Shown piece after piece: positions 1 through 64,000 of a stretch of 64,000 nt of DNA (position 1 is its first letter; each line of letters begins with the position of its first letter). The translations under genes were made by a program, and so were the position numbers. This DNA comes from Rhizodiscina lignyota (lineage: Eukaryota), in contig ML978123.1 of assembly GCA_010015805.1 (NCBI GenBank), forward strand, positions 1,798,001-1,862,000, in the 5' to 3' direction. A model generated the notes under the pieces. It worked only from the letters and a program-made list of their open reading frames with translations, had not been told where the DNA came from and made no database searches.

Positions 1-78
1 AGCTGGAATGTCCATGGCAAGGAGCTGCGCAAGAGTGTCCTGAGTGGCTACGAGGTTGACGTATTCTTTGTGAGCTAG
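1..78 (+). CDS. 3' end of a gene truncated by the window edge (SWNVHGKELRKSVLSGYEVDVFFVS*)
   Basis: Open frame from base 1 to TAG at 76-78 with coding-like codon usage; too short to identify. Confidence 0.35.
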   Translation, partial: SWNVHGKELRKSVLSGYEVDVFFVS

Positions 79-1119
79 GTGCGTATTCAATACGAGGAGC
101 TTAGTCCAAGGTCACAGTGAGCGCGGCTTTTGTCATACGTTAGCGGCAATGGCATGAATAGTTCATCCAACTTCTCCTGCCCTTCATAAGCTGTACTGCT
201 TGCCCGGAGTAGTGCTAAATAAACAATCGGTTAACTTTTCATAAGTCCGTGTAAAAGCGAAAAGCAGATTCCGCGTATAATCTAGTGCAACCTCAACGCA
301 TGAGCGAAGCTACGATGCGGATTTAGAATATTGACGATCGCATTACCTCTACATACAGTAGACGGTTAATGGAAGAAGTTTAAACTCGGTGAATACTCGC
401 TTCCCGCATGCTCTAAGTAGAAAGACCTTAAGCCGTATAGATTTGATGAGTAGACTCTAAAGAGCATCTAAAACATCTCTCGAGTTCGCGTATCGTACAT
501 ATTCTTAGGGTTAGGACAGGGTCTCATTTTATATCCCGTTCCGCTTCTCCGATTTCTCGTTCGTTTGCCGACTCCATATCGTAGTCTCCCAATTATTCCA
601 CAAAGCACTCTGTCTTGTCTTATCTTGACGGCGGGCGGGCGGGCTTTTATTATTCCTCAACTGTTTCTAAATGCTCTTAACGGACTGGATGATTGAAGCG
701 CAGGTAGAGGAGATTATTTCGACTTCTCCGTCATTCATCACAGCCTTCGTCTTTCTCATTGGATCAAAATCACTTAGTTACTTCAGGCCCGCCGCTAAGC
801 TTCAGCTCCCCCGATTAATGTCTCCTTCTACTACAGATCGCTCGGCTTTAGCGGGTTTAGATGGAGCTAGACTCCTACTCATAGTGGTACGGTCTCTGCA
901 TGGTACGCTTGATAGGTATCGGTGGCATGATTCAAAAAGGTAGGAAAGTAGCTTTAGTATCTTCAATGCTTTCGAAGATTATTTATTTCTCTATTTCCTC
1001 AATTCGTCTCCTACAACAGTTTGACTTTCACATCAGGTTCTCGGAAAGCTTGCCGAATATTCGATCGAACTGTTGGCCGAAGGTTTCGCGCTACGATACA
1101 AGTTCATTGATAACCGGCA

Positions 1120-2052
1120 ATGGCTCCGCGAGTATTCCTTATCACCGGCACATCCACTGGCTTTGGCAGTGAGCTCGTCAAGACTGTGCTCTTCAATGGC
1201 GATGTGGTCGTCGCCACCGCACGCAACTCCTCGAAACTCGATTTCTCCTCGCATGGCGCAAACTCGCACACGTTCCTTTCAGTCGATCTCGATGTCACAT
1301 CCAAAGGATCTATTAACGCAGCGTTTGATGCCGCGCTCGAAAAGTTTGGCCGCGTGGATGTCGTGGTCAACAACGCCGGATACGGACTGGCTGGCGAATT
1401 TGAGAGCTTGAGCGAACGGCAGATCAGGACGCAAATGGAGGTTAATTTCTTTGGCCTGATTGATGTCACGAGAAAGGCTTGTGAGGTCATGCGGAACCAG
1501 AAGCCGCAAGGGGGAGTGATACAGCAAATCACGAGCATAGGAGGACAGGTAGGTGTACCGACTTTTACAATTTGTAAGTACACAGTTCTGAGGCCGCAGG
1601 CGACTTCCCAGGTGGGTTGCACTTTGATCAAACATGCTGACGATAGCGCAGATTGTGCATCCAAGTGGGCAGTAGAAGGCTTCACGGAGGCCCTTCAGCA
1701 GGAACTCAAGCCCGAATGGAACATCCACCTTACATGCATCGAGCCAGGCGGATTCAGGACCGACTGGGCCGGTCGCTCCATGGACTTTGCAGAGAACAAG
1801 AACCCAGCATATGATCACATTGATGCAAGAGCGGCGATGGGAAAGAGACACATGCAACAAGCCGGTGATCCGCCAAAGGCAGCGGAGGCCTTCTACAAGC
1901 TCGCTACCATGAAGGACCCGCCGATTAGATGCATTCTTGGCTCGGACGCTTACAGTAAAATCAACCAGAAGCTACAGGATTATAAGGTGAATATAGAAAG
2001 ATTTCAAGAGCTGAGCAATAGCACAGATGTAGATGGCTACAAAGCACCTTGA
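1120..2052 (+). CDS. Short-chain dehydrogenase/reductase (classical SDR), one intron 1574-1651
   Basis: TGTSTGFG cofactor motif and VNNAGY. The YCASK (YxxxK) catalytic motif is restored by splicing GTAAGT...GCTGAC...GCAG. Confidence 0.9.
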   Translation: MAPRVFLITGTSTGFGSELVKTVLFNGDVVVATARNSSKLDFSSHGANSHTFLSVDLDVTSKGSINAAFDAALEKFGRVDVVVNNAGYGLAGEFESLSERQIRTQMEVNFFGLIDVTRKACEVMRNQKPQGGVIQQITSIGGQVGVPTFTICKYTVLRPQATSQVGCTLIKHADDSADCASKWAVEGFTEALQQELKPEWNIHLTCIEPGGFRTDWAGRSMDFAENKNPAYDHIDARAAMGKRHMQQAGDPPKAAEAFYKLATMKDPPIRCILGSDAYSKINQKLQDYKVNIERFQELSNSTDVDGYKAP

Positions 2053-2509
2053 TGGGCAGGAGACACAGATGTCGGTATTAGAGTAGAGTATAAGAGCAAT
2101 CTACGCACTATCAAGTCTATCTTCCCTTGGGCGAGCGAGATAGCCGACCGAGATAGCGATTTCGAGAATACCTGAGAAGCACCTGCATAGAGCGCGCCAA
2201 ACAAACACAGCCCATGATGGAAATTCCTGGATTTCTCACGTTCGCATCAGCCAAATGGGTACCTGTCGCGCGATATTGAATGTGCCCTCCACGCCGAGGT
2301 GAGGCTCCGTCTTTGACAGCGAGACTTTAGCTTTGTGCATGATCCTGAGTGTGGTGCTGCGACAGCGACAGGTTTACTGCACAAATTCCTGAATATCCCA
2401 TGTCCGTGCAAAATGCGCATGGAGACCCCGAAGAATATCGCATGCGTCTTGCGCAGCTTCTAGAGACTAAATCATGATTCGAAGATAAGCGTATAAAACC
2501 CGGTCAAAG

Positions 2510-3553
2510 ATGGAGACTAAATACGTGCAGGAGCGCAGCTTCAGACTTGGACAACAGAAACAGAACAATGCTCAGCTTACGAGAGCTAATAGAGCCGTAC
2601 AAGATAATAACAGCCCAAGTAGCATGAGGAGACACAGCCGGCGAGAAAACGCACGATGAGAGGCCCATCATCGCTGAGGCAAACACATCCTGTCGCGTTC
2701 TTCAACAAGATCCTGAATAATATCGAACGCACGCTTGCTCCGTAAACTGGAGGAATCCTGCCTCCCTGAGTTAGCAAATCCAAATGTGTGGCGCACAGCC
2801 CTCGCAGACTTTGTCATGAGTGCGTCTCCTCCGTGCAGTACTTCAAGTTTCGCAAGTCGCATCAGCCAACATGTATAGAGCCCGAGTTTCCTCAAATACG
2901 CCCTCTGCGCACAAGTCAAGCCAGGTGTTGGATTTAGAAATTCCGACTATGGATAGCCTCAGCATACAGTATCGCCGATGGAGAAGAAGGCTCATAGTGT
3001 AACTTCATGGATTTCCCTAAATGCGTGCAAAGTGTTTTAGTGATCCCGCATAATGTCGAACCTAGGGTGCTGTCGCTATGCTGGAGCGTGCCCGCCGAAT
3101 GCGAGTAGTCAGTGCTGCAAAATTCAAACTGATGGATAAGTCCATATCAGTTCGGGATGATTACATTAAGAGGCTAGAAGAGGAGCTTGAGAACGTCGAC
3201 CGTCAAACACGGAGATTCGAGCCGGCTACCCGCATATTACCTAGCAGTTCAACTTACCTTGTGATGACTAGTAGAAATTAGCGTATTCTCCGCGTCCTAC
3301 GAAGTACGATCCTAATGCTACCCTCGGAGGTTTCAAAGACGCATACGACGAAGACATCAAACGTTCTAAGGAGCTTCTTAACAAGTCCTAGGATATACGG
3401 GACCCGAGTCAAGTCCTTAACCTAACAGCTGAGGAGCAACAAGAGATCGAATCCGCAATATAAATTCAAGAGCAAGATCTTAACGCACCTGTCGAATCTG
3501 AGAAGAGTCGTGACTCAAGCGACACTCCTCAAGAATCAGAAGCCATCGACTGA
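2510..3553 (+). pseudogene. Possible degenerate gene relic with in-frame stops
   Basis: Protein-like segments (DDYIKRLEEELENVDRQTRR; GGFKDAYDEDIKRSKELLNKS*; LTAEEQQEIESAI*) are interrupted by stops. An intron-like stretch lies at ~2999-3065. Confidence 0.3.
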
Positions 3554-3971
3554 ATCGTCTTGTTCAATTACAGCACACAGGTTCTCCACCTCATCTACGC
3601 TTTACAAACAAGCGAAGGCCTACGTCTCTGAGTTAGCAATTACCTTGCGCAGCTTACAGCTTCCTTGGAATTTACCTTAAACGCATTTCCATCATCCTGC
3701 ATCTCAACTTTCGCGAGTCTGCACAATCTGCTTGTGCAGATCCGACTCCAAGCGAACCAAGCGCTCGAATGTTGTTAGTGAAGTCCTCTTAAACTTAGCG
3801 CCGAAAATCGATGCAGAAGGGATCGGTCCCGACGCGAAGTAGATTTGAAATCAGTAGGAGGCATGGAAAATCAAATTTCCCATTGCTATGGACCTATGGT
3901 ACAGTCTAAGCAGTACATATGCACATCATCTGTCGTAGCTTGCAAAGAGACACGGTGGGTAATGGAAAAGA

Positions 3972-5482
<1,511 letters not shown>

Positions 5483-5749
5483 ATTGAATAGCTTGACGAA
5501 GCTCCAAAGTGCTGGGCGAAGGCGTTGTTGCAGTCAATTGTTGGCAGGAGAAGAGGAAGGTTGGTGGACGCGGGCGGGATGAAGCTCTCTGCTCTGCTGC
5601 ATCATCGCGCTAGCGACTGCGCTGAAGAAAAAAGCAAGCAGCCAATCACAGCACACCACAGCGCATCAGATCGGTTGCAGAACTGCCTCCTAAGACTTCT
5701 CCAGACTAACGCGCACAGCACCCTCCACCTCTTACGGCCCACCTTTGAA

Positions 5750-8700
5750 ATGGCCAACGTCGAGGCCACCCTCCTCAACCACTACAAGATCGACTCGCTC
5801 TATCCCGCAGAGTGGCCCGCCGAGAAGGACCAGGAGGACAGCTCAGACGAGGAGGAACAGCCCAAGACCCTCAACGCGAACCCTGTCCGCAGGTCCAAGA
5901 CGCGGTACTCAGTGCTTGAGAGGAATCCGAGGCAGCGCGCGAGCATCCCAGGCTCACAAAAGACAAAGGATGGCGTAGAGAATCTCGTGCAGAAGGACGA
6001 ACCCGATCCGCTCGGAGGAGCAGGCAGCGTTGTTCAGATCCTCCGCGCGCGCGGACTGCCAGTGGAAGATGATTTGAAGCTCAGTATGCATTCCTAGAGG
6101 TTCACATGTGCTTCTATGCTTCGGTTCTAACTTCTTGTAGGGAACCGGTTCCTCCTCTCCTCGACAACCTTCTCTCCCTCCCTCTTCCTGTCGCAAGTTC
6201 ACAACAACGCATCCACCGAATCCCTGCTTCAAGGCCTCGACTTCCTCTCCCGCTCGATCGAACAGAAATCTGCTTCCTTGAAAGTGCTTGTGGAATCCAA
6301 CTTTGAGCGTTTTGTACGTGCCAAAGCGACTATCGACAATGTCTACAAAGAAATGCGTGACCAGGGGGCTGAGGCCAACGAAAGGCCCACCTCTTCCGGT
6401 CGGCCTCCGTCCTCGAGATTCTCACGCCCACAGTCACGGCGAGCGAGCATAAATTCACATTTCAGGAAGACTAGCGGCCCATTCAGTCCCCAGTTCACCC
6501 CAAATTTCGATTCCGGTACTGCCACACATGCGGACAAGAAGAAGAATGCGCTGGTCAAGGAGCAAGAGTACGGCGTCCAACCTATCAAGGCTCCTCTTCT
6601 TGAAGTCGCTGTTAAGGCGGAAGAAGTTTGGGGTCCTGCGTTAGGCGGTCGGGACAAGGAAGAAAACCTCCGAGCAGTTTTATCATCCATCGAAAAGAAC
6701 CGGACGCTTTTCGAGCTAGGAATGTCAATCCAAGAAGCCATCAAGCGCAGAGATCATGACAGTATTGTTGAAGACTACAACAAGGCCCACAGGTATGCTG
6801 ATGCCGCCAAGGACATTGCTGAGAGAGCAACATCGAATGGCATGGCACTGTCCGACCAAGAGATGCACCAAATCATCGTCACAGCCCGGATGTGGTCTGA
6901 TGTTTCTCAACAAGTCGATGCTTTCAAGAGGGATGTATGGAGGAGACTGGCCGGGACGCATTTCACCAAGCAGCCTGCCACTGACGACGACAAGCCTGAG
7001 GAACATATGGAACTGATTGGCGTTCTGCTGGAGCTAGGCGTGGAGGATAATCCAATTTGGGTGTGGCTGCTCAGCCGTTACGACTATCTCAAAGGCAAGG
7101 TATCGGCAACCGCTGAGCGCTCAAGAGTCGAAATTGAAATTCTTCGACGTCGGCTGGCGAACTCAGAGAAGCCCGGACCGAAAGTGGTCGCTATGTATAT
7201 GCGCGCCGCATCAGGAAACGAGACATTCGGCTCGGTCAGTGGGCTGGACTCGCCAAAGATCATTGAATTCTGGGAACATGTCCACAATTCCTTGAAGGCG
7301 CTTCTGGCGATCCAGGGCGGTATACTGGGAGAGGTCATCGAGTTCTGGGAGACTGCCCAGTCCTTTATCGACGGCAAGGCTCAGAGGACACTCCCCAGCG
7401 GACACAACGGAAGCGCTCGTCAGCATCATCACCTATCTGTTGACGGTGTCCGGGAACTAGAGAATGGCGCCATGGCAATTCTCAGTCTCATTCGAGAGAG
7501 CGTTGCATCCTTCTTCGTTGACCCTCCCATCGAGGACATATCGGCCCTATTTTCTCCCATTCCAGAGACACCTGATACTCCTAGAACGCCGAAAACACCA
7601 AAGTCTGCAGCACTCTCTCCTTTCAGCGATTCTCGATTCCGTTTCGACCCTAACAATCTGCCGCCACCTTCGCCACGTCGAGGAGAGTCTTGGGAAAAGT
7701 ACGCCTTCTGGCCGCCGAACTCAAATTCCCTTAGTGGGACGCACTATCTCAGCGCGATGCTCCAGCTCGTCGGTACTGCTGCAAGTGAGATGGGGGCCCT
7801 GCGTCTAGACAGGGACGGCACCAGAGCCAATGAAGAGCTCCGCACCTTCATCGTCAATGTTCGCGACAGATGCACTCAGGCAGCCAACGCCGCCTGGGCA
7901 TTTGATGCGGAGAATTGTGGAAATCTGGAAGATTGGACGCGCTTGGCGCAGCGACCAGAGCTTACCAAAATGCCCTCCAGATTCATGGCGTTTGAGTCAA
8001 GTATCTTGACCGGTATGCAGAAGATTCTCTTCCTCACTGATGCCATAACAAGACCGGATGCGCAGCGAGTGGTACCGCCTCCAAGCGCGAAGCTGCTTCA
8101 AGGCGTGAGAAGCAATTTCGTGGCGAGTTTGTACAAGACTCTTACGAGCATGCTCGAGAATGTCAACAAGCCAAGTACTTTAGAGGACAATGTTGAAGGA
8201 GAGGGTGAGAGTTTAATCGTCCCAGCTCATGCGGCAACCGTTGGAGATACCGTCTCGTATGGTGTCGACTCTACGAAGAAGAACGTCCGCTCCCTACTTA
8301 CCTTGAGCAACCTTTACAATCTCCGGGCAGAGGTCGTTCCTCAACTCATTGCCCAGTTCGAATCGAACTTCTCTGTCCAATTGGCAGATGAATCGAAGGC
8401 AATTGCCGACGTCTTCAGCGAGATCGACTCCCGTTTGTTCCAATCCTATATCAATCCTATTGCGACCAAGATCGCGGGCATCATCAACTCAGGCATACTT
8501 GCCCCTAGCTGGGCCCCTGCTTCGGGCCAACGCCCTACAGATGCAAGGCCTTACGTTTACTCAGTTTTGCTTGAACTCGTGAGCGTGCATACGGAAGTCA
8601 GCACAACAGCGCCACCCTTAACTCCTCTTATTCTCAAGCATTTGCTGGAGGGACTCACGGGGAGCCTCAAGGAGGCCTTCCAAAAGAGACGAAATTACAA

Positions 8701-9018
8701 CCTCGCAGCTCTCATGCAGGCGACCTTGGACGTTGAATTCGTGGCGCAGACCCTGAACAACTACACCACGGACAAAACGAGCGAAATGCAGAGCCAAATC
8801 TACGTGGTGCTCGACTCAAGGACGGACAAGGACGCGAGGATGAGGTTGCAGGACGAGCTGCAGGAGATGAGAGGCATTCTGAAGAAATTGAAGGAGGCAA
8901 CGAGAGGAGAATTGTGAGTGTCTCTTAGCTATGTGAGACAAATGCTGACGATTCCAGTGCTTGCTTCAAGCGTCAACGAGCTGGAGCGGGAAGCCAGAGA
9001 GCACCTTCTCGACCATAA
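5750..9018 (+). CDS. SEC5: Exocyst complex component Sec5
   Basis: LVQKDEPDPLG, RNRFLLSSTTFSPSLFLSQVH, LKVLVESNFERFVRAKATID, LMQATLDVEF. Introns at 6085-6140 and ~8914-8957; ends EFACFKR...SRP*. Confidence 0.9.
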
Positions 9019-9681
9019 TATCCCTGCTACTCCTATGCTCATCTTCTTTCATATCTGGTGGCTGATCTTGCGGTCTCCCAACGGCATCCTGATACTCTTT
9101 GATATAGAGAATTCATATGCATGTTCAAATAGAAGCGAAACTGTTTATGCATCTACTTATACAGATACCCTCCAACTTCATTCAATCGCAAGGTCGCGGC
9201 TTCTCCCGTTCGCCACTCCCCGTTCTGTGCCTGATTCTCTGTAGTCGGGGCAGTCTTTATATGTACCCCGTTGAAGAAGTCCTTACTCTCGTACTGATGC
9301 ATTGTCGTCCACAGCACAAGATTCACTGGCTTTGAACAAGGTGCTCAGTACCTAAATTATAGATGGGTGGGCTTATCTCGCCCGACAGACGAGGAATCTG
9401 CATTCGTCACGTGGGTGGCGGATATCTAGGTACACCCACCTCAGGGGTAACGAAATAGCTGGCCGCCAAGCAAGCTGTAATACCTAAAAGCAGGCTGCTT
9501 TTGCACTTCAAAGAATCGGGAATACCTCTGAAGGTTCGATTGCGCGTTCTTTGGAGTTTTCACGACGATAGCAGCAACATTGAAAGACTTGGATGCTTGG
9601 GTGGCTGTAGAGCCTCTTCTCATTCGCGTATACTATCTTACAAACTTTCAAGAAGGCAGATGGAGAGGGCGCGCGGGCCGC

Positions 9682-10822
9682 TCAGACGAAAGCCAGTTCC
9701 TCCTCCTCGGTATCTTCCAAGGAGCCGACGACCTCCCTGAGCAAGGCAGGGAGGATCGCCGCGACGTCTCCCTGGAAGTACCAGTCTGCTTTGGCAGCGA
9801 ACTGAGCGTTCACCGCCGCCTCTCCATCTGCCTCCTCCCCCGCACCCGATCCCCGCGCCGCAAGGTTGATGATAGCCACCTTGGCTCCTCCCTCCATCGC
9901 CTTGTCGATGTAGTCGCAAGCCGGGCGGACCACAGCCGTGGTCCCGATGACCAGCATTAGGTCGACACCGTCCTTCGAGTACCATGCATCGGCGGCATGG
10001 ACGGCCTTCTCCGCGGGTGCTTCTCCATAGAACACAACGTCCGGCCGAAGGAGCTCCCTGCAGTGAGGGGCTTTGCAGATCGGAAGCTCATCGTACCGAA
10101 TCTCGTTGTTGACGCCTTCCTGCTGCTTGATGGCCAAGGCTGGCACGATTGGGTCTTTGGTGTTGACGGACATGTGGATAGTCAAGGCGTTGTGGCACTT
10201 TAAGTGAAACATGCAGCCGTGAAAGCGGACAAGGCTGTTGGAAGGATGACCGGCTCGTTCGCAGAGACCGTCGATGTTCTGGCTGATTGCGAGGAAGTCT
10301 TTCTTCTTGGCAAGCTCGGCTAGTGCGAAATGGGCCAGGTTCGGCTTGGCTTCCAGCGCGTTCCTGCGTCGGTCCGCCCAGAATTGCCACGAGACGGGGG
10401 CGTTCTCTTCGTCCATAGAGTGTTCGGAGGCGAGCTTCGTTGGATCAAGACCTAGAGGCTACGGTTCGATCAGTTCATTGCGTATATGGAGGGAATGGTT
10501 ACTTGCCTTTCCACAGTCCGTGCTTCCCACGGAAGGTTGGTATGCCAGACGGCACAGAGAGGCCAGCACCCAGAAGAGCAGCGATGCGTTTTGAGTTGAA
10601 GAGGTGGTCGATGAATGAGATGAAGTCTTCGGGATTGAGTCCGAGGTCTAGTGCTGGAATCTGAACGTCTCGGCCGTCACCGCGTCGAAGTGCGATTTCG
10701 TGCTTGAGCAGTTGGTACGCCTTAACACCGGGTGAAGGTGATGGCGGCGATGGTGGCAGAGATGATAGTGGGGACGACGGCGGTGTGCCGGAGCCGTCCG
10801 CGTTATCTTGAGAGTCTACCAT
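9682..10822 (-). CDS. Sir2-family NAD-dependent deacylase, class III (CobB/SIRT5-like), divergent
   Basis: [46 protein letters not shown]. Exons join in frame only through a GC-AG intron at 10452-10506. Confidence 0.85.
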
Positions 10823-12053
10823 CAGGTAATAAGTTGTTCACTTGCTGTGAGGTTGAAAAACGTGCGGTGTGAATTCTTTTTTCGCTAGTTGGTGGGTGCT
10901 TGCGGAATCAAAACAAGTGTGGAAGAGGACGCGGTTGGCGGGAAATAAATAGCAAGAGCACGGACCGCTGTTGTGAATGTTTTTGTGGCAAATGAGTGTA
11001 AGTGCCTAGTTACCCATTGTGCGCTGGCACTCATGGCTGATTAGGCTTCTAAAACGTGTGTAAACACGTTCCATGACATCACTACAGTCCTCTAAGGAAA
11101 CTCATGGATAAGGAAATAAGCATAATTCGGGTGATAGCGATGGGAGATTGGGTTGTTCGTGCACAGCATTGAAGAACCAGATTGGCAGCCTGGCCATTAT
11201 GCTCCCATGTTTACCGGGTGATATAGTGCACTCCATTAAATGTACCTTCTCTTATGTGATGCCTTGTATATGATAACTGTTGCCGTGCGTGTGGCTTGGG
11301 TATGCCTTGGTCCGATGAAAGGCCTTTCATAGCCCAATATACCCTCACAATCTCGACGTGGCCATCGAAGTAGTCTCGCACCAAGCATCCACAGAAGGGC
11401 AATTGCCCAGCTGCATGGAAGGAAGGGACAATATGAATCTATGAACTCAGAAGTTGGATGGAATCTCTGATGAAGGAAAGGGACCTGACTTGCTCGTGAA
11501 CGACAAGGCCTATTTTTGCACGTAATCATCCAGGTCCTGCAATATCAACCATTGGCATGCCATACAACGATACTATTGATTTTTGGAGTGCCATGGATGT
11601 GCAGCTACAAAAACACAGCTGTGTTGAAGTCCAACCAAGTGAAGCGCCAGGGGCGGTAAGTTCCGTGCGCTCTCCCGGCCCGCCACGCTCTATCTTCGGC
11701 GATCGTCCCTTTGGAATGGCAATGGCTTTGTCGATGGCTCACCAGTTCGTCTTGGGCAGTGATATACCATTGAGGGGGAAATGCTCACGCGCCCAATCCC
11801 GCACTGCCCCTGGGCCGTTTGCTGGCAGCTCCAGCTTCACCAGCTCCAGCTGAGCCGCTTCGCTATGACCTGCGAAACGACGTGAATACCAAACGCTCCT
11901 GCCCGTCACTACGTTTGGGACCATCACCGACGTGCAGGAGAAATTCTGCCCGTTCCCTGGCCAAGACTTTCACCTCTACATCTGTGGTGCTCTGGTGACA
12001 GAGCTACTACACTCGTCTTCCGCTGACATCCAAGCGATCCATCGGCCACCGCC

Positions 12054-13706
12054 ATGAATTGGAAGAAGCTAACCGTCAGAGCCGCCAGCATTGCCTATGG
12101 CATGCTCAATCTCGGCATCTTCGTGTTGCTAGCTACGCTAGATGGCTCAACTTTCCGCAAACCGAGTGACAAGGCCAAAAAGGAGCTTGCTGCCGGTACA
12201 CAAGCAGTCCGACCGCCATATCCTACCTTCTGCTAACAAACTGGCTTGTAGCTACGCATAGGCTTTGGGGCCTCACAGCCCAACCGAATGGCATCAAACA
12301 TCACTTCCACACCCTCAGCGATGGCACGAAGCTTCACTACGTGACTGCTGAGCCAGCCAAGACCGCACGTAACCTCATCATCTTCCTCCATGGCTTCCCC
12401 GACAGCTGGGCCATGTGGAAGTATCATCTTTCTTCCACGAAGTTATCTTCCGACTCAACTCTCGTAGCGTTAGATCTTCCGGGATATGGAGGTAGTGACG
12501 ACTTGCCGGAATATGACGCAACAAACATGCTCGAGGCTGTGACACAATTCATCCTGGACATGAAGGCGACATACATTCACGCTAAGGCTGACAGTCCGAT
12601 GGAGAAGGGTCGAGTGATACTAGTCTGTCATGACTGGGGCGCAGTGATTGGCTTCAGATTGGCGAGCGAAGCTCCCCAGGTGGCAGATAGGTTCATCCTT
12701 GCCAGTGCTGTTCACGTTAGTCTCCTTGGTTTTTGAGCGTTGTCGAGAACGACTCACTAATGTTCACATAGCCAGCGCTAGCTATCGCGAACATCAAGAC
12801 TCGTTGGACCACGGTGGTCCAAATGCTTCGCACGTGGAAGCATCGACCTCGATCCGTCAAGCTGCTAAAGAAGGCCGCCGCAAGCCTTTCACCTCTTTTG
12901 AGGCAGCTGAAGAAGTCCGGATATATCTTCGTCTTCAATCTTCCAGCGCCTATTGCCAACGCTTTCGGGCCTCTCGGCAACTATTGGTTCATGCGTCTGA
13001 CGCACGAGTTGGCCGCCGAAGGCAAGAAGTACCTGCTTGAGAGCAGAGAGGCCGCGGAAATGATGGCAGGCTCGCTTGGCCCAAGTATTGAGGAGTGCTC
13101 ATCACCAATGACAAAGGTTCGTGATCATATATGCGTTGCTGTAGATACCATGGCACTTACCAAACTTAGGACGATATCAATATGGAGAAAGTAAACGGCG
13201 AGGGCGCGGTTGAGGACGAAGAGGTCATGGCTTATCCTCCGGCTGTCAAACAACGCGCTCCTACTGGCGGCTGGTCTTCCAAAATCAGAATCTACCGGGA
13301 CGGTCTTCTCACGAAGAGTTGGACGAAATCCATGGATACTCTGTGGTCTCTGACACAAGAGGAACAGTCGGAATCCCTTGCCAAGCGCAGGCGATCAAGT
13401 GCTGGCGCCGCGCTTTTCGATAGTGGTCCTGAAGGATCATTGAAGGCCAAGGTGACGGTGCTGTGGGGCAGTAAGGATCCAGCCGGCGAAGCGAGAGTCG
13501 CTCTCGAAGGGATTGAAGACTACATGTCTCGAGACAGCCAAGTGCTTGTACTTGATGGCACTGGCCATTGGATGCCTGTTGAAAAGAATGGCAAGTTGGT
13601 CATCGAAGAGATTGTGAAATGGGCAGCGGACGGAGAGAGGACAAAGTTGAGGGAGCTAATTAAGCAAGAAGATATGCAAAGTGTGAAGCTTATGGCTGAG
13701 CGATAG
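12054..13706 (+). CDS. Alpha/beta hydrolase, epoxide hydrolase-like (3 introns)
   Basis: HGFPD oxyanion motif, DLPGYG, HDWG Asp nucleophile, LWGSKD and GHW catalytic His. Introns at ~12197-12250, ~12716-12770 and ~13117-13169. Confidence 0.85.
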
Positions 13707-14803
13707 GACAGACAAAGAGCAGGTGTCGCCCCTATGCAAAAGTCAGGAGGCTTTGCGGAGCGTTTGTCCACGGTGACGCTCAAGCGCGAGTGGTGCTAGC
13801 GGAAGGATGGAAGGTTACACGGGTTCTGGATTGTATTATAGTTGGGTTTCGACTGCTACAAACTTGCAGATAACGAATAACGAATCTATGACACCGCAAG
13901 CCCTTACGTGCAGAAGGATTAGGCGATTATTGGATGGCACGACGGAGACGATTCCGGGTTATGTCCCATTCGCCCTCCGATGAGTCCCATCGCCATAAAT
14001 AGAGCCCGTTGCAATTCCACACACTTGCCTCGTACTTAGCGAAAGATATGGTACAATTCAGCTCCTCTGTAACCATCGATTAGTTGTTTCACCATGCTAT
14101 AATTACAATGCCATTCTCGTAGCTTCCCACGCCTCGCTAGACATCTCCAGCTTACGCCCGTCCATGTGCAAGGCGCCGCAGGGACCATGCGCTGCTGGGA
14201 TCAGCTTTCGAGCGTGAACTTGGCAGCCGGAGCGGCTTTTGACGGGTCGGTTTGCTTCTCGATCTTCGTCGCCTCCTCCGTCTGCGTAGCATGATCAACA
14301 GAGGGGCTGTCATGAGACGATTGCTCATCTGATATCGCGGGGCAAACAGTCGTCATATATCGACCATTGTAGAGATGCACGGGAGCAGCAGCAGCAGAGT
14401 ACGGGATGATGTCAAAAGCACCCACGCACGTTGACTATTACTAGCGGCTAAGGAGATTGCACGCCCGCAAAGCAACGACTCGCCGCTCGGACGTTCGTTG
14501 CTCAACAACAACATTTTGGCCGCTTCTTCGCGCCATCTGAAGCTGTATCGGTGTCTGACACCATCAATTGACCTTCCCGTGCGCCCTGAAGACACTGTGT
14601 TCAGCGTCAAGCGCGCTCGAATCCATTTCTCCATGGATGCATGAGCTTCGGCTCCATCATCGTGCAGCAACGGCGACGGCGAGGCGGGGTGAGCTTGGGA
14701 CAGCTTCAATCACACCAGCTTCTCCCTCAACCACTCGTCGAAAGACCTTTCCTTCATAGTCGCTCTTTTGCGAAAAAGCCGTGTGCGAATTCAAAATTCC
14801 ACA

Positions 14804-17800
14804 ATGGCCAGCCTTGGTGGTGAAGACGTTTACTGCACGGTATGCAAAGAAATGGAATCCGAAGTCCGAGTCCTTGCAGCATAGAAACTGACTAGCTTCT
14901 AGCTCCTCATGAGCGATTCTTATCTGCCAGGTAACGTCGTACCGCACCTAATTCATCATCCATGTACTTACGGACTACTACAGGAGCTGTAGTACTAGCA
15001 CATTCGTTACGAGATGCAGGAACGAAGAAGAAACTGGCTTGTTTAATTACGCTCGACACCCTCTCCGCAGACACAATCACCGAGCTCAGAGTGAGTTTGC
15101 AATCCCCTATTTTATCTCGATACAAGCCTAATGGTTGTTTGACAGGAGCTGTATGACTACCTAATACCTGTCGAGCGTATTGCCAATCCACAACCTGCCA
15201 ACCTCTACTCTATGCAGAGACCCGATCTACTCTTTGCATTTACGAAAATTGCCCTCTGGAGACAAACGCAGTTTCGGAAGATAGTCTACATTGATGCCGA
15301 TGTTGTTGCACTACGCGCTCCCGACGAGCTGTTCAACATTGAAGCCCCCTTCGCCGCAGCACCCGATATTGGCTGGCCGGATGCTTTCAACAGCGGTGTC
15401 ATGGTCATTACACCAAATATGGGGGATTACTGGGCACTTCAGACATTGGCAGCCAGCGGAGACAGCTTCGACGGAGCAGACCAGGGGCTGCTAAACCAAT
15501 ACTACGAACATCGAGGGTGGGAGAGGATAAGCTTCACATACAACTGCACACCAAACGCCCAGTATCAGTGGGAGCCGGCGTACAAGTACTACAAGAGCAG
15601 AATAGCAATGGTACACTTCATAGGCACAGACAAGCCGTGGGTAAAAGGGCGGCATGTGAGAGGCCCAGGTACCTACAATGATTTGCTGAGCCGGTGGTGG
15701 GCGGTTCACGATCGACATCTGAAGCCGGTAAGTACGTAAATGGAGACGTCTTTTGCAATGGCTGAGTTACTACCAAGGTCTTCACTCCCGAGGCTCCGCT
15801 GCCAGCACCAAGCGTTGTTGAGAGGTATGTTGAAGGCGAAAATATTGGCCAACAGGTTGCACAATCCGAGCCTCCACCCCCACCAGAGGCACCTCCCCTA
15901 TCGACGGAAGAGCCCTTCTCAGAGCCTGGAGAAAGGGTGGAAAACATAGAACAAGGCAGAGAACAACCAGTCCCAACTGTCGAGCAGCGAAGATTCTCCG
16001 CTCCAAAGATACAGTGGGATGCCACACGGTACATCTTTCCCCCCCTTATTATTAATCAACCATTACGATGCTTTGATGAAGATGCTCATTGCATTGGAAC
16101 TTTGAACTGACCGACGAGCAGTTCCGAGCCTCCGAGGGAATCTATCCCAGAGGCTGCGAACTTCCCAAGTCAGACATATGACTTTTCGGCCTCGAGACAA
16201 CTTTTCCAGGCACCAGCGGCGTATCCAGAACCGCCGAAGGACATGTGGTACGATTTACCAGCCACAAAACCGACTCCGCAAGTTGTGCCAAAGCCAATCT
16301 TCCCGTGGGAACGAGAGCGTGGCCCTCAGAAGCCAACCAGGATATTTGCCGAGGACCTTCAAGCACCAGAGTCACCAAAGGTCAGCACACCCACACTAAT
16401 CTTGACCCCTACGCGAGAAGAGGGCGACAGCAGGAGTACGACACCTACGCCGCAAGAGATTGTCCCAGAAGACCCAATTTCCCCGCAACCGTTCGCGCCT
16501 ACAGATAATGCATGGGACCATGTCGCTGGCATTGAACGCTATGTACGAGCGGTTCTCGGCGCGCAGAATAAGGCCAAGCCAACGGCCCCAACGATTCCGG
16601 CTGGACTCGCAGGAATGGGCATCTTATCCCCTTCATCACCATCACCGGGGCGGCCATCCGCCGGAGGTGCATCTGGAGATCGACAAAGACGGAAAGAGAG
16701 TTTAATACTAACAGATTTCCCCTCCGCGGTGGAGCGACCGAGTCTTCCAGTAACGCCAGCGCCGATACGAAGGCCAACATTCTGGGGCGAGGAAAGGGAT
16801 GATAGAGGTAATCTGCCAGCTGCAGAAGGTGTTCCGGATCAAGTTGATTGGGTATGTCCGTCTTGTGGATTTGTTGCAGACAGTCCTATTGCATTTGCGA
16901 GACCTAGGCGTGAGCACGTTCATAAAGAGGAGCTGGACTTGGAGCCTTTGCCAGATGCGGAACCGGATCTTGCCGAGGAGGTAGAGTACTACCCGGACGA
17001 GCCAGAGACCATCGTTCAGCTGGGAGAAACACAACCTGAGGATGAGTCTGAGCCGCAAGCTGGAATTGCACAATCTTTGAGAGACGCCTTGGTTGAATCC
17101 AAACCCGAAGCGAAACCAGTACCCCAACAGGAATCAGAGCAAGCTACTGAGATACCAACGACGGCGGCCACCGAGATGGATATAACTGAAGCAGTACTTC
17201 CGGTGATAATGGACGCGAAGCACGAACGACACAGTAGCTCGGCTGACTCCGGATTCTCAGTCGCAAGCACCATGGTAGAACCCAGTATTCCGGCCGTCGC
17301 AGAAGCGCCTTCTGTTCCTCCACGGCCTCGACCTCAGAATACGGGTCCCTTCTGGATGCCGTCCTACGCTCCTCTTCGTACCGAGCCGAAAGACACAATG
17401 TCCTATGGAACCATAATCAACATCCCCGAGCAGGCCGTCGTATCAACTCCACCAGCAGAGGTTCGCTCAGAACCGCAGACCGAAGTTTATCCAGATCCGC
17501 CGCTCAAAGTCCCTTCAGATCTTCCTGCCGATCCTTCAGATCCACCAGTCGAAGTTCCCTCAGACCCGCCCGTCAAAGCTCCCTCAGATCCGCCAATCGA
17601 AGTTCCCTCAGACCTGTCAATGAAGGCTCCCTCAGATCCACCAGTTGAAGTTCCCTCAGATCCCTCAGATCCTGATCTCCAAGAAGGCCCCGGCCCAGCT
17701 CCTCAAACCTCTGCTCCATAGCCTCGACGTTCTCGGTCTCGCTGTAAATTATCATCATATATAATCATATGTCTGCGTATTTGGTGTACTACTTATTCCT

Positions 17801-18337
17801 AGCACACGTCCATTCTCGTACCTCTTATACAGCGCGTATATTATCATATCAGCCCTCTCGGCTTGCTTCGCTTCGCATTCGCTTCCATATACCCGTACGC
17901 TTACATCCGCTTTCCCAAAGGATCCCGCAAAACAGCTCGAGTCGCTGCGCCGCTCGTCACTCATCGAATTCGAATCGCTCAACCTCATCGACCCTAACAA
18001 GATTACGTCCCCGAAGCGCGAGCTGCCCGAGCACAGCGTCCCAACGCCTCCACCGAAAAAGGGCCTAGCGGCACAAGAGGTCACGACCAGCCCGCCTGTT
18101 GAGGAAGAAGAGATAGAAATCAAGGCGCCAGTGGCGCAGAGAGATTTTGGATACCCACCAGCAGTTGCGTCGGCAGTTGAGGAAGAGCCGCCAAGTGAGG
18201 GGAAATTGACGTTCAGGGAGCCGAATTTTGGGAAGGGAGAAGAGGAGGATGTTGGGACAGAGCAGATCGAGAGCATGGCATCGGAGCTAGAGGTTGAGGC
18301 GGATGATGGATACTTCAAGAGTCCGACTGAAGCTTGA
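14804..18337 (+). CDS. Glycogenin (GT8 self-glucosylating initiator) with long Pro-rich C-terminus; two possible terminal exons (stop at 17721 or 18337)
   Basis: EDVYCTLLMSDSYLPGAVVLAHSLRD, FTKIALWRQTQFRKIVYIDAD, FNSGVMV, SFDGADQGLLN, HFIGTDKPW, LTDFPSAVERPSLPVTPAPIRRPTFWGEERD. Confidence 0.92.
17480..17675 (+). repeat. Imperfect 24-bp coding tandem repeat (PSDPP(V/I)(E/K)(V/A) units)
   Basis: Repeated CCCTCAGA(T/C)CC(A/G)CC cores encoding PSDPPVEV PSDPPVKA PSDPPIEV PSDLSMKA PSDPPVEV. Confidence 0.85.
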
Positions 18338-18853
18338 AGTTGTCGTCGGAAATGGTGGTCGGTCAGGTTTCGTTGCGACAATTTCCCATTCTCTTTTCAC
18401 TGCAACGACTTTTACTCTCTTCTCGGTTTAACGATTTCAGCGTGCTGCTGCTGTACCGATATGGGCGGATACCTTGTCGCTTGGGGGTTTTCACAGGTTG
18501 CGTTTTGGCGGATGGTGAAATTGATCCCTTCTGTACATGTAGCACGATGCGATGCTTTCACGTTGGTACCAGGTACTCTCATACTTTCTACAGTACAGCA
18601 TAGCGATGCTTTTCCTTTAGTAACGAATCTAATCTATTGTACAAAGTTGAGTACTTTCGTCTCCCGCCCACCCATTAGTCTTCACCATTGACCCCTGCAG
18701 TGCACGCATGTGACTTTGCCAGGCATAATTCATGAGCACTACGGCGCAGCGATGCTGAAAGGGAGGCTCTCTGTTGCAATAATCCGCCCGCCTAATTCTT
18801 CCCGTAATTTCAAGCGGAATGGTACGAGTCCCAACTTTGAGCCATCACGCATT

Positions 18854-19975
18854 TTAGAAAAGCCCTAGAAGCGGGAAAACTCGTCTGTCTTTCACAGCCT
18901 CCTCTCCGAATCTTTTCGCGTACCACTCCCTAGTTTCGATGGCAGTAACACCCAGATTCACGACCACCAACACCAACGCACAGGAGAGCGTCTTGTTGGC
19001 CCAATGGCCCTCTGGCGCAGCCATAAAGGTCAAGTAGCCATAAGTGGACATCTCAACGAGATAATGAGGTGTAAACGTGGCTTTGAAGGGTCCGTAATCA
19101 GGGAGGCTATATTTGGGTTGGGCGACATTGGAGTTCGCTTGACCGCGAGGGCGTGTGCGGAGGTTGTAGAGGTACCGGTGTAACTTGTGTTGAAGCCACA
19201 TGGAGCGAATAGCCAGGACTCCTGTGCAGATGAAGGCTGCTAAGAACCAGCTACGGTGGGCGAAGCTGAGCTCAGGTCTCCGTCCCAAGAGGCAGGCTGG
19301 AAATGAAGTTAGCAACAGGTCGCAAATGCAAGAGCATCCAGAAGACACATACGGCTGCCTTCAATCCACACGCCGACGCCGACTGCGAGGTAAAACAGCA
19401 TGCCCATGATGTAATGTCCAACCCACATCCGCGAGTCCGAGTTCGTTCGAAAAGCGACACACTCATAAAGACGCCGGCAGCCTTGCAACGCCATCATCAT
19501 CTGGAGAATCACGATTTGCATTTTATCCATGCTGGGCCTGGCGGGATCAACGCTTTCGGCGAGAAGGCGGAAAGGAAGGCTGTTGGTCCAAATCACATAG
19601 AGCCAGAACAGGTTAGATGCCACGGAGGCAACATAGAAGTGAGTGAACCAGCTACGAGGAACAGTTAACGTGGAAAAGTAGTCCAGGAATGCTGAGAATC
19701 CGCCTCCGTTTCGCTCGCCTCCGTTCGACGCTGGCTTCTCGGGATCGTTCTTGGGATCTGAAGTCGCTCTGGCACCGTAGGCAAGGAAGCGGTTGCGAAA
19801 AGCTGGGACGTTGTAGACAAACAGCACCTGGTGAGAGAATAAGAGTTTAGCAACGGCATCAATTGATATGGTGAGCTACAGTGGCGGCCGAGAGAATGAA
19901 AATGGAGCGGAGAACGACAACGGCGTCGACAGCAGCCGTCATGCTGTCGAGCATTGCTATCGAGCTGTCCGGCAT
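18854..19975 (-). CDS. DFG10: Polyprenol/polyprenal reductase (steroid 5-alpha-reductase family, Dfg10/SRD5A3-like)
   Basis: FLAYGAR, TVPRSWFTHFY, QGCRRLYEC, SRMWVGHY, PHYLVE, VVVNLG, WYAKRFG; two introns. Confidence 0.8.
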
Positions 19976-20950
19976 TTCACAAGATGTGTTATCGCTCTCT
20001 ACGATCGGAAAAGCCTCTGAACGAGAGTCCTCGCACGAGGATGCAGCCTGGCTGAGGTCGGGTGCTGATTAAGTCCCATTCGACAGGACGGCGCACTCGT
20101 GACAACGGGCTGAACGTCGTGCTGATGGGAGTATGGAGCGCTGTGAGCGTGTTATTTCCGCGGTCGATCAGCTGGTCAGATGGGTAAAAGTGGTTGTCGA
20201 TGTCAAGAGCGCCCGAGGAAGGAGAATTGAAAAGAGGAGGCGAGCGCCGCTTTCAGCAACAGATCGGCAGCCAGCATGACGAGCACTGACAATGTTATCG
20301 AGCCAATTGCCGTGCGGGCTAACGGCTAGTTCTGGCGGGACTTCATGCGGTGACTGCGGGTGAGCACGAATCACAGCTGCCCGTCTGGTTACCCGTAATT
20401 TTTCGCCATTTGCCCCTGCTGTTACTCATTTGCGCCAGCCTCGCTGCCACCGCTGAATGCCATCCATCCTGAGCCTTCACCGGTACACAATTTCCCCATC
20501 ATAAGGCGGGCCGATGGGGCAGACGGGCGTCAACGCAGCCCGCATGGCGAGGCGTTTGTCTGGTACAGCCCTTTTAGCTCCCTCGTATGCACTGAGCCTT
20601 GAGATTCCGGGACGACATGGGGCCAAGTCCAAGGCGACGAAAGCAGGGTAGTCCTTACTTAAGCAACTCACACGGTTAGACTGGCAGCCTTTCAACTCTT
20701 CGCTGTTGTCTCGGTCGCAATCTGCGTCCTTCCTTCTTACACTCACCACCTACACCTCTCCTACGCCTTTTCCCTACCCAAACCGACCGAAAATCACCCT
20801 CGAAACTGTCCCAGACCAGGCGCGACGCATGCCACTCCCTCTCTTGACTCCATTCCCACGACATAGGCAGTCGTAAAGCTGGCTCTTGTCTCGTTGCTGC
20901 CCAGGCCCGGCCATGATGCAGAAAAATTCGACCTCTTCAGCCTTCCCGTG

Positions 20951-23900
20951 ATGACCAGTGGTATTCTCGCTGGTTCTAACGCTTCACCACACAAGACAGT
21001 GGCTCCTGCGGAGAAGAGTGCCGAAAACCTGCCCGTTCGCAGCCTTTCGCCTCTGAAGAATACATCTGCCTCGCCTCGTCCACCCTCTCCCGTCTCGGCG
21101 AGCGACAAAATAAATTCTGCTACTCATACGGCCAATGACAATGAAGTCGCTAACGGCGTCAATGGCCATAATGAGTCGGAAGCCGAGACGGAGATCCTGT
21201 CGGGCGCTGAGCAGGACAAGACGAAAGGCAAGAGGAAGGTAGTCAAGGCTGAAGAGTGTGGAGATGGTACTCAAACGCGGCCCCTGACTTCTCCGCGTCA
21301 GTCAAGAAGGCAGAGCGACGTCACTGAGCGGGCCAACGGCTCGTCTGAACGCAAGAACGCGGATAGAAACGGGCACAAACGGATTTCGAACGGCGAGCGC
21401 CATGAGAAAGCAGGCCATTCGAAGTCAGCATCGCCCAGCAACCGGTCGCATTCGAAAGCTGCGACAGATTCAACCGATACTGGGCGACAATCTCCGTCCG
21501 TCGATACCGCTCCCTCCCCAACTGTCGCGTCGTCGGACCGGGGTAGGGCCACGTCGATTAGCGGCACGCGCAAACGCAAAATTCGTGAAGAACACCATCT
21601 ACGCAATCTCGAGCCGCCCCGGCAACGCATCAAAAGTGATCTGTCAACAAAGAGCCCCGCGACACACAACCTACGCGGTCAGCCAGCTTCTCCATCTCAA
21701 ACCTCACCTGGCCTCCGATCGCACAAACGCTCACAATCAACGCAATCTATCATCACGAGTGCGCACAACCGCAAGCGGAGAGAATTATCTTCAAATCGAG
21801 AACAAAAGCGGTGGAGATCTGACACCTCATCTGATGCGTCGTCTTCACCTCAGCCAAATACGCCAGCAGCCGCGTTCCAACACCCCAGTACTCGTAAGAA
21901 AAGATCATCACACCGTTCCATGACTTCTCCTACGCGTGCTACTTCTCACCTGGGCCATCCCAAGAAAAATGTAGACAAATTCGGTGCGACGCGTCTCGCT
22001 CGCGAGTGCGAGAAAGGCAACATCGAGGCTGTTCGCGCAGCCTTTGACGCAGCGCCTGAAGAACTCAACCAAGAAGACTTTGCAGGCTTCGCGCCCATTC
22101 AAAAGGCGGCGCTGAACGGCCATGCTGATGTCGTTCAATTCCTCATCTCGAAAGGCTGCCGCACTGATTGCCACTCAAAAGAACACGACACTCCTCTCAT
22201 AGACTCAGTTGAAAACGGTCACCTCGAAGTTGTCAAACTTCTGCTTGACGCGGGTGTTAACCCACACCATCAAAACAAGAAAGGTGAACGCGCCCTCGAC
22301 GTTCTCAACAACGACGAAGACAATGTGGAAGAGATTGAACAAGCTCTACTCAAGGCAATGCGGGAGCATTCAAGCGACGATGACGCTGCCACTGAACCTG
22401 CAGTACCTTCTCGCGATGTCGGGGAGAAATCAGAGCGTAACGACCTCTTGTATCTCGAATCGACGCTCGGTAACCTTCGCAAGTACGCTGCAAAGGGCGA
22501 TGCCGTAGCTGTGGACCACTTCCTCAACAGTGTGGTACCTGATAACGCGTGTGCTATCGCAGCTGCTCGTGGAGGCCACGAGATTGTTCTCAATCTACTC
22601 CTCGCTAGCGCGTCTCCACGGTTGGAACAGGACATGGACCCTTCCAAGCACGACGAAACCCCTCTTACCGTTGCCATTGGCCGCGGTCATCTCGGAGTGC
22701 TCAGAATGCTACTTGACCAGGACAACTTCAACCCAACTCGACGGAACAAAGAGGGAAAGACTTACTTCGAGCTTGCGCAAGAGCGACGAGGACCGAAATG
22801 GCAGCAAGAAGTTGAACTCCTACAAGAGCGCTACGACGAGTTCAAGACAAAGAGACAGGCTGCCAAGAAGAGAGTTATGGGTCCTCATTCTGCCGAAAAG
22901 GCGGCCAAGGTCGCGAAGCTTCGCTCGCCGAAGAGTCCTGAAGCAAGGAAGACTGCTAGAGCACTGTCACCTGCACCTTCCGTTGAAGCAAAGGCGTCCT
23001 CTACGTCTGTCAAAGCAAAGGTGAAGCGGGAGAAGAGTGGCGACGGCATCAGCGCACTGAGAAGAACGTCGGATGACTTGGAACCCAAGCGCAGTAGAGT
23101 CGCCATTGCCAAAGAATTCGGTTCCGCGCGCGACGCAAAAGCAAGGAGAAGACGAGTTGTCGATGACGATGATTCTGACAGCGATCGTGTGGAGGAAGTC
23201 GTCCCAAAGAGAGTTGGACGCCCACCTGGGCGGCCAAGGAAGTCATCTGAGGTGTCGACCAAGAACCCCAAGGCACCTTCCTCTCCTACTGCTCGCAGAG
23301 AGAAGCTGAAGGACAAGGAGAAGCGACATTCCAGTATGTCGAAAGCGAAAGATACGGATAAGGAAAATGAAAAGGAGGACGAGGAAATGGCTGATGCACC
23401 ACTCCCACCCGAACCGATCGTAGTGAAGGAAGTGGTCAAGCAACACACTCCTGAACCTGTCCGTCTCCGTCGCATTGCAGAACAGGAGAAAGAGGCGGCG
23501 CGTCAACGATTGGCGTCCGAGCGCGCACGTTTGGTAGAAGAGCAACGTATTGCAGAGATCAAGCACAAGGAGTGGTTGGCCCGAATTGCGAAGCTGCCGA
23601 ACGCACTGCGAGGTGCATGCGAGAAGGGTCGGAACCGGCCACTGCACTTCAGTGGAGAGGAAATGGGCGTCTCCATGAACTTCCTCCCCATCCACACTGT
23701 TCCTCTCTCACACCTCGATCCTGATTGCAGTGTAGAGAAAAGAGGCGAGGAGTGGATGCTGAGCTTTCAAGCTGTCGGTGTGCTCGGACTGCGTGAGATT
23801 GATGTCACCTCTCAAGAAGCTACGCGCAAGTGGCAGACTCGACCAGTCACGGACGACCAGAAGAAGCGCTTCTTTAAGCATTACGACATCTCTCAGCTAG

Positions 23901-24394
23901 CGCATGAGGTCCAGCCTCCTTGCGAGGACAGCGATGACTTCGACCCTGTGGCCATCGAACAGACAATTGCAGAAACTCGCCAGAAGCTTTTGGCGATGGA
24001 ACCGATGGTGTGGGTCAGATATGACGACCTTGCGCAGGAGGTGGGCAACCAGGAGTGGCTGGAGGGTCTTACTCTCACCAAGACCACATGCAGCGTCTCT
24101 GCTGCAAACGGCGTGGACACCCCTAGGAGCTTTGAGGACATGATACTCGGACTCAAAGGCATCATCCAACAACATCAGGCGGCTGTGCTCACACCGCCGT
24201 CAGTCACGATGGAGGAGGGAAAGATCAACGGCGTCGAGAATATGGAACGCTCACCTCCAGCAACGTCGCCTTCAGCAGTGGTGCCAGACATTCAAGACAC
24301 TCAACGCGAAACTGGAAGCGGTGAAGCGATGGAAGTTGATCAAGAGACCAAGGAGGCGGAAGGTGCGGAAGGTATTCCGGCAGGGGTTGTTTGA
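20951..24394 (+). CDS. HOS4: Large ankyrin-repeat protein, Hos4-like (Set3C histone deacetylase complex); start uncertain
   Basis: Ankyrin repeats (APIQKAALNGH, TPLIDSVENGH, TPLTVAIGRGH) flanked by long S/R/K-rich low-complexity regions, resembling filamentous-fungal Hos4 architecture. Confidence 0.6.
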   Translation: MTSGILAGSNASPHKTVAPAEKSAENLPVRSLSPLKNTSASPRPPSPVSASDKINSATHTANDNEVANGVNGHNESEAETEILSGAEQDKTKGKRKVVKAEECGDGTQTRPLTSPRQSRRQSDVTERANGSSERKNADRNGHKRISNGERHEKAGHSKSASPSNRSHSKAATDSTDTGRQSPSVDTAPSPTVASSDRGRATSISGTRKRKIREEHHLRNLEPPRQRIKSDLSTKSPATHNLRGQPASPSQTSPGLRSHKRSQSTQSIITSAHNRKRRELSSNREQKRWRSDTSSDASSSPQPNTPAAAFQHPSTRKKRSSHRSMTSPTRATSHLGHPKKNVDKFGATRLARECEKGNIEAVRAAFDAAPEELNQEDFAGFAPIQKAALNGHADVVQFLISKGCRTDCHSKEHDTPLIDSVENGHLEVVKLLLDAGVNPHHQNKKGERALDVLNNDEDNVEEIEQALLKAMREHSSDDDAATEPAVPSRDVGEKSERNDLLYLESTLGNLRKYAAKGDAVAVDHFLNSVVPDNACAIAAARGGHEIVLNLLLASASPRLEQDMDPSKHDETPLTVAIGRGHLGVLRMLLDQDNFNPTRRNKEGKTYFELAQERRGPKWQQEVELLQERYDEFKTKRQAAKKRVMGPHSAEKAAKVAKLRSPKSPEARKTARALSPAPSVEAKASSTSVKAKVKREKSGDGISALRRTSDDLEPKRSRVAIAKEFGSARDAKARRRRVVDDDDSDSDRVEEVVPKRVGRPPGRPRKSSEVSTKNPKAPSSPTARREKLKDKEKRHSSMSKAKDTDKENEKEDEEMADAPLPPEPIVVKEVVKQHTPEPVRLRRIAEQEKEAARQRLASERARLVEEQRIAEIKHKEWLARIAKLPNALRGACEKGRNRPLHFSGEEMGVSMNFLPIHTVPLSHLDPDCSVEKRGEEWMLSFQAVGVLGLREIDVTSQEATRKWQTRPVTDDQKKRFFKHYDISQLAHEVQPPCEDSDDFDPVAIEQTIAETRQKLLAMEPMVWVRYDDLAQEVGNQEWLEGLTLTKTTCSVSAANGVDTPRSFEDMILGLKGIIQQHQAAVLTPPSVTMEEGKINGVENMERSPPATSPSAVVPDIQDTQRETGSGEAMEVDQETKEAEGAEGIPAGVV

Positions 24395-25489
24395 AGAAAG
24401 GCAGTTGGCCTACGTCGCTCGCTCGTTGTGGCTTGTTGTATGACGGTTTCTGATTCCCTATGTCGAATGAACGAATGAGCTCTTGGCTCAATACTTACTG
24501 CATAGACCCGAAAACGGCAAAAAGGGTCTCGGCGAACAGGATTGGGCTGGGCTCCTCAGGCCATGGCGGGTATATGGAGCTCGCTTGAGCAATTGCTTGT
24601 TGTCACGTCTATCACGGTAGAATGTCTCTTTAACACATGCGAAATGCAAGAATCGAAAGTATTATTATTGGCGACTGCGTTTGCTCTCGGATTATTTTGA
24701 TATTGCTGTGATGTCGACTTACTGTCAGCATCACTGCTCGAACTAGCAAGATGTCTCGTGGAGCCTGACTCGGTGAGTGCTTGGCTGGAAAAAGCCAATG
24801 GCACCACATCGCGGCGGCATCAATTGTCCGTCTCGTGAGACTCACACCAGCCACAAGCCAAGCTTAGGGACGACTTGGCTCCTGCTTTAAAGTATTTAAC
24901 CTCGACATCCCTATCTCTTGGCTCGACGTTCTGGTCCCTCCCCTCCAACATACCTTGTGCACTTGGCTCATAGGACCGCTCGCTAGCATCCTTCCCCTTT
25001 GTCCCCAGAATCTGACGGCTAAGCACGTTCCCTTTCTATTGGATGTCCGCCGGACAAAGCAGCACCATAGGTCGTCTGTCTGGTGGCATGACCTCACGCT
25101 GATCCTGTGCGGCGTCCAGTCTGGAAGAATCCGATTTCTTATGTCGCCGCTCACCCCACAATTGACGCAAGTGAGGCCCGGATATCGCAGGTGGGTCCGT
25201 CCAGTGGTAAGCCACCGAGAATTGGTGCTCCCATCATAGACCTGCTGTGCTCGACGCGTTTCGTGTCGATGAATATTTAAGCCCAACGTCGCTTTGCGCC
25301 GGGCTTCCTCGGTGTCCACAATCTCCAACTCCGGACTGGTCTCCGTCAGATTTCAATTCGTCTACCGTCTCACTGTTATATCTTGTTTTTTCCGCCGTCC
25401 CCTCTCTCAAAAAGAAGCCCACTTCCATTCAAAACCCCACAAATCGCACACAACCCTCTTGGGCAATTTTCACATATCCTGCATACGTC

Positions 25490-25930
25490 ATGGCAGCAAC
25501 GACAGAAGCTCCACCGCCATTGTACGAGGACATCTCCCCCCTCACGACCACGACGACGAACGGCAGCAGCATAGCCACTCCCGCGCAACCTCGCCCACGC
25601 CGCAGGTCCTCCGCGCAGCAGGCCCCGCCGCCGCAGTACAAGCGCGCGCGTGCCGACGACGAAGCGTATCTCGCTGCACTGCGCGCGTGGGCCGAGGAGA
25701 GGAAGTACGTTGTGCCGGGCGAAGACGGTACGCTGCCGGATATCAGGGGCGGCGTGCGGATGTCGGGCCCGATGACGGTGAGGGAGGAGGATCTGGTGGG
25801 GAGGAGGAAGAAGGAGAGGAAGGATAGTGCTATTGAGGGCGATGGGCAGGAGGGTGAGGGTAGGGAGAGGAGGGGTTCCAGACTGAGTAGAATATTTAGG
25901 AAGATGAGTGGGTCTGCGGAGGGGAGGTGA
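25490..25930 (+). CDS. Small hypothetical protein (~146 aa) with PPxY and RRxS motifs
   Basis: GC-rich coding-like ORF MAATTEAPPPLYEDISP...DDEAYLAALRAWAEERKY... Confidence 0.6.
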   Translation: MAATTEAPPPLYEDISPLTTTTTNGSSIATPAQPRPRRRSSAQQAPPPQYKRARADDEAYLAALRAWAEERKYVVPGEDGTLPDIRGGVRMSGPMTVREEDLVGRRKKERKDSAIEGDGQEGEGRERRGSRLSRIFRKMSGSAEGR

Positions 25931-27059
25931 GAGGTGGAATGGAGGAGGGATGAGGGAATGGGCTTGATGCTTTCATTCTGAGGACTCAGGAGGGAACGTC
26001 CACTGTGCATTTTGGCTGCATTGGTTCAATTGGAGTGAGAGCAGATTCCATGGTTCATTCGGGCTTGCCAGATCTTGAGCTTCCCCCCGCGTTTGGTTTG
26101 GCAATATGCATGGTGGGTTCCGAAATAGCTAGCTGCATTGTCATACGTTCACCCAGCTTGTTGGAAATTGGATACCAGAGCTAGCGAACTGAAAACGTCC
26201 CATCTGCATCTCGTGCATATAAGGCTGAAGTACAGCTTGCATTTGTATGACTTTCAAGATTAGATATGGGATATCGGGGAGATAAGCAGGAAGGATACAC
26301 CCAGTATCGTACGGTGCCCCGTGCTCTTATATATAGGGCGAGAGCGCAAGTTTGCTCCCATCTCATCAACCACCAAGACATGATACAGAATGCATCCAAA
26401 GCACCCTCTGAGTATCCTGTATACCTACGATATTGAGCGAATGCTAGACGATGTCAAGCGCACAGCGTGCCTCCTCGATGCTTGCTCCCTTCGGGTCCTA
26501 CCGATAGCTCTTTGAAACGATCTATAGATCTCGTACTCCAGTAATAAGGCCTATCAGGCGAGCTCTCCTGCATGCTTGACCTCAATAGCGTCATGGCGAA
26601 AGCTTAAGTGTTATCCAATATACTCCATTTCTTCATTGTAGAGCTTCATCGTTCGCATTGTTCGCATCGTCCGGTTGCCGTGATACGCAACACCATTCAT
26701 TTGCTGCTCACTCTCAGCTGTGGGCCTTAGGCCCCACCAAGTTCACACGCAAGCCCACACCAGAATGACGACGAGAAGGATCCACACCAGTGATCACCCA
26801 TTCGCCTTTCACCCCGCTGGAGCTCGCTCGAAGCCGATTGTATAGCGCTCGACTTGCCGCTTCTGCCGACACTTGCATCCGCTCCCCGCGACGAGCGCCT
26901 ATTGAACCAAAACTTGACACAAACATTGGAGAGAAAGACTAATTCCCTACGGGCTTTCTTACCGTTCTTTAGATACTACGTACACAACTCTTGTCTTCAC
27001 TTTCTCCGCCAACTCTCCTTATCTCTAGTCTCAGACAGCGGCACAACAAAAATGTCACT

Positions 27060-28777
27060 ATGACTGTGGTTCCACCGAATGAAGCCATCATAGAGGCGAG
27101 AGCCCCCGATGTGGAAAAGGCGGAACCGAAATCCATCACAGCAGAGGCCATAGAGTTGCGCGAAAACCCGTTTACGGACAACAGTGCCGCATCAACAAAT
27201 GTCGCTCGATCGCCCTCATCCTCAAGTCAACACACCGCGCACACGCTGTCTACCATCCGCCAAATAGCTCTCGTTGTCATCGTCACAGGAGCGGCCTTCC
27301 TCAACACCCTTGGAATTCAAGCCGTGGTTATCCTCCTTCCGAATATCGGCCATGAACTCTCCATACCCGTGGCGCGCCAACAATGGATTGTCTCAGCATA
27401 CTCCTTGACCTTCGGCTGCTTCCTCCTTCTCTTCGGCAGGCTCGCCGACATCTTTGGCAAGCGGCGTGTGTACCTAGCTGGTTCAGCGTGGCTAACGGTC
27501 ATCACCATCATCATTCCGTTTGTGAAGAATGAAATCGCATTTGACCTCTTTCGAGGCCTCCAGGGCTTGGGCGCTGCAGCGAACGTGCCAACCGCCATCG
27601 GCATTCTAGGCATTACGTTTCCTCCTGGGAAAGCCAAGAATTATGCATTCGCCTTCTACGGCGGAGGCGCTCCCATGGGCGCCATCTTCGGCAACATCTT
27701 GGGTGGCGTGCTGGGTACGTACATCGACTGGCAGTGGGTGTTTTGGTGAGTCTCTGCGATAGTCGACCTCTCCGGTCATACTCGCGCTACGTGATGATTG
27801 ATTCAATGCTCAGGATTCTATCCATATTTGCTGCAACCAACACAGTAGCATCCTACTTCGTCATCCCCCCACAGCCCTCTCAACCACGGTTGCAAGGCTC
27901 AAAACGCAACGTCGACTGGATCGGCGGCTTCCTCATCACCGCTGGCCTCCTAGTCCTCCTCTTTGCCCTCACGGAAGGCAACGTCGTCGGGTGGTCTACG
28001 CCCTGGGTCCCTGTACTCATAGGCCTCTCTATCGTCCTCATCATCGCCTTCGTCATCTGGCAGGATGTACTCGAGCGCAAGACGGACCGCGCGCCACTCA
28101 TGAAAGTCTCAATATTTGCCTCGATGCAATTCAGCGCAGCCATCATCACCATGTTCCTCTTCTTCGCCGCCTTCAACAACTACCTCATCTTCGCGACGTA
28201 CTACTACCAGCTGTACCAGGGCCTGTCGGTGATCCAGACCACGCTACGCTTCATCCCCAATGGTGTCGTTGGCACGTGCCTCATCGTTGTCATGGCGCAT
28301 ATTATGAGCCGCGTGCGTGGCAACTACATCTTGATCTTCAGCCTGCTGAGCGTCGGCGTCTCGAACACCCTCATGGCGGTGCCTATACCACCATCGACAA
28401 CGTACTGGGCGTATGGCTTCCCGGCCATGATATTCTGCGTGTGCGGCGCGGACACCCTGTTCCCCACGCTTTCCTTGTTCGTGTCCATGAGCCTGCCGCT
28501 GGAAGACCAGGCGCTTGGAGGCGGGCTGATCAACGCCGTCGGTCAGATGGGGAGGGCGGTAGGCCTGGCGGTTGCGACTGCAATCCAGGTTGCGGTCACC
28601 GCGCACCAGAAGCACGAGACTGTGGCCGAGGTGGGAACGGCGGAACCGAAAGTTCATGATTCCGCTTTGCTCAGCGGTTTGAGGGCGGCATTCTGGTTCA
28701 ACTTTGCAACATCAACGACTGCATTGGTAGTGGTTCTGTTTGCATTTCGGAGGGCAGGCGTTATCGGCAAGAGGTAG
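27060..28777 (+). CDS. MFS drug:H+ antiporter (14-TM DHA2/Atr1-like), intron ~27747-27813
   Basis: QWIVSAYSLTFGCFLLLFGRLADIFGKRR (motif A), FRGLQGLGAAA, VDWIG and many hydrophobic helices. Confidence 0.92.
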
Positions 28778-29053
28778 ATTGTCGATCTTACCAGGGCATT
28801 GGGTAATGTTTGACGATTCTATGAAACGAGGGCAGGCATCCATTTTTATTGGGCATTTCTACAGCGGGCGCGAGCGAGCAAAAGCACTTTTGGCATTCAC
28901 CATCTTCAATTGATACAATGAAGCTTGCTTCAACTTACCCATGGCATATAGATAATCGAGTCGAAAGGCCGTGTCTTCCCAGTAACAAACACCCGTAGAT
29001 CCAGCATATATCACGTCAATTCGTAACATTCGTATATCCTCGGCCCGGAGAGT

Positions 29054-31524
29054 CTAGTAACTCCTCTTTCTGCGCTTCGACCACGGCTCGTCAACCAATG
29101 TCGTAGAAGGCGGTCCGTCGAAAAGCGACTCCCGCGGCATGCTCCAACCCATCCGCTCTATTGCGCTAGGGGCCACGAGACCATTCGATATATGGCTGTA
29201 ACCATTTATGCCCGTAGACGCACCCTCATCGTGCCGTGCGAAACCGTTCAGATGCGGGACCTCGGGCCCGTGAAGCGCCGCCTGTGCGTCGCTGCGGAAT
29301 CTATCTTTCATGGGAAGCGGTTGCCGATCGGGGAGTGGCGGCAGTATTGAGTTACTGGTTTGATTCGGATGTTGGGGCGGAGAGAAGTGGGCGTCAGACA
29401 TCACAGGGACAGGCTCCACACTCCGCTTCGTATCTTTGTCACCGAAAGGCTTGCACACCAGCTCGAGCAGCGACTGCGCAACGGTCGAAAGGCCTTTCGG
29501 CCCGCTGCCAAGCTGCCATGTCGACGGCTGTGCGAGCGTCGTCAGTCCGTCTTGGGTAATCAGAAAGTCGTAGTACGGCTGTAGGGTCTGGAGGAACTTC
29601 TCCGCGGCAGGATCCATTTCTGCGGAAAATGCGAGGACGCGAAGACATGTCTCCACGAACGTGAAGTCTCCCTTGGAACCGAAGGCTGCCTTGGTGCGCA
29701 GCAACTTCCGCGCGATGTCGTGGAGGATGACCACTGCTGCGGTGAAGGAGTGGAAGATGACGAGCCAGCACTTCTTGAATATCACGTTGTCGTCGTGGAG
29801 GCGGCCGAGGATTGTAGCGGACGACCTTGCGGCGTTCATGCCGTCTTCGCAGTATACCGAGACCTGTGGGTACATGTCATCCTGCGTGAGGACGGAGAGG
29901 ACGTCGTCCCGCTGGGCGGAGGCTAACATGACTCGTCTGTAGATTAGCATAAGCGCGCCGTAGTATATCATGTGGATGAAGTTGATCGGTACGAGGACCT
30001 CGGGAGGAGCGTCTGAGATCCTCACTGCTTCCAAATGCAGTTCGAGAGCGAGATTTGTATGCCATTGGCGCAGGTCGGCGGTGACAGCCGCAATCTCGTT
30101 CATGCCCGCAGCTTCTGAGCCAAACAAGACTCGCACTACGCGAGCCGTGAGTATTGATACTTTCGTCATCTCGGCCTGCACTGTGTCGAAGGCTCTACAT
30201 CCGAGATCGACGGGTATCTCCATCTCTTTGAGAAGTTCGACCACGAGAATGGAGTTTGATATAGCAGGCGTATATCCCAGCGTCGACGTAAGCCATGACT
30301 CCAGGAACATAAAAGTCCTCCAGACCCTCTTCATCTCCCACCAGGTGATATCGGGGATATTTGGCGATCGTACTCTTTCGTGCAGTCCATGTCGACGCAC
30401 GATGCTTAATCCCAGCTCAATGTACGACAGGGCGACAGCGTTCTTGTTCATGATGTTATACATTGCAAGACACACGATTATCTTCGTGGCGGCCAGCCGA
30501 TTTGCTTCCAACGCGTCCTCCAGAAGCGACTTTGCCACATGATAGCTTTTGACATCTAGCCCAGCGAAGGTCTCGTCATTCACATATTGCGAGCCTATAG
30601 CTATTATGCCGAACATCTCCGCGAGTCGAACGGGCGAGTTGATCTCTCCGCGCTCGTAGACTGCTCGCCATATCTCTACCCCTTGTTCACGCGAGAACAC
30701 GTGGAATAGCGTGCCGCTGCACTTGTAGAAGTTTATGATAGCTGCGTAAGCAATGTCCTTCTCCGGCAATTCCAAAAAGCCTTCGTATGGACTTGTATTC
30801 AGATTAGTGTGCGTAGACGTTGATGATGTGGCATTAGTCATCAGCACGGCAGCTGCATGTGGAGGGCTTTGGAAAGAGATCGTTGTCGAGTCCTCTAAAG
30901 GAGGTTGTAACGGTTGAGATAATGGTAGATCAGTAGCATGCTGCAACTGTTGGACAATATCTCGTGGGGTTGATGTCGTAGACAATGTAGTAGCGCCAAG
31001 GGAACCGTTGGTGGAACTTCGCAGCGCAGTTTTTACAGCGGCCAGGAAATCTGGATCGTTGCGTATATGTGCGACAGTTGCTTGGACCTCTGCCGGGGAG
31101 CCTGATTGAAGGGAGTAGCACACCTGGAGCATCGTACCAAGTGCTTTTTCCAGGTTCAGCTTCTTGGACCGTAGGCTTTGGACTCGCGTCTCTCCAGCTT
31201 CGACATCATACACACATACTGAGTGGCGGGAGGTGCACGCCGAACAGACTGGACGTTGACCATTGCACTGATGAAGGAATAAGCTCAATATGAAAATAGG
31301 AATTCGATTGGGGCTAGTGCAAGTTGAACATCCTGTGATGTGATGCGAAAGGGAGTGGAGATGCATACTCTTGTCTTTTTCTTGCGGCAAGCATCGCAAG
31401 CAGCGGCAATGATCTTTCGCTTAGGTTTCTTGCTGTTTGGATTCCTCTGGACTCCAGTAAGGCTTCGTGTTTCTTGTTGCTCAGAATTTGGAGGAACACA
31501 CGGTAGGATGAGACGGTTGTTCAT
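29054..31524 (-). CDS. Zn(II)2Cys6 transcription factor with fungal-specific TF domain, intron 31268-31368
   Basis: After splicing: ACDACRKKKTR|CNGQRPVCSACTSRHSVCVY (CX2CX6CX6CX2CX6C); middle homology region KRVWRTFMFLESWLTSTLG. Confidence 0.9.
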
Positions 31525-32283
31525 GTTGGAAGGACGAGATGGTAGGGTGTGAGGAACTTGCAACCGTAGAGTCGCATTGCTGCTGCGCAGCGGCTTCCTG
31601 ATAGAAAATCGGTGAAACAAGGGCGAACCTCAAGTAATTTTGAATGAGACGATGAGTTCAGGCTGAGAAATAATACATTGGCTGGGGCTGAGGAAGGCCT
31701 CCAATACGACCGGAATTGGCTCCCGGTCTCTTGTCGCACAGGCGGTAAAGAACAAAGAAACCTAATATCTGGAAATGCAGGGACATTATAGAGAACAGAG
31801 TCTATCGCACAGAAAAGAGGGGGGGGGTTTGCGCCGCATTTCAAGCAGCTGGCTGGAGTTACCCCCGAGATGTAGAACAATTGGTCGCCCTGCGACGGCC
31901 TAGAAGGATGAGGTCTGGCCCACGAAGCTCGATTACCCTAACTAATGCGAGACACCTGCCGCCCACGCCATGCTGTGGTCATAAAGGCTTTCCACGATCA
32001 CTTATCGGTATGATGATCTACGCCAGACGTGTATGGCGCAGATTGTAAAACAGAGACATGGGACAGGGGTGACAGGATGTACTTTTGGAGGTGCAAGGAT
32101 TAGGGTGCAAATATCGGTATGGTACGGTATCATAGAAATCTACATACTCGAACAGATCCGAAGAAGTGCCCGCAAGGAGTTAAGCTCAAAATACGAATGG
32201 AAGCTGGAGCCAACTCCGGCTCCTCATATCCACCCAATCCTATTCCGTTGCCCCATGTCCGGCCGAATAAAGGTGCAGGTGCC

Positions 32284-33626
32284 TTACGGGTTCTGCTTGG
32301 CGAAGTCGACACCCTTCTGGATGTTCTTTTGCAGGTCACCCAAGCACACATCCAGTAGCTTCTGCTCGTAGTCTGTGATCTTACCCACTGGGTGGATCTT
32401 CTCAACACCGTTCGGGCCAAGCTCGACATTGCTGGCGAAGAAATCGCATCCCTGATCCTTGAACAGCGGGCTGTCGACGAACGTGGGCTCGATAACGCCC
32501 TTCTGGCCCTGAGCAGCCTTGAGCAGGCTCTCTGCGAAGCGCGCACCAGCCATAGCCATGGAGAGCGTAGCAGAGCCGGCACCTCCCTTAGCCTGAACAA
32601 CCTCGTCACCACCAAACTGAACGCGGTGGACGTACTCGTCGAGCTGCTCGCCCGTGAGCTCATAGCCCGCTTGTGAGAGGAGAGGAACAATGGTTGCGCC
32701 AGAGTGGCCACCAACAACAGTGATGTTCTCGTTCGCAGGGTCGGTTCCCTTGATCTGGGAGATGAAGCGGGAGGCGCGGACAACATCGAGGGTGGTGACA
32801 CCAAAGAGACGTCTGGGGTTATAGACGCCCTTGGACTTGAAGACCTCAGCGGTAATGGGGACGGTGGAGTTGACCTGCGGATTCTGTCAATGTTGGCTAA
32901 GAAAATAGAGATCGCGTGATCCTACCGGGTTGGAAATAACTAGGATATTGGCCTCTGGGGCAGACTCTGCGGCGGCCTTTGCGAGATCACGAACGATGGA
33001 AGCGTTGGTGTTGAAGAGATCTACATAAGGTTAAGCTACCGTTGCACACCATTCAGTTACTCTTGTCCGACTTACCATCACGGGTCATGCCAGGCTTGCG
33101 AGGTACGCCAGCCGGAATGAGGACAATCTCGGATCCCTTCAGGCAGTCCCTAAGGCCTGATGGAGTGGGATCATAACCGGTAACCTGTATGGTAGTCCGT
33201 CAGTCATTGGTCTTCTCAGTGCCGAAATGCAGGGCAGGTCGTACAGTGCTCTTAGTGTTGATGTGGCCAATATCGGCAGCGACACCTTGAATATCCAGTC
33301 AGACATATCCAAACATGACTACAGCATCTCAATTGAGCGTACCAGGAGCAAGGCGGATATCGTAGAGGGCGAGCTCAGAGACTCTCGGGTTCAGCTTGAG
33401 CAGAAGGGAGAGAGGTTGTCCGATACCGCCGGCAGCGCCGAGGACGGTGACTTTCGAGGCCTAGCGAGTGAGGAATTGAACATTTAGCATGCAGTCCACG
33501 TAATTGAGCTTGCGCACAGCGATTTGAACAGCTTTGGACAGCTGTCCGTGGAAAACACACCTGGCGGGTAGAGGCCGAGAAAGCTCTCCTCTGGACAGCA
33601 CCGAAAACTTGACGAACAGCAGACAT
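32284..33626 (-). CDS. MDH1: Mitochondrial malate dehydrogenase (5 introns)
   Basis: Presequence ([11 protein letters not shown]), [70 protein letters not shown]. Confidence 0.95.
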
Positions 33627-34539
33627 GGTGGCCGAAATGCAGGGACGACAAAAGAAAGTGTAATTGGGCGGTGCAAAGAGCGATTCGAAGGGGTTGAAGA
33701 GGGATAAGGAGGATTGTTTGGATGGAGTTGTGAAGAGGGTCTAAGGTCCGAAAAAAACTGTCTGAGCACCCTAGCTCTGCCGCCAAGCACTTCTCCACGA
33801 GCTGTTAAAACGGAGTATGGGTATGCGCTTTACCGACCGCTTGTGTACCGAAGTAGCTCTATCGCTCTGCGCCTATATATCGCTGCTTGAGCCTTGTATC
33901 AGGCCCACGAAATGATCATACGACCTCTAATCAGTCATGATTGCGTATCTCTATAGCTGGTTAGAGGGCTCGGCGAAGTCGGGACGGAAACAGCATCCGC
34001 TCTCCATCCGACACTTCCCTCACTTCCCTTATTCCTTCCACCCTCAGCCTTGCCTTCAACTTCAAAAGCTCTACGAAGTAGCTTAATATCGCTCAATTCG
34101 ACCACCACCGTGTCCGCCTCTGGTGCTCGAGGCCATGTCGTTCGACTTACCGCGAAAAGATGCGGTGCCTGTCTGCCACCTTGACTCCACTTCTGGCGCA
34201 TGTAAGCGTCTCGAAAATCCATACAGGTTTGACATGCTGTCGGATCATTGAAATGAGAGCCTGACCTGCCTTCGGTCTGCGTTATCTACTCTTGCCACTG
34301 CAATTGAACTTTGGTTCAAACCATTGGTGAAAAACGCTAAGGTAGGAACATCGAATGATGCGACGACGCCGGACTTAATAAACCTCTCCATGTCCGCAAT
34401 GACGCTATTTAGATACCTAACATTTGTTTCTCATAACAATCTACTCTATGTCAAGGCATTCAGCCATCCTTGGTCACAATCTTTAACCTCTCCTATCTTT
34501 GCTCTGAGGCCTTGATTCTGCACAGTAAACAGTATCAAT

Positions 34540-35506
34540 ATGCCTGCCGACTTCGAACATGACCGTCTTCTCGTAACCTGCGCTTCTGGAAAGCAGGCAT
34601 CACACCTTCTTCCACATGTGTCTGAAAAATGGAAGAACATTACACTTGCTGTGCACTCGTCAACATCCGAGGAACGACTCAAAAACCAATATCCTACCCG
34701 AGATGTCGTTTCTGGGGACCTCATGGACCCTGCATTCGTGAAACGAATCATGAATGGGGTAACGGCAGTCTTTCATCTCTGCCCTGGTTTCCATCCTCAC
34801 GAGGATATAGTGGGCTATAACATGATCGACGCCGCGGTGGAGGAAGCGAAGAATGGGAGTCTCAAGCATTTCGTGTATTCGTCCGTCCTCTGCTCGCAGC
34901 TTCGGAAGATGATGAATCATGATTGAAGAGATATGTGAGTGCTCACCTAGTTTGAGCCTGTTTAAACCGTCCTAATACACACAGGTCGAGGAATATCTCA
35001 TGGAGTCTGGACTAAAATACACTATCCTTCAACCAACCCACTTCATGGACATGTTTCCGGTTCCTATGCTAGTGCAGCAAAGCAGCCCAATATTTGTTGC
35101 CAATTGGGACCCGTCGATTCCGTTCTCCTTTGTCGCGCTACGAGACCTTGGTGAAGCGGGTGCAAAGGTGCTAATTGAGCGTGAAAAGCACTTCTTCGCT
35201 CAGTACCCGCTTGTGTCTGACGGCCCAACCCCGTATACAGACGTTGTCCGGCACGCATCTGACGCCATTGGAAAAAGCATTAAGCTGGAGCAGAGGCCTT
35301 TTCAAGAGGCCGTCAATTTCATGCTGGACAGATTCTTTGGAGAAGACGTGCCAGTACGGGCAAGAGACGGCATGGAGAGGATGCTTCTGTTTTACAACCG
35401 CCGAGGTCTGGTCGGAAACTCTAATGTCTTGGAGTGGCTGCTTGGGAGGAAACCAACGTCTCATGAGCAGTGGATGAGGTTAGCAGTGGCGGAAGCAAAG
35501 CAATAG
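34540..35506 (+). pseudogene. NmrA-like NAD(P)-binding protein with an apparent 1-nt deletion at ~34925 (pseudogene or assembly error)
   Basis: LLVTCASGKQ, HFVYSSVL, YTILQPTHFMD, FSFVALRDLGEA. GAT TG- AAG AGA TAT|gtgagt gives a premature TGA; intron 34935-34984. Confidence 0.75.
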
Positions 35507-36187
35507 CGATACAGCGAGCTCGCGGGCATCAGCTGAAGTTCCAGCTCTTGGACAACAATTATATGTTGCACGACTTAAGCAGTGCAGCTGGAGACACGGC
35601 CTTGGCGAATTGACTAAGTCGGAGAGTTATGATTGAGGTAGCTTCAGCTCTGACTGCAATCACAATTGTACCACAGTTTGATGTGACATTCTCCTCCCTC
35701 GAGCTCCACGAGACCAATGATGCAGGCAGAACTGCTTGCAGCAAGGTGCTCCTTCCTGACTTCTGACCCCACACCAAGCCTCAGCTCTAGACGTCCCATT
35801 TCTCTCCCAACTTTTCTTTTTCAACTGAATCCATCTTATTCCATCTTATTCCATCTGCCTCTCTACAGGCAATGTCCGACTCGATTTTCTGTCAGTGAGA
35901 GTGGCACTGTCCTATAAATAAACCGAGAAATCCCCACAAACCCCGGACTCAGTGCACACACTCGGAAATCCCTGAATCAGCGCGTGTCGAGAGCCGGGTC
36001 CCCAATTTCTCCAAACGCGTCTAAGCACATCCGTCGCGTGGCCCTTCAGCAATAAACTAAAGATTGTGCCGTAGCCATCCGTCCATCAAAAAGTCAAAGG
36101 GGGCCCCCTTCAACCGTGTCACGCTTCGACAACAAAGTCACTCTCTTTCTTTCACTTCTTACTTGCCTTTACCCACCTTCCTTGTGC

Positions 36188-36323
36188 CCGAGGGAACTCG
36201 CACGTAAATTCCGACACACCTGCAGCCGCACGTCATCCTGCCGGCAACCACCGGCGAGGCATGCAGAGTCGTCTTAACAGCGCAGCATAGGCGAAACAGT
36301 GCCGGCGCGGCTACTTACCTCGG
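36188..36323. promoter_or_regulatory. Two CCTCGG/CCGAGG elements (FarA/FarB-type fatty-acid response cores) upstream of carnitine acetyltransferase
   Basis: CCGAGG at 36188-36193 and CCTCGG at 36318-36323, within ~220 nt of the ATG. Confidence 0.5.
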
Positions 36324-36407
36324 CACCGCTTCAGCGCAACCGCCGAGCGAATATAACTCAAATCACAAGCGCATCTTTTGGGCCTTCTAGGTCCATCAGC
36401 ACTTGGA

Positions 36408-38626
36408 ATGCGGCCCATAGTTAATGTTTTGGCCAGAGCTGCTGTTCGGCCTCCATCGAACATTCGTATACAGCGAATGTCCGCAGCCGCCGCAGCAGCA
36501 GTGAGCCAACAGCAGGTATGCGCAAAACAATGCGTCCGGAGCAAAGGAAGCACGAGACTGACATCACCTTCACGTGCAGAACGTCACAATGGCACCGCAA
36601 AATACAAAGACGGGTTCCTCAAGCACGCCCGCAGGTATGTCGGCTGTTAAAAATTTGTAGAGGGAAATCGCTGTGATATATGCGAAATGGGAGCGCACCA
36701 AGCTGACTCGAAGTTGCGATTCCCAGGCTATAAAGAAGACCACTCCAAAGGCCCCATGCTCCGCTTCGAGGATTCGCTTCCCCGACTCCCTGTTCCTACT
36801 CTCGAAGAAACCGCGAAGAGATACCTCAAATCGCTCCATCCACTCCTCAGCAAGTCCGAGTTCCAGCACAGCACAAGCATCGTGCAAGAATTCTTGCAAT
36901 CGGGCGGCCAAGGCGAGACCTTACAAACGCGTCTACTAGCGAGGCGAGAGGATCCAAATGTCAAGAACTGGATCATTGACTGGTGGAATGACGCTGCGTA
37001 CCTGGGCTACCGCGACCCTGTCATCCCATACGTAAGCTACTTCTACTCGCACCGCGATGACAGGAAACGCCGCGATCCCGCCAAGAGAGCGGCGGCCATC
37101 TCGACTGCGGTTCTAGCTTTCAAGAAGCAGGTTGATGAGGGCACCCTCGAGCCAGAGTACATGCGCAAGCTGCCGATTGCAATGAACAGCTACGAGTACA
37201 TGTTCAACTGCTGCAGAATACCGAAAAAACCCTCCGACGTCCCGAAGAAGTATGGCTATAAGGAGAGTGCGCATATAGTGGTCATTAGGAAGAATCAATT
37301 CTTCAAGGTCATGCACGATGTGGGCGGAAGGCAACTGAATACATCAGAGCTGGAACATCAGTTCCGGAGAGTATACGAAAAAGCTGAGCATAGTACACCC
37401 ATCGGCATACTCACCAGCCAGAACCGCGACCAGTGGGCAGATGTAAGTCCCGAGAGTAACCAGAAATGAGAACAACAAGCGGAAGCTAACTCGACTTTAA
37501 AGGCCCGTGAAAGACTCCTCGCCGCGAACCCTGCCAACGCCACTTCCCTTGAAACCATTGAATCCGCCTCCTTCATTGTCTGCCTGGACGACGCCTCCCC
37601 AATCACCCTCGAAGAGCGTGCACATCAATACTGGCACGGCAATGGCAGCAACCGCTGGTTTGACAAGCCGCTCCAGTTCATTGTTAACGACAACGGCACG
37701 TCCGGCTTCATGGGTGAACACAGCATGATGGACGGCACGCCCACCCACCGCCTTAACGACACTGCATGCATGCTCATCGCGAGGAACGCTCTGCCCTTCG
37801 ACGACCCTAACATCCGCTCCAACCTCCCAGACCCATCGCCCATCAAGTTCACCATCAATGCCGACGTACAACTGGATCTCGATGCCGCCCGTCAGCATTT
37901 CGAGCGCCAAATTGGAGCGCATGAACTGAAAGTGCAAGCATACCAAGGCTATGGAAAGGGCTTGATCAAGAAGTTCAAGTGCAGCCCAGACGCTTACGTG
38001 CAGATGGTTATCCAACTGGCATACCACAAGATGTACGGCAAGAACCGCCCCACATACGAATCGGCCGCAACTCGTCGCTTCCAGATGGGACGAACGGAGA
38101 CTACTCGCACGGTTTCGGACGAAAGTGTGGCCTTCTGTGATGCCATGGCTGCTGATGCTGACCCGCAATCCATTGTAAACTTGTTCAGAAAGGCACTTGA
38201 TGCGCACGTGAAGTACATCAACGATGCTAGTGACGGAAGAGGTGTCGACAGGCACTTGTTCGGATTGAAGAAGTGCCTGAAGGAGGGCGAGAAGACTCCC
38301 GCCATCTTCGAAGACCCAGCGTTCAGCTACAGCAGTTCATGGTATCTCTCCACCAGTCAGTTGAGCAGCGAGTATTTCAACGGATATGGATGGAGTCAGG
38401 TCATCGACGAAGGTTTCGGGTGAGTTCCCTTTAGAATCAATATGAGAATGTGTGGCTGACGAATTGTTGTAGCATCGCGTACATGATCAACGAGAACAGC
38501 ATACAGTTCAACATTGTGTGCAAGGGTCTCGGTGCTGAGCGCATGTCGTTCTACCTCAACGAGGCGGCAGGTGATATTCGGGATATCATGATGCCAACAT
38601 TGGAGCCGCCAAAGGCGAAGATGTAA
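36408..38626 (+). CDS. CAT2: Carnitine O-acetyltransferase, mitochondrial/peroxisomal (AcuJ/Cat2 type)
   Basis: SLPRLPVPTLEET, NRWFDKPLQF, GEHSMMDGTPT (catalytic His), TYESAATRRFQMGRTET, GRGVDRHLFGL, LSTSQLS; C-terminal AKM*; 4 introns. Confidence 0.93.
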
Positions 38627-38913
38627 GGCGGAGAGAGATTTATTTCATTTGTTTGAGTGACTGGGTATGATGAGGAATAGGGGAGGACGACAGAAGAGAT
38701 CGGGGCTCGCTGCCATTCATGCATTTCATTTCTTCAGCGTCTGGACGACAGTTCATTTATTTTCTTTGCATCGTCCGACATTGTCACATTTCGTAATTGC
38801 CTTTTCACAGTCCTCGCATTATAGAAGCGTCGGTGGGGTTCGTAAGGCCGCTGAGACTGCCATTGGCGTATTATACACTTCGTAATCATCGCATTTAGTC
38901 TCGGATCGAGCAA

Positions 38914-40416
38914 TCAAAAGCTATCATCAAGTGCCTCATTCCTCCTCACGACACTTGGACTGTCCTCATCTTGTATGTGCAATTCCTGTGAATCCGTGAT
39001 ATCGCCTCCAGCGGTGAGCAATAAGTCCTCGACAATCCGCTTGCTCGCTTCCCTCGCTGTGGTTCATAATCAGCTACCTTTAACCAGTCGCTTACGTCGG
39101 TAATGCACTTACCAGGCGTCTGCAGTATCCTGCTCTGCGGAATATGAAACTGCATTGTCTTCGGCGGACTAAAGCCGAGGTCATTCGTGTCGTCTTCCGA
39201 GTCGGATTCGAACGCTGCTCTGCTCCTCATCGTAGTAGTGCCGAAAATATCCCTTGTTCGCTGTTCCCCTGCGGCTGCACCACCGTCGGTGTCTAACGAC
39301 TTCCTCGCCCTCCTTTTATAACTGGGTGTCTGCACGCTCACTCCCGGCGTCCTGGCCTTCGCCGGCGAGAATAAGTCCGCACGCAGCTGCGGCGCTGGGA
39401 CGTCCGGCGAAGACATAGGAGAGGAGTCGAGGAAGCGCGCCGCACCTGTGCGTGTCGTCGTTGCGGGCGTCGTGCCCATCGCGCTTTTTGCATGTTGTGT
39501 GGTCTTGCGCGCCGTGTGTGGCGTCGCTGCTATGCGGTAGTTCTTATCCAGCACACGATGTAGCAGCACATCGTTGTTCTGCTTCCGGCCGTCGTTTTGC
39601 GCCGTTGATGCGGACATAGCGAAGGGAGAGGAGTCGGGCGACATGGTCATGTCTGGGAGTGTGGACTGCGCTTTGCCGGGGGTTACAGGGTCAATGGCGA
39701 TCGTGGTGGTTGGAGGAGCGGCGGGTGGGGAGGATGAGCCTTGAATCTCGCGCTTCAGGCTCTCGTAGGGAGAAGGGTAGTCCGCGATTGTAGCTGTTGT
39801 GGTTGGAGGTTTGGATGGAAATTTGGCTTTCGCTTTTGCTCTTGTGGTAGGAGGCTCGCGAGGAGTACTGGATGCATGGACTGATGGGGATGTCAATAGC
39901 GACTCGTCAATGTCCTGAAGATCGTGCTCTTCGCCATCTGATCGGTATTTGTCGGTCGTCATAGTATCGTCCACGGGTGTCGTGGTTCGGCTACCAAACG
40001 CAGAGGAGCCGGCGTTCGTGTGATCCGCATACGTCGCATCATCGTCAATTGCAGCTTCTTCATAGCCGGATAGCGAGACGTTTGCGCTGGCTTCGAAGAA
40101 CTGTTTCCAGAACTGTATGCGCAGTTAGCACCTCGGTAGGACAACCCACTAGGAAGAATCCAACCTTTGAACCCTCCCATACTGCCTCCGAATGTTTCGC
40201 ATATTGTTCAACAACAGGGAGGATGCTCGTCGTAACAATTCGGTGGGCGCGACTGAAGTTGTGATCAATCTCTACATTTCCATAGTTAGCAAAATGTAAG
40301 TAGCAAGCCTCAGAAAGAAGCACACCTTGTAGAGTCAGAGTGATAGATTGCTCCAGCTTCTCCAGCTCCTCGGTGAGGGTTAAATTACGCGCTGCTGCAG
40401 CGCTTTGTCGCGACAT
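38914..40416 (-). CDS. ASK1: DASH/Dam1 kinetochore complex subunit Ask1
   Basis: LTLTEELEKLEQSITLTLQ|EIDHNFSRAHRIVTTSILP, FWKQFFEASANVSLSGY, SPPKTMQFHIPQSRILQTP|AREASKRIVEDLL. Confidence 0.92.
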
Positions 40417-41062
40417 TGTAGCGGATTTGCGGTTGTGTATGTTCCAATTCATCTAGCGTTGGTGGGAGACGCGAAGTCGCAGTTGGACGCGTTCAACATG
40501 ACTAAGCAGGGAAGTTCCCTCAAATGTTTAAATCTCTCGTGCTCTCCACTCTACATCCGTTACCTCGAACTTACACTAAGGGACCGACCGCAGTCAAGTG
40601 TCTGACAACTGACCTTCTTTTTCCCGGCCCATCATTCGTGAACACCCCATCTCATAGATGGGTAGCTAAGTACAGTAGTCAACACACCGTTCACAACTAC
40701 GTGACCCCGTCACCGTCAAAGAAGTCGGCAGTTTCGATTCCTCCGTCAAGTCTGGCCGTCGAATTCGTTTTCTCTGTAATCAGTTTCATGTGTCTCGCAA
40801 GTTCCATGTTGCATCTGAAGATGCGTGAACGCTTCGACTTCAGGGTCCTTGACCTATGGCACCCGTTCAATTACAAAGAGCCAGATGAGCCAGAATAGAG
40901 CATATACCGCTCGCTCGCACAACACCATGACCGTTTCCCCAGTTTCTTTTCTCGGTTTTTATATGCGTAAAATGATTTTGCGAGCGTCGTTGTTTTGCGT
41001 CTAATTTCGCTTGTGCAGCTTGTTTGAAGCAGTATCGTTGATTCAATACAAATGCCTGATAC

Positions 41063-43017
41063 ATGCAATCGGCAACTACTCGCTCGCTGCCATCTAGCTT
41101 TTCATCTTCTCCAGTAGAGCCACCCTCTTATCCGATTTTCCCTTCGGAGGCCATGGCTACTTCGTCAGCAGATGCCTCATCTCCTTGTAATGCTCCGTCA
41201 CACCAATCATGTACTTCATGTTCTCGGATAATTTGTTCTTCTTCTCACCAACCGCTCGGAAGGCGTAGTTCTTTCTCCAATCTCCCAGGTGCAGTAATGA
41301 GCCCAAGAGCCGGAAGTCTTCCAGTAATCATCAAGAAAGCCCGTAGCAAATCCGCTGCTGCAAACTTCAAGAGGACCTTGCCAACGATCCCTGAACGTGT
41401 ATCCAGGGAGGCGTCACCTGGCGAGACGAGGGCACTAACTCCTGGTGCTAACTTCACGACACATCATTCTAAGCCTATACACCCCGTCCCGCAGATTCTC
41501 GAGGCGGATTCGTCAAACTCACCGAGCGATGGTGGCGTTTTCCCCTCTCTCCAAATGAAATGGATACGAGCAGTCTAGAATCCATTTCCAGCCCGCCTAC
41601 CAAGGCCACAATCCAACTGGAGACGGCGACCTCATCAGACTCGTGGGCGGCCACAAGCTTCAGCTCCCAAGCGTCACCATCACCGGGCACGAAATCTGCC
41701 ACACAGCGGTCCCGGCCAGATCCATCTCGGCCGCGTTCATTGCGGAAGTGGCAGGAGCTGGCGAGAAACAAAAATCCTCAAATAGCCTTATCTTGGCCTA
41801 GTTCGAATGATGCGCCAGCTGGAAATGGCGAAAGAGTGGTACATTGGGCACAGAACAGACTTTCCGCGCGATCATCCGTGAGAAGGCGGACAACAGGAAG
41901 GGGACTGGGAAGCGCGATATTTGCTCCCTGGGAGCGGCGGTGGGTAAGGAAAGGCGGTGTGCTAGATACAGCAGAGGGCAGGATTCCTCTAATCAGACAC
42001 GATAGCGCCGCTTCTCCGGGCTGGTTGAGTCAGAGCAAGGCGGTCATTGTCACAACTACCGCAGGCAACACGTACAGAATTCACTCAAGTCCAAGAAGGA
42101 GCAGCCTTGCGGAAGAAGTGGAGGAGTGGAAAGGCACACATGGTGCCGGATGGCGAGAGTTACTATGGGACAACGATTCCACGGCAGGTGAGTGCAATAT
42201 GGCTCGAAGCAGGAGTCTGGAAATGCTGCAGCATCACCTTGGCCCTGAATGGGATGATTTGCACCGGAAGCAGGACGAATGCGCATCGCTACGACCCAGG
42301 AAGTATGGTTGGCGGGAAAGCTCAGTCTACGAAGCAGAGTGCGACGACTTCCAGGAGGTGCTCCTGGAGCTGAGACGTGCTGGAGCAATGCCACCGCAGA
42401 GAGCACGTGGTGGCCTTTTCACACACGGCTCTTGGGATGAAGACATGACGCATTTCAGGAAGGTTACGTCCCCTGAGTCCAAGAGGGTGATGATACCATT
42501 ATTCTGGGGGGATTTCGGACGAACCTTGATTGACCCTGTCCGCTTGTGGGTCTCAGGTCATTGCCGTCGCAGTGTTGTTCATGAGGAAAACGACGGCGAT
42601 GAAGCATTCATCTTCAACATTCCACTGTTTCAGTGCCAGAGCCAAAGCAGCCATTCGGCTTATGGTTCCATTGATCCACTATCGCTATCCAGTACTCTAG
42701 CAATGAGCGACGATGGGCATCTTCAAGGAGACGGCACTCCGAGATACCTTAGAGACTGTTTCGAGCCATATCTTGTTGGTGTGCGCAGATTTATTAAATG
42801 GACAAGTGACAGTGCAGCGCATATTGTCAGGGGAGCTTGGGAGAAGATGTCGTTTTCAACCTACAAGTGGGAGGATATGGAAGATGTACAGGCAATCTCA
42901 TGGCAGAACCGACCTTTGCCTGAAGGAGCCAGTTATCGGTGGGTCAGGATTCCGGGGCAAGGATGGAGATTCGAAGAGTTTATTCACGATGTGTACGATG
43001 CGTGGAATCCGGATTAG
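41063..43017 (+). CDS. Ser/Pro-rich hypothetical protein split into two overlapping ORFs (41063-41578, 41560-43017)
   Basis: 485-codon ORF with no recognisable domain, preceded by a 171-codon ORF of similar composition in an adjacent frame. Confidence 0.5.
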
Positions 43018-43263
43018 CAGAAGGTCAAATATAGAATGAGGTTTGGCTTTCGGAGCGCAGAAGCATGGCTTGGGATCTATCTTCTAATAAAATCTACCTT
43101 CTGTTACGCCCTCCAGTGAGTAGTTGCTGGACGACTGCCAACTCTCAAGAAAACCCAGCATAAGGTGAAGAATACTTCTGCTCAAGAGCAAACTTATTGT
43201 GCAAGGACCAAGGTGTGCAATATCTTTGGCATCGCTTGAACGCTGAAACAAGCATCATGATAA

Positions 43264-44259
43264 CTACATTCCGGGACTTGTGGGGACAGGGATTCTCCGA
43301 TGCATACGAGATATGATCTCCACATAATTAACCTCATTCTCCTCTGTGATGATTCCGTGCCGAACAAAGAAATCGATCATGACGAGGTTGCAATTTGGCT
43401 TGAACTCGCCTCTGGACATGGCCTGTACGGTCTCTTCGAGACTCATAAGTGTGAAGTTGGCGACCTCTTCGTCGTTCGGTTTTGGAACCACGTCCTCTGG
43501 AAGCTCCAAATCAAAGACGTAGAGCATGTCAGGACGGACCAGCCCACTCTTTCTATTTCTGGTCATATACGTCAGGACACCAACAGGTTTAGCCTTCTCA
43601 CGCACGAGGTCGGCAGGTAGAGATGCCTCCTCGTCGGCTTCTTCAACGATACATTGGAACGGCGAGTGCGTAGCTTTGACTCCGCCGGCAACCGTCGAGT
43701 CGAGCATATCGGGATAAGTGAACAGATGTGGGGCGCGTCTTGGAATCCAGAATTTCAGCTCACCATTTGCGGCTCGTGTATAAGCGGTCATATGAGCACC
43801 ACGGGTAGCAATACCGAATAGTGAAGCGGTGAATCGTTCGATATGGATGGTTTGTTTGGCCCCGATGATTTTATAAGGCTCACTGTGCATTCCGTGGAGG
43901 TTTGGAAACAGATCTTGGTCGACTGCTGTATCAATTGTCTTCTGCAAGGCTCCGGCGAAGAGCTGAGCAGTATCCTCGACAGAGTTGCCGTCGAGAGGGT
44001 CTACGAATTGGACAAATTTCAGCCGGTGATCGACTTTGAAGCCCGAACTCCAGGGCATCTTTCCAACGGTCTCAGGTAGCATGAATCCATGCGGGCGTTT
44101 ATCTCCTGGAAGAAAGAATTTGTAAAGGTCGTTGAAGAAGTCAGGGTTGTAGGGTACGCTTGGAGATGATGTTAGCGGATGCGTATGATACGGAACGGAA
44201 GTGACCAACTTGTCGACCTCGTCTACTAATTTAAGATAGTCTACCTTCGTGGCTAACAT
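43264..44259 (-). CDS. NUDIX hydrolase, YJR142W/thiamine-pyrophosphokinase-related type
   Basis: IERFTASLFGIATRGAHMTAY, WIPRR, TYPDMLDSTVAGG, Nudix box CIVEEADEEASL, FKPNCNLVMIDFFVRHG. Confidence 0.85.
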   Translation of the reverse strand: MLATKVDYLKLVDEVDKLVTSVPYHTHPLTSSPSVPYNPDFFNDLYKFFLPGDKRPHGFMLPETVGKMPWSSGFKVDHRLKFVQFVDPLDGNSVEDTAQLFAGALQKTIDTAVDQDLFPNLHGMHSEPYKIIGAKQTIHIERFTASLFGIATRGAHMTAYTRAANGELKFWIPRRAPHLFTYPDMLDSTVAGGVKATHSPFQCIVEEADEEASLPADLVREKAKPVGVLTYMTRNRKSGLVRPDMLYVFDLELPEDVVPKPNDEEVANFTLMSLEETVQAMSRGEFKPNCNLVMIDFFVRHGIITEENEVNYVEIISRMHRRIPVPTSPGM

Positions 44260-44962
44260 GTTGAGGCAGCCTCCACGTGATACGTGGGTGGACTACGAAC
44301 GCGGCAGTTTGTGGCTGGTAAGATCAAGCTCAAGGATTCAGACACTCGGGAAATATCTAGGACGAACGGAAATTTGAGTGGGTCTGTAACTCTAATTTCT
44401 GGGACCTCGGCCCGCTGTGCCCGGAGCCTGGAGCTTTCTGTCACTGAACATGAACCTGTGTTGACCAAGAACAATATTCGAAGTCGTCCATGTGTGGACT
44501 CGGAAGCACACTCGTGTATGTGTTGGAGCAGCTTAAGTTTGGCGAGCGCGAAATTGAAAATACAATCCGAAATTGCAAGTCCTAAAGTGAACAACCTTCA
44601 TCTAGTGGACCAAGATAGGTATTCAACGTCTGTAGAAGCTCCTCAATCGCTACAACACACTTTGCCGAAACACAAAGACGTAGATAAAGGGTTGAAAAGG
44701 AAAGCTTACATAGCTATGTGCGAGTAACATATTTGAACATGCGCAAAATCTCTTTGAGTGTTGTGGCATTAGTATCCCAAATACAATCATATTCCGCTCA
44801 CTACAAGTTCTTGCTGTTCCGGAGCCTGTCCAGACAGTTATAGGCTTGATTATCATGGTGTGGTGTTTTGCAGCTACAAGATGACGGAAAGTTCGTAATG
44901 CCTTGCGTTGCTCTTCTATGTCCAAATCGCTTTTATATATCGATTGCAGCTTGCACTTTAAA

Positions 44963-46609
44963 TTAAACAGATTGCAGTGGCCTCCTTGGCCTGAATTTCG
45001 CATTGAAGTCAATCTGGCGAACAAACCACGCATTGTGCGTCTTCCATGGCCGATCAGGGTGTTCAAGGTCCACCTCAAACCTTCTAAGGAAACTCGGGAC
45101 AAGCTTGTAGACCTCCATCAAGGAGATGTTCTTCCCTATGCACGTTCTGGCGCCTCTGTGGTCAATGGTCAGTGTCAAGTTCGTTAGAAAGGGCATATGG
45201 ATGTCTGATGCTTACGCGCCAAATTGAAACATAGTTCCCTTCATATCACGCAGTTGCGCCTCGCTCGCCTCCAGCCATCGCTCAGGTCGGTAGACATCCA
45301 CATCTTCACCAAAGATCTCCGGGCGGCGATGCAATACCCATGCATTGCATCCCACAATGGTGCCTGCGGGGATGTGCTCTCCCAGTATGTCAATGCCGCC
45401 CTTCGGAACAACACGTTCGAGGCATAGTCCGGCAGCAGGATGCATCCTGAACGATTCTTGGATGACAGCGTCTAGATACGGCAACTTTTGGGTCTCAGCC
45501 CAGGAGACGCCCAAGTTATCGCGTGGCGCGATAGTGCCATCCTGTGCGGCAGTGTCCAGCTCCGCCATCAATTTTCGATAGACCCGTGGGTGCTTGAGGA
45601 TGTAGTAGAAAATGGCAGAAAGAGAAATCGCAGTGGTTTCGCTGCCCGCAAAGACCATGCTCACCGTCGAGGCAAGCACTTGCATGTCCGTCATGAATTC
45701 CGGATTTTCATGTTGCGCGTTCACAAACTTTGAGAGTAAGTCTGTGCCCTTCTTGTCCCTTCCTGGAGAGTCTTTCAGGCCATTGGCTCGTATCTTGGCC
45801 ATCTCAGGCTCCCGTTCAGCGCTTCGCGCCTGAGCAAATGCCGTCACCGGAAATACCGTGTTGGACAATCCGAGCCGCTGACAATAAAGTCTGATAGGAT
45901 TCTTCTCGAGCAGGAGATCCAGGACAGGCATTTGTCCGATCGGTCCAGCATAGCTCAAGAACCTGTCGATGAAAGCAATAATACCGTCGACATCCTCGTT
46001 CCGTTCAACGAACCCGAGTCGCTTGGCCCACGTAATTTCACCGATGACATCGAAGGCATAGTACTGCAGCCATTTGTTGAACTTGCAGCTCTCGCCCGTA
46101 TTGGCAAAGAGCTTCTGCGTCTGGGAGAGAAATGCGTCCATGGTGCTATCAATGAGCGGCTCGTAGGAAACCAGCGATGTCATCGCAAAGGCTGAATTGA
46201 CGCATCGTCGGTAGCGGGCGTGATAAGCCTCGTTTAGAGTCGAGAAGAGAGATTGCACACGCCTGCCCTTCGAGACAGCATTTTGGACGGGGTAGAAGTC
46301 GGACTTCGTGAAGCCCTTGTTCAAGCCATATATAATTTTAATAGCCTTGGGGTCCGCGAATGATAGGCAATCCGGGCCAAGTCGTACAATGTCTCCGTAC
46401 TTGCGGTGGAGATTGATATGCGTATATTCCGTCCTGCGACCTAGGTTGTCGAAGAAGCGCCACCAGTTCGTATATGCCGCTATCGAAGGTCCAGGATACT
46501 TGTTAAGCCCGCCGTGAAATTTGTTGTACAGAAGCCATGATACCAGGAACAGAGGTAGGAGGACTGGATAATAGACCTTGAGGACCGCGAGCAGTGACGG
46601 GAGTAGCAT
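44963..46609 (-). CDS. Cytochrome P450 (pisatin demethylase-like group), intron 45156-45215
   Basis: N-terminal TM plus YPGP, AGSETT, ESFR, PERW, heme motif FGA|GARTCIG. Confidence 0.93.
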
Positions 46610-47315
46610 GTTGAATGTAATCCGCGACGACCGTAGTCAGTTAGGGACAATTAATGATCAAGAGCCATTAAGAAAATGTACATCAAAGAGGCGAACGGTA
46701 TTTAAATCTCGAAGTCCGTGTCCATAAACGGAGCATGCCGCCGTACGGTAAGCGGCATGTCAGGGGATACAAAGATACATTTATATCAACTTCGGCAGTT
46801 GCGTAGGGGTATTAGAAGGACGCGATGCGTCGCGGAAATGCCGAAGCCTTGCTTCTTTTCTGACTACAATTTCCGGCCGGTACGTACGCTGTAATAAAAG
46901 TGACTGCTAAGCTGCCGTGAGGATTTGTTTCCATCCGGGTGATGGGCATACGCTCCAGTGAGCATGGAGGACCACGAGCGTGAGCTGTACGTGTTGAGTA
47001 AATCTCGTGAGCGAGGAGCCCACTTGCATACCCGTCGGCTTTCGTAAGATATTGAAATGCCGGCGCGGTGTACTTACTTGAGAGGAAAGTCAAGAGACCC
47101 TCCCAGAACAGTGGAGTGTTTGATGAGGATCTCGGCAGTTGGGGTTGCCGCAAGTAGCCGAAGACATCAAAGTCAACTTGTCACCACCATACCATCCAAG
47201 CAACTACAAAAGGGATTGCCTTAGATCTGGTATATACTTAAAGCTCATTCTGATAGCGCCATCCTTCAAACAAGGCTCAGAGAATTCGAAGGTATTTACA
47301 GTTTAATACAAGAAA

Positions 47316-49176
47316 TTACAATCCAAAGGCCTCTGCATGCCAAAAAGCGTCTCTACCCTTCTTTACCCACTTTCCAACGTCTTGTCTAAGCTCTGTACTC
47401 ATGCTTTGAGGTCCGCATACAAGCACTGCAACCCTGCTACCAGGGACGGCGAAGCAATCGCTCACAATTGCATCTAGACGTGGTCTGCCATACTTCACGA
47501 TCAATCCGGGGGTCTCTGCCGGAGCATCTCCGCTACTCCCCATCAGATGTTCCCTCTCCTCCAACTCGATATTCTCTCCAGCATCATCGTCTGCTCTATT
47601 TGTGACATGACTTGATGCAGCACCTGCCGCTTCTGTATCTCCGGATCCCCCTCTGGTCACATAGACCTCAGCACCGTGGCCTACATGAGGTAAGACTGTG
47701 TTGGCTTCCGCCGAAGGGAAGAACCATTTAGTATCCGCCAACTTCTGGACCGCCCAGACAAATCGGACTTTGTCTGCATGGCTTCTCCCATCTTTCCCAC
47801 GCGTCATGCATATGCTGCGCCAGAGAGGGACAATAAACGTGGCGCCGACACCACCAGCAACGAGCAGAATGCTGTCGAACTCTGTGAAATCGGGCAACCA
47901 GGAAGAAGCGCCGTAAGGCCCATCAATCTTCAGCCGCAATGAAGCCGCCTCTCCACTTCCCATTGATAGCGAATGCGCAAGGTCTGCGAGCTCTTTGGTG
48001 TTCCCCTTCATAGCTCGAGCAACAAGCACGACTTTGCGATCAAGCTGAGGAACAGATGCGACTGTAAATGGATTCGTACGAAGTCCAATGGTTTCCTTGA
48101 GTCGAGTTACTGCCGTTGAAGCCATAGATTGATGACGCGGTATCCGGAGGTAAACATGCGATCCGGGCCACCATGCACCGTCCGACACAGATTTGCGAAG
48201 GGGTATCTCAACTCGAATTAGGTTCGTGTCGGCGACCATGGATATAGTTCCATCATACGTTCGAAGACTGATGAAGCGCGCTATCATATGCAGGACATAG
48301 ACGACCAAGGTCTCCCAGATGAAGATGTGGGTTTGGTGGACATGGAAGTAAAGCAACGGTAGGACAGCCAGTGCTATGATAATGTGACTTGCGTAGAAAA
48401 CTCTGTAGCTCCATCGTCGGATCCAGGCCAGAGCGGTGGAGCCTAAAATGATGAATAGGGAAATAGAGGTGAGCCCAATGATCACAACTCGGCTGTTTTG
48501 CAAGCGATCGAGCAAGATGCCTTTCTGAAAGAAAGAGTTGAGGTAAAATATGGCATGAAGTACGAAGAAGAAGGTAATGACCCGGCCTAGGACTTGATGA
48601 ATAGCTTGAAGTTGTTCATGAGAAGATCGAGTCAGGATCTGCAATGGCGAGTAGGGCGTTTTTGTGGCTAGCAGGTAATGCATCGGCAGCTGTGATACTC
48701 CCACAATTCCGAACCGTTTCGTGAGTGCGAAATAGTCTAGAGACAGTTAGCATAGAACAATTGGTGGCCAAGACGGCGAATAGAGCGGTACCTTGACCAG
48801 TCTGGTTCACGCATAAAAACAGGAGCCATAAAGTCCAGAGAGCTCCTCCGACCCACTCCCCTCTCGTTCCCCAACCACGAATAACTTCCTCGCCCATCCA
48901 CCATTGGACCTGACGGCTGAAAAGCGAAAATCTTCTCAGGAAGCTGAGGCTATGTCTGTTCTGCTTTTCGGCCTTCAGATAAGGAGAGCTGGGCATCTCC
49001 GAATCCGGAGCCACCGCGAAGCGCGTCAGTGCCCATGATGCTATAAAGCGTAATTGAAGCAGCACAAGAATGGCAACGGCGGATATCTGAGCAATTGACG
49101 CATAGAGGTCCAGTAAGTGGCGCCTGTCGAGCTTGTCTTCCTTGGTGAGGTCCAGGAACGCGTATCCGAAAGCCAT
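47316..49176 (-). CDS. Ferric/cupric reductase-like transmembrane flavoprotein, one intron ~48738-48791
   Basis: Heme His pairs (AIHQVLGR...VLHAIFY; ASHII...LYFH), NPFTVAS, IDGPYG, LVAGGVGATF, VCGP, HAEAFGL*. Confidence 0.88.
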
Positions 49177-50182
49177 GGTGCGCAAAACCCCTGTTTATGC
49201 AGCCTCAACACCGATTTGACATCCAATGGCCGCGGCGCCGCAGTAATTGTAAAGATTTCAAACAAGCGTGAGTTCCGAAGACGAAGTGGAGTTAGAAAGC
49301 ATGTCGGCTACTCTGACGTGATGGCCGCGAAGATTAAAGGAGCTGACATCCCATCAAGCTACGTGGAGGTTCGGAGGTCGGGGCCAGCCACATCCAGAAT
49401 TGCGCAACCGGATTTGGACCACGGCGATCAACTCAAGTGCCTATTTTTCTAATAGCTAAAAATTGAATGGAGTAGACGTATCAGGATCGTGTAGGGGTCT
49501 GCATGAGACCTATGCAGTGATGCACGCGGAGGGTGGTTCTCCGAAGTATTTCCTCGATCATTGGGTGCTGTGCTGGCCCGATCCAGCCGAGTCGTCGTAC
49601 TCCATGGCCAGCAGCTACATTCTCTCAATGTATGATCATATATTCGAAGAGCGCACTACCACATCCAAAATGTAATCTGTGAAGCAATTCCGATACTGGA
49701 GGTCGACTCGTAGACAATCCAATGTCAGTGCAAATGTCAATCGAGTCAGTCTGATAAGTATAACTGCAGGAGGCCATGATGCCTGTGGTTGTATAAGAGC
49801 CTCATGAGAATAGTCGATTGGAAAGATCACTTCAACTATCCTGCCTTGCCGCTAGTGTACATGCATGCCACTAACCAAAGTGCACCTATGCCAGAGACTC
49901 AATGCAGGATGCCACGATACCACAAAATCAAAAAGGGTTCAAAGGAAAGACATTCCACCATGAGACATGCAGTCGTGATGACATGAATCAGCCTTTTCTA
50001 TCATCACATCTCGAGGGAGTGTGACTCTTAAACAAATCAGAGAAGAAGTGAAAGGAAAGCCAGTGGGGGAAAACACATGATCTCTTTGCTCGTACTCAAC
50101 TCCGCTCGCCGGGGCACTCATCTGACATCCATAAGGGATGAAATGACAAGTCAAGAACAAGTCTGAAAGACAATCTGGAGCT

Positions 50183-52838
50183 CTAGCCCCTGGGCGCAAC
50201 AATACCACCAGCGGGGTGCCCAATACCCAATCCACTGGCTTGGCTCAAGCTTCGATGGAACGATCCGATGCGCTGGAAGCCCCTGGCCATTATTAATAAC
50301 ACTTAATTGACCAAATCAAATCATCGGCGCAACTCACTTTGTCAGATCAATACCACCTTCCTCATCACCTCCTCCAAGCATACTGCTCCTCTGAGCTGCG
50401 GGGGCAGCTCCGTTACCCGCAGTCGCAGAAAGCACAGGCGCAGTGCCTAGATTAAGTTTCGGTATTGGCGGTTGAGCGGGCACTGGTCCACCGGCAAGTT
50501 GGCGGCTCACAGGTCGCGAGATTGTGCGGCTAGGAGAGACCTCATCGACAGGGGAGTTGTCGTCGTCAGCAGAGTCGCCAAAACCATCGAGGTTGAGCTT
50601 GACACTGTTCGGGACGGGCGGCGAGGAAGCATGAGCAGTGTTTGGGCGGGTATCGTCGCCGTTTCCTCCCACGGAAGCGCCATTGACCTGTATCGCTGTT
50701 CCCATGTCTCCCTCACGCTTGTCGATCTGCATTGCATCTCCTTCTTCTTCATCTTCGCTATCATCTCCATTCTTCTTCTCGGGACTAGCGAGACCTTCAA
50801 GAGGCCTTGCTGGCGTGCTTCCAAGGTCTGCATACTTCCAGAACGGCGCGGGTGAGCTGAAGAGCATGTGCTGACTAGGTAGATGGGCAGTGCTTGGAGG
50901 TGCCAAGTGCGGCTTGTGTCTACTCAGCGGCGTCTGCAGCGCAAGTCCGCTGTTCGGATAGTCAGCGTAGTGACCGCCAAGGGCGTGAGGCGCGGATGTC
51001 GTTCCAGGATGCAAAGGTCCCAGCATCGGGGGAGAATTGGCGGCTGCCTCTGCCAGCGCAGCAGTGCGAGCGTTTGTGTTCACAGCGCTTGTATAACCGC
51101 TTCTGCCACCAGGAAGCTGAGCAGATGCACGAGAAAATACCGGCGTCTGCGCGCTCGGTGCGTCGTTGGCGAATCCAGACGCGCCATCGTTCTGCAGACC
51201 TGCATGGCGAGGCCCTCGCTCGGGGGTGTAGCTTTCGGTGGCAGTGGGATAACTCGTAAGCGGTGGCGTATCGCTGCGAGGGCTGGTTTTCATTTCCTCA
51301 TCTTGTGCGCGCGCGTTGCTAGCGGCGGAGGCTCTGGCCGCATGGCTCAGGACCCCTTGAAGCCGTTCAGCCGCCCGCATAGAGCTAGACGGGGCACCAG
51401 CTGCAGGAGAATTCGGTCCAGAAGAGCCAACACGCGTAAATGCCTTGCGAGGATTCGTGATGTTCTTCTTGAGGAATTCCTCGCGCTGATCAGCGACGAT
51501 CTGCCACTTCATACCCTTTCCAGGCTCATCCGTGGCACGGGGGACTTTCTCAAAACATTTGTTAAGAGACAAGTTGTGTCGAATTGAGTTTTGCCAACCA
51601 ACAGTGCTCCCGTGACGGTAGAAAGCGTAATGCTCCTTGATGAACTCGTAGATCTTGGCTAGGGTACATTTCTCTCCAGGACTTGCCAGGATGGCTTGAC
51701 CGATGAGTTGCGCGTAGCTGTGCGGAGGCTTTGTATCCTTATGATGGTCAGCAGAGTAATCGATGTCCTCCATACTCTCCAGAACCATCCCACGGCCCAT
51801 GCCAGGCGAAGGTTTGGATCTGCTCTGTGCATCTCTGCTACGATGGGTGAGGGGAGTGGTTGGTATTGGACCTGCTGCATGTGAGGCACCATGATGAAAG
51901 GAACGGGTTTGGGGAACATTGGTACCGAGGCCCCGAGGTGGAGCATACTGCTGCGAGGCACTTTGCGTCATGCCCGACAGCGATCCCCTACGTCCAGTTG
52001 GTCCCAAATGATCTTGGGGGTACTCGTCCTCAGTCTCGCCATCTTCAGTGAGTTGTGCCAGGATTGAGGGATGGACGATGAATTCGGACTGAGGCAAAGT
52101 GAACATCATCTGCGTTCCAACAACAGAGATGACAGCGCCGGAATGCAGATACGACTTGTCGCCCTTCTCGAATCTTCTATCGTCAATGAGGAGGCCGTTC
52201 CTACCATTGACGGTGAGCAGCCAATTGTCTTGCTCCGGAACAAACTCGATGATCGCGTGCAAGCGGGACACTTGTTGTTCCGGGCCCAGGTCGATATCGA
52301 TGCTGAAGTCGCCGCCTTGCGATCCTGCTGATGGGCTGGTGTCTGGACCACTTCGCTTCACTTGCGCAGGCTTGACGGGGCGACCGATAGTGAAGGAGGT
52401 CTTCTGAGCAAAATATGTCCAGTTCCTTCCCGAGACTCTCGCATACGCGTCCAGGCGGTCTTTATCGAGGAGGGCATTGTTGAGGGCGGAGGCGGCATTG
52501 ACGGTATAAGTCGCCACTTTCAACTTCGTGATGAATTTTGCCGAGTAGCTCAGCTGCTTGCTCCATGTGTTCTCTTCGTCGGAGGGAATTTCCTGAGGGA
52601 CGGTGGTTTGGGATTCTGGAGACTCAGCGCGGGCAACCTTGGCTGCCTTGACATTTCCCGCATTGCCAGTGACCTGCAAATGATAAGCTGCCTTTGTTGG
52701 CGAATGGTTGCTAGAGTGAAGTTGTACCCTTCTGCGCTTCCTGGTTGGCGTATTGTTCAGCATTTCCGCAGTTTCGGCATCGACTGGTTCTGGCGGAGGC
52801 TCTTTGGCACGAGCACGGCGACGTCCAGTAGGCGGCAT
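50183..52838 (-). CDS. FKH1: Forkhead transcription factor with FHA domain (Fkh1/Fkh2/Sep1 type)
   Basis: FHA: AYARVSG..IGR..DLGPEQQVSRLHA..GRNG. Forkhead: KPPHSYAQLIGQAIL, GWQNSIRHNLSLNKCFEKV, EPGKGMKW. Terminal exon GFQRIGSFH...RG*. Confidence 0.88.
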
Positions 52839-53677
52839 GGCGGATATGGATGTTGATGAGTGCAGGAATGTTTGTTGTGGGGGACGAAGGCAGGTGCGGT
52901 GGACCTTTAAAAAGGCAGTGTTGACCTTCACTTGCGCACACGAGGAAGGAAGGGGCCGATTTCGCTGTTGAGCAACGCAGCACACAAGCAAACACAACTC
53001 CACAGATTCGGCGGGTATTCTCTATCCCCGCTGGTTGATTCGCCCGTTGCGCTCCTCGCCCAATTTGTCGTCGTTGTGGGGTTTGCGCGAGAGTGTAAAC
53101 ATCCACGGCAGCAGGCACATCGACGACCGCGTTGTTTTGCTCTGGCACGCGGAGGAGGCAGCAGCAGGCCAAAGTCAGGTAGCCGCTGCGTGTGATGCGC
53201 TGCAGATGTGACGCTGGCGGTGAGGAGAAGGGGTTATCGACGCTTTCTCTCGGAAGGACAGGCGATTGTGCGTGAATTGGTCGATGTCAGTGAGCTAGGT
53301 TCTGGCCTGAGCGTGTAAAACGCGTCGGTGACTAAGCGAAAATCCTCCACTATCGTCGTCATCAAATCGGGTCAAGCCAGGCGCCACTCGGCGCAAGATC
53401 GCTTTCTCCGCCCCATATCTCAATCTCTTTGGTGTCTTGCTTTCCTTTTCTACATGCTACGGACCTTTGCAATTATAGACACAGTAAATTAATTTCAATT
53501 GCCCTCAGAGGAGAATTTTCTCACTTTCTTATGAGCATTCAGGTACATTCGAGGCAAAGCAAACAAGCCTTAACAGAGACCTTCACAAACTCTATTGTTT
53601 TCTCTTATGAAATCTCAATCATCACATTGATCACTCGTGTATGAGACTTGTCCATAATCGTGTTCTAATCCTTCAAC

Positions 53678-54237
53678 ATGTCCTGGGGTAGAGGTGGTGC
53701 GGGCAACATTTGGCAAGCTCAAGTAGAGAACAAGCGTGTAGCAGAAGTAAATGCTCCCACCTGCCATGATACACTTGTATTTGCATTTTGCTAATATACA
53801 TTAAGGATGTTGAAGCTCAGCACTCACAGTCAACCGCAAGCCCGAGTGCTCCATCAATATCGACCAATATGAGTTCTGAGCCACAGCAGTACGCTCACTC
53901 TGGTCGAGGCGGCGCAGGAAACTGGTATTCTCCCGTCGAACTCTCGCAGCACGGCACTTTCAGCTCGACATCTACATCGCCTACATCACCAAGTAGTGTC
54001 ACTCCAACCTCCGCCACGGCTACTGGAGCTATGCATCAGGAATTGCCTTCAGCCAAGAGCGGTCGAGGAGGCATGGGCAACTTTGTGTGGGGCCCTTCTG
54101 AGAAAGAGAAGGAGGAATGGGAACGACGAAGGCAGGAGGAAGAGAGAGTCAGGGCGCAGGCCACAATGAACGTGGATCAGGTTCTCGCAAAGCCTTCGAG
54201 CGTTTTCTTGCCGGCAGGTGAAGAAAAACGGATATGA
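53678..54237 (+). CDS. Small GRGGAGN-repeat protein (DUF3602/Par32-like), intron ~53747-53805
   Basis: Three motifs: GRGGAGNI, GRGGAGNW, GRGGMGNF. Confidence 0.75.
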
Positions 54238-54572
54238 GGAAGGTCAAATCTACATCTAGTCTTCAACCCTGGCGATCCAATCTACCGGAATATGAGAACC
54301 GACATATCTGCTGTATATAATGTTGATACATCTACGCCAGTGGGACAGAATTTGCTAAACCTTTTCTAAACATAGAGTGGAAGTGAGCAGGGTTCCCCGC
54401 ATATGTACGATATATGCACATAAGTAGTGAAACCGAATCTCGCGGTTTGTTTGTCGATTGCTGTAAGTCCAGAGCCGCATGCATCATGCAGCATGACCGC
54501 GAGTCAACATGGAGCGTGCCAATGATGTCTGTTGCATTCTTTCCTAAGACGATCTGAGACGTGGCAGCGAGC

Positions 54573-56725
54573 ATGCTTTGCGGCGTCTGTGAAAAACTAA
54601 ATCTTTCAGTCGATGACTTCATCGTTGGCAATATCGATCGAGGCACATTCTACGATGAATACTACGACCTTGGCACTGTGTGTAACGTCCGCCAAAGGGC
54701 CTCTTCTTGTTCCTTATGTCGCATCGCTCTCGAAACAGTTGATCTGAGCGAGCCCACTGGCCGGGATGATATCGAGAACAGCAACTGTCAGCTCCATTGG
54801 CAAAGCGAAGGCTTTGCGGCGGGCGAGGAGGAACCGAAAGTTCGCTTCTTGAAGGTCATTGTTCAATCATCATCGGTGTCAGTGCCTGAATTCCACCGCA
54901 TCTGCCTTCTCGGTGACGATGCACCTCAAGGAGCACAAAAGCTCTTCCTTGGGCGCAGAGTCCCTGACAAAATTTCCATTCATCGTATCAAGAGTTGGAT
55001 TCGGAGTTGTCAGAGCTTTCATGATGACAACTGCAATGACATAGTCAACCGACCAGAGTCCGAAATGCCGGTGAGGTTTCGGGTGCTTGACGTATGGAAT
55101 CTATGCGTCGTCCCTGAACCTCCGCCGGATTGCAGATATCTGGCACTGAGCTACGTGTGGGGCCGTCCATCATCGGTCTTGAAGCTGTCCACGGCCAACT
55201 TTGCAGAGCTGACAGAGCCCCGGGCTTTGAAACGAGAGTGGCACCAGATACCACGGACGATTCAGGATGCTATTGTCCTTACTTCTTCTCTCGGCGAACG
55301 CTATCTCTGGATAGACAGCTTATGCATCGTACAGGATGATGACGAAGACAAGAATGCTCTGATCCCATTCATGGATATGATCTATGACCGCGCCTTTCTG
55401 ACCGTCGTCGCGGCTACCGGCCAGAGCTCAGAAGCCGGATTACCGGGCCTTCACAAAGGTACGAGACGTAAGAAGCCAACTATCGAGCAGCTGAAGCCAG
55501 GACTACGCGTTATGTGCCCAAAGCATCTCGCCGATGCGTTAGACCAGTCTTATTACGACAGAAGAGGATGGACGTGAGTTGAAGCCCTCCCAGGGATATC
55601 CCTCCCTTTCCGCATGATGCATTCTAACTTACACGCAGCTATCAGGAAAAGGTATTCTCGAGACGTCGCCTCTTCTTCATTGATGGACAAGTCGTATTCC
55701 AGTGTCGGTCTGCAGTCTTTCGCGAGGATGTCGCCCTCGAAGATTGGAGGATCACATCCTGTCAAGACGAAATGGGCATGCGGTTCTTCAAGGGGCTGGT
55801 CGCGGGCGACGAGCCACAAAGTGTCTACGTCGCAACGCTTTGGGAGTACTCCAGTCGCGAATTTTCCTTCAATAGCGACGCGATAAATGCGTTCACCGGC
55901 ATTTTGGAGGTACTGGTTAGGCGACTGGTAGGCAACCCCGACCCCCAGAGCTCTAGTCACGGTTCGGTCTGTGGATTGCCGACCGCTATATTCGACTGGG
56001 CGCTTTTGTGGGAACCGGTAACTCCTCTGGAGAGAAGAGAGGGTGCATCTTGGCCATCTTGGTCCTGGTGTGGCTGGAATGGCCGAGTTTCTTTATTTCT
56101 TTCAAGCATGGACGATGCAGCGCTCCAAAACTGGCTGAGTTCACAGACATGGGTCAGGTGGCTTGTATATGAGCAGAGCAAAGACCTGGCAGCTACTCAT
56201 CTGCGACGGGTTGATTATGCCCATCGCCAGAATGCTCTCTTCCCGCCAGATCTGTATCCACCGGTGACTCTACCGCCATCCTCTGGAGCCGCTCACCAGG
56301 GACTGCTCAAGACCCAACCCCTCCAAGATCGCTCATGCAGTTTCCTCTATTTTGCTACACTGTCAATGACTTTCAGCGTACAGTCCACCGAGGTATTCCG
56401 GGGACCATGGCGTGGCTACCAGATCTGTCGGGGGGATGAAACTCCTTGTGGCAAAATATGGTTGGACGCGGAATGGAAATGCGCTTCTGGCCGGGAGCAC
56501 GAATTTTTGGCGCTCTCTGGAGCAAAGTCGAGCAGCATCGCCTACATCCAGCTGCCTGCTCGAGAAGCTGAGAAAGACGTGAATGAATGGGATGCATATC
56601 ACGTTATGATGATTCATTACCCCAAAGTTGGCGCTCCAGCACAGAGAATGGGGCTGGGAATAATTCTGCAAGAGTCAATGAGTGAGAAATTCGGGGCAGT
56701 TTGGAAAGACGTATGGCTACAATAA
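54573..56725 (+). CDS. Heterokaryon incompatibility (HET) domain protein, intron 55574-55638
   Basis: YLALSYVWG, IPRTIQDAI, RYLWIDSLCIVQD, MDMIYDRAFLTVVAA, RGWT|YQEKVFSRR, PSWSWCGW. Confidence 0.92.
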
Positions 56726-57075
56726 GACACGATAGGTAAAGCCACAGTAGCATCGTCTTCATTTGACAGGACTACACACGTTAAGTTTTGAGAGAGTTGT
56801 TGAAGTTGAAACAAAGCAAAGTCGTTAGGCAAATATCCCAGAGCTCAGCGCTTGCGCACCTTGAGCCCACATGCAAACCCAGAAGCAAACCCAGACCAAG
56901 GGTGAAAAAAGAGAAGAATGAAAGAAGCCATTCCAGTGTAGTGATCCCCTGAACTCCACCCGCCTTCACGTCCCTATTTCATACAGTATCCCAGCTAGAG
57001 ATGTTGCCTCTAAGAGGCTGAGATGGTTGACCATGCTGTGTGGGGTAAAAATAAAAGGCCAGTTAGAAGATAGGT

Positions 57076-59327
57076 TTAAGACTCGCCTTGCACAGCCCTG
57101 AGCACGGGATATAAACTTTCCGCATCCCTCTGATCCTCAGTCTTCATGTCCTCGTCCATCTTGTCCTCGTGCACGTGGTTATCCTTTCCTGCCGCCTCCG
57201 CCGCTTCATCTTCGTCGTAGTCCTGTCTCTCAAGTCTGCTTTTGACATAGTCTTTCAGCATCTCGATCATGCGAATGTTCTCGACCCAAGCTTCCTGCTT
57301 GTTGTCTGCATCATCTCTGTTTGGCGTTCCGGTCTCGTGCTCATCGCTCTTATCACCTGGGGAACGCATCGCAGGGTCGATCATGCTAGGCGACATGATG
57401 TTCATCTTGCCAATGTCGCGACCAAGTTGCCTTCCACGCTCCTCAGCACTAGGCGAGCTAGGCGAGTTAGAGCCGTCACCAGAGTGTGGTGCCTTTGGGC
57501 TTTGCGTTGGCGTGTCCTCATCCATGCGCTCGTCGTAGCTGCCATGACGCTCAGGAGCTTGCCTTTGCAAGAGGCTACCGCTATAGCGCCTCCTGCCATC
57601 AGAATCGAAGCCGCTTGCAAGGCTCGATGCTGGTGCACCACTCGTGCTGTAGCCACTGGAGTTGATGTCGCCCATGGCACTAACTGCTGGAAGGGTGGGG
57701 TACATAGAGCCGCCGAGACCAGCATTGGGCACCCGAGATGGGCTGATGTTGGAGCCTGAATGGTTGCTGCCCGGAGATTGGCCATTATTTGAAGTGTAGC
57801 TCATAACGCTGCTAGCTGGGGTGAGCGCTGGAGTCTCTGTAGCAGGAGCCGCGATGGGTGCGAGAGCGCTTGCGTGCGAGGAATTCAAACCTCCAGCATG
57901 AGACGGGGCCTGGCCGACGGAAGGTGGCGAGTTGGACGAACGTCCATAGTTGAGGCCGGGGTGAACATAGTGCGAGCCAGCTTGCGCAACGCCAGCTGCG
58001 GCAGCCTGCTGACTGTTCTCATAGACCGTGCTCTGGAGCTGCTCGAGGAACTGGTCGATGTTAAGCAGATCATTCTTGGTGCGCAGGTTAGGCAGAGGAA
58101 GAGTGTAGTGCTGATGGGGAAGATGCGCAGCTGGTGCTGCCATTCCACCGCCATAAGAATCGGAGCCAGAGTAACCACCGCCAACGGTACCAAGCATTGG
58201 AAGTTGGACGCCTTGCAAAGCCATAAGACGATGACCGACATCGTAGTAGGTCGACGGGTCGATGATACGACGCTTGGCGTCGCCGAAGAATTCGTTCAAA
58301 GCATCGAATGCAGCGCGCTTCCGAACCTCATAGTCGTTGCTCATACTAGTGGGCTGGTTCACTGCATAGTAGACTGGACCATACGCGCTGCCTTGCGGTG
58401 CGGCGGGTGCATTGTGGTACGGTCCTTGGGCGTTGCCATTCTGGTAGTAGCCACCAGCTCCAGAAAGGCCATGATCGGGATAGTAGCCGCTTGCAGTAGC
58501 AGCGAGAGTTTGGAGGTCAGCAACCACTGTGAGGTCTTAGCATATCTCTTATAGGAGCATGTAGTTAGCTTACATTTGTTACTGTTAGCAGGTTGATATC
58601 CGCCACCGGGTCCATTCTGATTGGCGCGGTCTGGCTGAGGCGAGCGAAGCAGAACAGAGTCATCAGCGTGAGTCTTGACGTGTTTCTTCAAATCCTGAGG
58701 GCGCTTGAAGGCCTTGCCGCAGAAGTCGCATTTGTGAGGCTTCAGCGGGACGTGGACGCGAATGTGCGAAGTAATGTGATCGCGCTTCACCGTCGTGGTC
58801 CTGCAGTTTCCCCACTGGCAGGTGAGGTTCAAGTTGTTTGTGCTCTTGCGACCAACGTGGCGCTCGCACACATGATCCTGCGATATTCTTGTCAGCGTTC
58901 ATTGTCGATGCAAACAAGGCGAGTCTTGGCTTTAGAAATTTCCGCCGTGCGCTGTTCAGGAGAGCAGAAGATCAAGTCTTGGCCGCTCTTCGTCTTGGCA
59001 CGACGGTTTTAAGCCAACTTCATCTCTCATCTTCAACATTCATCTTCCACTTCGACGAAATGCAAATCACGGGCAAACGCGCAACGCGTTGTTGCGTCGT
59101 ACAAAAGGAATGAGGCTACTCACATAAAGCTGCTCTGCGGTGGCGCACCGCTCACCACAGCTCTGCCACTGGCACGTCAACGAGTCGCCGCCGACGTTAG
59201 CCTGCGCAACAGACTGCACTGGAGTCGTGCTCTGAGGAGGCATCTGGTTCGCGTTCGGAGCCTGGTTCTGCTGCTGGGGCGTGCCGCCAGGCGCTCCTAC
59301 CGGAGCAGAATTATCTGCTGTTGACAT
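57076..59327 (-). CDS. pacC: pH-response C2H2 transcription factor PacC/Rim101, introns 58878-59123 and 58527-58573
   Basis: Three zinc fingers ([54 protein letters not shown]), two YPxL PalA-binding motifs (YPTL, YPVL), signalling-protease-box-like [15 protein letters not shown]. Confidence 0.97.
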
Positions 59328-60430
59328 TTAGGCTGCGAGAAAAGGTGTTCGTTCGGAGAAGGTTGCGGAAGGCAAAACCACAACGCGTCGAAAATGGATA
59401 AAATCTTCGGTCGGATCTTTCAACACGGTTTAGGCAACACTGTGACAGCGTAAAAGAGCGTGTTTTCGCAGTGCTTCGCCGCCTTTTGGGGTGTTCGCGT
59501 TGGTGAAGAGGGAAAAGATGGCGGGAGGGCGGGGAGGAGGTCTTGTAACTCTGGGCAGCTGGGCACCGGGAGCGGATTACGCAAACGCCGAGGCCGCAGC
59601 CCCGAGCTTGGCTCGCTTCACTCAGCAGGTCTCGGCAAGGGCTAAAGCGCTGCTGCTGGGCGAGTCAGGCAGGCTTGCCTCCCCCTTGCGCGTGGGTGCG
59701 CTCGCAGACTCTCGTTGATTGCTCGCGCCTGCTGCATCGCCCCGTCGAGCTCGCCAGCGCTGCACGCTTTTGCGAGCCATCGGCCTTGGCGTTTCTAGCG
59801 CGCGCACAGCATCGGCGAATCAACATGCTCGAGGCCGCCCGTTTCCCCTCACACCACTCGCCCCAACTAACTAATTCGGCATCCCGAGCGATGGTGCTTC
59901 GGCTAAGTCACGGCAGGGCTTTGGCGATAGTGCTCCGTATGGCAGGCAGGTCGAGGCATCGCCACAGTGTAACAGGCACTTTCAGCTCAAATTGACTCAG
60001 CTGCAACACCGTCGACCGCTCTCCGTATATAAGTGATACGATCTTACCTAATGCCAGATCTGGCCTCTAGAATTGTGCGCCAAGCCCTCTCACACAGGAT
60101 CCGCGTGTCCGCGCAACGAGTGGGTGACAACCCTGTTTCAGTCCGGCCGCAGAGTGAGCGTGGGTCGCCTTGGGGGTTCTTGGGTCATCAACTCCGCCCA
60201 TCTTGGCCACTTGGCCGCTGATGCCAATGCGCCCGCCCTTGGCTGGAGTCGCGGAACTCTTGTCCTCGCTCACACGACTCCTCTTGGCTTGCAACGAGCA
60301 AAATTGCGAAACCGACGAGGTTGCATCTGCTCACGAAGCCTCGCGGTGCTCCACCGACCCATCCAGCACAGGTATTCACCAATTCGATCGACGTTTTAAG
60401 CGCTTTTCACATGGCACGATAAGGCTTGGC
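58925..60430. promoter_or_regulatory. Cluster of PacC consensus sites (GCCAAG) in pacC intron 1 and upstream region
   Basis: CTTGGC at 58925, 58978, 58994, 59607, 59785, 60202, 60210, 60238, 60283 and 60425; GCCAAG at 60079. Confidence 0.8.
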
Positions 60431-61849
60431 ACAGTCGTTTTTAGCTGGCAATTATGCCCAATCACCGTGCGGGACGCGTGGAAGTGTATACTTTCTACGG
60501 TTCCGAGGTTAGTGACTTCAGTTGACCTAGATAAGAACAGAGCAGTCTTCTACATATATCTTTCGCTACATCTGACTGAGGAATTTCTCTGAAAACAAAA
60601 GGCCGACAGCCAGGGGGAAAGAGCATTCCAACTAAGCGCTCGCCTAAGCTCTGACCCCCGAGTTCGTGATAGCTTATTGGGGGTAGGGCTTCCTCACCTT
60701 GCACTATACGGAGTAACAAGTAGTATGACTGAGAGGCAAGTCCCACGAAATTCATGGAAAATAAGCCGCAGAATGAGCCATCTCTTGATCCGCTTTTCCA
60801 AAGGACCACTACCCTCTGCTCTCGGTCAGCAGGCGGTGCCCACAGCGACTTAAATGACGCTCTCTCTCGACAACCGGGAATCAGCGGAAGATGAAGCATC
60901 ATCCCCTCAGCAAACTTTTTCTCTTTGTGAGGGACCACTGACTGATTGGTCATCCTCCCTCTCAACTACTGGAGAAGTAAACTTTCACCATACTGCGATT
61001 GTCCTTGCATGCATCCAATCCTCTCGAGCGCTCCTATCGTATGTGACGCCGCACGCTCGGAGTCCGACCGAGAGTGCCGTGAGCAACTCAGTACGTCAAT
61101 ACCGCATGGGTGTATGGGAATCGCGGACTGCCATCGAGAAAATGGCTTTGCGCATTGTCCTTGGCTGCGTAGCAAGCTTGAAACAATCCCGGATACTGCC
61201 ACATCACCGTTGAGCTACTCGCCAGTCAAATGGGCGGTCACTGGCTGGGGTGCCAAAGAGGGAGACGATGGGATGGAAAGAGAATGGCTGGAAGATAAGA
61301 TTGGGCTGGATCTGCGCCGCACGCCACCTGATGTGCAGTGACGTAGGCATTCCCGTCTACCCGCGAACGAAGCTGCCCCAAGGAAACTCCGATGCGTTTA
61401 CTAAGGGGGCACAAGCATTGGAAATCGTCCGTCAAGCAATAATACCAAGGCCTTCCGTCTTGTCCCTTAAGAGTGCATCTGAGCGCAGCGTTCTCGTCGC
61501 TTTCTGTTATTCCTCGAATTCATAGAATTTGGAGGGGCAAACGAGCAGCAGCGTTTGTTGCAGTACCTTATATATCTACAGGCAACTGCGAGAATCCGGC
61601 TCTTCCTGCACACATACCTAAGAAGCGCCTTCACCGCGTTTCACATCATCTGACCACTCCTCATTTTCGTCTTCACTTGCATAATACCTGGTTCTATCGA
61701 GCGAGCGCCGAGTCTATTGTTTAAACACCGCCTAATCCCAAGTACATTTCCACAAAAGAGACGGACACATTGAAAAGTTGTTGATCGGAGATCAATATCA
61801 AACTCTCGACCCCTCACACACTAGTGAGGACCCCGCGTAACCAGCGACC

Positions 61850-62819
61850 ATGGTCAAGATATGGGGCCTCGACCTGAAGGAGATGCAATGGGGGAAGTTC
61901 AAGTCCTCGTACATGTGGAACGACGTCTACCACATGCGCCGAACAAGGTTCATCGTATACCAATGCGCCATGATCTTCTGCGTCGTCTCTGAATCATTAG
62001 GAACGGCCGCGTTATCAAGTCCGTACCCATCCGTGCAGCAATGTGAAGTGCGCAAGCTGACTCCCTGACAACAGATTACATCGACCAGCAGCAGTATATC
62101 ACTAGGATGGACGAGCGTGCTACCGTTCATAACAACGACTTCGTCGGCTCCTTCTCCTACAACATCTTCGTCGGCGTCTTCGTCGCCACCATCTTCGGCA
62201 GCGCCTTCTTCTTCGACCTCTTCTGGCCTGAGCGGTTCGAGTCACGCGCCGTCAAGCTAGCATGGCGCATCTGCTCGGTGCTCTGCATCGCCTTCACCCT
62301 CTCCGCCGCGCTGCTCCTCACCATCGTGCTCTCAACACACACTGCGAAGATCACAGGCGTGGATGCCGCCGAGGCGCGAGAGCTGCTTATCCGGTCGAAG
62401 CCGAACGAGCCGCTCGTGTATAAGCACAACAAGCGCGGAATCGCCAGCGTCGTCTTCATCTGGCCCGGCTTCATCGCCACCATCGCGAGGTAAGCTTTTG
62501 CCCTCATCGCTGACCCGGTAGTTCCCGCTGACACAAAGCACACAGCACGGTACTGCTCTGGCACTCCCTCGCTCACATCGACACCTACGGCCCGTTCTCC
62601 TCGCACGCCCGCCCGAATTGCAAGGACGATTTCGAGCTGCCGAGTGAGCCGAACCCTGATGCTACTTCCGCTGCCGCTGCCGCGCTCGGCTCGTCGAGCC
62701 CGCGCGTGCCGTATGACGTCGACGACACGGGCGTCCCGACGCCGCCAGAGAAGGTGCACCAAGCGCATGCCATAAGGTATTCCATGCCCTATGAGCAGAC
62801 GAAAGTAGTCCAAGTCTAA
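61850..62819 (+). CDS. Fungal ~4-TM membrane protein of unknown function (2 introns)
   Basis: MVKIWGLDLKEMQWGKF..., CVVSESLGTAALS, FGSAFFFDLFWPER. Introns ~62019-62074 and ~62490-62546 restore the frame to TAA at 62817-62819. Confidence 0.8.
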
Positions 62820-63885
62820 TATGACTGGGCCTGTACAACGAGTACGAGAAAAGGATTTAGCTGATATAATGTGGGGACACAGTGGAAGGCACAGTGTCTG
62901 ATGATCGATATGTCGTATGGAAACTTTGGACTTATTGCCGGACGCACTTCTGCACGAGGAGAAACTTGGCAATACTGCCAAGGGAAAGATGTCCTTCTAG
63001 TTTTATTCATGTTGGGAGCTCCATCTGGTTAGGTTCCGGTGTTCGCAAGCGCATGGCAGCACGACTACTTCGATCGGATTGGTTACCTCTGCAGACGGAC
63101 GACGCATCATTCATCACCATCAACGCTTGCACGTCACTATTCCCGGAGCACCATCCAGAATACAAGGTCGTGGTTGGGGTTGAGCTTTCTTTTGTTATAA
63201 GCGTTCCACGGAATATGGGCTTGACCCCAGCAGCATGTTTCCTAAGCGGGCAGTGTGGCTGGCGACGAAAGGATAAGGAACGGAGAGCATAGCGACGGCG
63301 TTTGGGCATTCTTACTTTTTAAGAATTGGCTTGTCGAGTCAGGGGGAGTGTTCATTCCTTTTCCTCAGTATTACTGCTGCATGGTAATCAGTAGTCATCA
63401 ATGTTGGCGTTAGTCATGGGCAGATCACCGAAACGAAATGATGACGAGAATTACCGCGCACACAAGCCACAGGCACCACCAGTTCACTGTTCCCGTGAGG
63501 ACGCATCGCTTTCTTGCACTTTCCCAGTAGAGACCACGTGTACACCCGCAGCAATGACGCGTTCAGTATATTCTTCGTGATACTCGCCCCCAACGTACAA
63601 CATTGATGGCTTTTCGGCCGTGATGACTCGCCTTTACCCACATAGCCAGAGAAAAGCCTAGAGCGTTCAAAGCGCGGTAGCGATGCCCTCTCCCCAAGCC
63701 TTCAAGCTATTCAAACACCGTTATCTGCATCCCATTCTGTCCACTGGGCTCGCCGATCCACGGAAGTCCCTGCATACAGCTCTCTGCTAGACTGCTACCG
63801 CTCTGCCACCGCTGCTTCATACGGCGGCCTCCGCCTGGGGAGGGATCGGTCGGCACATGGTGGGTTGGGGAGCGAGCGCAGCGGC

Positions 63886-64000
63886 TCAGACAGTCCGTCG
63901 ATCCGTCATGACCCTGACGATGCACCCGACGCCGGCAATCTCGACCAGCTTCTCGTGCCAGCTCAGCAGCACGCCCATCGTGTGACCGCTGCCCTCGCCC
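63886..64000 (-). CDS. 3' end of a gene truncated by the window edge (...[27 protein letters not shown])
   Basis: Open frame with strong GC3 bias ending in TGA at 63888-63886; family not identified. Confidence 0.6.

Follow-up and report, generated by a model that had tools for sequence, protein, structure and literature searches.

The gene at positions 14804-18337 on the + strand of the window (the whole 64,000-nucleotide stretch of Rhizodiscina lignyota DNA that was analysed) is a Dothideomycete glycogenin with seven exons. The features of the locus are listed below.

14804-14839, + strand: exon 1, starting with ATG and encoding MASLGGEDVYCT; the N-terminus agrees with relatives
14840-14902, + strand: intron 1, 63 nt
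14903-14930, + strand: exon 2 (LLMSDSYLPG)
14931-14983, + strand: intron 2, 53 nt
14984-15090, + strand: exon 3
15091-15145, + strand: intron 3, 55 nt
15146-15727, + strand: exon 4, core of the GT8 catalytic domain (PF01501; 4UEG), with a D-A-D motif and a Tyr that falls on the acceptor Tyr of glycogenins in alignment
15728-15777, + strand: intron 4, 50 nt
15778-16028, + strand: exon 5, linker
16029-16121, + strand: intron 5, 93 nt
16122-16851, + strand: exon 6, conserved fungal tail blocks with the C-terminal end ...AEGVPDQVDW; 54-58% identity with relatives
16852-17920, + strand: intron 6, putatively dual-use, 1069 nt, phase 0, GTATGT...AG; same position in 44/80 related loci
16852-17721, + strand: nested reading frame, 289 codons and TAG, continuous with exon 6
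16855-16872, + strand: C-P-S-C-G-F knuckle motif, holding the sole two Cys of the nested tail; 91/120 homologues
17197-17379, + strand: conserved block in the distal part of the nested frame (...NTGPFWMPSYAPLR); 61 aa aligned to P0001 at 52% identity, pairwise E 4e-8
17492-17663, + strand: in-frame tandem repeat, period 24/48 nt, PSDPP-type
17722-17920, + strand: non-coding remainder of intron 6, GC 0.447, with TATATA at 17758-17763 and CTTAC at 17900-17904
17921-18337, + strand: exon 7, 138 codons and TGA, conserved C-terminal module from DPAKQLESLRRSSL... to ...SPTEA; 60% identity over 50 aa to P0009
17948-17959, + strand: R-R-S-S, carrying an RR.S motif that is invariant in 10 aligned spliced or intron-less relatives

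The GT8 catalytic domain matched PF01501 in Pfam (E 9.6e-16; 58.6 bits, cut-off 24.3). Twenty PDB sequences were found at E <= 1e-10, comprising 19 of glycogenin-1 or -2 and one of another GT8 sugar transferase (6MW5), and the best match was human glycogenin-2 (4UEG, E 1.5e-35). On alignment, the D-x-D sugar-nucleotide/metal motif reads 'yiDaDvv' in the window and 'flDaDtl' in glycogenin-2, and 'naqYqw' of the window falls on 'ntmYty'; the motif of the relative P0044, identical to the latter motif of the window, was aligned to 'isiYsy' of glycogenin-1. The tyrosine at this place is the established self-glucosylation acceptor of glycogenin (Y195 in human GN1). A Y195F mutant is used in PMC9188544.

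Exon 6 ends in a TGG codon directly followed by GTATGT (16849-16857, with the donor G at 16852), while exon 7 opens with GAT at 17921 behind the acceptor ...cccaaAG (AG at 17919-17920) and a branch-like CTTAC at 17900-17904. The frame of exon 7 runs from DPAKQLESLRRSSLIEFE... to SPTEA and a TGA at 18335-18337. The pair 16852/17920 is the sole consensus in-frame donor/acceptor pair that reaches exon 7; the donor is a full consensus and does not itself suggest inefficient splicing. Intron 6 has 11-21 times the length of the five upstream introns of the gene. Joining of 16851 to 17921 gives a product of 716 amino acids and read-through gives one of 867. In the retained mRNA, over 600 nt would follow the stop codon unless polyadenylation took place within 17722-17920. 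When the message is left unspliced, the reading frame continues from exon 6 through 289 further codons (VCPSCGF...), up to the TAG at 17719-17721. An earlier sequence-only reading of the locus had placed the donor, acceptor, branch-like motif and final stop at the same positions and had estimated the frame at about 290 codons. Its description of the nested tail as acidic and proline-rich, beginning with a CxxC and ending in repeats, was likewise confirmed (pI 4.08, 19% D+E, 19% Pro, a tandem repeat). The tail contains two Cys, and none occurs in exon 6 (from 16123) or exon 7.

It was found that GT directly follows the same Trp codon in 44 of 80 related metagenomic loci, and that AG stands immediately 5' of [ND]P in the 34 loci with a recognisable downstream exon. 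Among relatives, L009 corresponds to L007 without its 328-nt intron and L016/L017 correspond to L019/L022 without 390 nt (0-1 mismatches in the 150 nt on each side in both cases), and the protein P0044 is P0009 without the 104 residues VCPRCGF...SESD. The upstream introns of L007 are also absent from L009. The shared position, together with the exact removal in these three genomic/spliced pairs, indicates that intron 6 is a real intron.

The nested open frame exceeds chance. Dinucleotide-preserving shuffles of intron 6 never reached 289 open codons (0/5000; mean 27, maximum 229), nor did shuffles of the ORF part alone (0/5000; maximum 253), and the other two sense frames of the nested ORF hold 8 and 13 stops. 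The codon score of the nested frame is +0.187 bits per codon in frame, a value bracketed by those of 10 reference exons (0.138-0.335), and -0.146 and -0.449 out of frame; the remainder of intron 6 scores -0.19, -0.02 and -0.11 in its three frames.

The beginning of the nested frame is widely shared. W-V-C..C was read in 91 of 120 homologues, the first residues being V-C-P-x-C-G-F, and synonymous variation was observed among homologues in the P, C, G and F codons of C-P-x-C-G-F. GTATGT has two roles, as splice donor and as the codons for Val-Cys in the conserved W-V-C-P-x-C-G-F. In three pairs of relatives, taken from loci chosen for long frames, the in-frame dN/dS was 0.22 (bootstrap CI 0.11-0.37), 0.36 (0.17-0.74) and 0.60 (0.32-1.08), the last interval reaching 1, and shifted frames gave 0.58-1.84; the pair L001/L002 was uninformative. 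No other frame was consistently open, and an overlapping or antisense gene was rejected as the source of the constraint. These results show that, in relatives, the nested frame is constrained at the protein level. For the window itself, the evidence of constraint is protein-level conservation with the nearest relative, P0001, in which the same frame is open for at least 164 codons. Although 46 gap positions intervene, P0001 aligns with both ends of the nested tail (E 2e-14); with the first 22 residues left out, E is 4e-8.

Fifteen of the 22 loci that keep the CxxC have 106-137 open codons, equal to 0.75-0.96 of the intron, and the 22 loci without it all fall below 100 (range 1-80). Half of the intron-bearing loci, 22 of 44, have a decayed nested frame, so many lineages can dispense with it. 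Outside the first ~22 residues and a single distal block, P0001 was the one homologue of the tail of the window gene detectable by HMMER among the 1.84 billion representatives of the whole library. The search with the nested frame gave 17 matches, 16 of which lay on the proline repeat, with P0001 as the only non-repeat match; the four repeat matches inspected (P0121, P0124, P0126 and P0127) proved to be unrelated repeat proteins. A word search restricted to residues 244-532 gave no match at E <= 10. These searches indicate that the long acidic tail is mostly lineage-specific.

Exon 7 is conserved at both its start (D/N-P...L..LRR.S) and its end (SPTE). It shows 60% identity over 50 aa with residues 692-741 of P0009 (pairwise E 3e-13), a homologous exon lies behind the AG in 34 loci, and its codon score in frame, 0.333 bits per codon, is the highest of the gene. 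A word search of proteins with exon 7 gave no match at E <= 1e-3, and the homology was established by pairwise and locus comparison. AlphaFold2, run on a profile of spliced junction regions, placed one helix just after the junction (mean pLDDT 64), spanning the homologous PEEKLDQLRRS of L016. Exon 7 is the second half of a block of ~45 residues that is split by intron 6, rather than the far terminus of a short binding peptide.

Since the intron, the distal exon and the nested frame are all conserved, both tails look selected. The view of the sequence-only reading that such a stop-free frame is unlikely without selection agrees with the shuffles and with the in-frame dN/dS of 0.22-0.60 in the three pairs, and comparison of both tails with relatives found the nested frame and the distal exon each conserved. 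Its proposal of two alternative C-termini stands as far as this conservation of intron 6, exon 7 and nested frame goes; its other part, the use of both forms, was not matched by a provable retained transcript in relatives.

At the junction, the 120 homologues divide into 99 read-through, 11 spliced (W joined to [ND]P), five hybrid and five without a junction. The provable transcript-like copies in relatives (L009, L016, L017, L023 and P0044) are all spliced, and a provable retained-intron transcript was not found among 47 non-NCBI read-through proteins of relatives, of which P0114 is the only one with a complete, spliced-looking N-terminus. Most metagenomic read-through 'proteins' begin at internal Met or Val codons, as plain genomic ORF calls would. 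Full-length read-through proteins on short contigs were rejected as transcript evidence, as most upstream introns are missing from Pleosporales-type genomic loci and nearly all of these proteins have internal start codons.

The consensus donor and the splicing of every provable transcript-like copy would suit an ordinary, constitutively removed intron, with the 716-aa glycogenin as the sole functional product and the nested frame as a relic or by-product that gives no useful protein. The loss of the frame in 22 of 44 intron-bearing loci and the low complexity and lineage specificity of the distal tail fit the same explanation, and one dN/dS interval reaches 1; the intervals of the other two pairs exclude 1, however, and none of the 5000 shuffles gave 289 open codons. 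An ordinary intron would also leave unexplained a codon usage that is exon-like in frame only, and the retention of C-P-x-C-G-F, with synonymous changes, well past the six bases of the donor. The frame has survived many indels relative to P0001, and long frames accompany an intact CxxC (15/22 against 0/22). On this evidence, constitutive removal of a meaningless frame is regarded as unlikely. The reverse arrangement, in which read-through is the main or only product and exon 7 is a vestige rarely or never joined, could account for the absence of exon 7 from 99 of the 120 listed homologue models and for the exceptional length of intron 6 within the gene. Most of the metagenomic read-through proteins, though, start at internal codons, and a vestige would not be expected to stay intact over 138 codons, to be conserved at its start and end, to have the best codon score of the gene and to be exactly joined in transcript-like copies of relatives. 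As donor, acceptor and phase are all intact too, this arrangement is considered very improbable.

A further form, in which the nested frame is spliced to exon 7 from a second donor close to its own end, giving one long protein with both tails, has been modelled at NCBI for five of the 120 homologues (Glonium, Ascochyta, Neodidymelliopsis, Didymosphaeria and Boeremia; P0009, P0070, P0071, P0097 and P0116). Against these models, the transcript-like P0044 of Glonium uses the donor at the Trp codon and not a second one. In the window, no in-phase GT within 16853-17721 scores more than 2 of 4, and the only other frame-preserving pairs combine weak donors with an acceptor at 17852 that is not conserved; this form is considered very unlikely. 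The frame ends inside a tandem repeat, a kind of sequence that is error-prone for assemblies, and a sequencing or assembly artefact might be suspected. A separately built Logan contig (72.7 kb, depth 148) of the DNA-like run X1 nevertheless shows zero differences over 14700-18700 and no joints, although the assembly was probably derived from it or from the same reads, so that it is not independent support, and the same arrangement is present in relatives; an artefact is hardly credible.

We therefore favour, as reasonably likely, the explanation that the last glycogenin intron serves as both intron and coding sequence and provides two alternative tails; the locus probably holds a conserved dual-use intron with two C-termini. 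In the spliced form, which would be the main product, the block ...RRPTFWGEER...AEGVPDQVDW would run on into DPAKQLESLRRSSL..., adding a predicted short helix with the invariant RR.S and then an acidic tail ending in SPTEA. In the retained form, translation would continue past the Trp codon, with the donor GTATGT read as the Val-Cys that opens the V-C-P-x-C-G-F knuckle, and a 289-residue acidic, proline-rich and probably disordered tail would extend to the TAG at 17721, without the helix/RR.S module. Both mRNAs are presumably made in R. lignyota, the retained form would be translated and useful, and the switch of tails may alter what the glycogen primer binds or how it is regulated; the sequence-only reading had suggested a difference in coupling to glycogen synthase.

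A broader interpretation is put forward tentatively. Across Dothideomycetes, the last glycogenin intron might be a conserved translated switch, in which splicing completes the conserved block with its short helix and invariant RR.S (a site of the basophilic kinase type), whereas retention swaps in a half-knuckle, C-P-x-C-G, and an acidic tail that evolves fast. Such a half-knuckle might be paired across the two subunits of a glycogenin dimer or with a partner, and the primer could toggle between two states of binding or regulation, for example in stress, dormancy or sporulation. How the primer meets glycogen synthase is set by the glycogenin tail. Particle size in vitro is reported in PMC9188544 to be governed by the length of the linker. 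If true, a class-wide swap of the C-terminal module would be a new control layer over carbohydrate storage in a group rich in plant pathogens and stress-tolerant fungi, and a clean example of an intron under protein-coding selection. Public annotations of the glycogenin locus conflict between and within species, as in Glonium (P0009 and P0044), Macrophomina (P0007 and P0019) and Boeremia (P0083 and P0116), and the true gene structure, once known, would correct many gene models.

The glycogenins of human (GYG1/GYG2), yeast (Glg1/Glg2) and Neurospora (GNN) resemble the window gene in the catalytic domain, the D-x-D motif and the aligned acceptor Tyr. A long variable region after the catalytic domain, as in the window gene, is described for glycogenins in PMC9188544. 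The tail of the window gene, at about 450-600 residues, is far longer than that of other glycogenins and has fungal-specific conserved blocks, the last of which, unlike in the others, is interrupted by an intron that would itself be coding. No block of it was linked by sequence search to the solved synthase-binding peptide of glycogenins (~34 residues): PDB searches with exon 7, with exon 6 plus the nested frame, with a profile of 10 spliced junction regions and with full-length P0044 each found no glycogenin chain matching outside the catalytic domain. Glycogen synthase was absent among the 65 ORFs scanned in the window (of 88 ORFs of at least 130 codons). The D-W-V-C-P-x-C-G motif of the window is like the second knuckle of rubredoxin, but with a non-significant E of 3.1, and no Pfam family matched the knuckle of the nested tail. 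A single knuckle is insufficient alone for metal binding, and the nested frame, with two Cys in total, lacks the four metal ligands from two knuckles that mark a rubredoxin or zinc-ribbon site. Complex prediction for Zn with two copies of a 70-residue read-through junction peptide gave no support for a complex (score 0.00).

No description of alternative C-termini of fungal glycogenin was found in the literature searched, which included part of PMC11126952. The arrangement is like fungal intron retention with alternative C-termini in its phase-0 last intron, its intronic stop and the lack of a downstream exon junction. Among fungi, intron retention is the most common form of alternative splicing. 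The glycogenin case differs from ordinary examples in that a large part of a fungal class conserves the frame at the protein level, that the frame fills 75-96% of the intron in relatives keeping it, and that the six donor bases also serve as two conserved codons. Splice isoforms of human GYG1 (for example 'Isoform GN-1 of Glycogenin-1') are likewise proteins of one gene that differ after the catalytic domain. In the human isoforms it is the linker that varies, and the synthase-binding peptide at the C-terminus is retained, whereas the window gene would exchange its whole C-terminal module.

The gene that hosts the intron lies on the + strand of the window in seven exons and, judging by its catalytic domain, belongs to the glycogenin family. 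The exon 4 product matched 19 distinct sequences of solved glycogenin-1/-2, 4UEG being the top match (E 1.5e-35), and in alignment to solved glycogenins the window protein has the D-x-D motif and a Tyr at the self-glucosylation position. The nearest named homologues are Dothideomycete glycogenins (Mytilinidion, Aplosporella, Lepidopterella, Glonium, Patellaria and Eremomyces; 48-58% identity over the conserved tail). The protein has 716 residues if intron 6 is spliced and 867 if it is read through; the other introns measure 50-93 nt.

Exons of the glycogenin gene, with intron 6 and the frame nested in it (window positions)
14804-14839, + strand: exon 1
14903-14930, + strand: exon 2
14984-15090, + strand: exon 3
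15146-15727, + strand: exon 4, GT8 domain core (PF01501, E 9.6e-16)
15778-16028, + strand: exon 5
16122-16851, + strand: exon 6
16852-17920, + strand: intron 6
16852-17721, + strand: nested (read-through) frame
17921-18337, + strand: exon 7 (distal exon), 138 codons

Downstream, a convergent gene with a steroid 5-alpha-reductase-like domain (18854-19875, - strand; PF02544, E 1.5e-6) has an open frame that stops near 18854, leaving about 516 nt (18338-18853) for both 3' UTRs. An antisense open frame of 213 codons (17755-18396, - strand) overlaps the distal exon; it had no Pfam match and is probably a by-product of coding-strand composition.

The borders proposed in the sequence-only reading were found in the window: TGG followed by GTATGT at 16849-16857, and an AG at 17919-17920 with CTTAC at 17900-17904. 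The pair 16852/17920 is the sole consensus in-frame donor/acceptor pair leading to the distal exon; the remaining in-phase GT sites score at most 2 of 4 as donors, and other frame-preserving pairs consist only of weak donors with a non-conserved acceptor at 17852. Among related loci on metagenome contigs (best 80 of 221 relatives), GT stands directly 3' of the homologous Trp codon in 44 and the Trp is followed immediately by [DN][PS] in 17, 19 being left unclassified under the stricter pattern. An AG immediately precedes the [DN]P codon in the 34 loci whose downstream exon is recognisable, with introns of 58-771 nt, all exceeded by the 1069 nt of the window intron. Exact removal was observed in three relatives: locus L009 equals L007 minus a 328-nt intron (0 mismatches across 150 nt each side), L016 and L017 equal L019/L022 minus 390 nt (0-1 mismatches), and protein P0044 equals P0009 minus 104 residues, VCPRCGF...SESD. 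Since the upstream introns of L007 are also absent from L009, the latter is taken to be a spliced transcript. L023 has an unbroken full-length frame with a W/NP junction, its genomic partner being absent among the loci. Of the 17 intron-less loci, 13 are unlike these spliced copies, and nine of the 13 (L055, L057, L063, L065, L067, L069, L073, L075 and L076) were noted as long contigs of genomic DNA from more distant fungi in which the intron is just missing; on this comparison, then, the position of the intron is old, and whether it is present varies among fungi. From these alignments the intron is judged real, and it is almost certainly spliced as had been proposed.

The 138-codon frame closing at 18337, also claimed earlier, is by its similarity and composition a genuine exon. 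It is 60% identical to P0009, a Glonium model, over residues 692-741 of the latter (pairwise E 3e-13), its SPTEA terminus is similar to the ...LSPTER ends of relatives, and on a codon-usage measure built from 10 further long coding ORFs in the window no other part of the gene reaches its 0.333 bits per codon. Across 10 relatives that are spliced or lack the intron, conservation is unbroken over the junction (F-W-G-x-E-R ... G-V-P-x-Q-x-x-W / x-P ... L-x-x-L-R-R-x-S), so that the intron divides one conserved block. AlphaFold2 on the junction profile predicted one helix right after the junction (L016-segment residues 53-63; block pLDDT 81, mean only 64). The R-R-x-S right after the junction (17948-17959), which fits the consensus for basophilic kinases, is invariant in 10/10 of these aligned relatives. 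R-R-x-S was also seen in many nested frames, about 15-20 residues past the CxxC (e.g. ...FQRRRESLAS...). A candidate basophilic kinase site may thus be present in each of the two alternative tails, about equally far from the Trp.

The nested frame was confirmed as 289 codons from VCPSCGF to TAG at 17719-17721, with an acidic, proline-rich product (pI 4.08, 19% D+E, 19% Pro) and a terminal 24/48-nt repeat. That 870 stop-free nucleotides are unlikely by chance held up, as 0/5000 shuffles gave 289 open codons. GC content is 0.548 in the frame, 0.56 in exons and 0.447 in the 199 nt by which the intron extends past the frame. The codon score is +0.187 bits per codon in frame, partly owing to the absence of stops, against -0.146 and -0.449 out of frame; it falls inside the 0.138-0.335 that real exons span in leave-one-out scoring, and the intron remainder and 3' flank are negative in all frames. 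The frame is more than an accident. A stretch of it, ...APSVPPRPRPQNTGPFW (17269-17355), weakly resembles ...ERPSLPVTPAPIRRPTFW of exon 6 (16723-16788); the likeness, which surfaced through P0001 and is not significant (E 0.12-0.13), could reflect an old internal duplication.

In relatives, W-V-C-x-x-C continues in 91 of the 120 homologues listed, five of the 91 being also joined to the distal exon; the others are read-through without the motif (13), spliced (11) or without the junction (5). Val and the first Cys are invariably encoded by GTA TGT, as the donor requires those bases. The later Pro, Cys, Gly and Phe codons of this knuckle differ synonymously (CCN, TGT/TGC, GGN, TTT/TTC), which points to selection on protein rather than RNA. 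The dN/dS comparison suggested earlier gave Nei-Gojobori omega below 1 in three pairs, from loci few in number and picked for long frames: 0.22 (L015/L048; bootstrap CI 0.11-0.37), 0.36 (L003/L004; 0.17-0.74) and 0.60 (L028/L031; 0.32-1.08). With a one- or two-base shift of the same alignments, omega was 0.58-1.84. The L001/L002 pair is too alike for an informative omega; in its nested frame, after the W at 4676, dS is 0.010 and dN 0.008, far below the dS of 0.11 in the exons to either side, which suggests extra nucleotide-level constraint or recent segment exchange. Where the CxxC is kept, 15/22 loci have 106-137 open codons, occupying 0.75-0.96 of the intron; where it is absent, 0/22 have at least 100. 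No second frame was consistently open in the relatives. In L032, the homologous intron is down to 58 nt, retains the GTATGT start and, translated as VCLRYTFSS..., still recognisably preserves a vestige of the knuckle frame.

In the nearest relative, P0001 (73% identity in exon 6), the frame stays open through 164 codons or more. P0001 matches the window in 19/22 residues at the frame start and, despite 46 gap positions, again in the same frame at a distal block, NTGPFW.PSY.PLR (pairwise E 2e-14; 4e-8 once the first 22 residues are removed). P0002, P0005 and P0006 (Mytilinidion, Lepidopterella and a Glonium-like contig) share the ending ...SESD[VI]DA[VI]VALL... right before the stop, and the frame is thus conserved to its very end in that clade; the motif is absent from the window and P0001.

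Against a working second isoform stands the fact that all provable transcript-like copies in relatives are the spliced form. Metagenome read-through "proteins" mostly begin at internal codons, like plain ORF calls on genomic DNA, and only P0114 has a complete N-terminus, judged from the protein alone. Half of the loci with the intron, among the best 80 of 221 relatives, have a decayed frame. For most of the acidic tail of the window, P0001 was the only homologue found among 1.84 billion representatives; the proline repeat accounts for 16 other matches, four of which were inspected and rejected as unrelated proteins. The full two-isoform reading is nevertheless moderately favoured. Splicing would give the canonical enzyme with the whole conserved block, the predicted helix and the putative kinase site; with retention, a C-P-x-C-G half-knuckle and an acidic, disordered tail would take the place of the spliced module. 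Translation of the retained form would end 199 nt upstream of the 3' splice site; 37 nt past that stop, in the AT-richer intron remainder, lies TATATA (17758-17763), which looks like a yeast 3'-end efficiency element. This candidate signal could permit polyadenylation within the intron; otherwise the 3' UTR of the retained mRNA would exceed 600 nt. Searches of PDB sequences linked neither tail to a solved synthase-binding peptide of glycogenin.

At this locus, public gene models for one species or genus conflict (P0007/P0019, P0083/P0116, P0009/P0044, P0043/P0104): some read through, some are spliced and some are hybrids. Annotation of the locus is widely wrong or inconsistent. Targeted literature searches on glycogenin found no description of the arrangement among the papers listed. 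The knuckle is like the second knuckle of rubredoxin at motif level only (E 3.1), the nested tail of the window having two Cys only. Within fungal intron retention the arrangement is a special case, set apart by protein-level conservation of the retained frame across much of a class, by a frame that takes up nearly the whole intron in species keeping it, and by a donor hexamer that doubles as two conserved codons.
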